Part shown: positions 1 through 64,000 of the stretch, in pieces | Layout of the letters: each line of letters begins with the position of its first letter | Numbering within the stretch: the first letter of the stretch is position 1 | Source of the DNA: Prasinococcaceae sp. CCMP 1430 | Lineage: Eukaryota > Plantae > Prasinodermophyta | Direction of reading: 5' to 3' | DNA: 64,000 bases | Assembly (NCBI GenBank): GCA_013416795.1 | Contig: RQSC01000025.1 | Coordinates: 62,001-126,000, forward strand | Made by a program: the position numbers and the translations under genes | Notes under the pieces: model-generated | Told to the model about the DNA's origin: nothing | Databases searched by the model: none | Seen by the model: only the letters and a program-made list of their open reading frames with translations

Positions 1-106
1 GGTACGAGCGCGCGCACGAGCGAGCGCGCATGCGAGCGCACCTGTGCGCGTCTGCTCGCTTGCGCCTCGTAGCGCTGACTCCCATGCATGCGCGCTCGCC
101 TTGCAG

Positions 107-433
107 TGCCGCACGTGGCCGTTCTGGGAGGAACTGCTGGTTGATGAGGCGACGTACGCATCAGAGGTGCAGCAGGTGTGCCCCGGCTCGAGCTTCGCGC
201 AAGGTGATGGCGGCGCACCGCTCGTGCCGCTCGCAAGCGTGTGTGCGCAACGCGACGAAACGCTCGCGTGGGAGGCAGCGCTCGATGCAGAGGGGGCGGC
301 TGCAGAGGCGCGTGATAGCGAGGGAGACCCGAACGGGCTTACCGCGGAGCCCTTGCCTCCACAGCTCCTCGCAGCGGCCGCTCTACCACTCGTGGCGGCG
401 CTCGCAGCTCTCTCGCTCTACGGCGGCGCTTAA
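107..433 (+). CDS. Last exon of a gene starting before the window; possible YkgJ-like cysteine-cluster protein C-terminus
   Basis: The window opens in an apparent intron (gtacgag...gctgac...ccttgcag, acceptor at 105-106). The exon reads CRTWPFWEEL...EVQQVCPG, resembling the YkgJ-family 'QCRTYPFW...CPG' motif. Stop at 433, TGTAA at 460-464. Confidence 0.4.
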   Translation, partial: CRTWPFWEELLVDEATYASEVQQVCPGSSFAQGDGGAPLVPLASVCAQRDETLAWEAALDAEGAAAEARDSEGDPNGLTAEPLPPQLLAAAALPLVAALAALSLYGGA

Positions 434-459
434 GACCCAATCGGATCGTTCTCCGAGGA

Positions 460-469
460 TGTAATTACA
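460..469. terminator. Back-to-back TGTAA polyadenylation signals (palindrome TGTAATTACA) between convergent genes
   Basis: TGTAA on + at 460-464 follows the stop at 433, and TGTAA on - at 469-465 follows the stop at 618. UGUAA is the established chlorophyte poly(A) signal. Confidence 0.6.
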
Positions 470-582
470 CGGGGTGCGAGGGAGCCCTTCCGCCGGCGCG
501 TGTCGCGTAGTGGCACCAGCGAACGCGCAGCGCCCGTGGGTAGCTACTACCCGCGCGCGCGCGGATTAGCTTGGCGCGCGCG

Positions 583-640
583 CGCTCAGGCGCTCGCTCG
601 CTCAGGCGCTCGCTCGCTCAGGCGCTGCTCGCTCGCGCTC
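583..640. repeat. Short tandem repeat, about 3 copies of a 16-nt unit (GCTCAGGCGCTCGCTC)
   Basis: Read directly: cgctcaggcgctcgctcgctcaggcgctcgctcgctcaggcgctgctcgctc. Confidence 0.8.
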
Positions 641-2457
641 GCAGGATCTCATCGGCGGGCGGGGCGGGCGGCGAGCCCAGACCAAGAGCGTCCCAACCCG
701 GCACGATGCTGAACAGCGCCTCGGCGGCGCTGATGGACCACGTCTCGTACTGCTGTGCGATGCGGCCCTGCGAGTCGAGTGTGTACGTTGTGTCCCCTGT
801 ATACGCGCGCACCTTGGCACGCCCCCATGGCAATCGTATGTCCCCTTCGAGGCGCCACTCAACAAAGACTTTCCCATCGTCGGTCACACTCGCACTTAGC
901 AAATCGAAGCGGCTGGTCGCCGGGTCGAAGAGCTGCGACACAACAGCAGTGTACTTCTCCCGCCCAATCACGTCCGTAGTGGGATCAATGAAGTGTGCTC
1001 CGGGGGCCACGAGCTCCTCTGGCAGGTCACCCGTTACATAGTACCGCCGGTTGACCAAGGCGTCCACAATGTTCTCCTTGGCAGCCACGAGCTGCTCGGG
1101 GCTCAGTGCCCCCACACCAGCACCGTCTGCGCCATCTGCGCGCGCCCGCGGCGCCCCAACGAGCCCCGCCGCGCTACCGGCTGCCGCCGTCGCTACGAGG
1201 CCCGCCAGGACGTCACGCCGTCCACTGGGTGCCGTAGCCTCGACCGCGGCCGCCTCGTCGCGCGGCTGCTGCTGCTCGCTGGCACCGTCATCATCACCCT
1301 CGTCACTGAGGCCGAAGTCGCGCAGCGTCCACTTGCCGAAATCCTCGGCGCGAATTGAGTTCGAGCCATGCTTCCCGTTCGGCAATGGCCACTCGTGCTG
1401 CGCCGACACTGTAAAATAGAAGAGCACCCGGCGCTTGTTGGAGCTGTTCTCGCGCCCGCAGTGCAGCAGGCGCGAGTCGAACACCGCCACGTCGCCGCAC
1501 TTCAGAGCTGACTCGCACGCGTCGTTTGAGGCGATGAAGCGCTCCTTGGCGCGCTGCGGGCTGTTCCATAGCTCGTGCGCCTGCGCGTGAACGCGCGAAG
1601 GTGCGCGCGCGGGGCGGGCTCATCGTTAGCGTGCATGTCGCGAGCGCGCGCGCTCCCAGCGCAGCACGCTCACGTGCAGAGCACTCGCGCGCTCGCATGA
1701 ACACACCCTCGGAGTGTGGGTCTTCGGCAGGAAGACCGTGTGCCCCATCCCGTCTTCCACATCCTGCAGAGCGATGAAGAAGGTGTACAGAGGCGCCATG
1801 CTGGCGTTTGGAAACTGCGGCGAGGGCACCACGATGGTATCAGCGTGCACGCACTGCCGCGGGGCACCCGGGTCGCTCACGAGCGTGCTCACTTCGTGCA
1901 GCAGCGCGTCGGCGCCAACGGCCTCCCGTAGCAGCGGCCCCAGGCGCGACACGGCCTCGCGCAGCGCGCGCTGCACGGTTGGGTTGCTGACGGGCAGCCA
2001 CATGTCCTGGAAAGGAAGAGCCGCGCGTCCAATGGCGCACACGCGCGCAGTTGCGCCAACGCGTTAGCGCGAGGGCGATGAGCATGTGAGCGCGCGCGCG
2101 TGCGCGCGTGCTCGCGAAGCACACCTGTCGGCGCCCGAATGTGCCCTGACCACGGCAGTTCACCTCTCCGAATGACTCGTCGAAGCCCACGTCGCCCGCC
2201 TCAACCTCACGCTTGGCCTCGTCAGAGAGCGCGTTGGCGTAGGCGAGCATCTCCGCAGCTGTCTCGGGCGTCAGCGCTCCTGGAATGCCAACGCAGCCCT
2301 GGCTCTCGAGCAGGCCGGCTAGCGCGGTGGGCTTCTCGGCCATTGTTTCTCGCGGACAAACGATAAGCGGTTTGACCCCGCCAGTCTTAGCGCCCACGAG
2401 CTCGCGCGCCTCCTTCTTCGCCAGCCGCTCGGCGTTGACCGCCGCCGCAGACTTCAT
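618..2457 (-). CDS. PhyH-type 2OG-Fe(II) dioxygenase fused in frame to a twin-arginine-like signal and an NTF2/SnoaL-like (DUF2358-like) domain; 3 exons
   Basis: Exons about 2457-2125, 2006-~1707 and 1580-618, with GT/AG boundaries. HxD motif (QCVHADT) and distal His (FDSRLLHCG). The C-terminal half (YYVTGDL...FIDPT...VEWRLEG...YTLDSQGRIAQQYETWSIS) resembles NTF2-like DUF2358. The 5' end is uncertain. Confidence 0.75.
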
Positions 2458-2827
2458 GAAGGACGCGCCGAGGCCAGCGCGCGCGCGCAAGCGCGCGGGC
2501 CGCGGCCGGGACCGCCCCTCCCCCCATCGCAGACACGCGCCCGCACGTGCCCCCCTCCCGATCGCGCTTTTCGGCCTCGGTTTTGGCGCCCCCGCCGCGC
2601 GGGGCGTTTTCGAACGCCACCAGCACACACGCACCAGCGCGCCGCCTCGCCTCGCGCGCCGCTACTGGCCGACTTATAACAATAAAACACATTACATTTA
2701 ACCACGGGAGACTCAAAGCGGCGGCGCGCGCGCGAGCGCGCGAGGCGGCGAGGGGGGCGGACTCGACGCAACGCGCATGCGAATCATCGTGATTTTTAAC
2801 CCTGTGTTGTTAACCCAAATAATGGGC

Positions 2828-2843
2828 AAACCCTAAACCCTAA
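2828..2843 (+). promoter_or_regulatory. Telo-box / interstitial plant telomere motif AAACCCTAAACCCTAA in the divergent PhyH-ArgRS spacer
   Basis: Two tandem AAACCCT units in an AT-rich island. Telo-boxes are known promoter elements of plant translation genes. Confidence 0.6.
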
Positions 2844-2889
2844 TAGTGTTCAGCCTTGCGGAGGGTGCTGTTGTGGCGGGGGTTGAAAA

Positions 2890-2915
2890 GGGGGGGGGGG
2901 GGGGGGGGGGGCCCA

Positions 2916-2967
<52 letters not shown>
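2890..2967 (+). repeat. Interrupted poly-G tract (about 78 nt)
   Basis: G runs interrupted only by 'ccca'. Similar homopolymer tracts lie at about 8040-8072 (C) and 54373-54411 (G). Confidence 0.85.
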
Positions 2968-3400
2968 CTGTGCCACGCGACACAGCCCCGCCCCAACCAC
3001 CCACGCGCGCACGCACGCCACACCGCAAGCGCGCCGCGCGCAGCACGCGCCCGCGGGCGCGCGCCAGAGGCTCTGGATAACACGACCCACATCGTGGCGC
3101 ATGCGGAAGGAGCGAACAAAAGAGGGGCAGGGCTCTCCAAACGCCTTTCGGAACCGCAGAATCGTCCATGCCCAGAAAAGCGATGTCGCGACCGGGAGAT
3201 GATCTATCATTTTAAGTGTTTTACGGTTTAAATTCACAGCACCTTCCCGCGATATTCCGCGCTTTGGGGGAGGTTCGGTCCCGCGCGCAGCCCAGCCGCC
3301 GCCGCGCCGGCGGCCGCGCGGGCGATCGAGCGATCGCGCGCGCCCCGGGAGAGCCCGCCCCCCTCCCATCCCCCTGGATAACCCCTCCCCGGCGGTCGCC

Positions 3401-5834
3401 ATGGGCGCCCCGCGCGACGCGGCCTTCGCGGCCGTGCCGCCGTTCTCGTCGCACGACCCGCTCGCCGAGCTGTGCGAGCGCGTCACTGCGGAGGTCGCCG
3501 ACTTCATCGCCGACAGGAACATCGAGGGCCTCGCCGAGGTGCCCAAGCTTCAGAAGAGCCGCGAGCTCGCAAAGGGCGACTTCGTCATGCTGTGGGCGCC
3601 CTACTGCTCCAGGAATAAGATCAAGCCGCAGGAGTTCACCGCTGAGCTCGCCAAGGACCTGCAGGTGCGCCGCGCGCTCGGCGCGCCGCGGTCGCCCACT
3701 GCGGGCGCCAACCCTAGCGGTGCAGCCCAGCGGCCAGTGGCGGCGGCGGCCGCCGCGAGCGCACGCAGCTATGGGTGCGCGCCATCGCCCGCGGCATGGC
3801 ACGCAGGCAAGCGCGCGTGATCGGTGACGGCCTCCAATTGCGAGCGCTTTGCGCCCTGCCAACGCCCTGCTGACCTCGCGCCGGCGCACCTCCGAACCCG
3901 CTATGGGCCCCCAGGCACATGTCGATGCTGCGGCCGCGGGCGGCGCGGCGCGCTTCGTGTGCAAGGTGGTGGGCGCCGGCCCCTACCTGAATCTGTTTGT
4001 CAACCGCGCGCTCGTGTACTACCTTACGGTGCAGCAGGTGCAGGCGCGCGCCGGAAAGTTCGGCCATGGTGAGGTGCACAAGGGCAAGAAGGTCATCATC
4101 GAGCACACCTCGTCGAACCCGAACGCGCCGCTGCACATCGGCAACCTGCGCAACGTGATGGTGGGCGCGCACATGGCCAAGATGATGTCGGCCGTGGGCT
4201 ACGACGTCAAGCAGCACTTCTACGTGAACGACCTCGGCGCGCAGATTGGCCTGACCGCGCTCGCGTACAGCCGCGTGTACCCGAAGCTCAAGCCCTCCCA
4301 GGGCGTGAAGCGCGACCACTGGATTGGGCAGATGTATGCTGTGATGAACACGTGCTCCGAGCTGCAGAAGGTAGGCGTTGACATTGGTCGCATCGCCGAC
4401 GCCGCGCACGAGTCGCAGGGCGCCGTGGATGAGGTCCAGGAGGCGGCGGTGAAGGCGCTCGAGGGTGACGAGAAGGCGCAGGGCAAGGTGAGGGAGTATG
4501 TGGACATCTTCATGGACCTGCGCTCGCGCTTCGGTGAGATGTTTGAGGTGACCTTGGACACCATGCGTCACGTGCCCAACATTCAGAAGACGTCGGCGGA
4601 GCTCAACCTCGCGTACGAGCGCCAGGAGCCGTGGGCAATCAAGATCTTCCGCAAGATGGTCACCGACTGCCTTTCTGGCGTGACGGAGACACTCAACACG
4701 TACGGCGTGCGCCACGACAGCTTCGACTTTGAGTCTGAGCTCGGCTGGGAGGGCTCGAACGACAAGGTGCTGGAGATCATCAGGTCGTCCCCGTACTACG
4801 TGCCGGAGACACAGTGCAACGAGGAGGGTGTGCCGCAGGGCTCCTACCTCAACATGACCAAATTCATCGCGGACCAGAAGCTGCCCACCGGCAAGAAGGG
4901 CTATCAGAAGGAGTACCCCAACTTCTACGTGCTGCGCCCCGACGGCTCGACGCTGTACACCTTCCGCGACGTGGTGTACTCCTTTAAGAAGGCGTCAAAG
5001 GCCGACATGATCCTCAACGTGATCGCGAGCGAGCAGAACCTGGCGCAGGAGAAGGTGGCACTTGCGATGTACATGGTGGGCGGAAAGCAGATGATCGGCC
5101 GCCAGACGCACCTGACGTACGACATCGTGCGGTTGCCGCACGGCAAGATGAGTGGCCGCCGCGGCCGTTACCTGCTAGCGGATGACCTGTACGAGGAGCT
5201 GAAGGACGTCATCAGGGGCGTGATGCGCGCGAAGTACGACGAAAAGGGCGGCATTGACGAGGCTACCTTCGACGCCGTGACGCACGAGGTGTCGTCGGCA
5301 TCGATGAAGTACGCTCTGCTGAGCGTGGGCGCGCGTGTGCAGGTGACCTTCGACATGAAGAAGGTGACTTCATTCGAGGACGCTTCCGCGCCCTTCATCC
5401 TGTACAACTCCACGCGCGTGGTGAGCCTCCTCAACAAGTTCGCCGAGCGCTCTGCCGCGGGAGATGCGCGCTGCCCGCCGCTGCCGCCAGTCGGCGAGTG
5501 CGACTACTCCACCCTGGACAACCAGGCGGAGTGGGAGCTGCTCATGGACTTTGTGCTGCCCTTCTACAGCATCATCGAGAGCAGCGCATGCCCAACGTTC
5601 CCGCAGCTGCCTGGCCTTCCTGAGTTCAAGACGCACGTCATGTGCGAATACCTGAACTCGTTCACGCGCCGCCTGTCGTCGTACTACAGGAGCGTGCGCA
5701 TCCTGCCGGGCGATGAGCCGGGCACGGGCGGAGGCGATGCCATGCACGCGCGCCTGCAGCTGTGCAAGGCCTTCAAGCAGTGCATCGATAACGGCCTCCG
5801 GCTGCTGATGATCGAGCCGCTAGAGAAGATGTAA
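3401..5834 (+). CDS. argS: Arginyl-tRNA synthetase with archaeal-type motifs; 2 exons
   Basis: Exon 1 is 3401-3664, intron 3665-3914 (gtgcgc...ccccag), exon 2 is 3915-5834. N-terminal GDF...GPYLN domain, HIGH region EHTSSNPNAPLHIGNLRN, LRPDGSTLYTFRD, KMSKS-equivalent GKMSGRRG and a C-terminal anticodon-binding domain. Confidence 0.92.
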
Positions 5835-5966
5835 GCGCTCGTAGGTCGGCGTGCGAGACGGCGGTGGGCGCCGCTCAAGTAGGGACATGTAATGATTGGT
5901 AAGTGAATGGTGATAGCACAGCGGCGATCACTGCCCCCCAGTTTAGAATCGAGCGCCGCGCGGCTC

Positions 5967-7037
5967 TCAGATCTGCTGCGCGACCACGACGGCCATGGTG
6001 CGATCCTTTTTGCTGAACTTGGCCCTCGTCGCCTCCACGTCGACTGCGAACGGCAGCGCCGCGCGCAGCGCACACTCACCCCCAACGTCGAGCGAGATGC
6101 CCGCATCGCTGACGTCCAACGCAACGTCCGCAGCAGATGTACATGCGGGCAGCGCTACCACCATCGCCGCACGGGCTTGGCCGAAGGCGCCAGCAGGCCG
6201 CGGCTCCCAACGATACTCGAGGATCGGCAGCTGCTGCACGGGCTCGCCAAGTTCAACCACCTGCTGCCGCGCGCGCGCCATTGACTCGCTGCCCTGCCGC
6301 CCTCCCTCCCGCTTCTGCGCTCCAGCGCCACTTTCAGCCTCCTCAGGGACGTCCCCGGGCCTTTCGAATGCTCTCGTCACAGCGGCGTTTGAGCTCTGCG
6401 ACTGCGGTACTCTACCCTTGTGGTCTTTCCTGTCCCAGTCGGCGCCTGCTCGCAGCAGCGTGCCGACAGCCTCGGCACTTCCAGAGCGCGCCGCGTCGTG
6501 CAGGGGGGTCGAGCCCTGCCTCGTCGCGGTGTTCACGTCAGCACCGCGCTCGATGAGAACGGCGAGCACGGCTGCGTGCCCCTGCTTGGCCGCGAGGTGC
6601 GCTGCAGTGAGTCCAAGCACGTCCTTCATGTCGACGTGCGCAACGAATCCCGCCCTGGGCGTTGCGGCGGGCGCAATGTGGACCTCGCCGTCCGCGCGCC
6701 AGTCGAGAAGCGCAGCGCACATGTGCGCATGGCCGGCGGCCGCAGCCCTGTGCAGGGGCGTTTGCCGGGCCTTATCCAATGCCGTGAGATCTGCTCTCGC
6801 GCGTAGGAGCACTTCGGCCACCTCGACGCGACCGGCCCACGCCGCCTCGTGCAGCGCCGCCCGCGCGTCCTTATTCTTCAGGTTGGCGTTGGCGCCCCCG
6901 CCGCCGTCTGCGCGCGGCTCTACCAGCCACGCGACAACCCCCGAATGCCCACCCCGCGCGGCTCGGTGCAGCATGGTGTCAAGTCCCTTTGGCTCGCGCT
7001 GGTTCACGTCGAGGCGCTGCTCGGCGACGTATCGCAC
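5967..7037 (-). CDS. Ankyrin-repeat protein with C-terminal CS/PIH1-like domain (5' end undefined)
   Basis: About 5 ankyrin repeats (TMLHRAARGGH, ALHEAAWAGR, TPLHRAAAAGH, TAAHLAAKQGH, TPLHDAARSG). The C-terminus (LPFAVDVEATRAKFSKKDRTMAV) is typical of CS domains. Confidence 0.8.
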   Translation of the reverse strand: MRYVAEQRLDVNQREPKGLDTMLHRAARGGHSGVVAWLVEPRADGGGGANANLKNKDARAALHEAAWAGRVEVAEVLLRARADLTALDKARQTPLHRAAAAGHAHMCAALLDWRADGEVHIAPAATPRAGFVAHVDMKDVLGLTAAHLAAKQGHAAVLAVLIERGADVNTATRQGSTPLHDAARSGSAEAVGTLLRAGADWDRKDHKGRVPQSQSSNAAVTRAFERPGDVPEEAESGAGAQKREGGRQGSESMARARQQVVELGEPVQQLPILEYRWEPRPAGAFGQARAAMVVALPACTSAADVALDVSDAGISLDVGGECALRAALPFAVDVEATRAKFSKKDRTMAVVVAQQI

Positions 7038-7426
7038 GACCTGCTTGAGCTGGCCCTCGGCCGCGGCGAGTGCTGGGCGAACGCGTGCCCGAGCTGCCGC
7101 CCGTCGCCGAGCGACGTCATGACGCGGGTGCGCGGCCGGCCCTGGCCACTCGCAGCTGCAGCTCCCTTATCACCTCCTCCTCCCTCCACCTCTTCACCAA
7201 GGAGGCCTTCGACGGCCCCACCCCCACCCGCCCACGGCCCCGCGCGCGCCCCGCCGCGGCCGCGCCGCTCTGTGGCCGCGCCGCACGCGCGCTCCTTTTC
7301 CTTCTGCTCTGCATACTCTTGCCGCCCGCCGCATGCCACTTGGCGCACCCGCGCCGCCGCGCGCGGGCGCCGCGCGGTGCCACTTGGGGAACCGCACGCG
7401 CGTGCCACCACCAGCATGTCCTGTAC

Positions 7427-7470
7427 TTAGGGTTTAGATTTTAGGGTAATGTTGCATATCTAGGGTTTAA
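7427..7470 (-). promoter_or_regulatory. Cluster of telo-box-like TAGGGT(TT) motifs in the divergent ankyrin-CDT2 spacer
   Basis: ttagggtttagattttagggtaatgttgcatatctagggtttaa contains three TAGGGT cores in an AT-rich island. Confidence 0.55.
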
Positions 7471-8176
7471 TATCATAATCAGAATGCACGATGGTACAGC
7501 GCCTTCCTCTGCGGTGGCGTGCCTCGATTCGTAGGTGTGCATTTCATCCTTTTTTTCCCTCCTGGCTTTTCCAGTTTCCGCGCCCTTTGTTTCTTTCCTT
7601 TCCTTTTTCCTTTTTTTTTTCCGGGCGCGTTCCCGTTTTCCCGCCGCGGGCGCGGTTCGAAAGCACGAAAGCGCGCGCGGGCGGAGCGAAAGCGAAAGCG
7701 AAAGCGAAAGCGCGCGCGCGTGCCGGGAAAGAAGGCCGGCGAGGGGCGGCGCGCGGCGGCGGCGGGGCGCGCGGGAGCGGCGGCGGCGCGCGCCCGGCGC
7801 TCTCCCAGCACTCGCGCGCGCTTTCGCGCGAGCGCGGCAGGGCGGCTGCGGACGCGCGGCGAGGTGGTGTGGTGTGGGGTGGGGTGGAGGGAGGTCGGGG
7901 TAGGGGGGTGAGAAATTGGCCGGGGCGAGTGAGGGCAGGAGAGGGTGGGAGTGGGGTGGGTAGCGCATCCCGTGGGCGCAGGCGTGTGACTACCGCGCTG
8001 CCCCTTCGCCGACTCGGCCTCTGCGCCTCTTCCCCGCAATCCCCCCCCCCCCCCCCCCCCCCCCACCCCCCACCCAAGCCAACCCGAGACCCGCGCAGCG
8101 GTAGGTCCGGGAGGGGGCTGGCGGCGACCGTGCGCTCTCGCGGTGAGCTCACCGCGCAAACACATCCTCCATCGAA

Positions 8177-8208
8177 ATGACGCCAGCTGCCATAGCTGCT
8201 GCCTTCGG

Positions 8209-8259
<51 letters not shown>

Positions 8260-10078
8260 GCTTGAGCGGCACATGACACTCGCGGCCGCACACGGCGGCG
8301 CGCACGCTCTTGCATCACCCTCGCTGCACCACAACCTCTTGCGGCGCGAACTCGGCGGCAGCGGATACGGGTACAGGTGCGGCGGTGGTGGCAGCGGCGC
8401 AGGCGGGAGCGCCTTCCGCCAGGCGCGTCGCGCGCTGCGTCCATCGGTGGAAGGCTTCGCCTGTGACGCGAAGCGTGCACCGGGTAGCGGAATCGTGCCC
8501 ATCGAGCCTCGCGGCACATTAGTGCCGCCTTTCGCGCTGCGCTTCGCCAGAACGGCGCCCTCGCTGCTCGCCATTGCAGATGAGGAAGGCTTCGTCACCG
8601 TGGTCGACACGAACAGGGCCTTGGGCGATGGCTCCACCGTGTACGGGGCGGCAGGGGCGGGGGTCGCGAGCGGGGAGATCCCCGCAATCCGATCGCAGTA
8701 CGAGTGCCACCACAACGCCGTCTTCGACGTCACGTGGCTTAGCTGTGACACGCGGCTGCTGACGGCATCGGGGGATCAGTCCGTGAAGCTTTGGGACGCT
8801 GAACGCTGCACGAGCCTGGGCCTTTTTAAGGGCCACAAGGGCAGCGTCAAGTCAGTGACCGTGCGCCCGTCCTGCGAGGACACGTTCGCGACTGGGTCGC
8901 GGGATGGTGAGATGATGCTTTGGGACATGCGAGCGCCCGCGCATACGTGCTCACGGTCGGCACGTCAGTACGTGCCGCCGGTGTCCAGGATTCGGGCCCA
9001 CCCGATGGCAGGAAAGTCGAGGCGGCGGCGGCGCGGTTCGCTCGCAAGCGACAGCCAGCAGAGCGTGACGCAAGTGATGTTCTTACGGGATGACTCCCTG
9101 CTGGCGTCTGCGGGTGCTGCAGATGGCACTGTCAAACTATGGGACGTGCGCTCGCTGAAGAAGCCCGTGGCTGCGCTTGGAGCTGCAAGCGAGTGGATAG
9201 GCGGCTCCGGAGGTGCTGCTGATGGCGACGCGAGCGTGGGCAACAACGCGCGGCTACACGGTGTGTGCTCTATGGCGCAAGACGACGGAGGCGGACGCAT
9301 GGTGGTGGCACGCGCAAATGACGCCTGCTACGTGTACGACGTGCTGCGCCCCGAGAACGGCCCCATCTCCAGGTACGCCGGTGCGAGTTTGCGCTCATTC
9401 TACATCAAGACCGACTTCGCCCCTGGCGGGTCGCATTTCGTTACCGGCTCTGCGGACAAGCGCGTGCATGTTTTTGAAGTGGACTCGCCAGAGGACGGGC
9501 CTTACACCCTGCAAGGACACACCTCCGAGGTCACTGCGGTGGCGTGGTGCCAGGCCGACGTAGGCAAGCTGGCGACAGCGGCGGATGATGGCACCGTGCG
9601 TGTATGGAGTCTTCAGCGCAACAACGAGGCGTGCGACGAACCGGACGGCATCGAGGACCCTCTGCGCTCTGCAGCCAAGCGCGGTGTGCTTGTAAAGCGC
9701 CACCGGCGAGCTATGTGTGCTGCAGCAAGAAGCATGCGTGGTGGCAGGCGAGTGTTTGGAGAGCCCACTCGTCTGGACTTCGCGGGGCTGATGGGTAGCC
9801 CCAGGGCCGCCACGGCTGCACCTGCTGACGGTCTTGCCAGCAATGTGGGCAATCCCCTCGCCTGCGCTACCGCTTCCGACGAAAATGTTGAAGGGGAGCT
9901 TGCCGCGCCGGCTGCTGCGTGGGCCGCGGCAGCCGGAGCCTCTGTCTCTGCAGCGTCGGTCGGGCTTCAAGTGGAAACGCCCATGCAGGGCGACAGGCGC
10001 TCGCCCTCGCCGAGTGGGACGTCCTCGAAGCGCGCACGCATTCAAACAGACATCGCCTCGTTCTTTCGCCGACCGTAG
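8177..10078 (+). CDS. CDT2: Denticleless/CDT2 WD40 substrate receptor of the CRL4 ubiquitin ligase
   Basis: HHNAVFDVTW, LLTASGDQSVKLWD, GHKGSVKSV, FATGSRDG and SFYIK motifs typical of Cdt2. N-terminal poly-Q (CAG run) and C-terminal PIP box QTDIASFF. Confidence 0.85.
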
Positions 10079-10513
10079 CTAGAGCTAGTGGACTACAGAA
10101 CGCTATGTAAAAGTACATATACCTACTACATTTAGGACTACGTACACTGAACGTAGGACTCCATCGACCGGCTATCGGCTCTTGGCAACATTAGACCCTC
10201 ATTCTCCCAGAACCTCAAAAATGCGTTTGGCCGTGTCATCACGTTGGGGTTCCGCGCTGCACGCCCTCACCGTAACCGCTGGGTGCGCGCTGCGCCGCGC
10301 TGCGCGCGTGGACCAACGGCCTCCGCCGCATGGGGGCCGCAGTGAGGGCTCGCGCGCATGTGGTCGGGCGAGGCGAGGCGCGAGTGGGAGGGAGACGTCG
10401 ACGGGTGTCAGTGCGCGTGCAGGGAGCGCGGCGCAGGCGGGGTGTGGGGTGGGGTGGGGTGGGGGGTGGGGGGGGTGACTGGGAGGGGGTCGCGGGCGAC
10501 GCGGGGCTCGAAG

Positions 10514-12082
10514 ATGGCTGGCTTCCCCGCAAAGCTCGCCGCCCTTGGCGCCCTCGCGACGGCGCTCTACCTCGCGACGCCACCCGACGGCTTCGCCGGC
10601 GGGCCGCACAGGCTACCGCATGAGGTGCGCGCGGTGCGCTCGTCGCGCGTGGCGCTGCCGGATGTGTCCGGTGCGGGCGTCAAGATTGTCCCGGCGACAG
10701 TGTTCATCGGGGACGATGGCACCATTGAGAAGATCGTGGGCGAAAACGATCCGGACTCTGGGCCCGGCGCCGGCGTGTACAGCTTCGGCGACGCGCTCAT
10801 TGCTCCGGGGGTAGTTGACGCCCACACGCACCTGAACGAGCCCGGGCGCGAAGAGTGGGAGGGCTTCGAAACGGGCACGTCTGCCGCTGCTGCCGGGGGC
10901 ATCACCACAGTGGTGGACATGCCGCTCAACAGTAGCCCGGTCGTCACCACGGCCGAGGCGCTCCGCGGCAAGCAGGCGGCCTCCACCGGAAAGTTGGCTG
11001 TCGACGTCGCGTTTTGGGGCGGGATCGTGCCCGAGAACGCCGCCGACGAGGCTGTGCTTGGCGAGCTCCTCGACGCGGGCGTCGTCGGACTGAAGTCGTT
11101 CATGTGTCCGTCTGGGATCGACGAGTTCGGACACACCGGGGCAGCAGACTTCGAGGCCGCCGCGGCAGCGCTCGTCTCGCGGTCCAAGCCGCTCATGGCG
11201 CACGCTGAGAAGGCACTCGAGGGCGAGGCCGCTGCTGAGGCCAAGGCCGCAGCTGCCGCGCACGCACCGACCAGCCACGCCTCGTGGGCGCTGACCCGCC
11301 CAGGTACGATGGAGGGCGCTGCGGTCGACGAGCTCATCGCTGTGGCCAAGAAGCTCGGCAGCGGTGGCGCGCCGCGAATTCACGTCGCGCACGTCGCCGA
11401 CGTCGCCGCGGCCGCCGCCATCGCCGCCGCCCAGGCTGAGGGGGTGGACATCACCGGCGAGACTTGCCCGCACTATCTCACCTTTGCGGCGGAGGAGGTG
11501 CCGGAGGGCGCGACGCAATACAAGTGCGCGCCACCCATCAGGCCAAGCGAGACGCGCTCCGCACTCGCTCAGACTTTGCGCGGAGGCGGGGCGCTCGCGA
11601 TGGTGTCATCGGATCACTCTCCCGCCCCCGCCAACGTCAAGGCCTTCCCAGGCGAGCCGGGCGTCGACGGTGACTTTACGAAGGCCTGGGGTGGCATCGC
11701 TGGTCTGCAGATGCTCCTGCCCGCGACGTGGACAGCCGTGAAGCGCGTCGGGATGGAGGTCTCCGATGCCGTACGGCTGCTCTCCGTTGCGCCCGCACAG
11801 GTTGCAGGGCTAGGGGCGAGGAAGGGCTCTATCGCGGTCGGGAAGGACGCAGACTTCGTTGTGTGGGATCCGGAGGGCAAGTCGGTGCTCTGCGATGGGT
11901 CCAGCGAGCCAGCTCCGGGCGGGTGCACCCAGCGCAATCGCCACAAGCACAAGCTGTCGCCCTACAACAACCTTGTGCTCGACGGCGCTGTCATCGCCAC
12001 CATCGTCCGTGGCAACGTCGTGTACGACGGGCGCAACGACGCTGTCAGCCAAAGCCGTAGCGGTCGGCCCGTGCTGGTCTAA
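10514..12082 (+). CDS. ALN: Allantoinase (amidohydrolase) with N-terminal hydrophobic anchor
   Basis: PGVVDAHTHLNEPGREEWEGFETGTSAAAAGGITTVVDMPLNS, GLKSFM, HVAHV, ETCPHYL, YKCAPPIR, SSDHSP, AWGGIAGLQ and HKLSPY motifs. Confidence 0.9.
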   Translation: MAGFPAKLAALGALATALYLATPPDGFAGGPHRLPHEVRAVRSSRVALPDVSGAGVKIVPATVFIGDDGTIEKIVGENDPDSGPGAGVYSFGDALIAPGVVDAHTHLNEPGREEWEGFETGTSAAAAGGITTVVDMPLNSSPVVTTAEALRGKQAASTGKLAVDVAFWGGIVPENAADEAVLGELLDAGVVGLKSFMCPSGIDEFGHTGAADFEAAAAALVSRSKPLMAHAEKALEGEAAAEAKAAAAAHAPTSHASWALTRPGTMEGAAVDELIAVAKKLGSGGAPRIHVAHVADVAAAAAIAAAQAEGVDITGETCPHYLTFAAEEVPEGATQYKCAPPIRPSETRSALAQTLRGGGALAMVSSDHSPAPANVKAFPGEPGVDGDFTKAWGGIAGLQMLLPATWTAVKRVGMEVSDAVRLLSVAPAQVAGLGARKGSIAVGKDADFVVWDPEGKSVLCDGSSEPAPGGCTQRNRHKHKLSPYNNLVLDGAVIATIVRGNVVYDGRNDAVSQSRSGRPVLV

Positions 12083-12194
12083 CGACGTCGCCAGCTCGCG
12101 GGCTGATGTCGACAAGGCCGACCGTACATACATGACCGCGAGAAATTACACGCGCGCGGTGCGCGGGGTAAAATGGACACTAACAAGGGCGATG

Positions 12195-13700
12195 TCACCT
12201 GCGCAGCTCGTCGTGGGTGCCGCCACGCTTTGCAGCGGTGATGGCGCGCTCAATGCGCTCAAGTGCCGCGCCTGCGGCATTGGCAGCCGATTCGGTGCAC
12301 GCCGCGGGCGTCACCCACTCGGCGGTGTACGCGCATCTCTCGGGCTCGGCGAACGCACGCACGCCGCTCTCCACACCGCACACCAAGGCGACCTCGGCGG
12401 AGCGCGCTAGCCCACCAGGGCACATGTCCCCGCCCTCGAAGAGCATTGCCGAGCCGTGCTCCCCAGGTGCCACACCCTCCGGTGCGCTCCATCCCGCGAA
12501 GCTGCCGAGCCGCGTCGATGACAGACCAGCCTTCTGCTTGGCCTCCCCGAAGGGGCACACCTCGTACGTGTATTGGCTGTCCTCGCCCGTGAAGCACTCG
12601 CCGTCTAACGGCAGATACTCCGCCGCGGGGCCGTACGTGCCGTCCTTCAGCTTCGTCTCCAGCGCAGCGGCATCCTCTGCTGTCTTGCGCGCGTCTGCGA
12701 GCTCCCTCTCGGCGGCCTGTGCATTCTCACGCGCCTCGATCAGCTCAGGTGGCGCGCTGTCGTCGCGCGGCAGGTAGTCGTCGAAAGTTTTCATGCCGAG
12801 ATAGTCTCTGTACTCTCCATGGTAGTGATCCCCGTAGGGCATCTCACCGCTGTACGCGTCATCGAAGGTGTCGTAAGTCGGCGGTCCTGCACTCGCGCCC
12901 TCGACGTTGTCCTCGCCCTGCCACCGTGCTGCGACGAGCCGGCCGCGCTCCTCGGCACTTAGCTCGGCCTCCTCGGCTTCGCCCTCGCCGGAACCCACCT
13001 CGGTGTCCTCTCCACCGCCCTCTTGCAGATGCACATCATCCGCCTCCTCGTCGCTGTCGCTGTGCCTATTGGGCGCCCCCTCGCCGCCGAAGTCGTACTC
13101 ATCAGCTCGGTGCTCCGTCGCACCTTCGGACTCGTCCAGCCTGTTCGCCTCCTCGAGCGCATCCCTCGCGGCGCACGCTTCGGCCGCTCGTGCCTCCGCT
13201 TCAGCAATCTTTCCAGCGCTGCCAAGCGCATCTGCCCGCCTCTTCGCGATGGCGTCTGCTCCCTCACGCACCAGGCGCTCGCGAATCAGCATGCCCTCTC
13301 TCGCCGTTCGCGCCTCAGCTCGCGCCGCATCGCGCAGCCTGGCCCCCTCCGCAGCGCATGTGTCCGGGCAGCCCGCCGTGCTCGCACGCTCGTCGCTCCC
13401 GTCGCAGCAGTCGCAGATGCCATCGCCGACGCGGCTCGCGGGCAGGACCAGGGGCAAACTCCCCCTGTTGTCGCAGCTGAAGCGCCCCGAGGCGCACGCC
13501 GCCGTGTGCGGCTCGTCCGAGCCATCCACGCAGTCGCAGAAATCGTCGTCGATCGCCGCTGGCGGCACGGCGACAGCGCCCCCGTCGCAGTGGCGCGCTG
13601 CGCCGCCGCCAGCGGCACCGCCGGCGCCTGCGGCAACCGCCGCCGCGAGCGCGGCGATCGACGCCACCGCTGCCGCTCTCACCTTGCGCCCCGCGCGCAT
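12195..13700 (-). CDS. Glucosidase II beta subunit (PRKCSH-like)
   Basis: Signal peptide, DDDFCDCVDGSDEPHTAAC and RVGDGICDCCDGSDE LDL-like region, acidic linker, MRH domain (YTYEVCPFGEAKQ...GGDMCPGG...EPERCAY) and HDEL near the C-terminus. Confidence 0.9.
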   Translation of the reverse strand: MRAGRKVRAAAVASIAALAAAVAAGAGGAAGGGAARHCDGGAVAVPPAAIDDDFCDCVDGSDEPHTAACASGRFSCDNRGSLPLVLPASRVGDGICDCCDGSDERASTAGCPDTCAAEGARLRDAARAEARTAREGMLIRERLVREGADAIAKRRADALGSAGKIAEAEARAAEACAARDALEEANRLDESEGATEHRADEYDFGGEGAPNRHSDSDEEADDVHLQEGGGEDTEVGSGEGEAEEAELSAEERGRLVAARWQGEDNVEGASAGPPTYDTFDDAYSGEMPYGDHYHGEYRDYLGMKTFDDYLPRDDSAPPELIEARENAQAAERELADARKTAEDAAALETKLKDGTYGPAAEYLPLDGECFTGEDSQYTYEVCPFGEAKQKAGLSSTRLGSFAGWSAPEGVAPGEHGSAMLFEGGDMCPGGLARSAEVALVCGVESGVRAFAEPERCAYTAEWVTPAACTESAANAAGAALERIERAITAAKRGGTHDELRR

Positions 13701-14439
13701 CGCGCTCCCAATGTCCCTGCCCCAGCCCTGGCCGCCGTGCGCGCGCGCGCGCGCGCCCTCGCTGTGTATGGCTCCGCGCAGCAGAGCGTCGCTGATCACG
13801 GCATTTGAGAGGTCAACACCCTGAGCCCTCAGCCCGCGTCTGGAACCCGGATGAATCCGTCAGGCGACGAAGATAAACCAGATGTCTGTCACAAAAACAG
13901 GGAAAAGCTGTTGGGTCTGTCTTCTCGCACCCGGGTCACAGCAGGTGCTTCTCACCTCGCTGATTTCGATGACGGGGAAGGTACCGGTTGGGGCCGCGCT
14001 GCCACGCCTGGGGTGAGGCAGGTGGGCCGAGGCGCGCCACACCGGGCGCGCTGGGGTGCGCCTCTGGCGACGGGAGGTCGAGGCCAGGCGCTGCGAGTGG
14101 GGCAGGGACCGCCGCGGGCCAGCTGCCCCCTCGCCTCTCGCAAGGGCGCCGCGCGCGCCGCGCGGCGGGGGAACTGCTCGCCATCAAAACGAATGCGTAT
14201 TGACCGTTGCCGTCGATTCGTCACACCGCGTCGTGTTTCGCCTACCCACGGGAGCTCTCCAATGAGGGGTCGCTGCACTCGACATTGCGACCGATTTGAT
14301 CTGGCCGAGGGTGTTGTGAACGCGCGCGCGCGAAACCAGACAGCGGCGGCGCGGCGTGCCAGTGCCTCCCTCGCGGTGTCGACGACGCTCAGGCTCGCGG
14401 CGATCACGGTCGTCCTCCTGCGCGCAGCCCTGAGAGGCG

Positions 14440-15546
14440 ATGATGCGCGCGGCGCGATCAAGGGGGGGCGCGGCGAGCGGCGCGCGCCTCCTCGGCGTCC
14501 TCGCGGCATCCGTCGCGGCGCTCGCCGCCGCCGCCGCCGCGACGCCTGCGAGCACAACTGCGGCTGCACAGGCTACGGGCGTGCGCCTTGCCGAGCTCAA
14601 CGCTGCGCTTGCAGCGAAGGCAGACGCGGACGTTGGACGCGCGCCCCTCATCGCTGCACCCGCGATCGATCCCGCCGCGCGCGCTGAGCGCGCCGTGGCG
14701 TGCCTGCGCAACAAGGCGCAGGGCCTCGGCTTCGACGCGCACTTGACCGACGTCGTCGCGCGGTTGGACGCGACCGCCGGCGGCCACGCGGGCCGCATGC
14801 GGTCGTTTCTGTATGTGGACGTCGTCAAGGCGGCGAGCTCGTCCATCCGCAAGGTGCTCGCCAGACCGCCCTTCAAGGTCAGCTGGAAGGACGAGGGTCC
14901 AAAGAGGGTTGATGGCGTTGCCGAGTCGTGCGCGACGGGCAAAAGGACAAAGACGTCGTGCTGGACGGCAGCGCAGCTGGAGGAGCGCTTCGCGAGCGTG
15001 TGGTCGGTCGTGCGCGAGCCGTCAGCCAAGTTCGAGAGCGGCGTGCGGCAGATGTGGGCGCAGCAAGGGCACACCATGCTGTCACTGCCCACGGCGGACG
15101 CGGCGCTCGACGCCTTGCTCGACGCCTTCGAGAATAGAGATGGCAAGGACAACAGGTGTTGGGGCAACGAGCACCTCCAGACGGCCGGGTGGCGGCTGAG
15201 CGGCTGCACGGGTGAGGCAGATGGCGGTGTTGGCGGCGGCGGGTGCGATCCGATCTACAACCACCTGACCATGCTTGGGACCGCCGAGACGCTAGACGCC
15301 GACTGGTTCAAGCTCGTGGGCGCTGCGATGCCCTTTGGACAGCGTCCACCGTCGCTGCCGCACGCAAACGCGAGGGCGACGGGTCAAAGTGCCCCCCCGA
15401 AGTGGAACGAGCGCGGCGAGCGTCTCGTATCGACGTTGAGCGCGGCCGGTGTGCGCCGCCTGTGCGCATCGCCGCTGTTCCAGCTTGACTACGAGTGCTT
15501 CGGGTACCCTCTGCCGCCGGAGTGCGTGAACTCTACTCGCTCATAA
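14440..15546 (+). CDS. Carbohydrate sulfotransferase-like protein (Sulfotransfer_2 family)
   Basis: N-terminal hydrophobic anchor; 5'-PSB-like FLYVDVVKAASSSIR, 3'-PB-like SVVREPSAKFESG, LGTAETLDADW and C-terminal DYECFGY. Confidence 0.65.
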   Translation: MMRAARSRGGAASGARLLGVLAASVAALAAAAAATPASTTAAAQATGVRLAELNAALAAKADADVGRAPLIAAPAIDPAARAERAVACLRNKAQGLGFDAHLTDVVARLDATAGGHAGRMRSFLYVDVVKAASSSIRKVLARPPFKVSWKDEGPKRVDGVAESCATGKRTKTSCWTAAQLEERFASVWSVVREPSAKFESGVRQMWAQQGHTMLSLPTADAALDALLDAFENRDGKDNRCWGNEHLQTAGWRLSGCTGEADGGVGGGGCDPIYNHLTMLGTAETLDADWFKLVGAAMPFGQRPPSLPHANARATGQSAPPKWNERGERLVSTLSAAGVRRLCASPLFQLDYECFGYPLPPECVNSTRS

Positions 15547-15688
15547 ATTTGGTAGTCTGGACTAGTCTACTGGACGGTGTGTGTATGATACACACCGTAT
15601 GTACAAATATCAAAGTAACATGTGGCGTCAATGCACGCATTTTCTGATTGCGGGCGTCCCTGCGCCCTGCTGCCGCACAAGATGGCAC

Positions 15689-17173
15689 TCAGCAGCCCGC
15701 ATCCCCGCCGCCGCTCGCTGCCCCCGGCGGGCTCCGCCCGCCGTCGCGCTCGTCGTCATACATGGCTTCATCATCACTTTCGTGGTAAGTGTCGCCGCTC
15801 TCATCATCGCCATCTTGCGGCGCGGGCCCCGTCATCGGCAAGAGTTCGTCCATTTGCATCTCTGCGTGCGCGCGCGAGGCGTGGGTGGGGAAGCGCGGGC
15901 GTGTGAGCGGCCGAGGCGAGCACGCGCAGGTCTGCCCAAGGGGAAGGCGTCGCACACGACAAAATACCGCCGCGGCGCTCACGCACCCAGCATCCATTGC
16001 AGGGTCTCGGGCAAAACCTCGCGGTTGGCCGCCAGCATCGCGTGCACAAGTGTGCGTCTTTCGTCCACGCGCCGCATGCGATGCTCTGGCGTGTGGTGCT
16101 GGCCGAAGCGCCCAGGCACAGAGTGCAGGCCTGCTCGGTGGCAAGTGCCGCACAGGTCAAAGCCCACGCGCTCCGGGCAGTCCATGCAGCGGTAGCGGGC
16201 GCCAACAATGGGGTAGCTCCCGCATGCATCGCAGCCGACGTTGAAGTGAATGTACGTTTCCACATCACGGCCGCCGCCGCCGCCCACGCCCGCCGACTCA
16301 AGCCCTCCATCTGTGGCGGCGCCCTCCGCTGCAGCCTCCGCGCCCGCAATGGCCGGCGTCCCTACTACCCGCCCGGCAGCGCCTCCGACCCCGCCGTCGC
16401 ACGCGCATGCCTCGGCCTCGGCCTCGCGCTCCCGCTGGGCGTAGTCGAGCGGCCGGACCGCCTTAACGAGGTCGTCGAGCTTCTTGCACACAACGAAGCG
16501 CGCGCTCTCGCCCAGCACAGGAATGCCGCATGCTGGGCACGCCGCGGGCGCCTCGGCGACGCCTGCGGCAGCGCGTGGCACACATGTGATGCACACCGAA
16601 TGCCCGCACGTGAGCACAGTCGCGCCGCGCAGGCAGCGGGCGCACGCAACGCAGTCGAGCGCCTTGTCGACGTCCGTCGGCTCGACGCGTGCGCTGCTCC
16701 CGCCGTCCCCCTCGTACTCCGCAGCCATGTCGTCTCGCCTTCGCGCGGCCTCCTCAGGGAATGCCGCCAGTAGGTGCGCATGTAGCGCCGCGCACGGTCC
16801 CGGCAGCGCCGCGCGCGGGTGGCGACAGAGCGGGCACGGCGAAGTTGGCCCAAGCGAGTTCATGCCTAGCCGTCGACGGCGACCGATCGTCAGCGCCTCA
16901 CATGGCGCACGCAGCGCACTCAGCGCAGACACACGCACACGCACGCACACGCACCAATGCACGCGCGCACGCGCACGCGCACGCACTGTGGTGGTGGCAC
17001 CAGAAGCACGACACGTGTCCGCACTCGGACACCGTAGGCTTGTCCACGAGCTCCATGCACACCGGGCATTGCCACTCATCCCACGCCGCCGCCCAGCCGC
17101 CGCCGCCGCCTCCGCCGCAGCCATCGCCCCCACCCGCGGCCGCCACCGCGCTCAGCGCCGGCGCCCGTGACAT
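15689..17173 (-). CDS. PRT1: PRT1-like E3 ubiquitin ligase (RING-RING-ZZ); 3 exons
   Basis: Introns 16986-16866 and 15986-15862 (GT-AG). RING1 is CPVCMELVDKP...CGHVSCFWC...CPLCR, RING2 is CVAC...CGHSVCITC...CPAC, and the ZZ domain is HFNVGCDACGSYPIVGARYRCMDC...FDLC...PGRFGQHHTPEH. This architecture matches plant PRT1. Confidence 0.8.
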
Positions 17174-17734
17174 CGCCGCCGCCCAGGAGGAGCCTCGCAC
17201 CGCCCAATCCTCAGCGGCGCGCACCGCACGCGAGTCGCCCCCTTCCCCACCCCCAGCGGGCGCGCGCCCCACCACCGCTGCGCCGCCGTCGCTCGGCCCG
17301 CGCGCTTTCCGAAATCATAGCTCCGTAAAACGCTCAATTGTCCGGCGGCACACGACCGCGGCGCGGAACCGCGGATACCGCGCGCCGGAATGGCAACCGG
17401 CGGGGAAAAAGGCGCGGGGCAGTTACGAAGCCGAGTGGATTGGGTTGGGGTTGCACAGGATTTAGGATATGTCAATGAAATAGGGTTCATAGACAATAAT
17501 AATTTAGGGGCGCGTTCCGCATTTTTGGAATGTTGAAAAGCACTCTTTTGAAAGCGACGGTAAATGGTTCGCGTGGGGCTTTGGCCGTAATTGTGAGACG
17601 TGACCAAATGCATGCAGTGGCGGGGCGGAGTGCGGGGCCACACTGCGAGCGACGCGCCCGCGCAGCGCCCGCCCCCAACCCCAAACCACCACCCCCGCGA
17701 GCGCGCGTCCGCTGCAGGGCAGGGATCGCCAGCC

Positions 17735-18625
17735 ATGTCCGCGATCGCGATGGCCGCGCTCCCCCTCCTCCCCTCGCGCGCGCGCGCGCGCGCGCCCGCG
17801 CGCGCGACGCGCGCGCTCGCGGGGCGCGCGCGCCGCCAGGCGGCGCGCTGCGGCTGGGGCGACGACGTGGCCTTCGAGGCAGCGGAGGTGACGGCGGTGG
17901 AGGCCGTCTGCGGCGGATCTCTCAGCCTGCTGCGCGTGGGCGTTGGAGCGGACGCCGCCGCGGCGTACACCGCCCCCGGCCAGTACTGCCAGGTGAAGGT
18001 CGCCGGCGCCGATGACGCGGCCTTCCTGGCCATCGCATCGCCGCCGGATGGCGGCGAGAGCGGCGAGCTCGAGTTCCTCATCAAGCCCGTGGAGGGCAAG
18101 CCCGCAGGCGCGCTGTGCGGCCTCGCGGCAGGCGACGGTGTGGAGATCACTGCGCCCATGGGCAAGGGCTTCGCGCTCGCCGACAAGCTCGGCGACGACC
18201 CCAAGGAGGTGGGCGTGTTGCTCCTGCTTTCCACGGGCACCGGGCTGGCGCCCGTGCGCGCGCTCGCGCTCGCCGATGCCTCGCGTGGCGGCCTCAAGGG
18301 CAGCGGCTTTGCCGACGTGCGCCTGATCCACGGCGCGCGCACGGCCCTCGACATTCCCTTCGCGGACGACCTGGAAATGCTGCACCAGGCGGGCCTGGAG
18401 GTGACGTCCACGCTCTCTGCGGAGGGCGCCTGCGAGGACTTCCCCTACGAGTGGGGATGCACGGACGGCTACGTGCAGGACGTGCTCGACGAGGCGCGCG
18501 AGGATCTGGGCCTCGACGCGAGCTGCGCGGCGGTGGTCATCGGCCAGAAAGAGATGTTCGAGGGGGTTGCCGACGTGCTGGCCAAGAGCGGCATCGACAA
18601 GGCCAGGCTCTGCGCAAACTTCTGA
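17735..18625 (+). CDS. FAD/NAD(P)-binding ferredoxin-reductase-like oxidoreductase with probable plastid transit peptide
   Basis: Ala/Arg-rich N-terminus; YTAPGQYCQV, FLAIASPP, EFLIK, MGKGF, STGTGLAPVRA and C-terminal GQKEM...LCANF, all of FNR-like type. Confidence 0.8.
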   Translation: MSAIAMAALPLLPSRARARAPARATRALAGRARRQAARCGWGDDVAFEAAEVTAVEAVCGGSLSLLRVGVGADAAAAYTAPGQYCQVKVAGADDAAFLAIASPPDGGESGELEFLIKPVEGKPAGALCGLAAGDGVEITAPMGKGFALADKLGDDPKEVGVLLLLSTGTGLAPVRALALADASRGGLKGSGFADVRLIHGARTALDIPFADDLEMLHQAGLEVTSTLSAEGACEDFPYEWGCTDGYVQDVLDEAREDLGLDASCAAVVIGQKEMFEGVADVLAKSGIDKARLCANF

Positions 18626-19110
18626 AGGTGCGGTCGCGCGGGCGGACGCGCCGCCCCCCCCTTCCGCACGTGGCGGCGCCCGCGCCCGCGCGGGCGCGGG
18701 CGCGAACGCGCCAACTCTCGCGGTGATTAGAAACACAAGTAATCTGCAGCAGCCCCGCACGCAGCGGAGCGCGTGTGCGCCAGGAGGCAGGTGGCAGGGC
18801 ACTGCGTCATGTGCCGGTCACTGCGCCCCTCAGCCGCCGCCGACTGGCCGCGTGCTATACTACCCGCTGCAGGGATTTCGAAATACTTTCAGACTGTGAC
18901 GAGCTAAAGGCGTGTATGAGCGAGAGACATCCGCGCTCAGCGCGTGAGCGTCGCATGGACGCTGCCACCGAGCTGACGCGACGCGCCGCCACCGCCCCGC
19001 TAGCCACCGCCCCCCTGCTGCGGTGTGTGTACACAGTAATGATATCAACATAACAATTTGCGAGGGGCAAGGCGTGCGCGGCAGCGGCTGCGTTGGCGAC
19101 GCTGCCCCCC

Positions 19111-20403
19111 TCAGCTGGCGTACACCAGGTACTCGTCCAGGCCGGTGAAGCGTCTCGCCAGCGCAGCGCCCTCGGCGGTCGGCTGCGAGAAGGCCAGCGC
19201 CGCGCGCTCGGCGATGACTCCCGCGCGCAGCGCGCCGCGCAGCTCATCGAGCAGCCGGGTGGCCACCCCGCGCCGTCGCGCGGACGCGTGCGTCCACACT
19301 GCGCGCACGCCGACGGCGCACGGCACGGACTCGGCTGAGCAACGCGTGGGTCCCATCGACAGCTCAGCGCCCGCACCGTCACTTCCCTGCTCGCTTGCGC
19401 CCGCGGGCAGCGCCCTGCACGCCTTCGAGAGCCGCTCCGCGAAGACGGCGCCTACCACGCGCTTTGCTCCCGACACGTAGAGCAGCACCGTGCACGGCGT
19501 CTCCTTCAGCCATTCCTTGGTCAGGCCGAGATCCTTCGAGACGATCTCGGCAATCTCGCTCGCCTTGCGCACATGCGCCGCCGCGTCCGTCGGGAGCACA
19601 GCGACCACCCGCGCCTTCGAGGCGGCGCCGGCGCCCCTTTCGAAGCTCGATGGGGCCGCGTACTTCGGCTCGAAGAGCCTGAGCACGCGCTCGGCCTTCC
19701 AACCGGGGAAGCGAGGGCCCAGCATGACGGCATCGTGCATCGCGGCGTGCGCCCGTTCGTCGTCGGGGACGCCCTTCACGTACACGCAGCCGCACGTGGC
19801 GCACGTGATCGCGCCAAAGTTGGCCTGCCCGAGGTCGAGGAACGTCTGCGTCGAGGCTCGCCGAGGGTTGGCGCTCGACTCGGCGCGGCCCGCAGGCGCC
19901 GCAGCAGCGCCCGCGCCCGCTCGCGCGCCCTCGCCGTGTTTGTCGAGCAGGTGCGCTGCGCGCGCGCCGGCTCTCTTCCTCCTGCTGAAGACCTGCGGCG
20001 TGTGCGCCATGGCAGCCTCTCCGCACGCGTCGTCTCCGCCCAGGAAACTGCTGGCCCCACCATCCTGGCTGCTGTAGCGCGCACGCTTGCCACGCGACGT
20101 GTACGTGACAGGCGCGGTCGGCGCGCTCGCCCGCCTGAACAGGCCGTCCTCGCTGTCGTCCGCGCTGCCGTCCTCGCTTCCGCTGCCACCGTCATGTCCG
20201 CCTCCTTCCGCCCCCGCGCTCGGCGGCATCGCTTCCCCCTCCGAGGCCGCATCGTCCGCACTTCTCGCGCGCCACGTAGGTACGATCCCGCCTAGCGTCT
20301 CGGCGAGCTCCGCCGGCGAGTCCCCGCCGCCGCCGCCGCCGCCGCCGTCGGCCCCGCCGCCGGCAGGCGCGAAGAAGCTGCGCATGGTGCGCTGGCGCGC
20401 CAT
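19111..20403 (-). CDS. ECO1: Eco1/ESCO/CTF7 cohesin acetyltransferase
   Basis: N-terminal PIP-like QRTMRSFF, LDLGQ, C2H2 zinc finger (CATCGCVY...HAAMH) and GNAT domain (GVRAVWT...RRRGVATRLLD, AFSQPT...G). Confidence 0.88.
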   Translation of the reverse strand: MARQRTMRSFFAPAGGGADGGGGGGGGDSPAELAETLGGIVPTWRARSADDAASEGEAMPPSAGAEGGGHDGGSGSEDGSADDSEDGLFRRASAPTAPVTYTSRGKRARYSSQDGGASSFLGGDDACGEAAMAHTPQVFSRRKRAGARAAHLLDKHGEGARAGAGAAAAPAGRAESSANPRRASTQTFLDLGQANFGAITCATCGCVYVKGVPDDERAHAAMHDAVMLGPRFPGWKAERVLRLFEPKYAAPSSFERGAGAASKARVVAVLPTDAAAHVRKASEIAEIVSKDLGLTKEWLKETPCTVLLYVSGAKRVVGAVFAERLSKACRALPAGASEQGSDGAGAELSMGPTRCSAESVPCAVGVRAVWTHASARRRGVATRLLDELRGALRAGVIAERAALAFSQPTAEGAALARRFTGLDEYLVYAS

Positions 20404-21148
20404 GTGCTCCGGTCGCGCGCGCAGGCGGTAGTCATTCTCCCCCCCCCCCCCTCTCTGCCCCGCAGCCCCTGCCCCCGCGCCGCCCTGCGCGCGGGGTGTG
20501 GCGCGCGCTCGCGCAGCGCCGCGTTCGCGTCTGCGTTTGAACTTTTGACGGCGCGGCGCGGCGGGCAAAAACCCCAATGACTTTCAGCGCACGGCATCTC
20601 CAAATGATGGCGTCGATGCGCGCGCGGCAACGAAAGTAGGGTTTGCATCCGCGTGATCCCGTATGTTTGCATGAGATCGCCGCGAAAGGTTCGGGTTTCC
20701 GCGTTCGAATGCGAGGTGATGGTGTGATCTCCCGTGGTGACATTTGAAATGAATTTGAATTTTAAATGTCGGTGGCGGCGCGGCGCCACGTGCGTGCGCG
20801 CGCGCGCGTCGTGCGTGTGGTCTGCCCCGCCGCCGGACGAATTACGGATTAATTTCGTGTGTGATAATGAAGTTGTTTTAGTATAAAATGAATATAAATA
20901 ATGGCGATGGAATCTCCGAGAGTCCGCGATTTGGGGGGATGAGCGAGCGCTGATCAGCGCGCGCCACACCCGCGACGCGCCAGGCGGCGCTCCTCGCCCT
21001 CTCCTGCCTGCTGCTGCGCGATCGGCGGCGCGAGGGGGCGGGATGGCGTGCTCTAGGTCGTCGACGGCGATGGCCGCGCCCGCGCGCGGCGCGGCGGCGG
21101 CCACATGCGCGGCGTGCGGCGCGCGCGACGCGGCGGTGCGCGGCGTCG

Positions 21149-22735
21149 ATGGCCGCCAAGAGGGCGCTGCTGAGCGTGTCGGACAAGGCCGGCGTGGCCG
21201 ACCTCGCCAAGGGGCTGAGCGAGCTGGGATACGATCTGGTGTCCACTGGGGGCACCGCCAAGGCGCTGCGCGACGCTGGCCTCGAGGTGGCCGACGTGGC
21301 CGACATCACGTCGTTCCCTGAGATGCTCGGCGGGCGCGTCAAGACGCTGCACCCGGCGGTGCACGGCGGCATCCTCGCCAAGCGCGACGATCCCGAGCAC
21401 ATGAGCACCATCGAGGGCCACGACATCGAGCCCATCGACCTGGTGGTGGTCAACCTCTATCCCTTCCGCTCCACCGTGACGGCCGAGGGCGGCTGCGCGT
21501 TCGCCGACGGGGTCGAGAACATCGACATCGGTGGCCCTTCCATGCTGCGCGGCGCGGCCAAGAACCACACCGGCGTGCTGCCGCTCGTGGACCCCGAGGA
21601 CTACGACCGCGTGCTCGAGATGCTGCGTGCGGGCGACATCCCCGCCGACGCGCCCCTCCGCCGCGAGCTCGCGTGGAAGACCTTCCAGCACGTGGCGTCC
21701 TACGACGCCATCGTCGCCGAGTGGCTGTGGTCGGAGCAGAGCGACGAGGCGCCGCCGGCGCTGTGCGTGCCCATGGAGCGCACCGCGTCGCTGCGGTACG
21801 GCGAGAACCCGCACCAGCCGGCGGCGACCTACGCGGACCTGTCGCTCCGCGAGGCGGGCGCGGGCGGCGTGTCGCACGCGGTGGTGCACCACGGCAAGGA
21901 GATGAGCTACAACAACTACCTGGACGCGCAGGCCGCGTGGGCGTGCGTCAACGACCTGCCGTCGCAGGGCTGCGTGGTGGTCAAGCACACCAACCCGTGC
22001 GGCGTGGCGTGCAACGAGGACATCCTGGAGGCCTACCGCGACGCCGTGCGCGCCGACGCCACCAGCGCCTTCGGTGGCATCGTGGCGTTCAACTGCGAGG
22101 TCGACGAGAAGCTCGCGCGCGAGCTGCGTGAGTTCCGCTCGCCCAACGACGGCGAGACGCGCATGTTCTACGAGATCGTCATCGCGCCCTCGTACACCCC
22201 CGAGGGCCTCGAGACCCTCAAGGGCAAGAGCAAGAACCTCCGCATCCTCGAGTCGCCCGTGCGCTCCAAGGGCACCACGTCGCTGCGCCAGGTGGGCGGC
22301 GGCTGGCTCATGCAGGCGGCTGACGACCTGGTCCCTGAGGACATCGAGTGGACCTGCCCCACGAAGGCCCAGCCCACCGAGCAGCAGGTCAAGGACGCCA
22401 TGTTTGCGTGGGTGTGCTGCAAGCATGTCAACTCCAACGCCATCACCGTCGCCAAGGACAACAGGATGCTCGGCATGGGCAGCGGCCAGCCCAACCGCGT
22501 CTTCTCCGTGGAAATCGCCATGGGCAAGGCCGGCGACGAGTTCAAGGGCGCCGCGCTCGCGTCCGACGCCTTCTTCCCCTTCGCGCGCGGCGATTCCGTG
22601 GAGAACGCGTGCAAGGCGGGCGTCGGGGTCATCGTGCAGCCCGGCGGCAGCATGCGTGACGACGAGGCCATCGAGGTCTGCGACGAGCACAACGTGCCCA
22701 TGATCATGATGGGGCACAGGCACTTCAAGCACTAG
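21149..22735 (+). CDS. purH: Bifunctional AICAR formyltransferase / IMP cyclohydrolase
   Basis: ALLSVSDK, STGGTA, GRVKTLHP, ENIDIGGPSMLRGAAKNH, LRYGENPHQ, KHTNPCG, VNSNAI, GSGQPNRV, ASDAFFPF and QPGGS...RHFKH motifs. Confidence 0.95.
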   Translation: MAAKRALLSVSDKAGVADLAKGLSELGYDLVSTGGTAKALRDAGLEVADVADITSFPEMLGGRVKTLHPAVHGGILAKRDDPEHMSTIEGHDIEPIDLVVVNLYPFRSTVTAEGGCAFADGVENIDIGGPSMLRGAAKNHTGVLPLVDPEDYDRVLEMLRAGDIPADAPLRRELAWKTFQHVASYDAIVAEWLWSEQSDEAPPALCVPMERTASLRYGENPHQPAATYADLSLREAGAGGVSHAVVHHGKEMSYNNYLDAQAAWACVNDLPSQGCVVVKHTNPCGVACNEDILEAYRDAVRADATSAFGGIVAFNCEVDEKLARELREFRSPNDGETRMFYEIVIAPSYTPEGLETLKGKSKNLRILESPVRSKGTTSLRQVGGGWLMQAADDLVPEDIEWTCPTKAQPTEQQVKDAMFAWVCCKHVNSNAITVAKDNRMLGMGSGQPNRVFSVEIAMGKAGDEFKGAALASDAFFPFARGDSVENACKAGVGVIVQPGGSMRDDEAIEVCDEHNVPMIMMGHRHFKH

Positions 22736-22807
22736 CGGAAGCGCCTGCGGCGAGACGCCGCGTACATAAAGACGTATATTAATCACACACCGCGCGCTGC
22801 GCGTGCA

Positions 22808-25585
22808 TCACGCGAGCGCGTCGTCGAAGAATTGCTGCACGCGGGACTCCAGCGTGAGCCTGTCCTCGATCCCGCGGGGCATGTGACGCTCGTCGGGAAA
22901 CAGCAGCAGCTCGTAGACGCCGCTCTTCCCCAGCGAGTTCAGCGTACTCACCAGGCGGAACGTGTGGCGCGCGTGGACGTTCTCGTCAAGCAGCCCGTGG
23001 ACGATGAGCAGCTTCTGCGAGGGCTCGAGGTTGGCGCAGTGCTCCATGACGGAGCTCAGTGCGTAGCCCTCCTCGTTGAGCGCGGGCAGATCCATGTAGC
23101 GCTCCGTGTAGTAGGTGTCATAGCCCTCCCAGCTGGTGACCGGCGCGCCCGCCACGGCCGCCCTGAACACGTCCGGTGCGCGGCACAGACACATGGCGGC
23201 GAGGTATCCGCCGTACGACCACCCGCAGATGCCCACCCTGCCGGCACACGCAAGGCCCTGCCCGACCGCCCACTTGACCAGGGCTACCTGGTCGGCGACC
23301 TCGATATCGCCCAGTCTGTGGCGCACGCGGCTTTCGAACGCCACGCCGCGCCGCGCCGAGCCGCGATTGTCCACCTTGAGCACCAAGTAGCCCCTATGGC
23401 ACAGGTACTGCGCACGCATGTCCACGGTCATGTTCCACGAGTCGGTGACGTGCTGCACGTTGGGGCCGCCGTACACAGCCACGACCGTCGGGTACGGGCC
23501 AGACCCGAAGCGTTCCGGGTCGGGCCTGTACACCGCGGCGTACAAGGTCTCGCCCGCGCCGGGCGTGTTGTGCGGCGCGCGCAGCTGCACGATGGCGGGC
23601 GCGCGCAGCCGCAGGCGCGAGATACGCTCGACCGCCATGGGCGGCTCGTAGATGAGCAGCGACTGCGCGTCCGAGCTGGTGCTGTCGTACGTGTCGGAGA
23701 GTGCGTGCGCGAGCGAGTGCAGCGACATGCTCGGCACGCGCTCGAGGCCGTCGTGCACGTCGACGAACGATCGCAGGGCGTGGTCGAGCACCACCGAGTG
23801 CCGCCCCGATCGGTGCGTGATCTTCCGCGGGAAGGGGCCGGAGTTGATCGGCCGGACGGTGCCGTCGGCCGCTTTCTCGTACAGCGTGGTCACCAGCAGG
23901 TGCATTTCGAGCGGCGCGGGCACTGCCGCCATGTAGTACACCAGCCCCCTCTCCTCGTCCACGCCCACAACGTTTTCGACCACATACTCGCCGCTCGTCA
24001 GCTGCGCCACCATCGTGCCGTCTCCGGCGTATTGATACAAATGCTTGAAGCCCGTTCGCTCCGAGCCCCACAGGAAGCCGCCCAGCTCCACCTTGGCGGC
24101 CCCGAGATCGCTGGGTGCGCTGGTGGCCTGCGCGCTGGCCAGGCCGTGCGGCCGGTGCAGCGGCGTGAGGAAGTGATCGAGATTCACCCACGTCGCGCTC
24201 TCCTCGGTGAGCACCAGCCTGCGCGCGCCCGTCGAGGGGTCGAACGCCAGCAGCTTGAGGCGCGTCTGCCTCCGATTTTGCACCTGCGCGAGCAGCACCC
24301 CTGATCCCGTCCACAGGAAGCGGGCGAGGTACTCCTCGTCCTTGTCCTGCCTCCCCGCGCCCGGCCCGCCCCCGCCGCAGTCCAGGTCCATCAGCACGGG
24401 CGGCCCGCCGCACACGCTCACCACGGCGAGCCTGACGCGCACGTTCGGTTTGCCCGCGAACGGGTACGCGTGATCCTCCTGCGCCTCCGCCCCCACCGCA
24501 GCCTTGCCCTGGTGCATGATGCGGAAGAGCTCCACGCCGCCGCTGTCCACGACGGTGTACGCCAGCATGCGCCCGTCGAGCGACCACGCCACGCCGCTGC
24601 GGCGATTCATTTCCTCCTGCGCGATAAACTCGGCCACGCCGTGCGCCACCGTGCCCGGCACCGAGCCCCACGTGAGCTGCCGCGACGGCTGCGAGCCGCC
24701 GCCGTCCGCCCGCGCCACCGGCACCACGTGCACCTCGTCGTCCCTCACGAAACTCACGTGCTCGCCGTCGGGCGACACCTGCGGGTCGAGCACCGGGCTG
24801 TCGTACGTGGCGGCGACCAGCGTGCGCAGCGAGCCGTCGGCGAACGAGAACACGCACGCGCCATCCGGCAGCGGCAGCAGGAGCTCACCGGTGCTCTTGA
24901 TCCACTCGTAGCGCGTGATGCCCAGCCCGAGCTCGCGGCTGCGCTCGCGGCGCAGCCGCTCGGCCATCGGCAGGGCGCGCTCGTCGGCCTGCTCACCCAC
25001 GCTCACGAGCACCTCCTCCCTCCGCGTGGCCAGGTCGTAGCGGAAGAGCCTACGGCTGAGCGTGCCCTCGGGCGAGTACAGGTACGTGAGGAAGGAGTTG
25101 TCCGGCGAGAACGCCACCATCTGCGGCGCGCCGCATCCCGGCAGCGGGTGTCGCACGATGTCGAGCGCGGTGAACGCGGACGCGACCCAGCCGCCCGCGC
25201 CGCCCCCGTCCGCCGACGACGCTGACGGGGCGCCCGCGCCCTGCACGCTGGGCGCGGCGCCCTCGCACGCGCCGGCGCGCTCTCCGGGCCACGCGCCCGC
25301 AGCGGACGGCGCCGCCGAGCCACGCCCAAGCCGACGCGCACACGAGACGCCCCCCGCCCCTGCCCCGCCCCTCCCACGACCCCGCCCCGCGCACCCGCAC
25401 CTCCGCCTGCACCAGCGCACCCGCGCGCGCGCTGTGGCCGCGGCGCCGATCTGGGGAACGCACCCGGGCACGAAGATTTTTCCCCCGGGGTCGGAATCCC
25501 CAAATGGAACCCACACCAGGTCATGGATTCCATACCATCCCCATTCCATGTGACCTTGACTAAGACTCACAGAAGTATACATCAT
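22808..25585 (-). CDS. Dipeptidyl peptidase IV / DPP8-9-like serine peptidase (family S9B); true start uncertain
   Basis: DPPIV_N propeller (AEFIAQEEM, YPFAG) and catalytic triad GWSYGGY, HGLLDENVH, ERHMPR. Recognisable homology begins only near 25170 (DIVRHPLPG). Confidence 0.85.
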   Translation of the reverse strand: MMYTSVSLSQGHMEWGWYGIHDLVWVPFGDSDPGGKIFVPGCVPQIGAAATARARVRWCRRRCGCAGRGRGRGGAGAGGVSCARRLGRGSAAPSAAGAWPGERAGACEGAAPSVQGAGAPSASSADGGGAGGWVASAFTALDIVRHPLPGCGAPQMVAFSPDNSFLTYLYSPEGTLSRRLFRYDLATRREEVLVSVGEQADERALPMAERLRRERSRELGLGITRYEWIKSTGELLLPLPDGACVFSFADGSLRTLVAATYDSPVLDPQVSPDGEHVSFVRDDEVHVVPVARADGGGSQPSRQLTWGSVPGTVAHGVAEFIAQEEMNRRSGVAWSLDGRMLAYTVVDSGGVELFRIMHQGKAAVGAEAQEDHAYPFAGKPNVRVRLAVVSVCGGPPVLMDLDCGGGGPGAGRQDKDEEYLARFLWTGSGVLLAQVQNRRQTRLKLLAFDPSTGARRLVLTEESATWVNLDHFLTPLHRPHGLASAQATSAPSDLGAAKVELGGFLWGSERTGFKHLYQYAGDGTMVAQLTSGEYVVENVVGVDEERGLVYYMAAVPAPLEMHLLVTTLYEKAADGTVRPINSGPFPRKITHRSGRHSVVLDHALRSFVDVHDGLERVPSMSLHSLAHALSDTYDSTSSDAQSLLIYEPPMAVERISRLRLRAPAIVQLRAPHNTPGAGETLYAAVYRPDPERFGSGPYPTVVAVYGGPNVQHVTDSWNMTVDMRAQYLCHRGYLVLKVDNRGSARRGVAFESRVRHRLGDIEVADQVALVKWAVGQGLACAGRVGICGWSYGGYLAAMCLCRAPDVFRAAVAGAPVTSWEGYDTYYTERYMDLPALNEEGYALSSVMEHCANLEPSQKLLIVHGLLDENVHARHTFRLVSTLNSLGKSGVYELLLFPDERHMPRGIEDRLTLESRVQQFFDDALA
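25491..25550. repeat. GGAATCC/ATGGATTCCAT motif cluster, copy 1
   Basis: tcggaatccc at 25491 and atggattccata at 25533 are shared exactly with the cluster at 32536-32590. Confidence 0.55.
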
Positions 25586-26186
25586 TTCTCACTACAGTGA
25601 AATAATTACATTCAGATGATATGAACAAATAAAGTGGTCAAAACGTCATTATTGGGTTCTGCGTGGATGTTGATAATAGTACGAGTGGTTCCACTGAGGA
25701 GAAACGTCAAAGCGAATGGCGCTCGCCCGGCGGGCGGGCGCCCCGCGCGCGCGCGAAAAGGTCACCTGCGAACCAAAAGCGGGGGAAAAAAAAGGGGGGG
25801 GGCTGCTCTGCCGCATGGGCGGCAACGCGCACTTTTTTGCAATTGAATTTGATGAGACCCAAAGCAATGAGGAGTGACCTATCGAGGGCGCTCCTCGTGC
25901 GCTTCAGAGGCAAGCAGGAGTGACGTGCCGAGGTCAAAGTGCATGTCGCTCAAGCCGGGACGGGCGGGCGGCGCGATATGCGGTGCGGGCTGACGCGCCT
26001 TTTTTCTTTTTCTTTTTGTGTGCGCGGTGTCGGCCGCGCCCGTGCGGAGGCGTGCCATCAGACGGCACACCTCTTTCTTTTTCTTTTTCTTTTCTTTTTT
26101 CTTTTTCTTTTTCTTTTTCTTCGGCCGGTGTTTGATTTGGCCGCGACTGCGCCTTTTTCCCCTGTTTTTTTTTCTCCAGAGAGAGA

Positions 26187-26282
26187 CGGAATCCTCACGC
26201 ACTTCTGCGTCATTCAACCTTTCCGTGCCCTGAATGGATTCGCTCTCGACTTCGTTTTACTACTTGGGTTCCGTGGAATCCC
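26187..26282. repeat. GGAATCC motif cluster, copy 2
   Basis: cggaatcctc (26187), gaatggattc (about 26232) and ggaatccc (26275) all recur at 32536-32590. Confidence 0.5.
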
Positions 26283-26432
26283 AGTGCGGCCGATCGTTGT
26301 GGTCTGTGCACACGCACAAAAATTCGTGCGCAGCCGGGCGGACCGCCGCGCGTTCGTTCCCCCGGGCGGCGTGGTTCAAATTGCGCGGGCGAGAGGGGGC
26401 GAGGGGGCGGGGCGGCAGACCGCGCGCCGCCA

Positions 26433-26449
26433 NNNNNNNNNNNNNNNNN
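26433..26449. other. Assembly gap (N run)
   Basis: Run of n characters. Confidence 0.99.
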
Positions 26450-26581
26450 CTGAACTCACGCCGCGCCCGCGGGGGGTGTCGCGCGCGGGGGTGGAAAGGG
26501 AGGGGGGAGGGGAAGGGAGGCGGACGGGAGGGCCCGGGCCGCGCGTCGAGGGAGGGCGTGGCGCGCGCGCGGGCGGGAGCC

Positions 26582-26627
26582 ATGGCGCTGCGCGCGCCGG
26601 TCTACCGCGGCGATGCCCTGGAGGAGG

Positions 26628-26664
<37 letters not shown>

Positions 26665-27628
26665 GGGCGCGCACGAGGGCATGGACGCCGGCGCGCTTTT
26701 CGGCCCCCCGCCGGTCTTCGACTGGACCCAGACTATCCGCAGGATACGCCCCTGGCTCCTCCTGTTCGGCGCGTGCATCGTGTACGCCATCTACTGGTAC
26801 ATCGCCGAGCGCGTGACGCTCAACGTCGCCGACTCAAACGCGCGCGACGCCATCAACTCGTACCGGCGCTCGCAGCCGGCCGTGCAGGCGCACCACGACG
26901 ACTTCTTTCTGGCGGACCTCAACGCCATCAGTGCCGAAGTGCGCTTCTCCGGCGAGAGGCCGCGCTGGAGTGCGGTGACGTATCTGAGCGTCGCCGACGC
27001 CAAGCTGGATGGCGGCATCGCCGACATCTGGAGGATCTTCGGGCTGTCCACGACCTGCTCGTCGACGGCCGCGCGCGCCAGGGAGCTCGAAGCGGACCTG
27101 TTCGTCGAGGTCCCGGCGTACCGCCATGGTTGCGTCGCGGATGGCAGCTGCGTGCTCGAAGTGACGGCGGCGACGTACCTCGGCGGCGCGGTGGGCGTGC
27201 CAATGTACGAGCTCCTGCCCGCGGCGTCGGGCGAGGCGGGCAGGGTGCAGCTGCGGCGACTGACAGCAGTGTCCGTCAGGGTGAGCTACGCGGCTCGGCT
27301 GCGCGGAGAGGACAGGGCGTGGCGGCTGGACGGCGCGGAAGGCACGTACGCGACAGTGCTCGCCGACGTTGCATACGAGGACGCCGCGGCCGGCAGATCC
27401 CTGAGGGGCGTCGCGGTGCGCGTCCGCGACAGCGCCGCGCCGGAGCGACTCACGTACCCGCAGCTCACTGGCGCGTGGCGGCTTGCAGGGGTCCTCTCGA
27501 CCCTGAGCGTGGCCGCACTCATCGTGGTCACGGTCCCGCCGTTCGTCGGCATCAGCTACGTGACCGTCATGAGTGATGACGCCCCGCCACCGTGCTGGCG
27601 CATGCGGCTGTCCTGGCGGGGTTGGTGA
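26582..27628 (+). CDS. Hypothetical two-transmembrane protein with a large intervening loop
   Basis: Open ATG frame of 348 aa with coding-like codon use, a poly-Q tract and hydrophobic segments PWLLLFGACIVYAIYWYI and LAGVLSTLSVAALIVVTVPPFVGI. TGTAA follows at 27706. Confidence 0.7.
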
Positions 27629-27767
27629 GAGCGCCCGCAGCCCCTGCGCGCAGCCATGCTAGGCCGTGCTGCGCGCGCTGCGGGGCCTGGCCCTTGCGCT
27701 CAAATTGTAAACTCCCAAAAATGCTGTACAAAAATGGATTATCGTACACAGAGGGGGCGCGCCAGCA

Positions 27768-29896
27768 TCACTGAGCGCAGGCGTGCGAGGGCGCCGCGGT
27801 GGCGCCCGCGCCGCCGGCGTGCCGGCCCTCGCCATCGGCCATCTGGGACCGCGCGAGTGCCACCAGCTCTGCTGCCGCGCCGCCCTCCACGTAGGGCATG
27901 CCGCCGCTCGTCGCAGCCGCGAATTCGCGCACGCTCGACACCGCGAGGGGCATGCCGACCAGCCGGTCGTTGAGGACGACCGTGGCGACGTAGTCGCCGG
28001 GGCGCACCTGCACGCGCTCAGGCCCGTTCGCCGCGCCCATCGCGCTGCCACCGCGCAAAGCCCCCAGGGAGGGCGCCACCGCCAGCTCCTTGGGTATGCG
28101 GATGCCCCGGTTGGTGTTAGAGCGCGCCCACAGCTCGCCCTCCTTGTTGCCGTCCCCCTCGACGAGAGCGAGGTGCACGCGGCCGACCTCCCTCGCGCGT
28201 TGGAGCTCCTCGCCGCGGCGGTACGCAGCAATGATCTCCTCGAGCCGGCGCTGTTTGTCCGAGGCGGGAACGTCGTCCTCGTACTTCCTCGCCGCGTGTG
28301 TTTTGTCCCTGCGGCTGTAGGCGAACAGGAAGGCCGACGCGTACCCCGTGCGCTCGATGAGATCCACCGTGAGGGCGTGGTCGTCCTCGGTCTCGCCACA
28401 GAAGCCTGCGATGAAGTCCGAGGAGATCTCGAGCCCGGGCAAGGCAGCGCGCGCGCGGACCACCAGGGAATCGTACGCCTCTCTCGTGTACCCGCGCCGC
28501 ATGCGCTCCAGCATGCGGCTCGAGCCGCTCTGCGCGGGCAGGTGCAGCATGCGGCCCACGTTCGGGTGGCGGGCTACCACCTCGAGGACGTCGTCACCAA
28601 AGTCCTTGGGGTGAGGACTGGTTGCGCGGAAGGTGATCTCCGGGTGCGCACCCGCCGCCGCGTCCAGCAACCGCGCGAAGGTGAAGCCACCACGCTGCGG
28701 CTTGTACACGGATGTGAAGCCGTCCGCGTAGGCATCAAAGCCCTCAGCGCCGCCCTTCGAGCGGCCGCCGCTCTCGCCGCCCAGGTAGCAGTAGCTGTTG
28801 ACGTTCTGGCCGAGGAGCGTGACCTCTTTGACGCCCTGCCGAGCGAGAGCGTCGATTTCGCCGAGGATGCTCTCTGGATCGCGGGAGCGCTCGCGACCGC
28901 GCACGTATGGCACGATGCAGAACGAGCACATGTTGTTGCACCCTGCAGCCGCACCGCCAGCGAAGAGAGCGCGAAGCGCGCTGGTCAGCATGGGCGCGTG
29001 CGCGCCTCGCACGCGCGGCCAGGGCAGCGCCACGCACCGCGCGTGATGGAGACGAAGGCGCCAACGTCGCCAGCGCGGCGCACGGGCGTCACGTCTGCGT
29101 ATGTTTCCTCGAGCGATAGCTGGACGTTCATGAGGCCCGCACCGGCCAGGCCCGTGCGGCCAGGGGCCGCCAGCGCCGCACCGGCCGCACCCACCAGCCG
29201 CGGAAGGTCCCGGTAGGCGTCGGGGCCCGCCACCACATCCACTAGCCGGTCGCTCTCCAGCAGCTGGCGCTTGAGGCGCTCCGCCATGCAGCCCAGGACG
29301 CCAACGACGGGAGACGCGGGCACACCCTTGCGCTTTGTGCGAACCTTGAGGTTCTTGAAGTAGTTGAGACGCGACAGCACCTTGTCCTCCGCCTTCTCGC
29401 GAATCGCGCACGTGTTGAGCAGCACGACGTCGGCGGTCGTCGGCCCGTCTGCTGCGACCATGCCGGCGTCCGCCAGGACGGAGAGCACCACTTCGCTGTC
29501 GGCTTTGTTCATCTGACAACCATAGGTCTCCACCCACAGCGAGCGGCGCTCCAGCCATCGCTGCGGGAGTTCCGTCGGCGAGAGCGGTGCGCCTGCGCCA
29601 AATCCCGTGCCCGCCCCCGTGCCCGCGCCGCCCGCGCCGCCCGCGCGCCCGTCGCCGCCAACGAAGTCGGCGAGCGTCTTGCCGTCCTTGGGCAGCTGCC
29701 GCGAGCGCGCGCCGGCGCCAGCGGTGGAAAAGCTCGCGGCCGCCGCCGCCCTCACCCTAGCAATTGCGGCGGCCATAGACCTCTCAGCGGTGGCAGCGCC
29801 CACCGCTGCGCCGCCCGCCGCGCCGCCTGCTGCTCCAGCCGCTGCGCGCAGCCGCCTCGCCGCCGAGCATGCGCTGAGCGCAGCTCTGCGCCGCAT
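27768..29896 (-). CDS. miaB: tRNA 2-methylthiotransferase (MiaB/CDK5RAP1), radical SAM; 2 exons
   Basis: UPF0004 domain ([27 protein letters not shown]), intron 29037-28943, [21 protein letters not shown] cluster motif, [28 protein letters not shown] and a TRAM-like tail. Confidence 0.92.
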
Positions 29897-30226
29897 GGCG
29901 CGCGTGGCTGTCCGCACGCCCCTCCCCAACCCGCACGTCCCACCCACACCCACACCCTCACCCCAAGACGCAGACGCTCACTCACGCACACGCCCGCGCA
30001 ACTGCGCGCGCACACCGCGCGCCACGCCCGTGGCGGGCGCCAAGAGCGGCGCGCGTGCGCCGTGTGGCAGGCAGGCGCCCTGCCGTTCACCCGCCCCCCG
30101 CAGCCCACGCACCTCCTCCTCGAGGCAGTCGGGCGCCCATATCGCCAGGCTAGCGTGGGCGCGCCGCCCGAGCCCGGGCCAGGCTGTTGCGTGCAGCGGG
30201 GGCGCCGGGAGGGCGCGGCGGCGGAC

Positions 30227-32407
30227 ATGGAGGCAGCGGACGCACGGCGCGACTCGCAGGGCTCGCCCCAGAGCAATCGTGTCGCGGCCGCTGCCGCTGC
30301 CGCGGGCGCGCAGCAGGAGAAGCGGCAGGAGCAGCCGCCGCCGCAGCAGCAGCAGCAGCAGCAGCAGCAGCGGGCGCCGATGCTGGGTGCGGAGGGCATG
30401 GAGCTCGTGCAGAACGCGCTGAGCTCCCACAGGCCCAAGGACGCGCTCAAGATCATCCACGAGCGAACATCGCTGCCCGCGTGCCATGCGCCGGCGCTTG
30501 GTCTGCTCGAGCACCTCGGCGTCGGCCGACCGGAGACGCATGCTGCGCTCCTCGGCGCGGCGCGCCTGCTGCTGCTCGAGCGCGTGAAGACCCTCTCGAG
30601 CGACAAGTTGCTCGATCTGCTGGGGTCGTCGTTCAAGTACCTGGGCATTCCGGACTTGCGCCCGATCGCACTGGCCGTGCTCGAACGCCTGCGCCCCGTG
30701 CCGACGCAGTACCTCAAGCAGCTCGCCAGCGACGCCGAGATGTTTGAATCGCTGCCGGTCAGCGTGCGGCAGCAGGTGTGGGAGCTCGACAAGGCCCTGC
30801 TGCGCAGACACGTGCAGCCGCTGCTCAAGCAGTTTGCGAAGGAGCGGCGCATGGACGCGTCGGCGGTGGAGCCGGCGCCGCTCGAGCCCGCAGCGACCGC
30901 CAAGGCCGCAGCAGAGGGCGGGGGCGCAGACGGCGGCGCGTGCGGGATTTGCGGCGGCGACACAGCTGCCATGCTGGCGCCGCGCGATCGCAAGGCGGAG
31001 CGCGCCTCGAGCGCTGCCCTGCAGGGCTTGGTGGAAATCATCGGGTCGTCGCGCTCCATCTACGACGCCGTGATGTCGCAGTGCAGATCGTCGTACGCCG
31101 AGAAGGGCGGCAGCGCTGACTGCTCGCTGCGCTCGCAGTTGCTGATGTCTCTGCACGACGCCGGCGGGGAGGACCTGTGCGCCCACGACCGCGTGCACAA
31201 GCTGGCGTGGCTCCTGGACGCGTGCGCCAAGAAGGGTCACATCGACACGAAGAGCATCACCGACCTCTCGGAGTTCTTCCAAGAAGTGCGCCCGCGCGGC
31301 GGGCCGAACGCGCAGCGGAATCTCGACGACCGCGCATCCAACACCAACGACCAGTCCGCGGCCATCCTGGGCGACGCGGGAATGGTCATTCGCGAGCCAT
31401 ACACCTACAACCTGCTGCTGTCGGCACTCGCGCGATACATCCACATGTGCGCATCCTCGATGAAGATGCCCAAGTCCTCGGAGACGGTCAAGTTTCTGCT
31501 GCACTCCATCAGCCTTGCTGGCAGCTGCCGCAAGATGCTGCGCAACAACAAGTTCGACGACAAGCCGGTGGTGGAGGCCACCTCCGATGCTCTGCACAAG
31601 ACTCTCCCGAAGCTGGTCGAGGTGCTCGCCGACGGCATGGCGGCCGAGGCGGAGGGCCGGGCGAGGGCCGTCAAAGAGGGATGCGGTGGGGGCGAGGCGG
31701 GCGTGCAGGGCGTGGCGGCTCCTGGTGGCGATGCGGAGGCGTGCGAGGCGGTTGCGGCGGTCTTTTCCGACGACATGGAGGAGAAGCTCTGCGCTGCCGG
31801 GGAGGCGCTCGCGAGGCACTGCAGCAAGGACAGCCTCTCGCGGCGCATCGTGTTCCACATGGGTGCTCACTCGCTGGCGGCGAGCGCCCGCTCGCCTGCG
31901 CACGTGCGGCTGACGCGGTGCGTGTGGCGCGCGACAGCCACACTCGACTACTCGGCGATGGCGCACGAGGCCGCCGCGGCGGAGGCCGTGGTGAGGGCGG
32001 CGCGGGTGCTGCTGGAGCAGGGGGTGCTCTCCCCGGCGGGCGGCGCGTGGGCGGACCTGATCGCCTTTGGCAAGCAAGCTGCGGGAGCCGGGGCGAGCGC
32101 GCACGTGGAGCTCATCAAGGTGCTCACGGTGGCGGGCCAGAAGGGCCTGGCGCCCGACGCGCTCTCCGACCTGCTCCAGGAGACCGTCGCGACCGAGCGC
32201 GCGCCCGTGCGCTCGAAGAAGCGCAAGGCCGTCGACGGCGCCGTCGACGGCGGGCCCGCATCCAAGAAGCAGGCCGCGCACCACGCGGCCGTGCTCGAGG
32301 CCTACCGGGCGGCGTGCGCCGAGCTGCCCAGCGTGACGCGCGATCGCGCCCCCGTGCTCTGGGCGTGGCTCGACGATGCCGCCGCCGACGCCGACGCCGA
32401 CACGTAA
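30227..32407 (+). CDS. NELFB: Negative elongation factor B (COBRA1) homolog
   Basis: KLLDLLGSSFKY...LRPIALAVLERL...VRQQVWE...LL...VQPLLKQF, LRSQLLMSLHD...HKLAWLLDAC and LGDAGMVIREP follow the COBRA1/NELF-B motifs in the expected order. Confidence 0.8.
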   Translation: MEAADARRDSQGSPQSNRVAAAAAAAGAQQEKRQEQPPPQQQQQQQQQRAPMLGAEGMELVQNALSSHRPKDALKIIHERTSLPACHAPALGLLEHLGVGRPETHAALLGAARLLLLERVKTLSSDKLLDLLGSSFKYLGIPDLRPIALAVLERLRPVPTQYLKQLASDAEMFESLPVSVRQQVWELDKALLRRHVQPLLKQFAKERRMDASAVEPAPLEPAATAKAAAEGGGADGGACGICGGDTAAMLAPRDRKAERASSAALQGLVEIIGSSRSIYDAVMSQCRSSYAEKGGSADCSLRSQLLMSLHDAGGEDLCAHDRVHKLAWLLDACAKKGHIDTKSITDLSEFFQEVRPRGGPNAQRNLDDRASNTNDQSAAILGDAGMVIREPYTYNLLLSALARYIHMCASSMKMPKSSETVKFLLHSISLAGSCRKMLRNNKFDDKPVVEATSDALHKTLPKLVEVLADGMAAEAEGRARAVKEGCGGGEAGVQGVAAPGGDAEACEAVAAVFSDDMEEKLCAAGEALARHCSKDSLSRRIVFHMGAHSLAASARSPAHVRLTRCVWRATATLDYSAMAHEAAAAEAVVRAARVLLEQGVLSPAGGAWADLIAFGKQAAGAGASAHVELIKVLTVAGQKGLAPDALSDLLQETVATERAPVRSKKRKAVDGAVDGGPASKKQAAHHAAVLEAYRAACAELPSVTRDRAPVLWAWLDDAAADADADT

Positions 32408-32535
32408 TACCACCAGCCGCGAGCCGCCAACGCGACGCACGCGCCGCCGCCGCTCGCCATCGCCACAGGCGCCGACCGCCGCCGCCGCCGCCGCCGCGCG
32501 GCCGCACCGCGCCCGTTCGCTCCGCTCCGCGCCGA

Positions 32536-32590
32536 GAATGGATTCCATAAATCCCTCGGAATCCCTTGCGGAATCCTCGTGAGGATTCCA
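32536..32590. repeat. GGAATCC/GGATTCC motif cluster, copy 3 (4-5 units)
   Basis: gaatggattccataaatccctcggaatcccttgcggaatcctcgtgaggattcca. Confidence 0.6.
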
Positions 32591-33247
32591 CCTGGCGGGC
32601 GCACACAAGGCCACGTCTCCCCGTCCGGGCTGCACCGGCATGCACGCTCTTCTTCGCCTCACTTTGGGTTTACGTTTACAACTGCCATTACCATCAGTAC
32701 AACCGCCCGTATCGACCCCCAACCCCAACTGGAACGCATATGACGAAGGCCAACCAACCAACCATTAACACCAACAACACCAACAACACACAGCAACACA
32801 CAACAACAAGCACGGCGAAGAAGGCGTCGCGTCCCTCGCCAGGCGGATGTACGCCCGCCTCCGTGCGCCTCCGCCGCGGCGCGCCCGGCGCGCGGGCGCG
32901 CATTTTTTTTGGATGTGTGCGTCGGTGAGACGCCCGGGGGCGGGCGAGGGAACGGGTGGCCGCGGATTTGGCGCGGGCGCGGCGGCGGCTGCCGCCGGCC
33001 GCGCGGTGGACCGTTGAGTTTGGGTTAGAATCAAAAAGGGTTTGAAAGTTGGGTCAATTGAGGTGAAATTGTTGGTGGATTCGTGTGGGTGACTGCGGTG
33101 GGGTTTGGGTTGGTGCGGGCTCGCCAGGCTCCAGAAGCCGCGCTCGCACACAGCTGCGCCGGGTGCCACAGCGCGCGCGCGCTGACCGCTCCCCCCCCCC
33201 GGCTCTTTCTTTCCCCTCCCCCTCGCGCCTCCGACGCGCGCGTGGAG

Positions 33248-34661
33248 ATGGCGGCGCTCTCGCTCTCGGGCGCCCGCGCGGCGGCGCGCGGGCGGCGCGA
33301 GCGGCGGCGGGGCCGGCGGCGGGGGCGCGGGCACGCGTTCCGGGGTCAGGGGGAGTTGGAGGGCGCGCACGTGCGCGTCGTGCCGCGCTGTCCCCTGCCT
33401 CGGCGACCTCCGCCCGTGCAACGCGCCTCCCCCCGCCCCCCAACCCCGCCCACCCAACCCCTGTGTGCGCACCTGCTCGCCGCCGCCGCTGACACGCGTC
33501 CCCCCTCTCATGCCTCCTCCCGCCCCGCTCGCGTGCGCTCCTTCCCGTGCGCAGGACTACTATGCGACGCTCGGCATCTCGCGTGGCGCCGACAAGCAGG
33601 AGATGAAGCGCGCGTACCGCAAGCTGGCGCGCAAGTACCACCCTGATGTGAACAAGGAGGCCGGCGCGGAGGACAAGTTCAAGGAGATCTCCAACGCGTA
33701 CGAGGTGCTCAGCGACGACCAGAAGCGCCAGATCTACGACCAGTTCGGCGAGGCGGGCCTCAAGGGCGGCATGGGCGGCGCCGGTGGCTTTGGTGGGCAG
33801 GGCGACTTCAGCAACCCCTTCGACCTCTTCGAGAGCTTCTTCGGGGCCGGCGCGGGCGGTGGCTTCGGCGGGGGCATGGGCGGCTTTGGCGGCGCGCGCT
33901 CGCGCAACGCGCCGACGCAGGGCGAGGACAAGCGCGTGGAGCTGGTGATTGAGTTCAACGAGGCGGTCTTTGGCACGGACAAGGAGTTCGAGGTGGTGCG
34001 ACTGCACACCTGCGACACTTGCGACGGCAGCGGCGTCAAAGCGGGCACCACGCCGAGGACGTGCGACCAGTGCCAGGGGCAGGGGCAGGTGATCACCATG
34101 GCGCGCACGCCGCTGGGCAACTTCCAGCAGGTGCAGACGTGCCCCAAGTGCGGCGGCGAGGGCGTGATTTCGACGCCATGCGGCACGTGCGGCGGTGACG
34201 GGCGCGTGCGCCGCGGCAAGCGCATCTCGCTGCAGGTGCCCGCGGGCGTGGACACAGGCAGCAGGCTGCGCGTGCGCGAGGAAGGCGACGTGGGCCGCAA
34301 GGGGGGGCCGCCGGGCAACCTCGTGGTGTACCTGCGCGTGAGGGACGACCCGGAGCTTCAGCGCGACGGAATCAACATCATGAGCAGCGTCACGGTGCCG
34401 TACACGGATGCCATCCTTGGCACCACCGTGCGCGTCAAGACGGTGGACGGCCAGGTCGAGCTGAAGATTCCTGCGGGCACGCAGCCGGGCACCACGCTGG
34501 TGATGGGCAAGAAGGGCGTGCCCAAGCTCGGCAACCCCTCGCAGCGCGGTGACCACAACGTGACGGTCAACGTGACCATCCCCAAGCGTATTTCGGACGA
34601 GGAGAAGGCGCTGGTCGAGCAGCTCTCCACCATCAGCACCGGCGTCAATGCGTCCGCTTAG
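33248..34661 (+). CDS. dnaJ: Type I DnaJ (HSP40), probably plastid-targeted; intron before the J domain
   Basis: Acceptor at 33553-33554, then DYYATLG...YHPDVN, a G/F region, four CxxCxGxG repeats and a C-terminal domain. The Arg-rich first exon starts at ATG 33248; its donor site is not pinned. Confidence 0.9.
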
Positions 34662-34998
34662 GGCACGGGAGGCGGCCGGACGGCACGGTGGGAGTTGGGG
34701 AGGGGTTGCAGTAGGCAGCAAAGCCGCGCAGTCCGGCGGACTCGACGCGGGCACTGACAGGCCGCGCTCGGGGACGCACCGAGGCCTCGAGGTGGGCAGG
34801 CGCCGTCGGGCGAGCCGCGACCATTCTTCGCGGCGCCCAGGGCGGCCTCGAGGCGACGGACTTGTGCGGCGCACGCGACGCGGCGCCCCTTCATGTAAGT
34901 ATCTACCGCACCAGGCGGTGCGCCGCAGAAAACAATCGGAAAAAATTGACGCAGGGCCAGCGGCACGCGCGCGCGCCCTGCAAGCGCGCGTTGGCGCA

Positions 34999-36363
34999 TC
35001 ATCTCGCGCGGCGCCTGCCCCCGCCCCCCTTGGGCGCGCGCTTGCCCTTGCCCTTGGTGGCCGTGGGCCGCTGTGCGGGCTGGCTGCCGAGCGCGTACAC
35101 CGTTGAGGCGTGATCGCCCGCCGGTGCCGAAGCCGTCACCACGGGCGTTGGCTTGATGGGCACCTGCGGCGTGCCAGCCGCGCCCGACCATCCCACGACC
35201 TCGGCGACGGCCGCTAGCCGCGCGTGCGAGTCCGGGACCACGTACATCATGCCCTGCCAACTGACGTTCACCAGGCCCGCCAGGATCCAGTACAGCTGCA
35301 CGCCGGAGCACATCTGGTGGGTGAATGCTGGCACGAACAGGCCCTGTTGTGGGGGGGAGGCGCGCGTCAGTCGCACGCTCGCGAAATGGGTGTGCCCATG
35401 CGCTCTACTTCTCTGCCGCGGCGCGGCACAGCCAGACCGCCGCCGACGCACCACGTAGGGCAGGTACTTGTGAAACTCCTGGCCAGGCACGGTGACGCCG
35501 GTCTGTTTGTTCACCATCGTGGCCAGCTGGAAGCCGCTGAACATGACGACGCCGTTGATGACGGGAAGCATGAGCGTCGGGTCGGCGACAGACAGGTCAG
35601 TAAACCACAACGCGCCGCCGGTCCTCCAGCTGGGCATGTTGGCAGCCATGGCGGTGATGCCCATGTAGCAACTGATCATCACTCCGAGGTTGGGCACGAG
35701 GCCAACAAAGGCCATGCGGGGGTCGATGCCGTACTTCTGGTACACCTTGTCAAGCTGCTCCTTCGCTGCGAGCGCCTCGGGGGACGCCGTGGGCTTCTTC
35801 CCGTCCTGCATGTCGGCCCACACCTTGGCATTCATGTCCTTGAGCGTCTGCTGCAGGGGCTCCGTCTCCGCCTTGGCGCGCTGCATGCGCGCGGTCTGCT
35901 TCATGGTCGTCATGAAGAAAGGCAGTAGCGCCGAGCGCGTCACCAGCGTCATCGCGCCCAACGCCGCCCACCACTCAAGGCCGAGCACCGAGTGGAACGC
36001 ATCCACGTATGACATGACCAAGCTGACGGGCAGGGACACGTCCTGCTGCGCCAGCGCGAGCTCGCTCAGGGCAGGCGCCGCGTTTGCGGCGCCAACTTCA
36101 CCCCCAGCCGTGCTGTTGCCCGAGACCGCCGCGGCGACAGCGCCACCCGTGTCAGTAGCAGCGGCGCTTGCCGCCGTGTCCGCCGTCGCGTCCGCCGCCC
36201 GGGCGTCCGCGCCAGCCGGCGCCGCAGCCGCGGCCGCTCTGGACAGCGGCGATGTGAAGAACCCCCTGCCAAGACCAGAGCGNNNNNNNNNNNNNNNNNN
36301 NNNNNNNNNNNNNNNNNNNNNNNNNNCCCGCTCCCCCCCTGCCGCGGGTGCGCTCTGTGGCAC
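34999..36363 (-). CDS. OXA1: OXA1/YidC-family membrane insertase (mitochondrial type); interrupted by a gap and intron 35451-35344
   Basis: GLEWWAALGAMTLVTRSALLP, coiled-coil region, GGALWFTDLSVADP..LP, GVQLYW and a basic C-terminal tail. The start codon is not resolved. Confidence 0.8.
   Translation of the reverse strand: MPQSAPAAGGERXXXXXXXXXXXXXXXRSGLGRGFFTSPLSRAAAAAAPAGADARAADATADTAASAAATDTGGAVAAAVSGNSTAGGEVGAANAAPALSELALAQQDVSLPVSLVMSYVDAFHSVLGLEWWAALGAMTLVTRSALLPFFMTTMKQTARMQRAKAETEPLQQTLKDMNAKVWADMQDGKKPTASPEALAAKEQLDKVYQKYGIDPRMAFVGLVPNLGVMISCYMGITAMAANMPSWRTGGALWFTDLSVADPTLMLPVINGVVMFSGFQLATMVNKQTGVTVPGQEFHKYLPYVVRRRRSGCAAPRQRSRAHGHTHFASVRLTRASPPQQGLFVPAFTHQMCSGVQLYWILAGLVNVSWQGMMYVVPDSHARLAAVAEVVGWSGAAGTPQVPIKPTPVVTASAPAGDHASTVYALGSQPAQRPTATKGKGKRAPKGGGGRRRAR
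36283..36326. other. Assembly gap (N run)
   Basis: Run of n characters. Confidence 0.99.
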
Positions 36364-36412
36364 CGCGACACGCCGCCGCCCCCTCCCTCCGACCGATCGC
36401 GTTCCGCCGTAA

Positions 36413-38081
36413 ATGAACCCTACGCAGATACTAACCTTTAAAAAGGTCTGCTGTACTGTAAAACCTCAACCCTCGCGGCGCTCGCGGTGGCACAGCCGCC
36501 GTGGGCGGGGGCTTGCTGCCGCGCCCGCCACAGGGCGCACGCGCGGCGCGGGGCTGGCCGACCCGCGCCCCCCGCCTGCGTCCGCGCCGTGTCGTTCCTG
36601 TGCGCCGCGTGCGACGCGGCGCCGCGCGCAGGAGGCGTCGGCGGTGCGCGCAGTGCAGCACCTCACGGCGCTCATCCGCAACAGCTCGGAGGGCACACTC
36701 ATGGGACTCGAGCGCGAGCTCACGCAGGCACGTGTCCGAGCGGCGCGCCTTCTCTCCTTCGCTCGCCCCCTCCCCCTCGTGCAACCGCACACATGCCGCC
36801 TCTCCTCTTTCGTGGTCGTGTCGCATGACCGACCGGGCCCCAGCGCAGTCCCGAATCTGCTACGTGCGATCGCTGACCCGGCGCGTGCGACCACGCGCTC
36901 TTCAGGGCGCCGAGGCGCTGAAGCGCGCCAATCCGGCCCTCGCTGTGGGGCTGGGCGCGGCATGCGACCTCTTCATGCGCTACGTCACGCGGACGAGCGC
37001 GCTCGAATCGGGGGATTTCAGCACTTGCAAGGTGCGCGTGCGCCTTACGCGCCTCGGACCTCACACCCTCGTACCCACGCACTTGCACGCCTGAGCGTAT
37101 GTGCCCGCGCCCGCGCGCGGGCTGACGCGGCGCTGCGTTGCGGTCTGCGGCCCCCGCGCGCGTAGCTGCGCCTCATCGAGCGTGGCGAGGCGTTCGCGCA
37201 GACTTCGTCGGCTGCGCGCCAGAAGATCGCTGCGATGGGCACCAAGCTGCTCAGGGACAGCACGACCGTGCTCATCCACGGCTTCTCGCGCTGCGTGCTC
37301 GCCGTGCTATACGAGGCCGCCAAGGCGGGGCGGAACTTCTCCGTCGTCGTCACCGAGGGGCGACCCGACGCGCAGGGGCTTGCAGCGGCGCAGGCACTCC
37401 GGCAGGTAGGTGTGCGCGGACGCGGGCCAGCGCGCGGGCCAGCGTGCAGGCAACTTCTCGCCCCTCGTCCCCATCCGCATTTCCGCCCCCCCCCCCCCGT
37501 TTCCCCCCGTACACACACGCGCGCAGTCACTCGTGCCCATCCCATCCATGCGGTTGCTGACGGGCCGGCGTGTCGCCTGGCGCTTTAGGCGGGCGTGCCA
37601 GTGACCATCTGCCTGGACGCGGCGGCGGCGTACGTGATGGAGCGCGTGGACATCGTGCTGGTGGGCGCCGAGGGCGTGGTGGAGAATGGGGGGATCGTCA
37701 ACAAGCTCGGCACGTACCAGCTTGCGCTGGCAGCCAAGGCGCTGGGCAAGCCCGTGTACGTCGCCGCGGAGTCGTTCAAGATGGTGCGGCTGTACCCGCT
37801 CAACCAGCAGGACCTGCCAGAGGCGGAGCAGCCGGTGGACTTTGGGCGAGCGCTCCCTGCGGAGGTGCGTGCCACCTGTACAGCGCGAGCGTATGCGCGC
37901 GGCGCTGCCGGCTCATGTGGTGCTGACCGGCGCGATCCGCCCCGCGCGTGCACAGACGAGGATCCTCAATCCAATCAGGGACTACACACCACCCGAGCTG
38001 CTCACGCTGCTGGTGACCGATCTAGGGCTGCTTACGCCCTCCGCGGTATCGGACATGCTCATCACGCTGCACACGCGGTGA
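36413..38081 (+). CDS. EIF2B1: Translation initiation factor eIF2B alpha subunit; multi-exon
   Basis: Exons 36632-36727, 36906-37030, 37166-37405, 37589-37864 and 37956-38081, with a possible first exon 36413-36445. Motifs [55 protein letters not shown] and RDYTPP...TDLG..TPSAVSD. Confidence 0.88.
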
Positions 38082-38199
38082 GCCTCGCCGCCGACAGTGT
38101 ATTCTAAAAGCAACCGGCCTTATTTTATGCGGGCGGGTCACGACGGCATCGGCGGCAGCGTGCGCCCTCTTCGGCGCGCGGTCCGCTCCACTTCGGCGC

Positions 38200-41100
38200 T
38201 CAGTCCCCGAGTGCGCGCAGCTCCGCCTCCCAGGCGGCATGCATGCGCCGGGCGCGCGCGCGACGCAGCCTCATGCACGCCGCGTCGACGGTCGCGTGCG
38301 CGCGCTCAGACATTGCCCATCGCGCAACTTCCGAGTCGTTCTCCCACGCCCTTGATGCGAGGGCCTCGTACGTCCCCTCTTCGTCCGCCAGGTAGTCATC
38401 GAGGAAGGCAGCACGCAACGTGTCGACGATCGCCTCGGGAGTGAGGTCGGGGTCGCTCCTGCGCAGAGCGCGCATCAGCGCATCGACGAGCACGCGACGA
38501 CGCAGGCGCATGCCCAGCTGAGCGCGCGCATGCTGCAGTGGCACGATGTCCCTGATGGCGCCCTTGGCCATCATGCGCTCGGGAACGTCGTGGAGCGCAG
38601 CAAATCGCGCAGCCGCCGCTCTGTACGCAGGCGCGGCCGCCGTCATGCGCGCGAGCGCTTTTTGCGAGGCGCGTGCGGCTCCGACGGCGTCCCCTGCCGC
38701 GGAGAGCTGCGCGGCGTCTCGCGTTGCGGCAGCCAGAGTCGTATCGAAGCGCTGCGCGGCCTTGTCCAAGCGGTTTCCAGAGAGTTTGATCTCGATGAGC
38801 CCCTCGGGCTCGAGGATGGAGCCACGCGCGCTCGGGTCGGCGTAGACTTCGATTTTGTCCGGGTTGATGTTGGTGTCGATGACCACCCACGCGCCCCCAC
38901 GGAGCTCACCAGAGGGGGGGATGTACACCGTGACGGGGTGCTCGTATGTCCTGAGCGCCTCGACGATGCCCGAGCCGTGCTGCAAAATACCCTCGTACAA
39001 GTCGCGCCGTCCGCCTGAGAAGCCGCGCCAACAGGCGAACACGACGACCGGAAGCGCCTCTCTGGCCATGTCCTCGAGTGCCTGCGCGGTCTTGGCGGCG
39101 CTGTCTGGATACCAGACCTGCCCGGCTTGCAGCTCGTCTACGTCTGTGGCCGAGTCGGACAGGCCTGGGTCGCCCGGCACGACCTTTGTCACCGCGGTTA
39201 CCTGCGTGGCGATGACTCCAACGGGGATGCCGCCGAGCGTCGCGCGGCCCACGACCACAGTCTGCGCCCAGCTCTCCATGAGCTCAACGAAGGAGCCGTC
39301 GTCAACGACCGCGGGGATGAGCTCGTGGGGCTCGGGCGGGGAGGAGCCCGCAGCAGCGCCGCCGGTGTTCTTGAGTATATCCGAAGCGCAAGGGGGCGGC
39401 CTCAGGAGTGCGTCGTATGCGTGCACGGTGGCCGCGGTGGCCGCCTGGGTGCCGCTAGCAGCACCGTCGACGGTGGTGTGGTCGCCTCCCGCTCGGTGGG
39501 CGCGAGCAAGCGCCGCGTCCAAGTGGCGCATTGTGTTGCTCAGTTCATCTTTCGCGTACGACGTGGGTCCGGCGGAAGCTTCTGGGGTGTGGCGAACGAT
39601 GGGCAGCGGCGGCGAGACTCCGGCCGTCCCTAGTACTAGATCGGGGACCGCCGCGCCTGGCGAATAGGGGCGTGGGTCGCTCGTCGAGGCTGTCGAGGCG
39701 TCGAAGGCAATGGCGCGCAGCGAGCAGGACCCATCGGCGCTCCGCTGCGCAGGATCGGCGCTGCGTGTGAGAAAAGCGGGTACGTGCTCGAGCCACTGGA
39801 GCATCGCCCGGAACCCCTGCTTGTCGTCTTCTACCACCATGTGGCTTAGACCGTTGTGGGCGTGGATCCTTGGACCCCCGAGCTGGTGGTGATTCGCGTA
39901 GACGTCTCGCCCAAGCAGTTTGTTCAGAGCGGCGGCACCGGTCAGGATAATGCTCGCGTCTTGCCTTTGGATGACCCGCCTGCCCAGCCTCGCCAGATAG
40001 GCGCCGATACCCACCGACAATCCCGACACGTACGTGAGCGTGAAAGTTTCGTCGTAGGCACGCGAGAACGCCGTGGCGGCCTTCGCGCTGCCCATCAGCG
40101 ACTCAACGCCTAGGCCGTCCTCGCTGCCTATCACCGCGTGCAGAACGTGCCGAACCTCGATGGCATCGGCCGAACTCGCCGGTGCGGCCACCTCCCTGCG
40201 CTCGGTGCGCACGGGCGCGGCGGCCTCCCCCCCCAACTCGCGCATGTCAGTTTCGCTGAGGTACAGGTAGTCGATGCCCAGAGTCGGCTGAGCGTCGTCC
40301 ACCCACGCGACCTTGAAGCGCGCCTGAACGTCTCTGGCCAGGCCCATGCGCGCGCCCGAGTTGCTCGCGTGATAGAGCAAAGGGACGCCCTCGAGCGAGG
40401 CAGCACGCGCGACGCGCGCGAAGAGCTCGTCCTCCTGGGGTCCGAAGCTGCCGCTCGCCACGGTCACGTCGTTTGCCAGCAGATAGCATGGCCGTCCCGA
40501 CGGGCACGAGGGCGTGCGCAGGACCAAACGCCAAGCGGCCATGGCAAGCTGCCCCTCCACTTCACGAGGGGTGGAGGGTGGTGCGAGACGCAGGCCGTCC
40601 GAGCGAGGGTTGATCTCGAGCAGTACAGAGGACAACAGAGGCGCACCATCTTCGCACTCGCCGCCTGTTTTCATGCCCGCCTCACCCGCGACGCAGCTTC
40701 GGTCGGGTTGGCGTCCCTGGCCACGCCACACCTGCTGGAGGGCGAGCCTCAGTGCCTCCGGCAGGTCGTAAATCCACACCGTGTCATGGCGAGCTGCGGT
40801 GAGACGGCGCTGAGCGATTGGCGACAGCGCCTCGTGCGCGCGGAGCGCCGGTAAGAGATCGCACGCGTCACCAGCGGTAAGAATTGGGGTGTCCTCTGCT
40901 GGACCGGCGCTGGCTGCCGCAGTCAGGCCTGCGTTGGTGTCGACCACCATGCGTCGCAAAAGCGCCCCAGATGCGAGCCGCAACCCGCCCTCGCGAGGCC
41001 TGTTGCCATCAAGTTCTTCTCTGTACACGCCGGTGATGCGACCAGTGCGCCCGCCCCACGGGGCTTCGCCAATAACCCGCCACCAAGACGCGGCATCGAA

Positions 41101-44100
41101 GCTCGACGACTGCGCGCTAGGCTCTCCCGCCTTGGCTTTCACCGAGATGCGTACTTCCCACTCGCGTATGCCCTGAGCCTCAAGTGCTGCTCCTTCGTCG
41201 CTAGTAGCATCCGCCAGCGGCGCGAAGGTATTGGCAAGCACGCGCGCGATGCGCTCGCCTAGGCTGTGGTCAGCGCCGAGGCCCGAGGAAGTAGTCGAGA
41301 CCGTCGAGGCGTGCGACGACTCGACGCACGCTGGCGACGTCCACACCGCGAAGCAGTGCGCCCACTCGGCAGAGCGGCTCGCCATGAGTTCCGGCATCGT
41401 TGCAGCGACCGTGTCGCTCACGCGCTGCGAAAGGCCGGGGAGGACGCTCGAGTGCGCTTCGCACAAAGGAGGCGGCGCGCGCATGACACATTGGGCGAAC
41501 ATGCGGCGGAAGGGGCGGCGTCCGGCGCCTTCAACCAGGGAGAAGGCGGCACCGGCGCGGTGGCGCATGGTTGACCCGTCTGCGCGCGCGCACGGCGACG
41601 GTCGGGAACCGCCACCGCCAGTGCCAGTCGTCGCGATAGTGCTGGTCGCAAGCTCCGCGTGCGCAAGCGGCTGCGTCAGATGCAGCACGCGGCACGTTTC
41701 CATGAGGTCGGCCTCGGCTGCCTCGAGGCCTTTCAGCTCGATCACTTCGTCGAAGTATCCCGTCCCTCCCACCGCGCGCCACCGGAAGGAGTGCCGGGCG
41801 GGCGCGGACGTGCCACGGCTGGCGAGCACAGTAACGAGCTCGACGCCTGCGGCACGGAGTGATGCAGACGCGGCCACCAGGGCGGGGCGGAGGCCCTCCA
41901 TGACCACCTCGAGCGTCTCGCGTGCGCTGTTGTCGTTGGGGCCGTCGAAGGAATCCGACGCCGAGCCCCAGCTGCGCTGCCGGACGTGCCCGCGGCCGCC
42001 CGCTCCGGAGCGGCGGCGGGTCTGCTCCAGGAGCATGAGCGCGTCGAGAGATACATGTAGCACCGACACGCCGTTCGCTCCGCATGTGCTGGCGCGTGCT
42101 GCGCGGACAGCCGACACCGACGCGCCGATCGATGCCGCTCTGACCGCAAGGTCGGACGCCGCGCGGGGCAGGCTGTCCCAGGTGCGAATGACCAGCATCA
42201 TGCCCGTCTGCGTCACTGAAGGCGCACTAGCGGCATGCGCGGGTGCCGCACCGGCAGCACTGCGCGGTGCGCCGCTGGGGAGGTAGCGCACGCCGGGCAG
42301 AGCGAAGCCGACGTTGAACTCCCACGCCGCTGAATCGAAGTCTCCACCAAGCACGCCCACATCCGAGGCCAGCAATGGCCCGTAGATCCTCGCCACGTAC
42401 GCTTTCATGGCGCGCGATCGCAGCGATGGCGACGCGTGGTTGAACAGGGCCGGCAGCGCCTCTTCGATTGGGGCATCGCGAGCGAGCAGGCTGAGCAGGC
42501 CGGTGGTGCCATCGCGGGCGTCGTCGAGGAGCTGCGCCCCTGCCGGCGTTGCACCCTGCGCCAGCCTCGCGAGTGCCTCGGCGGACTGTCTCGAGTGCAT
42601 CGTCCCGCTGGTCTCCTTGACGAGCTGCAGGTCAGAGAGCGCCCGGGCGCACACCGAGCGTAGCTCGGCGAGAGCGCCACGCTCCAGAATCGAGCGCGCC
42701 AGCGAGGACAGCGCCGCGCACTGCGGCGAGTGCGACATCATCGACGACAGGCGGCGCAGCTCGCTCACGTGCCGCGCGGGATTCGGCAGCACGACGCTTG
42801 AGAGCAGGACGTGCAGCATCGCCGCAGACTCCTCGGAGGCGGCGTGTGCACGTGCGGCGCCTACGATGTCGGCGATGCTGCTGTCCCACGGACCGATCTT
42901 TGCGCGAACGGACCCCTCGCTGGGCGCCCCGCCGGCAAACGCGTCCTGTATGCACAGGAATCTGCCTACGAGCTCGGCGATCACCCTGTGCGCGTGTCCC
43001 GCGCGGCCGCCTTCGAAGCGCCGCAAGCATTCGCATATGGACCTCGAGTTTGGATCGCTGCCGTCCGTGCGCTCCTCGACCCAGGCGAGCAGCTGGGCAG
43101 CCGGAAGCTCGGGCGCCGAACTGCTGCCACCAAGAGCGCGCTCGTACTCGCCCGTGATGGCAGCATCGCTTTGCACGAGGTTCCGCTCGAAGGTGTCGAC
43201 TGCTCGCGTCAGGTGCTCGCGCACCTTTGAGGGCAGGCGGGCGCCGTGCTTGCCGAGCACGTCGCGGAACGCAAGCAGCGGCAGCCACGCATCGTCCATC
43301 GCCTCGACGAGGTCTTGGGCCGTCGTGGTGGGCGAATCGTTTGCGGGTGCGAAGCCGTCCACGAGCCAGCGCGCAGCCTCGTGCGCGTCAACGAATCGCC
43401 TGTGGGCGTTCGTTGACGTGGTGGACGCGCCAGTGGAGCCCTTGAAGCCGCCGCGGAAGCGAGGCGTGCCGCGTCCCCCGCTCGTCCCGCTCTCTCCGTT
43501 GGCGGCGACGCGCGCCAGCTCGTCGCCCGCCGAGATGCTCTGGCCTTCGGAGGCCTTCCACGAGATGACGCCGCTCGCGCTTGTCAGCAGCGGCATGCAC
43601 ATCTTCATGACCTCGACCTCTGCGAAAGGTGTGCCCTCGACGACCTCCTCTCCGTCGGCCGCCAGACAGCGCACGAGGCGCCCGTTCGACGGCGCGACGA
43701 ACACCGACGGGTCCTTTTCGTTGGCCAGCAAGCAGCGCCTTCCATCGATGATCAGGCGCGTGCCCGCGGGCTCCTCCTGCGCGTACACGACGTGGCTCGC
43801 ATCGTCCAGACGCACGAGCAGTCCTCCGTCTCGCAGTCGATGCGCATCCACGTGCACTTGCTGGCGCTCGTCAGAGGTCTGCGTCGAGACAGAAGGTGCC
43901 AAGTGGAGGGGCGAGGCGTCCAGCTTTCCCGCTGCTGCCGCGGCGGCGGCCGTCGGACTGGTCGGTAGCGCGCCAGTGCTGCTTGCGTCGCCGGTGCCGG
44001 GAACCAGGCTGATAGTCCACCTCTCGGGGCCGTTCTGTGACACGCGCATGCTGACTCTGAATCCGCCGATCACCATCTCGTGCTCGTATACGGTGAGGGA

Positions 44101-46083
44101 GATGCCCTCGGGGGGCATCTGCCCCCGCGCGAGGAAGGCTGCGCACTCGGTGTGGCGCGCCGAGGAGTCATTGAGCGACCGATAGAGCCCGCCACAGGCC
44201 ACTGCGAGGTGATACGGCGGTTGGCCCTCGGTGATTCGCATGGCGATGCGCTCGTCTAGCCAGCCCGTGTGGATGTCGTTGCTCGCGAATTCGGCGGTCT
44301 GCATGAGCTCGCTCACGTAGCTGGTGATGGTGTGTATTTCGCCGCGAACCACGAGCGACTGCAGCGCTAGCACGAGCGATGAAATGGCCGTCTGCCGGTC
44401 GGCGCCGAAGCCAAAGATGTGCCCGAATTGCGAGTCGCTGTACTCGTGGATGTGGCCGTCCGTCTTGATGCTAAAGTACCCCCACGCGGAGGGCGTTGAA
44501 CGAAACATGAGCTCCGAAACCGCTCCTGTGGTCGGCTTGAAGCCGTCGTTCGGATCTTCACTCGTCACGCGAGCCGCGATGACGTGCCCACGTGGCGGTG
44601 CGGGCTCCGTGGCGTCGAAGTCGATGGGTGCGACGTCATCCCCAGCCGTCGCGCGACCACGCGCGCCGTAGAGCGCGCGAATGTCGTCCAGCGCCCAAAG
44701 CGGAGCGCCCATGGCGATGCACAGCTGCGCAGCTGGAATGTTGCACGACGTGATCCACTCCGTCGTTGGGTGCTCCACCTGCAGGCGCGGGTTGAGCTCG
44801 AGGAAGAAGAAGGCGTCGTCCTCGGGTATGTACAGAAACTCGGCGGTGGCAGCTCCTACGTACCCGACTGCTGCGGCGAGCGATCGGGCGGCCTGCTCCA
44901 TCGCGCGGCGCGTGCCAGGGGGCACAGCCGAGGCGGGCGCCTCCTCGATCACCTTCTGGTGGCGGCGCTGCACGGTGCAGTCTCGCCCGTGCAGCGCGGC
45001 CACGTTGCCGTGGCTGTCGCACAGCAGCTGCACTTCGACGTGGCGGCACACGGGCGCGCAGCGCATGAGAAACACTGGGCTGCCCGGCACCTCAGCCGTC
45101 ACCTGCGGGAATACCGCGCGGGCCTCCTCGGCGCTCTCCACGCGGCGGATGCCGCGCCCCCCGCCGCCAGCGCTGGCCTTGATCATGAGGGGGAAGCCCA
45201 CCGAGACGGCCCTCGCGGCCGCCTCGTCGGCGCTGGCGACGCACGCCGCCTCGTATGCTTCCTCGGGGATCTCCAGGCGCCGACACTGCTCGTAGGAGCA
45301 CTCGACGTGCGAACCAGACCACGGGAGGGTGGGCACGCCCGCGGCCTGCGCGAGGATCTGGGAGGCCACCTTGTCGCCGAGGGCGGCCATCGCGTGCGCG
45401 GGCGGGCCCAGAAAGGCGACCCCGATGGCATCCAGCGCACGCGGGAGTTCGGGATTTTCTGAGGCGTGTCCCCAGCCGGGCCAGACGGCGTCGCAGCCGG
45501 CGCTGGCCGCGACGTCGGCGATGAGCGCCGGATTGCCGTAGTTGTTGGCGCTCGTGCCGCCGGGCACCTCGACGAAGTGGTCCGCCATGCGGATGTACTC
45601 CTGATTGGAGGCCAGATCCTCGGGTGTGGCCATCGCCACGATGCTCAGGGCGGGCTCGGCGGCGCTCGTCGCCGCGGCCGCGCTCGCGTACGACAGCGTG
45701 GCGCCGGCAGGGCCCGCAGCAGCGGCGGCGGGGGCCGCCACATCGCCGGCGCCGCCCGCGCGCTGCGCGAATGCCCACTGTCTCACGGACCTGATGAATT
45801 TGCACGCCGCCATGCCATTGTTGGCGACGAGCACGCGCCGCAGCGCGCGCGTCGCACGCAGGCGCGACGCCAGCGCCGGCGGCCCGCCTCCTACCCGCTG
45901 GGGGGCGCCGCTGGTGACGACGTCGACCTCGTCGCCGCCTCCGCCCGTCCGCCCCTCGGCCTCACTGATGAAGAAGCTGTCGTTGCTCATCGCCGAGCCG
46001 CCGGAGCCGCCCGAGCCGCCCGAGCCGCCCGAGCCGCCGGAGCCGCCGGAGCCGCTGTCGCTCACCGGGCTATCCAGCCCCAT
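38200..46083 (-). CDS. ACC1: Homomeric (eukaryotic-type) acetyl-CoA carboxylase, single 2627-aa ORF
   Basis: BC domain (VLVANNG, VWPGWGHASENP, MIKASAGGGGRGIR, FLELNPRLQVEH), biotin motif EVEVMKM and CT domain (ANDVT, SNSGARMG, GIGAYLARLG, WYPDSA, WRGFSGG, ELRGGAWVV, LEPEG). Confidence 0.93.
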   Translation of the reverse strand: MGLDSPVSDSGSGGSGGSGGSGGSGGSGGSAMSNDSFFISEAEGRTGGGGDEVDVVTSGAPQRVGGGPPALASRLRATRALRRVLVANNGMAACKFIRSVRQWAFAQRAGGAGDVAAPAAAAAGPAGATLSYASAAAATSAAEPALSIVAMATPEDLASNQEYIRMADHFVEVPGGTSANNYGNPALIADVAASAGCDAVWPGWGHASENPELPRALDAIGVAFLGPPAHAMAALGDKVASQILAQAAGVPTLPWSGSHVECSYEQCRRLEIPEEAYEAACVASADEAAARAVSVGFPLMIKASAGGGGRGIRRVESAEEARAVFPQVTAEVPGSPVFLMRCAPVCRHVEVQLLCDSHGNVAALHGRDCTVQRRHQKVIEEAPASAVPPGTRRAMEQAARSLAAAVGYVGAATAEFLYIPEDDAFFFLELNPRLQVEHPTTEWITSCNIPAAQLCIAMGAPLWALDDIRALYGARGRATAGDDVAPIDFDATEPAPPRGHVIAARVTSEDPNDGFKPTTGAVSELMFRSTPSAWGYFSIKTDGHIHEYSDSQFGHIFGFGADRQTAISSLVLALQSLVVRGEIHTITSYVSELMQTAEFASNDIHTGWLDERIAMRITEGQPPYHLAVACGGLYRSLNDSSARHTECAAFLARGQMPPEGISLTVYEHEMVIGGFRVSMRVSQNGPERWTISLVPGTGDASSTGALPTSPTAAAAAAAGKLDASPLHLAPSVSTQTSDERQQVHVDAHRLRDGGLLVRLDDASHVVYAQEEPAGTRLIIDGRRCLLANEKDPSVFVAPSNGRLVRCLAADGEEVVEGTPFAEVEVMKMCMPLLTSASGVISWKASEGQSISAGDELARVAANGESGTSGGRGTPRFRGGFKGSTGASTTSTNAHRRFVDAHEAARWLVDGFAPANDSPTTTAQDLVEAMDDAWLPLLAFRDVLGKHGARLPSKVREHLTRAVDTFERNLVQSDAAITGEYERALGGSSSAPELPAAQLLAWVEERTDGSDPNSRSICECLRRFEGGRAGHAHRVIAELVGRFLCIQDAFAGGAPSEGSVRAKIGPWDSSIADIVGAARAHAASEESAAMLHVLLSSVVLPNPARHVSELRRLSSMMSHSPQCAALSSLARSILERGALAELRSVCARALSDLQLVKETSGTMHSRQSAEALARLAQGATPAGAQLLDDARDGTTGLLSLLARDAPIEEALPALFNHASPSLRSRAMKAYVARIYGPLLASDVGVLGGDFDSAAWEFNVGFALPGVRYLPSGAPRSAAGAAPAHAASAPSVTQTGMMLVIRTWDSLPRAASDLAVRAASIGASVSAVRAARASTCGANGVSVLHVSLDALMLLEQTRRRSGAGGRGHVRQRSWGSASDSFDGPNDNSARETLEVVMEGLRPALVAASASLRAAGVELVTVLASRGTSAPARHSFRWRAVGGTGYFDEVIELKGLEAAEADLMETCRVLHLTQPLAHAELATSTIATTGTGGGGSRPSPCARADGSTMRHRAGAAFSLVEGAGRRPFRRMFAQCVMRAPPPLCEAHSSVLPGLSQRVSDTVAATMPELMASRSAEWAHCFAVWTSPACVESSHASTVSTTSSGLGADHSLGERIARVLANTFAPLADATSDEGAALEAQGIREWEVRISVKAKAGEPSAQSSSFDAASWWRVIGEAPWGGRTGRITGVYREELDGNRPREGGLRLASGALLRRMVVDTNAGLTAAASAGPAEDTPILTAGDACDLLPALRAHEALSPIAQRRLTAARHDTVWIYDLPEALRLALQQVWRGQGRQPDRSCVAGEAGMKTGGECEDGAPLLSSVLLEINPRSDGLRLAPPSTPREVEGQLAMAAWRLVLRTPSCPSGRPCYLLANDVTVASGSFGPQEDELFARVARAASLEGVPLLYHASNSGARMGLARDVQARFKVAWVDDAQPTLGIDYLYLSETDMRELGGEAAAPVRTERREVAAPASSADAIEVRHVLHAVIGSEDGLGVESLMGSAKAATAFSRAYDETFTLTYVSGLSVGIGAYLARLGRRVIQRQDASIILTGAAALNKLLGRDVYANHHQLGGPRIHAHNGLSHMVVEDDKQGFRAMLQWLEHVPAFLTRSADPAQRSADGSCSLRAIAFDASTASTSDPRPYSPGAAVPDLVLGTAGVSPPLPIVRHTPEASAGPTSYAKDELSNTMRHLDAALARAHRAGGDHTTVDGAASGTQAATAATVHAYDALLRPPPCASDILKNTGGAAAGSSPPEPHELIPAVVDDGSFVELMESWAQTVVVGRATLGGIPVGVIATQVTAVTKVVPGDPGLSDSATDVDELQAGQVWYPDSAAKTAQALEDMAREALPVVVFACWRGFSGGRRDLYEGILQHGSGIVEALRTYEHPVTVYIPPSGELRGGAWVVIDTNINPDKIEVYADPSARGSILEPEGLIEIKLSGNRLDKAAQRFDTTLAAATRDAAQLSAAGDAVGAARASQKALARMTAAAPAYRAAAARFAALHDVPERMMAKGAIRDIVPLQHARAQLGMRLRRRVLVDALMRALRRSDPDLTPEAIVDTLRAAFLDDYLADEEGTYEALASRAWENDSEVARWAMSERAHATVDAACMRLRRARARRMHAAWEAELRALGD

Positions 46084-46441
46084 CCTTACTCGCTACGGCC
46101 TCGCGATGGCTCGCAAGCCGCCCGCCCGCCGCCACGCGGCCCCGGTCGCCGCGGGCGGTTCCCTGCTCGGAGTCCACTAACAGCCGGGCCGCGCTGCGCG
46201 CGCCAAACAGCCGTCGGCGGCCCGCGGGCAAACAGTCGGCGGCCTGTGGCTCCCACCCTCCGCTCGCTCCGCAACGCGGGCGCGCCGGCCGCGCGCAGGC
46301 GCGATCGAATGTCGCCGCGCGAAAAATGGACGGCCGCGGTCGCCCGGCCGGCGGCCGCATCGAAACGCAAGGGAAGCTTTTTTTCTTTTTCCCCCTTTTC
46401 ATAAAAATCCAAGTCCTCCTCGGTGGTGGTGGCTGAGGACC

Positions 46442-46677
46442 TACCGTCAGATGGTACCGTACCATCACGATACCATGATGGTACATGTCGCTCAAACTCA
46501 AGCAACGTCACGTCTTCTTTGTTGGGGCCTCGATGCCGCCCGATGGCGATGGTCAGTCAACCCCAGCCCATCGGAGGCATACAGTACCATCATCGTACCA
46601 TCATGATGGTACAGTACCATCATGACGGTACGATCAGTGGTACCATCAGATGGTATGCGCCTGGGTGCCAGATGGCA
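46442..46677. repeat. Cluster A of palindromic TACCATC(W)GATGGTA units
   Basis: taccgtcagatggta 46442-46456; GTACCATCATGATGGTAC 46595-46612 (perfect palindrome); GTACCATCATGACGGTAC 46614-46631; TACCATCAGATGGTA 46641-46655; plus half-sites. Confidence 0.8.
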
Positions 46678-47221
46678 GCGCCTCGCACCTCGGTCCTTTC
46701 GGGGCATGCGTTGCTGGCGAGGCTCGTGAGGAATTGCAATTGTTCGCGCGCGCGCTATACGCGGCGCCATATTGCGGCTGCGGGGCGCTCGCCGGGGGCT
46801 GCGGCCCCCCTGCAAGAGGGGGGGGGCAAGGGGGGGGAGGGCAGCATACAGGCTGCCGGGCGGTTCGGCCGCAGGGACGGGCGCGGCGAGCCTGCGCGGC
46901 CAGGGACGCGGCGGAGATGTCGGACGAGTCCGACGCGGACGTGGCCGCGGCCGCGGCGCTCGCCGTCGCGCGCTGTGCGCGGCCCTTTTTTTTCCGGCGC
47001 GGCGCCTCGGAGAGCGCGGAGGTCAATTGTGAGAGGGCAGGGGCGGGCCGGGCGGCGAGCAGGGGTAGGGTGAGAGGGGGTGCCCAGGCGAGGCGCAGGC
47101 GGCGGGTGCGCGGCCGCCCGCCCGGCGGCGCTCGGCACGGGCGCTCCCCACGGAGGGTGCCGACGCGCACACAATTTATACAGAAGTCAGGAGAGCTGAT
47201 CCCTCGCGCGGGGCCTCTGCC

Positions 47222-50200
47222 ATGCCGTGGCGGCGGCGACGCGGCGCGGGTAGCGACGCGGCTCGGGGAGGGAGGGCGACAGGCACGACGCTGGCGCGCT
47301 GTGCGGTCGCTGCCGCAGCCGTGGCGGCGGCCGAGCGTGCGTTGGCCGCTGCTGCAGACAAAGCACCCGCTGCCTCGCATCGGCATGATAAGGCGGCGCC
47401 CGACGATGCGGCGGCGCAAGCGATTTTTTTCCCCCTCTCCGTGAACGCGTCGGAGTTGACCACGGGCATCGGCAGCGAGGAGTCTGAGGAACACGCCAAT
47501 CTCGCGGCGAATATCACGCTCTCCGCACCGCTGGTCACCGCAGTAATCGACGCGCCCGCTGCGACCTCGCCCCTGGACTCGCCTGGCGACTTTGAGCTCG
47601 TGACACGTGCACCGCAGGCTTCGCAGCCGTCGGCGGCCTTCCATCCAGCGTCTGGCACGGTGGAAGAGATGGCGGCGCGCAGGACGATCGTGGTGTTCCA
47701 GTCGGACATCGTCAGCGATGAGGACCTAGGGAGCTTATGCACCGGTCGACTTCCAGACACATGGGAAGACAGAGTGCTGGAAGAGCCACCTGCCGAGGGC
47801 GTCTCGAGGCAATGCAGCGAGGCGCTGCCCGAGATCGTGCGGCGAAAGCCGGAGCGGGTGGCGTGCGACGAGGCGGCGTGCTGCAGACGCACCTTCGACC
47901 CACTGCTGCTGCTGGGTGTGACGATCGAGGGACCTGCGCCAGCGGTGGATGCGTGGCTTTTCTGCAGCGGGGAGTACGTACTCTTTACGGAACCGGATGC
48001 CGTGGTATTAGGGCCGTCGCTCGGACGCCCACCAATGAGCGACCCAAGCGGGGGTGCGGACGGGGGCGGCAATGTCAGCAGCGGGAGCGGGCCTGACAGC
48101 ACTGATGCGAATGATGGTCCGACAGTTGCGAATACGGAAGAGCCCGAGGCCGAGCCCGCGCCCGAGCCCGAGCTCGAGCCCGAGCCCGAGCCCGCGCCTG
48201 AGCCCGAGTCGACCCTCATGTTTTCTCCTCCGTCGCCCTCATTTGCACCCACACCTACACCAGCGGGGTCACCCATGCTCGTGCCCGAGCCCGAGCCCGT
48301 CTCCGTCCCCGAGCCCGAGCCCGAGCCTGTCTCCATCCCCGAGCCCGAGCCCATCCCCGCCGCTTTGCCCGAGCCTCCGCCCGTGCCCGTCCCCGAGGCC
48401 CCGCCCGCGCCCTTGACAGAGCCTCCGCCAGCGCCCGGGCACGCGGTCGAGCAAAAGGCCGAGGAGGAGCCCGAGATCCAAGACAAAGACGCCGCAACCG
48501 ATGACGCGGGAGCTCCAGACGAGAATGCACTGAGCGAGGACACACACTTGGGACGCCGAGCGCTGCTGACGCACACCCATGACTCCCCCAGCCTCGAGGC
48601 ACAGGCCGGCGATGCCGTCGACAACCTGCTCGCGTCGCCCACCTGCCAGGACCCGTCCACGACCTCGTGGGCGCTGGATAGGATGGACCAGCGGCGGCGG
48701 CCTGACCTGCAAGCTCCCGCGAGGTATCGTGGGCTCGGCTGCGAGAGCGAGAGCGCGGCACCGAGCGGCGGCGGCGGCGGACCCGAGCTGCAGAACGCGA
48801 CTGGCTTGGGGGTGTTCATCTATGTCATCGACACCGGCGTGGACGCGCTTCATGCGGAGTTCCGCACGCAAGACGACAGGACGCGCACGGTCAAGGGCTA
48901 CGACTACGTCGACGACATCGCCTCGGTGGTGGATTACGACGGGCACGGCACGGCGGTGGCTGCACTTGCCGCGGGCTCGACCACAGGCACGGCGCCGCGG
49001 GCAACGATCGTGCCGCTGCGCGCGCTGTCGAGGGGCACTGGGCTGAGTTCGCACCTCATATTGGCGCTCCAAATGGTCGCGACAGAGCATCACTTTCGGC
49101 CAGAGAATCCTTCGCTGGTGGTCATGTCGTTCACGACCCCAGCGAGCAACTCGCTCGCTCTGGCCAAAGCGATTGAGCGCGTCGTGGCGCTTGGGGTGAC
49201 CATCGTCGCGGCGGCGGGGCAGACAATCTTTGGCCCGGGAAGCGATGCGTGCGATGTCACACCCGGTGGGCTGGATTCCGTGATCACAGTGAGCGGCTCG
49301 ACGCCAGGCGATGAGTTCATGAACCACGCGAATATGGGCCCCTGCGTCGACTTGTTTGCGCCGGCGGTGGACGTGCGAACGGCGTGCACGCGAAACTCAG
49401 CCTGCGAGGAGGTGCCGCCGGACGTGCCGGGCCTGAGCTCAGCCGGGTCGAGCGGCGTGGACCTCTCGTCGCAGGTGTTTCGCACGGGGCATTCGATCCC
49501 GTCCGGAGCAAGTGCGAACATGACCACGGGATATGCCTCCGTGACAGGCACGTCGTTCGCCACGCCGCTCGTGGCGGGCGTCGTCGCCAGAGTGCTTTCC
49601 CGCTATCCCTTCGCACAACCGGCGGAGATCAAGGCGTTCCTGAAGCTGCACGCGACGCGCGGGGCCATCCGAAGCGCTCCTCCCCAGATGGGCGCAGGTG
49701 ACAGGAACGTCACCACGAACCTGCTCGTCCATACCTTGCTCGAGAGCGAGAAGCTCGCGGCCATCCCGTCGCTGGTGTCCCAGTGGCGCTGCTTGACGCA
49801 TCCGGAGTGTCACGCCACCCTGTACGGCGAGGACGAAGCGGCAGACGCGACAGGCGACGACTCGCAGGGCGCCGCGCAAGGCCAAGGGGGTGAGAGCGAG
49901 GCCGCCGCGGGCCTCGACGCGAGCGCCATGACGCCCACGAAGGACGAGAAGCCGGAGATGGACTTAATTGGCACCGCGTGGTCCGAAGAGATATCGCCCA
50001 GTGCGTTGCCCACGTTCGCATCGACGCCGCTCGGCACGCGTGTGGCGGTCGAGGGCGGCCTGGTCAGGGACGGAAAGGTGCAGGGCGTCTACGAGCTCGT
50101 CGACGGCCAGGAGGAGGGCGCGGGCTTCCGGCTCTTTCGCTCGAACCGGGCGGACCAGCGCAGGTATCGGCTGTATTTGTACGCCGCATTCGTGGCGTCC

Positions 50201-51802
50201 ATGCCGGCGTGTTCGCCTGAATCCCTACAGGTGTGCCTCGTGATCGACCATGACACCGACCCCACCAACGGCGTCATCGCCGTCAACCCGGACGCGATAC
50301 CCTCCCCCACGTCGAAGAGCAAGGCCGACGGGAGTCGTATGGCTCTCAGCGATGGCGACTCGCTGGGCGCGATCGCCGCGGCGGCCGCGTCCATCGATGT
50401 GGGTAACTCGCGCGCCGTGTGTCCGTTGTCGTGGTACAGCCTGAGCGCATCGAAGGACGTCGTCGTGCCCGGCGCCCCACCCCGATGGGTGCAAGACCCC
50501 ATCTTCATCACGCACGCAAACGCGCCGTGCGACACGGCGCTGACGGTGCGTGCACTCGGCAACGATGGCAACGCGTCGACGGGCACGGCGGAGGTGGATG
50601 CGCTCCACGGCGTGGCGCTCAACTCGCTGTACCACCCGGGCGCCGCACAGCAGCACGGCGGCGGTGCCGGGAGTCACGACGGCGTCATGACGGGGGAAGG
50701 CAATGCGAGCGAGACGACCGCCGGAGGGCAGCTCGCGTTCACTGCCAGTTCCGAGCTGTCCGCGTTTCGGGAGAGCGCAGCAGCCTCGAACGACGAGCGC
50801 GCGACCTACGTGCTGCGATACGTCAGCGGAAGCGATGCCGGCTCGGGCATCGGCGAGGTCGGCGAAGAGTGCCAGGCGGCCGGGGGTTGCTTGACCATCC
50901 TCTCCGCTGCCGAGAGTGAAGAGGGCGAACCCGCCGGGCATCACAAGCTGGGCACGGCGGCCCCCAGCGTGACCCTCCTCGCGTACTTGCCAGCGGCAGA
51001 GGACAGCGATGGTGCACGGAGCGCTCTGCGGGCAGCGTCGGCGTCAGTCTTTGGGGCTGAGTGGAAGGTCTTGACGGGATCCCCTCAACAAGGGCGCCCT
51101 CAGTCAATCGCGCACGCCGGACAGAACGGCACCGACCTCGACGGGTCGGCGGCAGGGCACGGCGGGGAGGTAGAAGACTCTCACGACGCCGGACCGCACT
51201 ATTCCCCTCGGCGCCTCGAGACGAAATGCTGGCCGGACAGGAGGACGCCGTGCACCGCCCTGCGCGTGGAGGGCTCGGGCGTGTTCGGGGGTCGCTTCAA
51301 TGGACTGTACGTGCTGCACGGCTTCTTTAGCGGCGGTGGGGACGGCGGCGGCGGCGGCCTCATGGCCAATGGCTCCCTTCCGAAGGGCAACAAGACCGAG
51401 ACCAGCTCGGCGTCCACGATGCTCGTCGTGCGCAGCACGCCCGATATGCTGCCGGACGACTGCGCCGCAAACGACTGCGCGCACCGCCATGGGCCGGTGT
51501 TCAAAGCGATCAATCAGACCACGGGCGATCCTCGGGCGTACCTGTACGCCTCGGGCCGCTGGTTTGGTCGCTGGGTGATAGACGAGGACGCCGACGAGTC
51601 CAATGGCGTGTGGGGGGTGGGCTACGGCACCACGCCGAACTCGACTATCGCGGACAGGCGCTATGCATTCAGCGCGGCGCTTGGGGCGGTCTTCGCGCGC
51701 GACAACGCCAAGCCGACGACCTGGGCGATGCGCACCCAAGAGCGCGAGCACGCGGGCGAGCCGTGGGAGCTCGAGCAGCTCGAGGTGCGCTGCGAGGGGT
51801 GA
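47222..51802 (+). CDS. Large subtilisin-like (S8, proteinase K-type) serine protease with PE-repeat linker and long C-terminal extension
   Basis: Catalytic triad VFIYVIDTG (D), DGHGTAVA (H), TGTSFATPLVAG (S), plus VAAAG, SNxGPCVD-like NMGPCVDLFAP, and (PE)n repeats at about 48140-48400. The start is uncertain. Confidence 0.8.
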   Translation: MPWRRRRGAGSDAARGGRATGTTLARCAVAAAAVAAAERALAAAADKAPAASHRHDKAAPDDAAAQAIFFPLSVNASELTTGIGSEESEEHANLAANITLSAPLVTAVIDAPAATSPLDSPGDFELVTRAPQASQPSAAFHPASGTVEEMAARRTIVVFQSDIVSDEDLGSLCTGRLPDTWEDRVLEEPPAEGVSRQCSEALPEIVRRKPERVACDEAACCRRTFDPLLLLGVTIEGPAPAVDAWLFCSGEYVLFTEPDAVVLGPSLGRPPMSDPSGGADGGGNVSSGSGPDSTDANDGPTVANTEEPEAEPAPEPELEPEPEPAPEPESTLMFSPPSPSFAPTPTPAGSPMLVPEPEPVSVPEPEPEPVSIPEPEPIPAALPEPPPVPVPEAPPAPLTEPPPAPGHAVEQKAEEEPEIQDKDAATDDAGAPDENALSEDTHLGRRALLTHTHDSPSLEAQAGDAVDNLLASPTCQDPSTTSWALDRMDQRRRPDLQAPARYRGLGCESESAAPSGGGGGPELQNATGLGVFIYVIDTGVDALHAEFRTQDDRTRTVKGYDYVDDIASVVDYDGHGTAVAALAAGSTTGTAPRATIVPLRALSRGTGLSSHLILALQMVATEHHFRPENPSLVVMSFTTPASNSLALAKAIERVVALGVTIVAAAGQTIFGPGSDACDVTPGGLDSVITVSGSTPGDEFMNHANMGPCVDLFAPAVDVRTACTRNSACEEVPPDVPGLSSAGSSGVDLSSQVFRTGHSIPSGASANMTTGYASVTGTSFATPLVAGVVARVLSRYPFAQPAEIKAFLKLHATRGAIRSAPPQMGAGDRNVTTNLLVHTLLESEKLAAIPSLVSQWRCLTHPECHATLYGEDEAADATGDDSQGAAQGQGGESEAAAGLDASAMTPTKDEKPEMDLIGTAWSEEISPSALPTFASTPLGTRVAVEGGLVRDGKVQGVYELVDGQEEGAGFRLFRSNRADQRRYRLYLYAAFVASMPACSPESLQVCLVIDHDTDPTNGVIAVNPDAIPSPTSKSKADGSRMALSDGDSLGAIAAAAASIDVGNSRAVCPLSWYSLSASKDVVVPGAPPRWVQDPIFITHANAPCDTALTVRALGNDGNASTGTAEVDALHGVALNSLYHPGAAQQHGGGAGSHDGVMTGEGNASETTAGGQLAFTASSELSAFRESAAASNDERATYVLRYVSGSDAGSGIGEVGEECQAAGGCLTILSAAESEEGEPAGHHKLGTAAPSVTLLAYLPAAEDSDGARSALRAASASVFGAEWKVLTGSPQQGRPQSIAHAGQNGTDLDGSAAGHGGEVEDSHDAGPHYSPRRLETKCWPDRRTPCTALRVEGSGVFGGRFNGLYVLHGFFSGGGDGGGGGLMANGSLPKGNKTETSSASTMLVVRSTPDMLPDDCAANDCAHRHGPVFKAINQTTGDPRAYLYASGRWFGRWVIDEDADESNGVWGVGYGTTPNSTIADRRYAFSAALGAVFARDNAKPTTWAMRTQEREHAGEPWELEQLEVRCEG

Positions 51803-52200
51803 CGTAAACAACAGAAAATAACACAGACGCGCGCGAAAAAGAGCCTCGCTCGCGTGCGCGCTAATTTTTTTTTGAGGTGGACGGTGCGCGCTCGACGCCG
51901 CGCGCCGCCCACGACCCCCTCTCCATCCCTTGCCGCACGACGGCCGTGGCCTGCGCCGCCGCCGTGCGGGACCCCCGGCGGATTCGCAGCCGCATCGCTC
52001 TCGTTTCTCCCTCGGCTCCACAGCGCCCGCGCGCTTCCGCTGAACGAGGAAGAAGCTTCTTACTGTTTTCAGGCGCCTTCGAAGCGATCGATTCGCGGGA
52101 CATTTAAAAAAAAACACGTGAGAGGGGGTGCGGAGGGGCGCGGCAGCATGGCCATCGCTGGCACACATTGGAGGCGCCGCGCGGCGCCGCCGCGGCGGGC

Positions 52201-52870
52201 ATGGAGGTGTACCTCGCGAGCGACGCCTTCGGCTCCGACCTGCGCGCCGCCGTGAGGGAGCGCCTCGAGGCGCAGGACCGCGTGTGCCGGGTGATCGACC
52301 TGGGGGAGGCCGCGTACTACGACGCGGCCGCGGCGGTGGCGCGCGCGGTGGCGGAGCGGCGGCTGGCGCGCGGCGTGCTCGTGTGCGGCACGGGCGCCGG
52401 CGTGTGCATGGTCGCCAACAAGCACCCGGGCGTGATGGCCGTCCTCGCGCGCGACGCGGACGACGCGGCCGAGGCGAGGAGCATCAGCGGCGCGAACGTG
52501 CTCTGCCTGGGGCAGATGCGCACCTCGCCAGACGTGGCCGGGGCGTGCGTCGACGCCTTCCTGGGCACTGGGGTGGGAGCCCCGTGCCGCGCCAGCGGTG
52601 GGGGCGCCTGGTCAGGTGCGTGTTGCTCGCGCGCGCACGGCGCACCGTCCTCAGAAGAGCTGACCCACGCCCGAGCGCGTCGTCGCCGCGTAAAATGCCG
52701 ATTACAACGCAGCCGAGATCGAAGGCTTCATCGCGCAGAGCACCGGCGGTGCGAGCGGCGCGGAGGCCTTCCGACCCGAGGGGGCCCTGGCGACTTGCTG
52801 CGCGTCGCTCGCGGCGGCCGGCGGCGCGCCCTCTGAGGGCGTGGCAGCGGACGCATCGCGCGACGGCTGA
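52201..52870 (+). CDS. RpiB/LacAB-family sugar-phosphate isomerase, DRT102-like; 2 exons
   Basis: ASDAFG, GVLVCGTGAGVCMVANKHPG, ARSISGANVL and APCRASGGGAW motifs. Intron 52616-52712 restores W-S-A-E-I-E-G-F. Stop at 52870. Confidence 0.8.
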
Positions 52871-53013
52871 GGCGACCACAGTCGACGAGTGAGGCACCAA
52901 CACGAAGTAATAAGCGAGTACACTGTACATGTATATATATATGGTCGCGACGCGTGCGGGCGCGAGCAACCCCCTTTTCACTCCTCTCTGGCTGGCGCGG
53001 CGCCACTGCTACG

Positions 53014-54370
53014 CTACGCGCTGTCCATCGCCGAGCCGTCTGGCGGGGTGCTGCTGCCCGCAGTGCTGGCGATGCTGGCATCGGCGGCGCTCTCTCCCGC
53101 GGGGTCGGGCGCGAGGCCTCCGCTCGCGGCCGCCGCCACCTCAGCTGCGCTCTGTGGCAGCCCGGCGTCGTCGCGGGCGGGGTCCAACTCTGTCAACGAC
53201 GCGGCCGAGCCTTCTTCGCCGCCGATCATCTGCCTCCGCACCAGATTGGAGTACGGCCCGCCCTCGTTGGCCAGCAGCTCCGCGTGCGTGCCCTGCTCCA
53301 GCAGACGGCCCTTTGAGAAGACCGATATGGCGTCGCTGTCGATGACCGTGGCCAGTCTGTGCGCCACCACGATGGTCGTGCGCCCCTCTTGCAGCGTGTC
53401 GAGCGCATCCTGCACGAGCGCCTCCGACTCGGCGTCCAGGGCACTCGTCGCCTCGTCCAGGAGCAGCACGCGCGGGGACCGTATGATGGCGCGAGCGATC
53501 GCGATGCGCTGCTTCTGCCCGCCGCTCAGCTGCGTGCCGCGCTCGCCCACGAGGGTCTCGTAGCCGTCCGGGAGGGCAGTCACGAACGAGTGCGCGTTCG
53601 CGGCCCGCGCCGCCTCCTCGATCTCGGCCTCGCTGGCCGTCGGCTTCCCGTACATGATGTTCGCCCGGACGCTCCCCGAAAAGAGCACGGGCTCTTGCGC
53701 CACCAGCCCCAGGTTAGAGCGCAACCAGTCCTGCGAGAGCCCCCTGAGGTCGTTGTCGTCCAGCCGGATCGCGCCGGCGACGGGGTCGTAGAAGCGCAAG
53801 AGCAGGCGGATGATGGTGCTCTTGCCGCTGCCGCTCGCGCCCACCAGGCTCATCTTCTGGCCGGGCGCCACGCGCATGCTCACGCCACGGAGGACCATCT
53901 GCTCCGGCCGAGCCGGGTAGAAGAAGTGCACGTCCTGCAGCTCCACCGCGCCCCTGAAGTCGCCCTTGGGCACCGCTATCCCGCTCCGGCTGTCGCCCAT
54001 GGCCGGTTCTCGCGCCAGGAGCGCGAAGACGCGCTCGCTCGCGCCGAGAGCCTGAGCGAAGGACACGAAGAGGCCCGCGAGGAACCCGAACGAGCTGGCG
54101 ATCTGGATGGCGTACAGCAGGAAGCCGCTCAGCCCGCCGGCGGTGATCTGGTCCGCCAGCACGAGGCGCCCGCCCTGCTCAGGCCAATGAGAGTGACGGC
54201 GGGGGGTGGGCGGATGGGGTGGGCGGGATTTGCGTCAGAGGGAGTGTCAGCGCTCGCGCGTTGCACGGAGGGCCACTCGCTCTCGCTCGCTGCGCAACCC
54301 CGAAGGGGACGCTGCGCGTGCGAGCGACCAAAAGCTCACGACGTGTCAGAGCGCACGCGCGCGCGCGCGA

Positions 54371-54412
<42 letters not shown>

Positions 54413-55975
54413 CGCGCGCGGACGCACGTAGGCCAGCACGAGCACCAGCGTGCCGAACGAAGCCGCATACGTAATGCCCTGGAACCCAGCGCCGGCGATG
54501 GTCATGCTCTTCCCGAGCGTCAGCGTGCTCAGTATGGCGGACGTGTACTCCCGGCAGGCGGTTCTCTCCGCGGCAAAGGCCTTCACCGTCCTCACGTTCG
54601 AGAGGGACTCCTCCGCCCTCGTGGCGGCCTTGGCCAGCTGGTCCTGGAACGCCTTGCGATAGGTGCGTATGTACCTGCCGAAGACGACCATCGAGACGGC
54701 GAGGATGGGCACGGACGTGACGACGAGCAGCGTGAGGCGCCAGGACGAGTAGGCCATGAGCACCATCGAGCCGATGATCTGAATTGCGTACCGGAAGAGC
54801 ATCGACACGTTGGCCGTCGCGGCGTCCTGCAGAGTCTCGGTGTCGGAGCCGAGGCGGGAGATGAGGTCGCCCGTCTTCTCCGTGTCGAAGAAGGCGATGT
54901 CCTGGCGCACGATCGACCTGAAGAGCGAGTTGCGCAGCCTCGCCACGACGCGCTGGCCCGCGTAGTTGAAGCAGAACGCCCGAATGGACGTGGTGACGGC
55001 CGAGCCGACCACCACGAGCGTGAGCACCAGTATGGCGACGTTCAGGCCGTGGATGGCCTCCTCGTGCGTGCGCGTGTCGGCGTTGGTGGCGACCGCGTCG
55101 ATGACCCTCGCGACGCAGAGGGGAAGGGCGAGCGAGCCTCCCTGGCCCAGCAGCAGCATGACGAAGCCGAGCGCCAGGAGCCCCCCCTCGGGCTTGGCGA
55201 GCGCCAGCAGCCGGCGCATCGTGGAGCGAGCGCGCCCGCTGGACTCGCGCGCGCGCTCGATGGCCGCGGCCGCCTCGGCTGCGCCGCCCGCCTCGGCCTC
55301 CCCGAACAGGTCGTCGTCGCTCCTGCCGTCGGAACCGTCCGCGTCGTCGTCGGCCTCGCTCCCCGCGCCGGCCACCGCGAGCGGCATCGCGCAGCAGACG
55401 TGCGCCACGCTGAAGACCAGGGCGAGGATCGCGAGGGCGAGGTCCATGCCGTCGCACTCGGGGCGCGTCGTCGTCGCGTGCTTCTCCACGCGCAGGATGC
55501 ACACGATCGCCGACGCCACGGACGTGCCGAGCGCGCCTGCGAGCAGGACCATCGCGAGGACGAGGCAGACCATGGCGGAGCGCGCGGCCTTCTTCCGGGC
55601 GCTCGGCGTCAGCGCGCTCGCGACGCCGGCGAGCGCGACGCGCGCCAGCCCGAGGACCAGCAGCGCGAAGGCGCCCCCGAAGCGATTGTGGCTGGGCTCG
55701 AGCATCTCCGCGGCGCACGAGCGGCGGACGAGCGCCACCGTGGCCAGGGACAGCCCGTCCGCGGCTGCCACGGACGACGCGATTGTGACCGCCCAGCCGC
55801 CGCGCGCGCGGCGGAGCGGCGCCGCGCCCGCCGCATTATTGTCCGCGGCGGAGGAGGGGGACCTCAGCACGCTTGAGTTGCTGCCGTTGCTGGGGAGGAG
55901 CGCCTCCCGCGCGCCTTCGTCGCCGCCGTCCCGCGCGGCGAAGTCCCAGTCGCGGCGGCGGCTCGAAGGCCCCAT
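53014..55975 (-). CDS. ABCB half-size transporter (TAP/ABCB27-like); 2 exons
   Basis: N-terminal TM extension, ABC membrane domain (RLRNSLF...FFD...TGDLISRL), intron 54427-54175 and NBD with GASGSGKST, LSGGQKQRIAIARA, LLLDEATSALD, AHRL. Confidence 0.92.
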
Positions 55976-56234
55976 CTAGAGTAGCCCCAGCGCCGCGTAT
56001 GAGCAATGTGGTAGCTGGTCTCTGAGCGGTGCCGCGCCGGCGCGGCGCGGCGCCGCGCGAAAGCCTTTCCCTGTCCCGCTCGCCTGCGGGCTGCCACAGC
56101 GTGCGTGGGCGCGTGGGCCCTCCGGCGGCGCGACCCCGCGCCGCGGCGCCGCGCGCGCGCCCTGTGGCGCGCACTTCTCGCGCGATCGGCGGAGCGCGCG
56201 GAAAAAAAAAACATTGTGTATTGGGGTTTGATAG

Positions 56235-56248
56235 TTTAGGGTTTAAGT
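56235..56248 (-). promoter_or_regulatory. Telo-box-like motif (TTTAGGGTTTA) in the divergent ABCB-WD40 spacer
   Basis: tagtttagggtttaag in an AT-rich island. Confidence 0.5.
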
Positions 56249-56480
56249 CAACGCGTTGTGGGCAGGGGCGCGCTCGGCTTGTGTACAGGGTGCCACAGCG
56301 CCCGCCCGCCCGCCCGGGAGGGGGTGTTCCGGATCGCGCACCCGTCTTTCCCGCGCCTGTGCCGTGTGGGCCGGTGAGAAAACAAAGGAAATGTGCGCAA
56401 AAAGCAACACCATCCGACCCTCAAGATAATGGTGTCATTTACCCACGGGCGATCAATTACATGAGGCTTGCCTCGCCACA

Positions 56481-56705
56481 TACAATCTGATGGTACTGTA
56501 CAGCACCAGTTGGAATCATACGATGGCAAGTTTAACGCCCAGCAAATGCTTCGCAAAGTTTTCACCCTGGAGAGAAGCGGGCGCGGGGCGCGAGCGCGAA
56601 GCCCCGCCGCGGACCCAGGAATCGCACGGACGCGGAGCGCTGTGGAGGTGGGCTTCCCGAACGCATCTGCCATCCGATGGTACTGTACTGTGCCATCGAT
56701 GGTAC
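56481..56705. repeat. Cluster B of the TACCATC(W)GATGGTA palindrome family
   Basis: tacaatctgatggtactgtac (56481), tgccatccgatggtactgtac (56668), tgccatcgatggtac (56691). Confidence 0.7.
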
Positions 56706-56879
56706 ACATGGAACTGAACTGGAACTGCTTTCGCGATGCCGATTCCGCACCTCCATCGATCCATGGGAGAGTGGCGAGAGGGCCCTGACGAAACGACCCT
56801 CGAGGGCCGCTGCTGGGTCGCACCACCCTTTGCATTTTGATGTGGGCGCTGTCGTTTCGCGTGCGCGTTCGCGGGCGAT

Positions 56880-58223
56880 GTGACAGCGGGGCTTTTTTGT
56901 GCGCGCGCGGCCGCGCGGCCGCGCGGCGGCGGCGGTGGCGGCGCCAGTGGCGCCACTGCGCGTGCAGCTGGCGGCCAAGGACAGGTGACCACTGCGCGCG
57001 CGCGGGGAGGCCCAGGACAGGCGATGGACTTAGCGCGCATGATGTGCGTGTGGGGTGCGCCGACCGACGAGGCGGTGCACGTGCTCGAGGGGCACGAGGA
57101 TACTGTGTTTTCGGTGTGCTGGAGCCCGGACGGCTCGCGCCTGGCCTCGGCGAGCTTCGACAGGACGGTGCGCGTGTGGGTCGCGGGGGACGCGTCGACC
57201 GGCACGGCGGTGCATGTGCTCGAGGGCACAGTTTTTGTGCGCTCACTGTGCTGGGGCCCGGACGGCTCGCGCCTTGCGGCGAGCGACGACAAGACGGTGC
57301 GCGTGTGGGACGCGTCGACCGGCGAGGCGGTGCACGTGCTCGAGGGACACGAGCATGTCGTGCGCTCGATGTGCTGGAGTCCGGACGGCTCGCGCCTGGC
57401 GTCGGCGAGCGACGATAAGACGGTGCGCATGTGGGACGCGTCGACCGGCGAGGCGGTGCGCGTGCTTGAGGGACACAGCCACTGCATGTACTCACTGTGC
57501 TGGAGTCCGGACGGCTCGCGCCTGGCGTCGGCGAGCGCCAACAAGACTGTGCGCGTGTGGGACGCGTCGACAGGCGAGGCGGTGCGCGTGCTCGAGGGAC
57601 ACGAGGATACTGTGACTTCGGTGTGCTGGAGCCCAGACGGCTCGCGCCTGGCGTCGGCGGGTTGGGACAACACGGTGCGCGTGTGGGACGCGTCGACCGG
57701 CAAGGCGGTGCACGTGCTCGAGGGACACAGACAATGGGTGCACTCGGTGTGCTGGAGCCCGGACGGCTCGCGCCTGGCGTCGGCGAGCGACGACAGGACG
57801 ATGCGCGTGTGGGACGCGTCGACCGGCGAGGCAGTGCACGCGTTCCAGGGATATAGGGATTGTGTGGGTTCACCGTGTTGGAGCCCGGACGGCTCGCGCC
57901 TGGCGTCGGCGAGCGACGACAAGACTGTGCGCGTGTGGGACGCGTCGACAGGCGACGCGTTGCACGTGCTCGTGGGACACGAGGATACTGTGACTTCGGT
58001 GTGCTGGAGCCCCGACGGCTCGCGCCTGGCGTCGGCGAGCAGAGACTACACGGTGCGCGTGTGGAGATTCACTTTAGGACTACCTGACATTTACAAGCGC
58101 TTGCGCTCGCGCGAAGTCCAGCGTCGATCCACTCGAGCGCACTGGAGCACTCAATCGGCGCGCGCACGCGCTTCGAGGCGAGAGCTCGCGCGCGGCAATG
58201 GCAGCAGCTCCGCTCCTCCGTAA
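56880..58223 (+). CDS. WD40 protein made of 8 high-identity tandem repeats (126-bp / 42-aa unit), HET-E-like; no NTPase domain seen
   Basis: Repeats of VWDASTGEAVHVLEGHxxxVxSxCWSPDGSRLASASxDxTVR between about 57047 and 58064. The real start may be the ATG near 57023. Confidence 0.75.
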   Translation: MTAGLFCARAAARPRGGGGGGASGATARAAGGQGQVTTARARGGPGQAMDLARMMCVWGAPTDEAVHVLEGHEDTVFSVCWSPDGSRLASASFDRTVRVWVAGDASTGTAVHVLEGTVFVRSLCWGPDGSRLAASDDKTVRVWDASTGEAVHVLEGHEHVVRSMCWSPDGSRLASASDDKTVRMWDASTGEAVRVLEGHSHCMYSLCWSPDGSRLASASANKTVRVWDASTGEAVRVLEGHEDTVTSVCWSPDGSRLASAGWDNTVRVWDASTGKAVHVLEGHRQWVHSVCWSPDGSRLASASDDRTMRVWDASTGEAVHAFQGYRDCVGSPCWSPDGSRLASASDDKTVRVWDASTGDALHVLVGHEDTVTSVCWSPDGSRLASASRDYTVRVWRFTLGLPDIYKRLRSREVQRRSTRAHWSTQSARARASRRELARGNGSSSAPP

Positions 58224-58301
58224 GAAGCGTGTCTAGTGGCAGTCTTACGCGTCCTCGCCCACCGCGCCGCCCGGCCGCGCGCCGCCACCCGCCGCCGTCG
58301 C

Positions 58302-60458
58302 TCACTCGTCATCGCTGCCCGCCCTGGCTTCCTCGCCGGTCGCCAAGGTGATGCTGTGCACGGCGTCGCCCTCGTTGAGCGTGACGAGCTTGTGCCCCTT
58401 GGCTTGTCGCCCCGAGACGTTTATGCTGCTCAGCGGGATGCAGTTGACGATGCCTTCCTTGGTGGACACGATGATGCACGTGTCCTCCGCGGCGATGGTC
58501 TCCTGGTCGGGCGTGACCTGTATGGCCGCCAGGGTGGTGCCCCCGTCGAGCTTGAGCAGCTTGACGCCGACGCCTCCCCTGCTCTGCTCCCTGAACATGC
58601 TGAGCGGCACGCGCTTGGCCAGCGCGTTGGAGGACACCACCAGCAGCGAGGGCCCCTTGTAGTCGCTGGCGGACTCGCAGGGGTCCTCGATGGCCGCCGC
58701 CGCGTCCGCGGGGATGATGTCGCAGGCGACCACCTCGTCGTCGTCGTCGGTGATGGAGATGCCCTTCACGCCGCTCGACGAGCGGCCCGCCTGCCGGAGG
58801 TCGTCGACGCTGATGAGGATGGCCTTGCCCATCGCGGTCGCGATCGCCACGCGCGAGCCCGGCGGCGCCTCGGAGGAGAAGCACAGCTTGTCGCCGGGCA
58901 GCCGCATCTTCATGGCGATGATGCCCGCCCGGTTGATGTTCTCGAACTGGCCCAGCGCCGTGCGCTGCACCAGGCCCTTCCGCGTGACGTTGACGAGGGA
59001 GGCGTCGCCGCCGAAGTCGTGCACGGTGATGAGCGACTGCACCCGCGCGTCGGTGGGCAGCGACAGCAGCGAGGTCACGCGCTCGCCGCTCGAGGCGCGC
59101 GTGGCCTCCGGTATGGCGTGCGCCTGCAGGCGGTACGCCTTGCCCGTGTCGGCGAAGAGCAGCAGCGTGTTCATGGTGGAGCACTGGGTCATGCAGATCA
59201 GGTTGTCGGTCTTCGCGCGGTTGGACGTGCCCGCCTGGAACTTGTGGCCCTTGGTGCCCTTGCGCTGCTGGCGCGCGATCGCGTTGGCGCTCATGCGCTT
59301 GAGGTAGCCCATCTCGGTGAGCGTCACGATGCACTCCACGTCCTCGATGACCTCCTCCGGGTCGTCCTCCGCCGCCGCCTCGCTGCTGACGATGGCCGTG
59401 CGCCGCTCGGTCCCTATCGCCCCCGCGAGCGACGCCGTCTCCTCCCTGATGATGGCCATCACGCGCGCGTCGTCCGCGAGGATGCCCGAAAGCTCGGCGA
59501 CGGTCGCCTCCAGCTCCGCCGCCTGCTCCCTGAGCTTGGCCAGCTCCAGCCCCGACAGCCTGCGCAGGGGCATCTCGAGCACCATCTCGGCCTGCTTGCG
59601 GCTCATGCCCAGGCGCTCGAGCATGGCGTGCGTTTGCTCCGCGCTGGTGCTCTCCTTTTTTTTTGTTGCGAGTGTTGGTGTTGGTTTCGTTTGTGTTGGT
59701 TTGTTGTTGCGTGTGGACGGGCGGGTGTGTGGGCGGGGTGTGGGTGGAATTGGGGTGGAACGCCGGCGTCAGCGGCGCGAGCCGGGCACGGAGCACGCCG
59801 GCCAGGCAGCGCCGCGCCGCGCTCCCGCGCGCACCTTGAGCTCGCGGATGATCTCCTCGGCGTTGACGCTCGCGAGGACGAAGCCCTGCACGCGGTGCAG
59901 CCTGCGCTCCGCCTCGCCCAGCGCGTGGCGCGTGCGGCGCTGCACGACGTCGAACCTGAAGTCGAGGTACGCGCGCAGCATCTCGCGCATCCCCATGAGC
60001 TTGGGCTCGCCGTCGTGGATGGCGATCATGTTCGCCGCGAAGCGCGTCTCCATGCCCGTCAGCTTGTACAGCTGGTGCAGCACGCGCTGCGGCTCCGCGC
60101 TGCGCTTGACCTCGACCACCAGCCGCATGCCGTCCCTGTCGCTCTCATCGCGGACGCCCGACACGCCCTCCAGTTTCTTGTCGTCGGCGAGCTCGGCGAT
60201 GCGCTCGGCGAGCGACGCCTTGTTGGTGCCGTACGGCAGCTCGGTGATGACGATCGAATGGCGCCCGCGCTCCCCCTTCTCGAAGGCCGCCACGCCGCGC
60301 ACCGTGAAGCGCCCGTTGCCCGTGCGGTACATGGCGCGCAGCCCGCCGTCGTCGACGATCTGGCCGCCGGTCGGGAAGTCCGGCGCGGGGAGGCGCGCCA
60401 TGAGCGCGTCGACGCCGACGTCCGCGTCGTCGATGAGCGCCTCGAGCGCCGCGGCCAC

Positions 60459-60509
<51 letters not shown>

Positions 60510-61091
60510 CTGGCTGCCGTTGATGAGCAGGTTCGGGAGCTTGGCGGGCAGCACGGCGGGCTCGAGCGTCGAGTCGTCGAAGTTGGGCGCGAAGGGCACC
60601 GTGTCGCTCTCGAGGTCCGCCAGGAGCATGTCGGCGGCCGCGGGCTGCAGGCGGCACTCCGTGTAGCGCATCGCCGCGGCGCTGTCGCCGTCCATCGACC
60701 CGAAGTTGCCGTGGCCGTCGACGAGCGGCGTGCGCAGCGAGAAGTCCTGCGCCATGCGCACCAGCGCGTCGTACACGCTCTGGTCGCCGTGCGGGTGGAA
60801 CTTGCCCAGCACCTCGCCCACCACGCGCGCGCTCTTGCGGTGCGGCTTGCGCGGGCTCAGGCCGAGCTCGTGCATGGCGTACAGGATGCGCCGGTGGACG
60901 GGCTTGAGGCCGTCGCGCACGTCGGGCAGCGCGCGCCCGACGATGACGCTCATCGCGTACGAGAGGTAGCTCGAGCGCGTCTCCTCGTGGAGCTCCTCCT
61001 CGATGATGTTCTCGTCGGCGCCGGCGGGCGGGGGTTTGTTCGGCGGCGCGGCGCCGCCCGCCGAGGCGGCGGCGGGGGCGGCGACGGAGCG
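58302..61091 (-). CDS. gyrA: Organellar DNA gyrase subunit A; at least 2 exons, 5' part lost in a gap
   Basis: [50 protein letters not shown] (catalytic Tyr), [21 protein letters not shown]; intron 59834-59655; C-terminal pinwheel repeats ([16 protein letters not shown]). Confidence 0.93.
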
Positions 61092-61200
61092 NNNNNNNNN
61101 NNNNNNNNNNNNNNNNNNNNNNNNNNNNNNNNNNNNNNNNNNNNNNNNNNNNNNNNNNNNNNNNNNNNNNNNNNNNNNNNNNNNNNNNNNNNNNNNNNNN
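61092..61200. other. Assembly gap (N run)
   Basis: Run of n characters. Confidence 0.99.
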
Positions 61201-61342
61201 TGTGCCCGCGCCCGTGCCCGTGCCCGTGCCCGTGCCGGCGGCGGCGGCGGCGGCCTCCTTCGAACGCGCGCGGCTGCGACGGTCGAAGAAACCCCGGTTT
61301 CGAGCGCATGCGTTTTCAACTGCAATTCGATCGGTTGGTGTG

Positions 61343-61375
61343 TACCATCTGATGGTAAAGTACCATCAGATGGTA
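61343..61375. repeat. Cluster C: two tandem 15-bp palindromes, TACCATCTGATGGTA and TACCATCAGATGGTA
   Basis: Read directly at 61343-61357 and 61361-61375 (period 18 bp) in the divergent gyrA-ABCF spacer. Confidence 0.85.
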
Positions 61376-61652
61376 GTTGGTCATGACGTGTGTGTGTGCT
61401 CCATACGCACAAGGTCCCGTCGCGTTCAAATTGACGTACGCAGGACGAACGCGTTCGCCGGTTTCGGTTTCGCGCGAAACGCCCGATCATGCGACGATCC
61501 GGACCGAGGCTGGGTTGCAGAGCTGGCCGGCGGCGGCTGCTGCGATGCAGGTGTGGCGCGGCGGGGCCGGCGCGCCACACGGGGCGGCCTCGGCCCCTCT
61601 CCCCCCCCGTTTCCCCTTCGCGCCCGGCGCCCCCTCGGCGGGGTCGTTGGCC

Positions 61653-63776
61653 ATGGCGGGCGCCGGGGCGGTGGGCGCGCTGCGCGCGGCCGTCGCGGAC
61701 GTGCTGGAGGGCCTGGACGAGACGCTGCTCGAGTACGTGCAGGACGCGGTGATCGACGAGGAGAGCGGCGAGGTGCTGCCGCGCGACGAGCTGGTCGAGC
61801 TGGTCGCGCCCATGCTCGACGAGCTGTGCGGCGGCGACGGGGCGGCCGCCGAGGCGCGCGCCGACGACGTGTGGCGGCGGCTCACCGAGGGCGAGGGCGC
61901 GGCGACGGCCGCCGACGAGGAGCTCACGCACCGCCTGGAGAGCGCCGTGCGAATCGGCGAGGGCGGCGGCGAGGCGGCGGCCTCCGACGTGGGCGCAACC
62001 TCCGCCGCCGCGCTCGCCTCCGAGATGGAGGCCGCCCGCGAGCGCGCGGCGCGCCACCAGCTGCGCAACGGCCGCGGGGCGCTCGGCGCGCAGCAGATCG
62101 GGCCGTTCCAGGTGCCCAACCCGGGCGGCGGCGCCGACCTCATCCAGGACGCCAACCTGACGCTGGTGCCCGGCCACCGGTACGGGCTCATCGGGCGCAA
62201 CGGCAAGGGGAAGTCCACGCTGCTGCGCGCGCTCGCCTCGCGCCGCGTGCCGGGCCTGGGGGAGGGCCTGTCGGTGTACTACGTCACCCAGGACGTCGCC
62301 CTGACGGCCGAGCAGGAGGGGTGGGACGCCGTCGCGCTGGCGGTGCACGCCGACGTCGCGCGCCGGCTGCTGCTCGCCGAGGAGGCCGAGCTCGGCGCGC
62401 GCGCCGCCGCGGGCTCCGCGAGCGCCGAGGACGCCCAGCGCCTCGCCGAGGTGGAGTCCGCGCTCGAGGAGATGGGCGCGCGCGCGGCGCCCCAGCGCGC
62501 GCGCGACATGCTCTCCGGCCTCGGCTTCTCGGCGGAGATGCTCGCGCGGCCGCTGCGCGCGCTGAGCGGCGGCTGGCGCGTGCGCGCGGCGCTGGGCGCC
62601 GCGCTCTTCGCGCGGCCGGACGTGCTGCTGCTGGACGAGCCCACCAACCACCTGAGCATCGCCGCCGTCCTGTGGCTCGCGCGCGAGCTGAGCGACCGCT
62701 CGCGCTGGGCGGGCCGCGTGATCGTCTGCGTCTCGCACGACCGGGCCTTCATCGACGAGGTGTGCACGGACACGCTGCACATCAGCGGCGCGGCGCGGCG
62801 CCTCACGTCGCACCGCGGCAACTATACGGCGTGGGCCGCGCGCCGCGCCGAGCAGCAGAAGGCGTGGCACCGCCGCGCGGAGCTCCGCCGCGAGCGCCAG
62901 GAGCGCCTGGAGGAGTTCGCCGGCCACGGCTTCCGCTATGGCGGCTCGAGCAGCCAGATCAACATGATGCAGAAGAAGGCGCGCGAGGCCGAGAAGCTCG
63001 AGGAGGAGGCGCGCCAGGAGGCGCGCGAGCTCGCCGCCCTCAACGAGGACAGGGACCTGCCGCTCGCGCTGCGCGCCGGCGGCAAGGTGGCCAACTACAT
63101 CGTGCGGCTGGAGGGCGCGGGCTTCCGCTACCCGGCCGAGGGCGCCGGCCTGCTCTTCTCGGGCGTGGACCTCTCGGTGGACTCGGCCACGCGGCTGTGC
63201 CTGCTGGGCGAGAACGGCGCCGGGAAGTCCACGCTGGTGAAGGTGCTCATGGGCGCGCTCGAGCCCACCGAGGGGCGCGTGTCGCGCGCGCCCGGCGCGC
63301 GCGTGGCGCTCGTCAACCAGCACCACGCCGACCAGCTGGACCTCGACGCCACGCCGCTCGACTTCATGCTGGGGCGCTTCCCCGGCGACGGCTCGGACGC
63401 CCACGAGCGCGAGCTGCGCGCGTGCATGGCCAGCGCGGGCGTGCTCGCGGAGCAGCAGGGCGCGGTGGTGCGCTCGCTGAGCGGCGGCCAGCGCTCCCGC
63501 GTGGCGATGGCCGCCGTGAGCTACGAGCGGCCGCACTGCCTGGTGCTCGACGAGCCCACCAACAACCTGGACCTCGAGGCGATCGAGGCGCTGGCGGACT
63601 GCATCGAGCGCTTCGAGGGCGCCGTGCTGCTCGTGTCGCACGACCAGTACTTCGTCGAGCGCGTGGCCGAGGCGGTGGTGGTCGTCGGCGGGGGGGCCGT
63701 CAGGAGGGAGGAGAGCTTCGCCGCCTACAAGAAGCGCGTGGTCAGGGGGCTGACGGGCGCCGCCGGGAGGGCGTGA
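61653..63776 (+). CDS. ABCF-family soluble ABC ATPase (GCN20/ABCF3-like)
   Basis: Two NBDs (GRNGKGKST/LSGGWRVR/LLDEPTNHL and GENGAGKST/LSGGQRSR/LDEPTNNLD), no TM segments, N-terminal PWI-like helix LDETLLEYV. Confidence 0.9.
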   Translation: MAGAGAVGALRAAVADVLEGLDETLLEYVQDAVIDEESGEVLPRDELVELVAPMLDELCGGDGAAAEARADDVWRRLTEGEGAATAADEELTHRLESAVRIGEGGGEAAASDVGATSAAALASEMEAARERAARHQLRNGRGALGAQQIGPFQVPNPGGGADLIQDANLTLVPGHRYGLIGRNGKGKSTLLRALASRRVPGLGEGLSVYYVTQDVALTAEQEGWDAVALAVHADVARRLLLAEEAELGARAAAGSASAEDAQRLAEVESALEEMGARAAPQRARDMLSGLGFSAEMLARPLRALSGGWRVRAALGAALFARPDVLLLDEPTNHLSIAAVLWLARELSDRSRWAGRVIVCVSHDRAFIDEVCTDTLHISGAARRLTSHRGNYTAWAARRAEQQKAWHRRAELRRERQERLEEFAGHGFRYGGSSSQINMMQKKAREAEKLEEEARQEARELAALNEDRDLPLALRAGGKVANYIVRLEGAGFRYPAEGAGLLFSGVDLSVDSATRLCLLGENGAGKSTLVKVLMGALEPTEGRVSRAPGARVALVNQHHADQLDLDATPLDFMLGRFPGDGSDAHERELRACMASAGVLAEQQGAVVRSLSGGQRSRVAMAAVSYERPHCLVLDEPTNNLDLEAIEALADCIERFEGAVLLVSHDQYFVERVAEAVVVVGGGAVRREESFAAYKKRVVRGLTGAAGRA

Positions 63777-63931
63777 CGCCCGCGCGACGTCCGCGCGTCG
63801 TCGGCGTTGGGGTTGGGGGCGGGTTGTGTGTGGTGTGTGTGTGTGTGTGTGTGGCGAATGCGTGCGGCGGGGGTGCGGGCCGCCACGGTGCCTGCTCACT
63901 CGTCGGGGCGTTTCGGCGTGTCGTGCACACA

Positions 63932-63964
63932 CCGATGGTACGTACTGTGTATCATCTGATGTTA
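63932..63964. repeat. Degenerate cluster D of the GATGGTA palindrome family
   Basis: ccgatggtacgtactgtgtatcatctgatgtta, similar to cluster B (gatggtactgtactgtgccatcgatggta). Confidence 0.55.
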
Positions 63965-64000
63965 CTACATCGCCGCGCCTGCAATAAACCCTGTATACGA

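What the first reader, a model, noticed from the sequence alone, without database searches (positions are those of the whole stretch)
3401..5834. Nuclear, intron-containing arginyl-tRNA synthetase with archaeal-type signature motifs
The HIGH region reads IIEHTSSNPNAPLHIGNLRN, followed by YVNDLG, KRDHWIGQMY, VIASEQ and HLTYDIVRLPHGKMSGRRG. From my recollection of the family, EHTS-x-NP, K-x-DH-x-IG-x-x-Y and KMS-x-RRG typify archaeal-type ArgRS. Typical eukaryotic cytosolic enzymes have DFSSPNIAK…KFKTR, and typical bacterial ones have EYVSANP. The spliceosomal intron shows it is integrated in the nuclear genome, so it may be a horizontally acquired or rarely retained ArgRS lineage.
Basis: partly seen in the sequence, partly recalled or inferred. 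Interest (0 to 1): 0.7.

Follow-up and report, generated by a model that had tools for sequence, protein, structure and literature searches.

The report
Archaeal-type arginyl-tRNA synthetase in green alga
The marine green picoalga Prasinoderma coloniale has an expressed, intron-containing nuclear gene for an arginine-tRNA-charging enzyme of archaeal rather than the usual eukaryotic type, and many early-branching green algae and several unrelated protists share it, so it looks like an old, patchily kept eukaryotic gene and not a recent import.

Summary
Window 3401-5834 (+) is a two-exon gene: exon 1 3401-3664, GT-AG intron 3665-3914, exon 2 3915-5834. Its 727-aa product is identical to Prasinoderma coloniale PRCOL_00001416. 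RNA contigs from three studies skip exactly the 250-nt intron.

All quoted motifs are present. The protein is a complete ArgRS: TIGR00456 above cut-off, AlphaFold pLDDT 93.9, and Pyrococcus horikoshii ArgRS as best solved match. It is 23% identical to E. coli ArgS, which carries GDYQ and APNVAKEMHVGHLRS; Igloi 2021 reports GDYQ for the usual cytosolic type too.

It is not a private acquisition of Prasinoderma. Relatives at 37-87% identity occur in:
- green algae: P. singulare, Mamiellophyceae (including Bathycoccus), Chloropicon, Cymbomonas, Mesostigma
- five metamonad groups
- Pygsuia, Diphylleia and Vermistella

In a site-heterogeneous ML tree these form one clade (100/100). They share insertions that all 46 archaeal rows lack. 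The clade is sister to Baldrarchaeia/Asgardarchaeia ArgRS (100/99), and the best prokaryote is only about 32% identical. The green algae are one subclade (97/90).

Best reading: an ancient Asgard-related eukaryotic ArgRS lineage, probably cytosolic, lost in most eukaryotes. I found no paper describing it. Whether P. coloniale also has the usual type could not be tested.

The parts
3361..3400 (+). 5' untranslated leader (minimum extent)
   Evidence: The RNA-run contig X1 starts at 3361 and continues into the coding sequence. There is no in-frame ATG upstream back to the stop at 3200.
3401..3664 (+). Exon 1 coding part (aa 1-88): most of the N-terminal additional domain, including the GDF motif at aa 59-61
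   Evidence: Homologous to the N-termini of full-length relatives. NF002446 aligns from residue 26. AlphaFold pLDDT exceeds 90 from about residue 11.
3665..3914 (+). Spliceosomal intron, 250 nt, GT..AG, phase 0
   Evidence: Skipped exactly in contigs of three RNA runs from three studies and kept in a DNA-like run. ORFs on P. singulare-like genomic contigs run into intron-like sequence at the same position.
3915..5834 (+). Exon 2 coding part (aa 89-727 plus stop): catalytic Rossmann domain and DALR anticodon-binding domain
   Evidence: ORF listing; Pfam tRNA-synt_1d and DALR_1; TIGR00456 above cut-off.
4101..4145 (+). EHTSSNPN...HIGN: arginine/ATP-site signature (HIGH-type motif, aa 151-165)
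   Evidence: E151, H152, T153, S154, N156, P157, H162 and G164 are invariant in 55 eukaryotic and archaeal relatives. Coordinates.
4350..4517 (+). Helical insertion in the catalytic domain, longer than in TACK archaea
   Evidence: Segment length is 35-42 aa in TACK, 26 in E. coli, at least 45 (median 54) in eukaryotes, 61-72 in the Baldr/Asgardarchaeia group and about 101 in Njord. It is helical in the model.
4803..4844 (+). Region lengthened in the eukaryotic clade (PETQCNEEGVPQGS)
   Evidence: Alignment A1. The FESEL-to-RPDGS segment has a median of 67 aa in eukaryotes against 60 in TACK.
4950..4970 (+). TLYTFRD: conserved Y..RD arginine-pocket motif (aa 434-440)
   Evidence: Y436, R439 and D440 are invariant in 55 relatives.
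5145..5165 (+). KMSGRRG: KMSKS-type loop (aa 499-505)
   Evidence: M500, S501 and G502 are nearly invariant and R503 is invariant. Aligns with the corresponding loop (GKFSGRKG) of P. horikoshii ArgRS.
5397..5831 (+). DALR anticodon-binding domain
   Evidence: Pfam PF05746, full-length match 1-117/117.
5580..5636 (+). Insertion in the DALR domain specific to the eukaryotic clade (about 11 aa extra)
   Evidence: The EW-to-YLN segment is exactly 30 aa in all 46 archaeal rows and in E. coli, and has a median of 41 in the 32 eukaryotic rows (seen in A1).

Best explanation
The region is the expressed nuclear gene PRCOL_00001416 of Prasinoderma coloniale. It encodes a complete and, by all sequence criteria, active class I arginyl-tRNA synthetase.

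Mechanism (inferred from family knowledge). The N-terminal additional domain and the C-terminal DALR helix bundle hold tRNA-Arg. The Rossmann domain carries the EHTS-x-NP/HIGN and KMSGR loops and the Y..RD pocket. It binds arginine and ATP and transfers arginine to the tRNA.

Ancestry (shown). The enzyme is of the TACK/Asgard archaeal type, not the E. coli-like type that Igloi 2021 links through the GDYQ motif to the usual eukaryotic cytosolic enzyme. It belongs to a eukaryote-only clade marked by its own insertions, and that clade is sister to Baldrarchaeia/Asgardarchaeia enzymes. The clade holds early-diverging members of all three green phyla, which form one subclade. It also holds five metamonad groups (Parabasalia, Preaxostyla, Anaeramoeba, barthelonids, skoliomonads), a breviate, Diphylleia and an amoebozoan.

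History (inferred). The gene was already in the common ancestor of green plants. It most likely goes back to the archaeal side of the first eukaryotes. Most lineages later kept only the bacterial-like enzyme.

Location (inferred). The protein has no room for a transit peptide, so it probably charges cytosolic tRNA-Arg, and a second enzyme or another route must serve the plastid and mitochondrion.
For: Gene model and expression:
- The spliced product equals the annotated protein.
- The 250-nt GT-AG intron is skipped in RNA contigs from three studies, including marine metatranscriptomes.
- ORFs on P. singulare-like genomic contigs run into intron-like sequence at the same position.

Enzyme identity:
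- Pfam tRNA-synt_1d 61 bits and DALR_1 56.5 bits.
- TIGR00456 273.6 bits against a cut-off of 261.65. NF002446 aligns end to end at 380.5 bits.
- 33 invariant columns across 55 eukaryotic and archaeal relatives include the E-H-T-S-x-N-P, H..G, Y..RD, Q and R503 positions.
- AlphaFold model pLDDT 93.9, pTM 0.92.
- Best Foldseek match is the P. horikoshii ArgRS-tRNA complex 2zue_A (E 1e-32, TM 0.70/0.80). The 20 best matches are all ArgRS chains.

Archaeal type:
- PDB phmmer gives P. horikoshii 138 bits against T. thermophilus 90, yeast 88, and human and E. coli 54.
- 23% identity to E. coli ArgS, which has GDYQ and APNVAKEMHVGHLRS.
- The best prokaryotes are Asgard and TACK archaea at 27-32% identity.

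Clade:
- IQ-TREE LG+C20+F+G4 (PMSF), 79 rows by 643 columns, E. coli outgroup.
- Eukaryotes 100/100; eukaryotes plus Baldr/Asgardarchaeia 100/99; TACK 98/98; green algae 97/90.
- Holding eukaryotes with TACK is rejected, AU p 0.0014.
- Insertions shared by all eukaryotic rows and absent from 46 archaeal rows.

Distribution.

Cytosolic location:
- Only about 17 residues precede the conserved domain.
- No upstream in-frame ATG, and the RNA-run contig X1 starts 40 nt before the ATG.
- Igloi 2021 lists one ArgRS type for each amitochondriate Monocercomonoides and Tritrichomonas. He describes it as atypical, which fits this type.
Against: - No sequence of the usual eukaryotic cytosolic or mitochondrial type could be put in the tree. 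E. coli ArgS stood in for it.
- Loki-, Heimdall-, Hod- and Thorarchaeial ArgRS did not surface in any search. The Asgard sister group is therefore Baldr/Asgardarchaeia, not the group usually placed next to eukaryotes. Njordarchaeia branch elsewhere.
- The eukaryotic stem is long (1.14 changes per column).
- The order inside the eukaryotic clade does not follow accepted supergroups. Metamonada as one clade is rejected (AU p 0.0021), and Preaxostyla group with Vermistella-like sequences (97/96). This leaves room for eukaryote-to-eukaryote transfer.
- NF002446 falls short of its curated cut-off (380.5 against 399).
- Pfam does not detect Arg_tRNA_synt_N in the first 130 residues.
- Activity, substrate tRNAs and location are untested.
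- Whether P. coloniale has a second ArgRS is unknown.
Confidence: 0.72

Rival explanations
1. The gene entered eukaryotes after their last common ancestor. One protist took it from a Baldr- or TACK-like archaeon, and it then spread between eukaryotes, including once into the ancestor of green plants.
For: - The distribution is patchy, and many holders are anaerobic protists, among which transfers are documented. One example is the archaeal-type SmsCB shared by BaSk metamonads, Pygsuia and others (PMC11316075).
- The gene tree rejects monophyly of Metamonada (AU p 0.0021).
- It joins Preaxostyla with an amoebozoan-containing group at 97/96, and the green algae with Diphylleia only weakly at 87/60.
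- The Asgard sister group is not Heimdallarchaeia.
Against: - There is one eukaryotic clade with shared insertions and a long stem. No prokaryote is closer than about 32% identity.
- Holders span Archaeplastida, Metamonada, Obazoa, CRuMs and Amoebozoa, and include aerobes.
- The recognised groups Parabasalia, Preaxostyla, Anaeramoeba, BaSk and green algae are each monophyletic.
- The basal order Parabasalia, then BaSk (sister to Fornicata, PMC13087550 abstract), is partly like the published excavate-root order (PMC10146883 abstract).
- No viral relative that could act as a vehicle was found in IMG/VR.
Confidence: 0.25
2. Prasinoderma, or its genus, took the gene directly and recently from an archaeon.
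Against: - The best archaeal identity is about 32%, against 37-87% to other eukaryotes.
- The protein is nested in the green subclade of a eukaryote-only clade.
- It carries the eukaryote-specific insertions.
- It has host-like GC content (about 0.59-0.71 across the gene) and a spliced intron, with intron-like sequence at the same position in P. singulare-like genomic contigs.
Confidence: 0.01
3. The enzyme is the organellar ArgRS of the alga, imported into the plastid and/or mitochondrion, while a usual-type enzyme serves the cytosol.
For: Plastid and mitochondrion translate and need an ArgRS. Igloi 2022 lists a 'cytosolic-type' ArgRS for Bathycoccus, Micromonas and Ostreococcus. Two types may therefore coexist in such algae.
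Against: - Only about 17 residues precede the folded N-terminal domain, and there is no upstream in-frame ATG.
- Most green homologues start about 95 residues before the GxGPYLN motif without any extension.
- The same type is present in metamonads without organellar translation, and Igloi 2021 lists only one ArgRS type for each.
Confidence: 0.1
4. The stretch is a contaminant or assembly artefact, not part of the algal nuclear genome.
For: None found.
Against: - The same locus with the same neighbours lies on an independent contig of another strain at 98.7% identity, and on contigs of a DNA-like run.
- The intron is spliced.
- GC content matches the flanks.
- The gene is annotated in the published proteome.
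Confidence: 0.01

Closest known systems
Archaeal ArgRS of the TACK/Asgard type (NCBIfam NF002446); solved example Pyrococcus horikoshii ArgRS-tRNA complex, PDB 2zue
   Same: The domain order is the same, and the alignment to NF002446 runs end to end. The signatures EHTS-x-NP..H-I/V-G-N/H, YVND-x-G-x-Q, K-x-D-x-WIG..YA, NVI..EQ and KMSGR-x-G are shared. 2zue is also the best structural match.
   Different: Identity is only 27-32%, and the NF002446 score is 380.5 against a cut-off of 399. The window protein has extra segments in the catalytic and DALR domains that are found only in the eukaryotic clade. It is encoded by an intron-containing nuclear gene.
ArgRS of Preaxostyla and Parabasalia (Monocercomonoides exilis KAH7818144.1, Tritrichomonas foetus OHT07319.1), classed 'Mito' or 'Mito?' by motif in Igloi 2021 (PMC8318970)
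   Same: They belong to the same eukaryote-only clade (42-44% identity), with the same insertions and motifs.
   Different: Those organisms have no organellar translation. The published classification as mitochondrion-derived is not what the tree here shows, if these are the same genes. I could not match the accession numbers.
Usual eukaryotic cytosolic ArgRS (human RARS1, PDB 4r3z/4zaj). Igloi 2021 links it to E. coli ArgS (4oby) through the GDYQ motif, and PMC8879553 regards it as bacterial in origin.
   Same: Same enzyme family and fold (TM 0.60-0.65). Presumably the same reaction.
   Different: Identity to E. coli ArgS is 23% and the PDB score is 54 bits, against 138 for the archaeal enzyme. 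The window protein has EHTSSNPNAPLHIGN where E. coli has APNVAKEMHVGH.
Yeast ArgRS (PDB 1bs2/1f7u), of the mitochondrion-derived lineage according to Igloi 2021
   Same: Same fold (TM 0.65-0.69) and the same E..N and Y..D pocket spacing (my recollection of the yeast structure, not tested).
   Different: 88 bits against 138 for P. horikoshii. No yeast-type sequence could be placed in the tree.

Membership tests
Arginyl-tRNA synthetase (class I aaRS; TIGR00456, Pfam PF00750 + PF05746) | Class I (R) catalytic Rossmann domain | tested here: met
   PF00750 61.1 bits against a cut-off of 23.3. Only the first ~84 profile positions give the best stretch, but NF002446 and TIGR00456 cover the rest.
Arginyl-tRNA synthetase (class I aaRS; TIGR00456, Pfam PF00750 + PF05746) | C-terminal DALR anticodon-binding domain | tested here: met
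   PF05746 56.5 bits against a cut-off of 22.3, profile positions 1-117 of 117.
Arginyl-tRNA synthetase (class I aaRS; TIGR00456, Pfam PF00750 + PF05746) | Whole-protein equivalog score above the curated cut-off | tested here: met
   TIGR00456 273.6 bits against 261.65.
Arginyl-tRNA synthetase (class I aaRS; TIGR00456, Pfam PF00750 + PF05746) | HIGH-type and KMSKS-type loops and arginine-pocket residues conserved | tested here: met
   HIGN at aa 162-165 and KMSGR at aa 499-503. E151, N156, Y436, D440, Q462/Q466 and R503 are invariant in 55 relatives. Which residue touches which ligand is from recollection of the yeast and archaeal structures.
Arginyl-tRNA synthetase (class I aaRS; TIGR00456, Pfam PF00750 + PF05746) | N-terminal additional domain (Arg_tRNA_synt_N, PF03485) | tested here: inconclusive
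   No Pfam hit even at E 1 for residues 1-130. However, NF002446 aligns from residue 26 to profile position 7. The region folds at pLDDT above 90, and the Foldseek alignment to 2zue spans 752 columns. The domain was not compared on its own.
Arginyl-tRNA synthetase (class I aaRS; TIGR00456, Pfam PF00750 + PF05746) | Overall fold of solved ArgRS | tested here: met
   The 20 best Foldseek matches are all ArgRS chains, with E from 1e-32 to 8e-17. The next matches are MetRS and CysRS at E 2.5e-7 or worse.
Arginyl-tRNA synthetase (class I aaRS; TIGR00456, Pfam PF00750 + PF05746) | ATP- and tRNA-dependent arginylation of tRNA-Arg | not testable with these tools
   Needs an enzyme assay.
Archaeal TACK/Asgard-type ArgRS (NCBIfam NF002446 equivalog) | Score at or above the curated cut-off of 399 bits | tested here: not met
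   380.5 bits for the full protein. M. exilis scores 349 and T. foetus 382.5. Asgardarchaeia score 595 and Baldrarchaeia 665, so they pass. The eukaryotic clade is a diverged relative, not a plain member.
Archaeal TACK/Asgard-type ArgRS (NCBIfam NF002446 equivalog) | Branches with archaeal ArgRS of this type in a tree | tested here: met
   Sister to Baldr/Asgardarchaeia at 100/99. The alternative with TACK is rejected, AU p 0.0014. That group was chosen after the tree had been seen.
Usual eukaryotic cytosolic ArgRS (RARS1 / E. coli-like type) | GDYQ motif and an S-x-PN-x-AK-x-x-HVGHLRS signature | tested here: not met
   The window protein has KGDF and EHTSSNPNAPLHIGNLRN. E. coli ArgS has GDYQ and APNVAKEMHVGHLRS. 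Identity is 23%. Human chains score 54 bits.
Eukaryotic mitochondrion-derived ArgRS (five-residue deletion plus MSTR motif, Igloi) | Five-residue deletion before an MSTR-like motif, and descent from the myxobacterial-like lineage | tested here: inconclusive
   No sequence of this type could be aligned here. The motif here is KMSGR. Yeast ArgRS scores 88 bits against 138 for the archaeal enzyme. Igloi notes that the deletion is missing in Tritrichomonas and Histomonas.

The most novel reading that the evidence does not exclude
This clade is the ArgRS that the Asgard-related host brought into the first eukaryotes. On this reading, the last eukaryotic common ancestor carried it alongside the bacterial-like enzyme that became the standard cytosolic ArgRS. 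Early green lineages, most metamonad groups, breviates, CRuMs and some amoebozoans still keep the original. The green-plant ancestor would then have had both types, and core chlorophytes and land plants lost the archaeal one. The branching order inside the clade (Parabasalia first, then the BaSk group, then Anaeramoeba) would be one more gene of archaeal ancestry bearing on where the eukaryotic root lies.
Probability: 0.45. Interest if true: 0.75.

Novelty: new variant of a known kind. Interest (0 to 1): 0.6.

Why it matters
Papers in the held library treat both human ArgRS genes as bacterial in origin (PMC8879553). They sort eukaryotic ArgRS into just two kinds, 'cytosolic' and 'mitochondrial', by motif (Igloi 2021 and 2022). 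Under that scheme the enzymes of oxymonads and trichomonads were called mitochondrion-derived, and all algal enzymes were called cytosolic-type.

The data here point to a third kind: Asgard-related, eukaryote-wide and patchy. It is present in very abundant marine picoalgae such as Bathycoccus.

If the lineage is old, it is a rare surviving piece of the host's translation machinery. It then gives a concrete case for testing how one essential enzyme was replaced by another in most, but not all, eukaryotes.

It also raises practical questions. Which tRNA-Arg pools does each enzyme serve in algae with three translating compartments? And in parasites such as Tritrichomonas, is this enzyme a selective drug target because it differs from the host's?

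Tried and rejected
- **A false lead on splicing.** The Logan protein P0001 starts MDLQAHVD, which looked like a spliced junction. Its contig L001 turned out to be genomic DNA of another strain (98.7% identity). The 'MDLQ' is the 3' end of the intron in that strain. It was dropped as splicing evidence and replaced by the RNA contigs.
- **Viral vehicle.** A scan of IMG/VR with the alignment found no viral relative.
- **ESM Atlas feature search.** It returned ArgRS clusters from all domains at equal scores and does not discriminate.
- **Second ArgRS in the same genome.** Earlier notes of this scan mention none. No tool lets me search this genome or proteome with a usual-type query, so the paralogue inventory was not done.
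- **Usual eukaryotic ArgRS sequences for the tree.** None could be fetched without typing them, so E. coli ArgS (L082) served as stand-in and outgroup.
- **Other Asgard ArgRS.** Searches seeded with the Asgardarchaeia and Njord proteins returned only Baldr-, Njord- and TACK-labelled proteins.
- **Matching Igloi's genes to mine by accession.** His supplement gives contig numbers only.
- **tRNA-Arg genes in the window, to look at position 20.** There are none, only one tRNA-Trp.
- **The large profile search** (search of protein representatives) was not run. The operators flagged its cost, and the word search already showed close eukaryotic and distant archaeal relatives.
- **Literature.** Nine full-text searches found no paper describing an archaeal or Asgard-type ArgRS in eukaryotes. 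The library lacks most subscription journals, so this is not proof of absence.
Full report
**1. What is in the sequence**

The window is GC-rich, about 0.59-0.72 over its first 12 kb. On the + strand an ATG at 3401 opens a reading frame of 88 codons, with context GCCATGG. There is no in-frame ATG back to the stop at 3200. The frame runs to a GT at 3665.

A second frame opens after CCCCAG at 3914 and runs from 3915 to a stop at 5832-5834. Joined, the two give 727 residues. This product is letter for letter the EukProt protein PRCOL_00001416-RA of Prasinoderma coloniale (P0121). The window is therefore nuclear DNA of that marine green picoalga (Prasinodermophyta).

**2. The intron is real and the gene is expressed**

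I laid contigs of four public runs on 3300-5900.
- One contig from each of three RNA runs, from three different studies, skips exactly 250 nt with GT..AG ends. One run is culture-like and labelled only 'organism A'. The other two are marine metatranscriptomes.
- The joint is reported as 3661->3912 with an equally good cut three bases on. That is 3664|3915.
- A DNA-like run reads through the intron.
- The culture-like contig starts at 3361, 40 nt before the ATG.

In the P. singulare-like cluster, two genomic ORFs read ...LAKDLQ and then on into intron-like sequence. An uninterrupted 722-aa ORF of the same cluster reads LAKDLQAHVDAQ across the junction. The intron position therefore appears to be shared with that relative.

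An early lead was wrong. A Logan protein starting MDLQAHVD is not a spliced form. It comes from the genomic contig of another strain, 98.7% identical, whose intron happens to end that way.

**3. It is a complete ArgRS**

- Pfam finds the class I (R) catalytic domain and a full DALR domain.
- TIGR00456 scores 273.6 bits against a cut-off of 261.65.
- NF002446 aligns residues 26-727 to profile positions 7-636 of 636 at 380.5 bits, just under its cut-off of 399.
- In an alignment of 55 eukaryotic and archaeal relatives, 33 columns are invariant. They include E151, H152, T153, S154, N156, P157, H162, G164, Y436, R439, D440, Q462, Q466 and R503. These are the HIGH-type loop, the Y..RD pocket and the KMSGR loop.
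- The AlphaFold model built on that alignment has mean pLDDT 93.9 and pTM 0.92.
- Its best Foldseek match in the PDB is the Pyrococcus horikoshii ArgRS-tRNA complex 2zue_A (E 1e-32, TM 0.70/0.80). The 20 best matches are all ArgRS chains. MetRS and CysRS follow at E 2.5e-7 or worse.

The reaction, tRNA-dependent activation of arginine and its transfer to tRNA-Arg, is inferred from family membership and was not tested.

**4. It is of the archaeal type**

- Against PDB sequences, P. horikoshii scores 138 bits, T. thermophilus 90, yeast 88, and human and E. coli about 54.
- The window protein is 23% identical to E. coli ArgS. That enzyme carries GDYQ and APNVAKEMHVGHLRS. Igloi 2021 describes the GDYQ motif as shared between E. 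coli and the usual eukaryotic cytosolic enzyme (PMC8318970).
- In one-genome-per-species prokaryotic contigs, the 80 best relatives are 27-32% identical. Nearly all are labelled as TACK archaea (Bathyarchaeia, Desulfurococcales, Thermofilaceae, Sulfolobales, Methanomethylicia) or Asgard archaea (Baldr-, Njordarchaeota, Promethearchaeati).
- Two contigs labelled as bacteria (L010, L032) fall among Bathyarchaeia sequences; L010 is almost identical to the Bathyarchaeota contig L006. Both look like binning errors.

**5. It is not private to Prasinoderma**

The word search over 5.8 billion proteins gave 89 eukaryote-type hits ahead of the first archaeon. Names came from that call and from cluster look-ups.

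| Group | Organism | Identity or accession |
|---|---|---|
| Green algae | P. singulare | 87% |
| Green algae | Mamiellaceae sp. RCC2288 and many marine metagenome clusters | about 60-63% |
| Green algae | Bathycoccus prasinos | CAL6419428.1 |
| Green algae | Chloropicon primus | 58% |
| Green algae | Cymbomonas tetramitiformis | KAK3271573.1 |
| Streptophyte | Mesostigma viride | 63% |
| CRuMs | Diphylleia rotans | 56% |
| Breviate | Pygsuia biforma | 54% |
| Amoebozoa | Vermistella antarctica | 48% |
| Metamonada | Anaeramoeba ignava and A. flamelloides | 52% and 48% |
| Metamonada | Paratrimastix pyriformis | 46% |
| Metamonada | Blattamonas nauphoetae | 45% |
| Metamonada | Monocercomonoides exilis | 44% |
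| Metamonada | Barthelona sp. PCE | 43% |
| Metamonada | Tritrichomonas foetus | 42% |
| Metamonada | Skoliomonas sp. TZLM3-RCL | 37% (named in PMC11316075) |

The list then drops to Asgardarchaeia at 32%. No land-plant or core-chlorophyte protein is among the eukaryote-type hits. Such proteomes abound in the database, so this argues that they lack the type. The search scored only the 8,000 candidates sharing most words, however, so this is an inference.

**6. Trees**

A first FastTree of 173 rows already gave one eukaryotic clade next to an Asgard group.

I then ran a careful IQ-TREE (LG+C20+F+G4 by PMSF) on 79 rows by 643 columns. The rows were 32 eukaryotes, 46 archaea and E. coli as outgroup. 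Support is given as ultrafast bootstrap / SH-aLRT.
- Eukaryotes: 100/100, stem length 1.14.
- Eukaryotes plus a group of Baldrarchaeia, Asgardarchaeia and kin: 100/99.
- TACK: 98/98.
- Njordarchaeia branch separately near the root.
- The green algae form one subclade at 97/90. It holds Chloropicon, Prasinoderma, Mesostigma and Mamiellophyceae.

The order inside the eukaryotic clade is Parabasalia, then Barthelona plus Skoliomonas, then Anaeramoeba, then Pygsuia. After that come two groups: Preaxostyla with Vermistella-like sequences, and Diphylleia with the green algae.

AU tests gave two results.
- Holding eukaryotes with TACK costs 20.9 log-likelihood units, p 0.0014. That group was chosen after the tree had been seen.
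- Holding the eight named metamonads as one clade costs 37.0 units, p 0.0021.

**7. Insertions agree with the tree**

| Segment | Archaea (46 rows) | E. coli | Eukaryotes (32 rows) |
|---|---|---|---|
| EW to YLN motifs (DALR domain) | exactly 30 in every row | 30 | median 41 |
| SAPF to EW | 30-37 | 33 | 40-46 |
| Helical insert, YAxMN to DLxxR | TACK 35-42; Baldr/Asgardarchaeia 61-72; Njord about 101 | 26 | at least 45, median 54 |

The first two are marks of a single origin of the eukaryotic clade. The third is soft support for the Asgard link.

**8. How I read it**

*Shown:*
- an expressed, spliced nuclear ArgRS gene of archaeal type
- membership of a eukaryote-only clade
- an Asgard (Baldr/Asgardarchaeia) sister group
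- presence in early-diverging members of all three green phyla as one subclade

*Inferred:*
- The gene was in the common ancestor of green plants and was lost in core chlorophytes and in streptophytes above Mesostigma.
- The clade goes back to the archaeal partner of the first eukaryotes, or to a very early transfer from an Asgard archaeon, with many later losses.

The main rival is a later single import followed by spread between eukaryotes. The odd internal order and the many anaerobic holders speak for it. The breadth of holders, the monophyly of each recognised group and the lack of any close prokaryote speak against it. The paraphyly of metamonads at the base could be a long-branch effect. 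It could also reflect the 'excavate root', in which Parabasalia branch first (PMC10146883 abstract).

A direct recent import into Prasinoderma is excluded.

**9. Where it works**

Only about 17 residues precede the folded N-terminal domain. No upstream ATG is available. Most green homologues start at the same point. The few longer database entries look like gene-caller read-through of leader sequence.

The same type is present in metamonads that have no organellar translation. Igloi 2021 lists one ArgRS type for each of Monocercomonoides, Streblomastix, Tritrichomonas and Histomonas. He describes them as atypical, with a barely discernible GDYQ and an MSTR-like motif with a reduced or absent five-residue deletion. 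He classed them as 'Mito' or 'Mito?'.

I therefore think the P. coloniale enzyme is cytosolic. I could not test whether a second, usual-type ArgRS serves its plastid and mitochondrion. Igloi 2022 lists one 'cytosolic-type' ArgRS each for Bathycoccus, Micromonas and Ostreococcus, but I cannot tell which gene that is.

**10. Novelty**

The gene is annotated, and its relatives are named arginine-tRNA ligase. As an enzyme it is known. What I did not find in nine full-text searches is any description of an archaeal or Asgard-related ArgRS lineage in eukaryotes.
- PMC8879553 lists both human ArgRS genes as bacterial in origin.
- Igloi's surveys use a two-type scheme and call all algal enzymes cytosolic-type.
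- The viral aaRS study does not mention such a lineage.

The library lacks most subscription journals, for example Brindefalk 2007 and Furukawa 2017, which I could not read. Prior description elsewhere remains possible.

**11. Limits**

- No usual-type eukaryotic sequences are in the tree.
- Asgard sampling is limited to Baldr-, Asgard- and Njordarchaeia.
- Several rows have a deviating amino-acid make-up.
- One AU group was chosen after the tree had been seen.
- No activity or localisation data exist.

Noticed in passing
window 2846-3202: A long GGN/CCN-type tract just upstream of the ArgRS leader. ORFs on both strands read it as runs of poly-Gly or poly-Pro. It may be promoter-proximal low-complexity DNA or part of the neighbouring gene.
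   Followed up: no
window 5967-7037 (-): A convergent neighbour gene with ankyrin repeats and a PIH1_CS domain (Pfam marks on the equivalent gene of L001). Its stop lies only 132 nt from the ArgRS stop, so the 3' untranslated regions probably overlap.
   Followed up: partly
window 28992-29084 (-): A tRNA-Trp(CCA) gene 93 nt long, which is long enough to hold an intron. There is no tRNA-Arg gene in the window.
   Followed up: no
L001 against window 3355-7249; window 4148, 4598, 4742, 4829, 5168, 5468: Strain variation. An independent genomic contig is 98.7% identical over 3.9 kb. Marine metatranscriptome contigs differ from the window at six positions in the coding region.
   Followed up: partly
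P0058 (M. exilis), P0068 (T. foetus): The ArgRS of oxymonads and trichomonads, classed as mitochondrion-derived by motif in Igloi 2021, appears to be this archaeal-type enzyme. The accession numbers could not be matched.
   Followed up: partly
L010, L032, L005, L035: Several contigs carry labels that disagree with their place in the tree, which suggests binning errors or transfers. Contigs labelled Krumholzibacteriaceae (L010) and Patescibacteria (L032) carry ArgRS genes that fall among Bathyarchaeia sequences; L010 is almost identical to the Bathyarchaeota contig L006. A 'Thermoprotei' contig (L005) groups with Asgardarchaeia. A 'Thermoplasmatota' contig (L035) groups with Bathyarchaeia.
   Followed up: no
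P0024 and P0406 (Mesostigma viride Mv01924): There are two annotated isoforms of 631 and 714 aa. The shorter one has a C-terminus that does not align with any relative and lacks most of the DALR domain.
   Followed up: no
P0046, P0057 clusters (marine Mamiellophyceae, incl. Bathycoccus): Prokaryote-style gene calls of 468-533 aa lie on contigs of up to 360 kb, beside an annotated 733-aa Bathycoccus protein. This suggests the gene is split by at least one intron in these algae too.
   Followed up: no

Follow-up and report, generated by a model that had tools for sequence, protein, structure and literature searches.

Palindromic arrays in the promoter islands of a Prasinoderma coloniale genomic window look like stacked scars of TA-targeting transposons

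A palindromic motif built from CCATC and GATGG half-sites recurs in the spacers of a 64,000-nt stretch of DNA, the whole of which we refer to as the window, and its frequency is far above chance. We propose, with a probability of roughly 55%, that the arrays formed by this motif, including their palindromic cores, are stacked excision scars of cut-and-paste transposons of the Tc1/mariner type, which target TA dinucleotides. The palindromes look mainly like transposon scars rather than a new regulatory system. No regulatory role is claimed for the arrays; the scars may alter promoter spacing.

The G+C content of the window is 68–70% throughout, and its genes are long and intron-poor, with a very high third-position GC. 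Because the C-terminal 451 residues of its gyrA product are 100% identical to PRCOL_00001980 of Prasinoderma coloniale (EukProt EP00793), the window is assigned to this species on sequence grounds. JGI sample 3300016765 contains two transcript contigs with 100% matches to the window. The published P. coloniale genome comprises 25.3 Mb with 69.8% GC, 7,139 genes and 6.5% repeats (PMC7455551). Gene identities around the arrays were taken from Pfam, and all spacer counts given below rest on a rough gene map that divides the window into ~13.2 kb of spacers and 50.8 kb of other DNA.

Copies of the palindromic motif and their positions

The 8-mer GATGGTAC occurs in 15 exact copies, compared with 0.51 expected in the window. 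All 15 are located inside the ~13.2 kb of spacer DNA, and none is found in the other 50.8 kb. GATGGTA gives 21 matches against 1.33 expected, and TACCATCWGATGGTA, with at most one mismatch, gives five against 0.00. These counts confirm the presence of the family at four arrays (A to D) and at a half-site near 7490, as described in the earlier note, and they agree with its remark that no full copy was seen in coding DNA.

All features are given without strand. Array A, located between the genes for acetyl-CoA carboxylase (ACC, − strand) and a subtilase (+ strand), consists of two blocks. The left block (46442–46483) is made of TA-bounded modules, namely a core, CCG, a half-core and a short core, while the right block (46580–46655) contains three cores and degenerate modules with TA-CAG-TA joints. 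The DNA between them (46484–46579), reported as ~100 nt of unrelated sequence, is ~95 nt long, unique, and nearly invariant in three haplotypes. Array B lies between an ABCB transporter gene (−) and a WD40 gene (+) and is formed by B1 (56481–56526; motif site at 56481–56500), with one degenerate core, TA-CTG-TA and TA-CGATGG, and B2 (56669–56705), with two cores joined by TA-CTG-TA-CTG-TG. Array C (61342–61376), between gyrA (−) and ABCF (+), comprises two perfect 15-nt cores that have opposite central bases and are joined by AAG. Array D (63932–63968) is degenerate; it consists of a half-core, TA-CG-TA-CTGTG-TA, a degenerate core and C-TA, and lies 156 bp past the ABCF stop codon. The four array-bearing spacers are consecutive, all within 46–64 kb of the window.

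Isolated units are also present. The half-site GATGG-TA-CAG (7490–7499) is located in the head-to-head spacer of an ankyrin gene (−) and a WD40/CDT2-like gene (+). A core at 26052–26068, likewise in a head-to-head spacer, has TG/CA at the position of both flanking TAs (GTG/CAC instead of GTA/TAC). The copy TA-CCATCAG-TA (32689–32699) occupies a tandem 5′ spacer and has one tip, and a single TACTGTA (36454–36460) lies in a head-to-head spacer. Outside the palindrome units, comparison of the sites of the window revealed no similarity between them, and no Rfam model was matched at the gathering score anywhere in the window.

The family had been described as concentrated in head-to-head spacers. 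Arrays A, B and C and the half-site at 7490 do occupy such spacers, but the association is only a trend: full copies were found in 3/11 divergent, 1/4 tandem 5′ and 0/~10 convergent spacers of our gene map, and at least six further head-to-head spacers of the window contain no copy. For array A, the transcripts define the setting more closely. The ACC mRNA contig extends to window position 46233, followed by 31 nt that are absent from the window, and the subtilase mRNA contig begins at 47038; array A is therefore situated in an untranscribed divergent gap of ~800 bp, at 210–400 bp from both mRNA 5′ ends. Array D differs in being placed just 3′ of a gene.

The centre of the core is not always a single A or T, as had been proposed, since the gap between CCATC and GATGG is 0, 1 or 2 nt. 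The preference for A or T does stand: 1-nt gaps are A or T in 7/8 cases and both 2-nt gaps are AT, against a genome of 69% GC. Each core variant reads as a prefix of CCATCA followed by a suffix of TGATGG. The 12-mer corresponds to 6+6 nt, the two 11-mers, with central A or T, to 6+5 and 5+6, the 10-mer to 5+5, and the variant CCATGATGG to 3+6. CCAATGG, CCTGG and CCAGG, found in relatives, combine a shorter prefix and suffix, and the copy at 32689 represents one tip only. Such a series would be expected if an inverted-repeat or foldback element flanked by TA had its two tips trimmed to variable extents.

Module structure and haplotype variation of the arrays

When every TA-dense run of the window is split at each TA, arrays A–D parse completely into short TA-bounded modules. 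Every small module in these arrays is bounded by TA, in the manner of the duplicated TA of a Tc1/mariner footprint. Adjacent palindromes meet at the junction G-TA-C(A/T)G-TA-C, and C(A/T)G, more common than any other small module, yields TAC(A/T)GTA. TACWGTA is found five times in the window (0.33 expected), in spacers in 5/5 cases and inside arrays in 4/5, and GTACNGTAC is found four times (0.18 expected). The 18–19-bp period noted earlier in cluster A, and detected here with Tandem Repeats Finder as well, equals a core (11–12 nt) plus TA, CWG and TA. The arrays are symmetric around a CWG module, and in array C the two cores with opposite central bases provide arms that are complementary at 15/15 positions.

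The canonical excision footprints of the Tc1/mariner transposon Sleeping Beauty are TACAGTA and TACTGTA; they consist of the duplicated TA target and the terminal three bases, with mismatch repair leaving the middle base ambiguous, and footprints of 1–2 bp are also known (PMC6943129). The array junctions TAC(A/T)GTA are identical to this canonical sequence, and the arrays share with these footprints the duplicated TA, the ambiguous middle base of the C(A/T)G insert, the shorter 1–2-nt versions and a gain of 5 bp at a TA between alleles. Excision footprints as such are textbook knowledge. The arrays differ from known Tc1/mariner footprints in that many are stacked head to tail, over up to ~75 bp, at promoter islands and in several spacers, in that no footprint type like the long palindromic cores is known, and in that donor elements were not found in the window or the fetched loci.

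Variation among relatives was followed in environmental DNA. A 90%-identity cluster of 21 members, drawn from ENA/TARA metagenome assemblies and Logan, includes the subtilase. We compared the syntenic environmental genomic contigs L018–L025 and L036–L039, which are 97–98.5% identical to the window in genes; the comparison of the arrays drew on L018–L022 and L036. Three haplotypes could be compared for array A and three for array B. In both arrays, the haplotypes differ from the window almost solely by “x + TA” indels placed at a TA, with x standing for CTG, CAG, C, G, CCAGG or similar. At such places the alleles of the window and the TARA contigs, whose changes are unpolarised, differ by exactly an insert plus TA. 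An additional CTG-TA is seen at three sites, one of them at 46639, and +C-TA, +G-TA and +CCAGG-TA also occur. In the left block of array A, L021 carries an additional CTG-TA and G-TA. The same haplotype has a 41-nt insert composed of nine TA-bounded modules with internal near-repeats, and one entire 12-nt core is swapped for G-TA-C. The contigs L018, L020 and L022 share an 8-nt indel at 56518 in B1 and an extra CAG-TA at 56701 in B2, and in L036 the CTGTG at 56685 is absent and the core there has perfect TA flanks.

In L018, ~6 indel events fall within ~0.2 kb of array, compared with ~23 in ~2.6 kb of other spacer, and indels outside the arrays are ordinary GC-rich microsatellite changes. The TA-rich 3′–3′ spacer at 52908–52941, TA-CACTG-TA-CATG-(TA)5, varies among seven haplotypes only in (TA)n length and by point changes. 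Given that this spacer is without x + TA polymorphism, the arrays are specific indel hot spots, beyond the mere presence of TAs. Several cores are invariant over all haplotypes, with indels restricted to their flanks. At 2–3% divergence, three cores are substituted in L018 and one is lost in L021 (3–4 haplotypes, four sites). Presence or absence between strains had been proposed earlier as a check: no empty site was seen in the relatives, and the array alleles differ by the x + TA indels.

Proposed excision scars and competing explanations

In the reading that we prefer, cut-and-paste elements of the Tc1/mariner type would insert at TA. In a genome of 69% G+C, TA is rare outside AT-richer promoter islands, so insertions would concentrate and pile up there. 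Insertion would duplicate the TA, and excision would leave a few terminal element bases between two TAs, so that each cycle would add an “x + TA” module together with a new TA target. Since every cycle would create another target, arrays could grow. The G-TA-C boundary would represent the last base of one scar, the TA, and the first base of the next. The cores, CCATC-(0–2 nt)-GATGG with a length of 10–12 nt, would be a larger module type; they are probably tips left behind by an inverted-repeat or foldback element that was flanked by TA and had the ends CCATCA...TGATGG, and these tips would have been joined after variable trimming. Some excision breaks may have been repaired by fold-back copying of an adjacent module, which would generate nested palindromes centred on a CWG scar.

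Several observations favour this origin. The 15 exact 8-mer copies fit copying better than convergent binding sites, the clustering of the four consecutive array spacers fits local hopping, and we count in its favour that the distances from arrays to genes are very different, as arrays A and D illustrate. Short perfect TA-flanked palindromes with two symmetric tips and a 0–2-nt centre also resemble foldback or hairpin MITE remnants that have lost their centre; the difference is that no full-length parent element was seen in the window or the fetched loci. Similarly, no transposon with CAG... or CCATCA... ends was found in the window or the fetched loci, so we infer the source elements. TA-flanked inverted-end pairs at a threshold of at least 15/20 were absent from the window except for two GC-rich chance pairs, and a search of the window for hairpins and TA-flanked inverted ends recovered only the arrays themselves. 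The earlier note had called for a search for target-site duplications and for an element flanked by the motif; no TA-flanked inverted-end pair enclosing an interior was found in the window. Its suggestion of non-autonomous transposon termini survives in part: the signature of repeated insertion and excision at TA (TAC(A/T)GTA and the x + TA indels) is there, but no element is in place.

Other points weigh against scars as the origin of the arrays. Known Tc1/mariner footprints keep 1–4 nt per end, whereas the cores would need 5–6 nt per end or a foldback remnant. The x + TA polymorphisms are unpolarised without an outgroup, and deletions between direct GTAC microhomologies give the same pattern. 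The modules AAG, CCG, GAC/GTC and CTGTG fit no named tip, and the arrays are hot spots, unlike the TA-rich spacer at 52908–52941. A mutation-accumulation study of this strain recorded only 2 small insertions, with no mention of transposition (PMC11884799), which also counts against a scar origin. Furthermore, a host protein might bind the cores and make their G-TA-C flanks accessible; both the invariance of several cores and the fact that the arrays are hot spots would be compatible with this.

This last idea leads to the strongest alternative, which we consider possible, if doubtful: the cores, GTACCATC-W-GATGGTAC, would be putative promoter sites of a DNA-binding host protein that acts as a dimer or oligomer, and only the junction modules would be scars, accumulating as the G-TA-C flanks of a bound, nucleosome-free site offer the best TA targets available. 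The confinement of the copies to spacers, mostly 5′ ones, the position of array A in the untranscribed gap of two divergent mRNA 5′ ends, and the several cores that stay the same in all haplotypes while indels are restricted to their flanks are consistent with such sites, and the arrays behave as if marked, being indel hot spots where the other TA-rich spacer is not. However, a gap of 0–2 bp between half-sites is unusual for a dimer; a dimeric factor normally requires fixed half-site spacing. Typical factor sites are shorter and less exact than the invariant half-site of 8–9 nt, and the cores, three of them changed in L018 and one missing in L021, appear to be conserved no better than the neighbouring spacer. 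In addition, the cores have no fixed position relative to genes over the four sites, the flanked genes share no common functional theme, and the motif is absent from the empty head-to-head spacers counted above. A candidate class of factor exists, as P. coloniale has SBP-box factors that recognise a GTAC core (PMC7455551), and GTAC is present at every unit boundary of the arrays. Yet an SBP-box site, for example a Chlamydomonas CRR1 copper-response element (cited in PMC7455551), has one GTAC core between short flanks, whereas the arrays conserve an 8-nt half-site in variably spaced palindromes.

A mixed explanation, which we regard as rather unlikely, holds that cores bound by a host or transposase-derived protein make the adjacent G-TA-C a preferred landing site, so that the arrays act as self-reinforcing “landing pads”. 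The S. pombe retrotransposon Tf1 integrates at promoters next to Sap1 sites, and its tethering protein is proven. Insertions in P. coloniale would similarly pile up by a short motif in nucleosome-free promoter DNA, but Tf1 is a retrotransposon with a proven tether, whereas both the factor and the tethering in P. coloniale are hypothetical. If landing pads did exist, promoter length and spacing would change fast between strains, providing built-in promoter variation in a compact, TA-poor genome.

It is improbable that no transposon was involved and that short GTAC-bearing palindromes are intrinsically unstable, with slippage, template switching and microhomology repair making and removing x + TA and duplicating units. 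All polymorphic indels are bounded by direct GTAC or TA repeats and could in each case have arisen by deletion or duplication at a microhomology; the 19-bp tandem duplication signal at 46595–46631, the strong hairpin potential of the region and the internal near-repeats in the 41-nt insert of L021 point in the same direction. Such instability nevertheless leaves unexplained why C(A/T)G, the canonical footprint, is the 3-nt piece at independent sites, and why the same units occur at unlinked spacers without flanking similarity.

A structural DNA element (cruciform, replication origin or chromatin boundary) has a very low probability as an explanation of the arrays. The right block of array A contains a 43-nt near-perfect palindrome centred on 46613, and its DNA fold energy is −22.9 kcal/mol compared with −9.4 kcal/mol for shuffles (z-score −6.6), but palindromy is an automatic consequence of tandem palindromic units, array length and content vary freely among close haplotypes, and four sites in 18 kb followed by none in 38 kb fit neither origins nor regular boundaries. 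Least probable of all, and largely refuted, is a foldback or MITE-like non-autonomous element still in place, in which the two blocks of array A would be the inverted ends and the other sites would be copies: over 31 nt the blocks show ~81% complementarity, in arms that lie 110 nt apart, but the inverted orientation of the outer units reported earlier is indistinguishable from a direct one in a unit that is itself palindromic, the DNA between the blocks is unique and conserved in relatives, among which no empty site was seen, there is no target duplication around the pair, the two-block layout occurs at no other site, and no whole unit of inverted ends, interior and target-site duplication is repeated elsewhere.

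A literature search returned no description of promoter motifs or transposons of P. coloniale, and the stacking of footprints into dispersed palindromic arrays in promoter islands, variable between wild strains, was not found described. If the arrays are indeed excision scars, the promoter islands of P. coloniale are partly made of them; these scars would create new TA targets and so mark where TA-targeting elements land, and they would alter promoter spacing among wild strains that are 97–98% identical in genes. A conspicuous promoter “motif family” can be a by-product of transposon traffic and not a regulatory code, and searches for motifs in compact GC-rich algal genomes should in practice take this as a warning. 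Ocean metagenome contigs are usable as population data for such tests in an uncultured-scale picoalga.

Further observations around the arrays

Readings of the core as an E-box, a CArG box, an X-box or a LEAFY-like site were rejected, as the conserved part lies outside their cores or the spacing varies. Scanning the sequence collection with a two-unit pattern gave 14 metagenome loci and one viral locus, all low-GC and unrelated, with none from Prasinoderma; most of them represent one phage-like coding stretch. A tandem pair of an 18–19-nt look-alike, TACCATC-AA-GATGGTACC, in non-coding DNA of a metagenome contig with 40% GC (L002:480–530) is probably a coincidence.

In L018 (8047–9008) and L019, a segment of ~950 bp replaces window positions 46372–46452, including the first core of array A, and its right breakpoint is the TGG-TA of the first palindrome. 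The segment carries an ORF of 198 aa (L019:8063–8656, − strand) that belongs to a 14-member 90% cluster from several contigs. This ORF has no match in Pfam or PDB sequences, and a guess that it encodes an AlkB-like oxygenase found no support there. The apparent absence of array A from L036 is explained by a scaffold gap at that place. At 46233–46234, the window lacks ~100 bp that are present in both TARA relatives (L018:7811–7915), the first 31 nt of which are found in the ACC transcript contig of the strain itself (L001:1–31); the assembly has probably undergone a small collapse in the 5′ region of ACC.

Judged against L032:1–462, the N-run at 61092–61200 conceals 5′ coding DNA of gyrA that is very GC-rich and measures at least 460 bp, so that gyrA probably does not start at the ATG at 61309. 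All of the environmental gyrA contigs (10/10) break within the stretch concealed by this run, ahead of array C. The WD40 gene at 57046–58064 contains eight 126-bp repeats of ~80% identity, and the L022 haplotype is without 378 bp, equal to three repeats. All relatives have unrelated GC-rich DNA in place of ~140 bp upstream of ABCB (56157–56296), which include an A10 run and a telobox-like stretch. Telobox-like repeats, TTTAGGG(T)/AAACCCTA, are present in promoter islands at 7424–7477, 17463–17506 and 56219–56245, and they are a different, more conventional plant-type promoter element than the palindromes.
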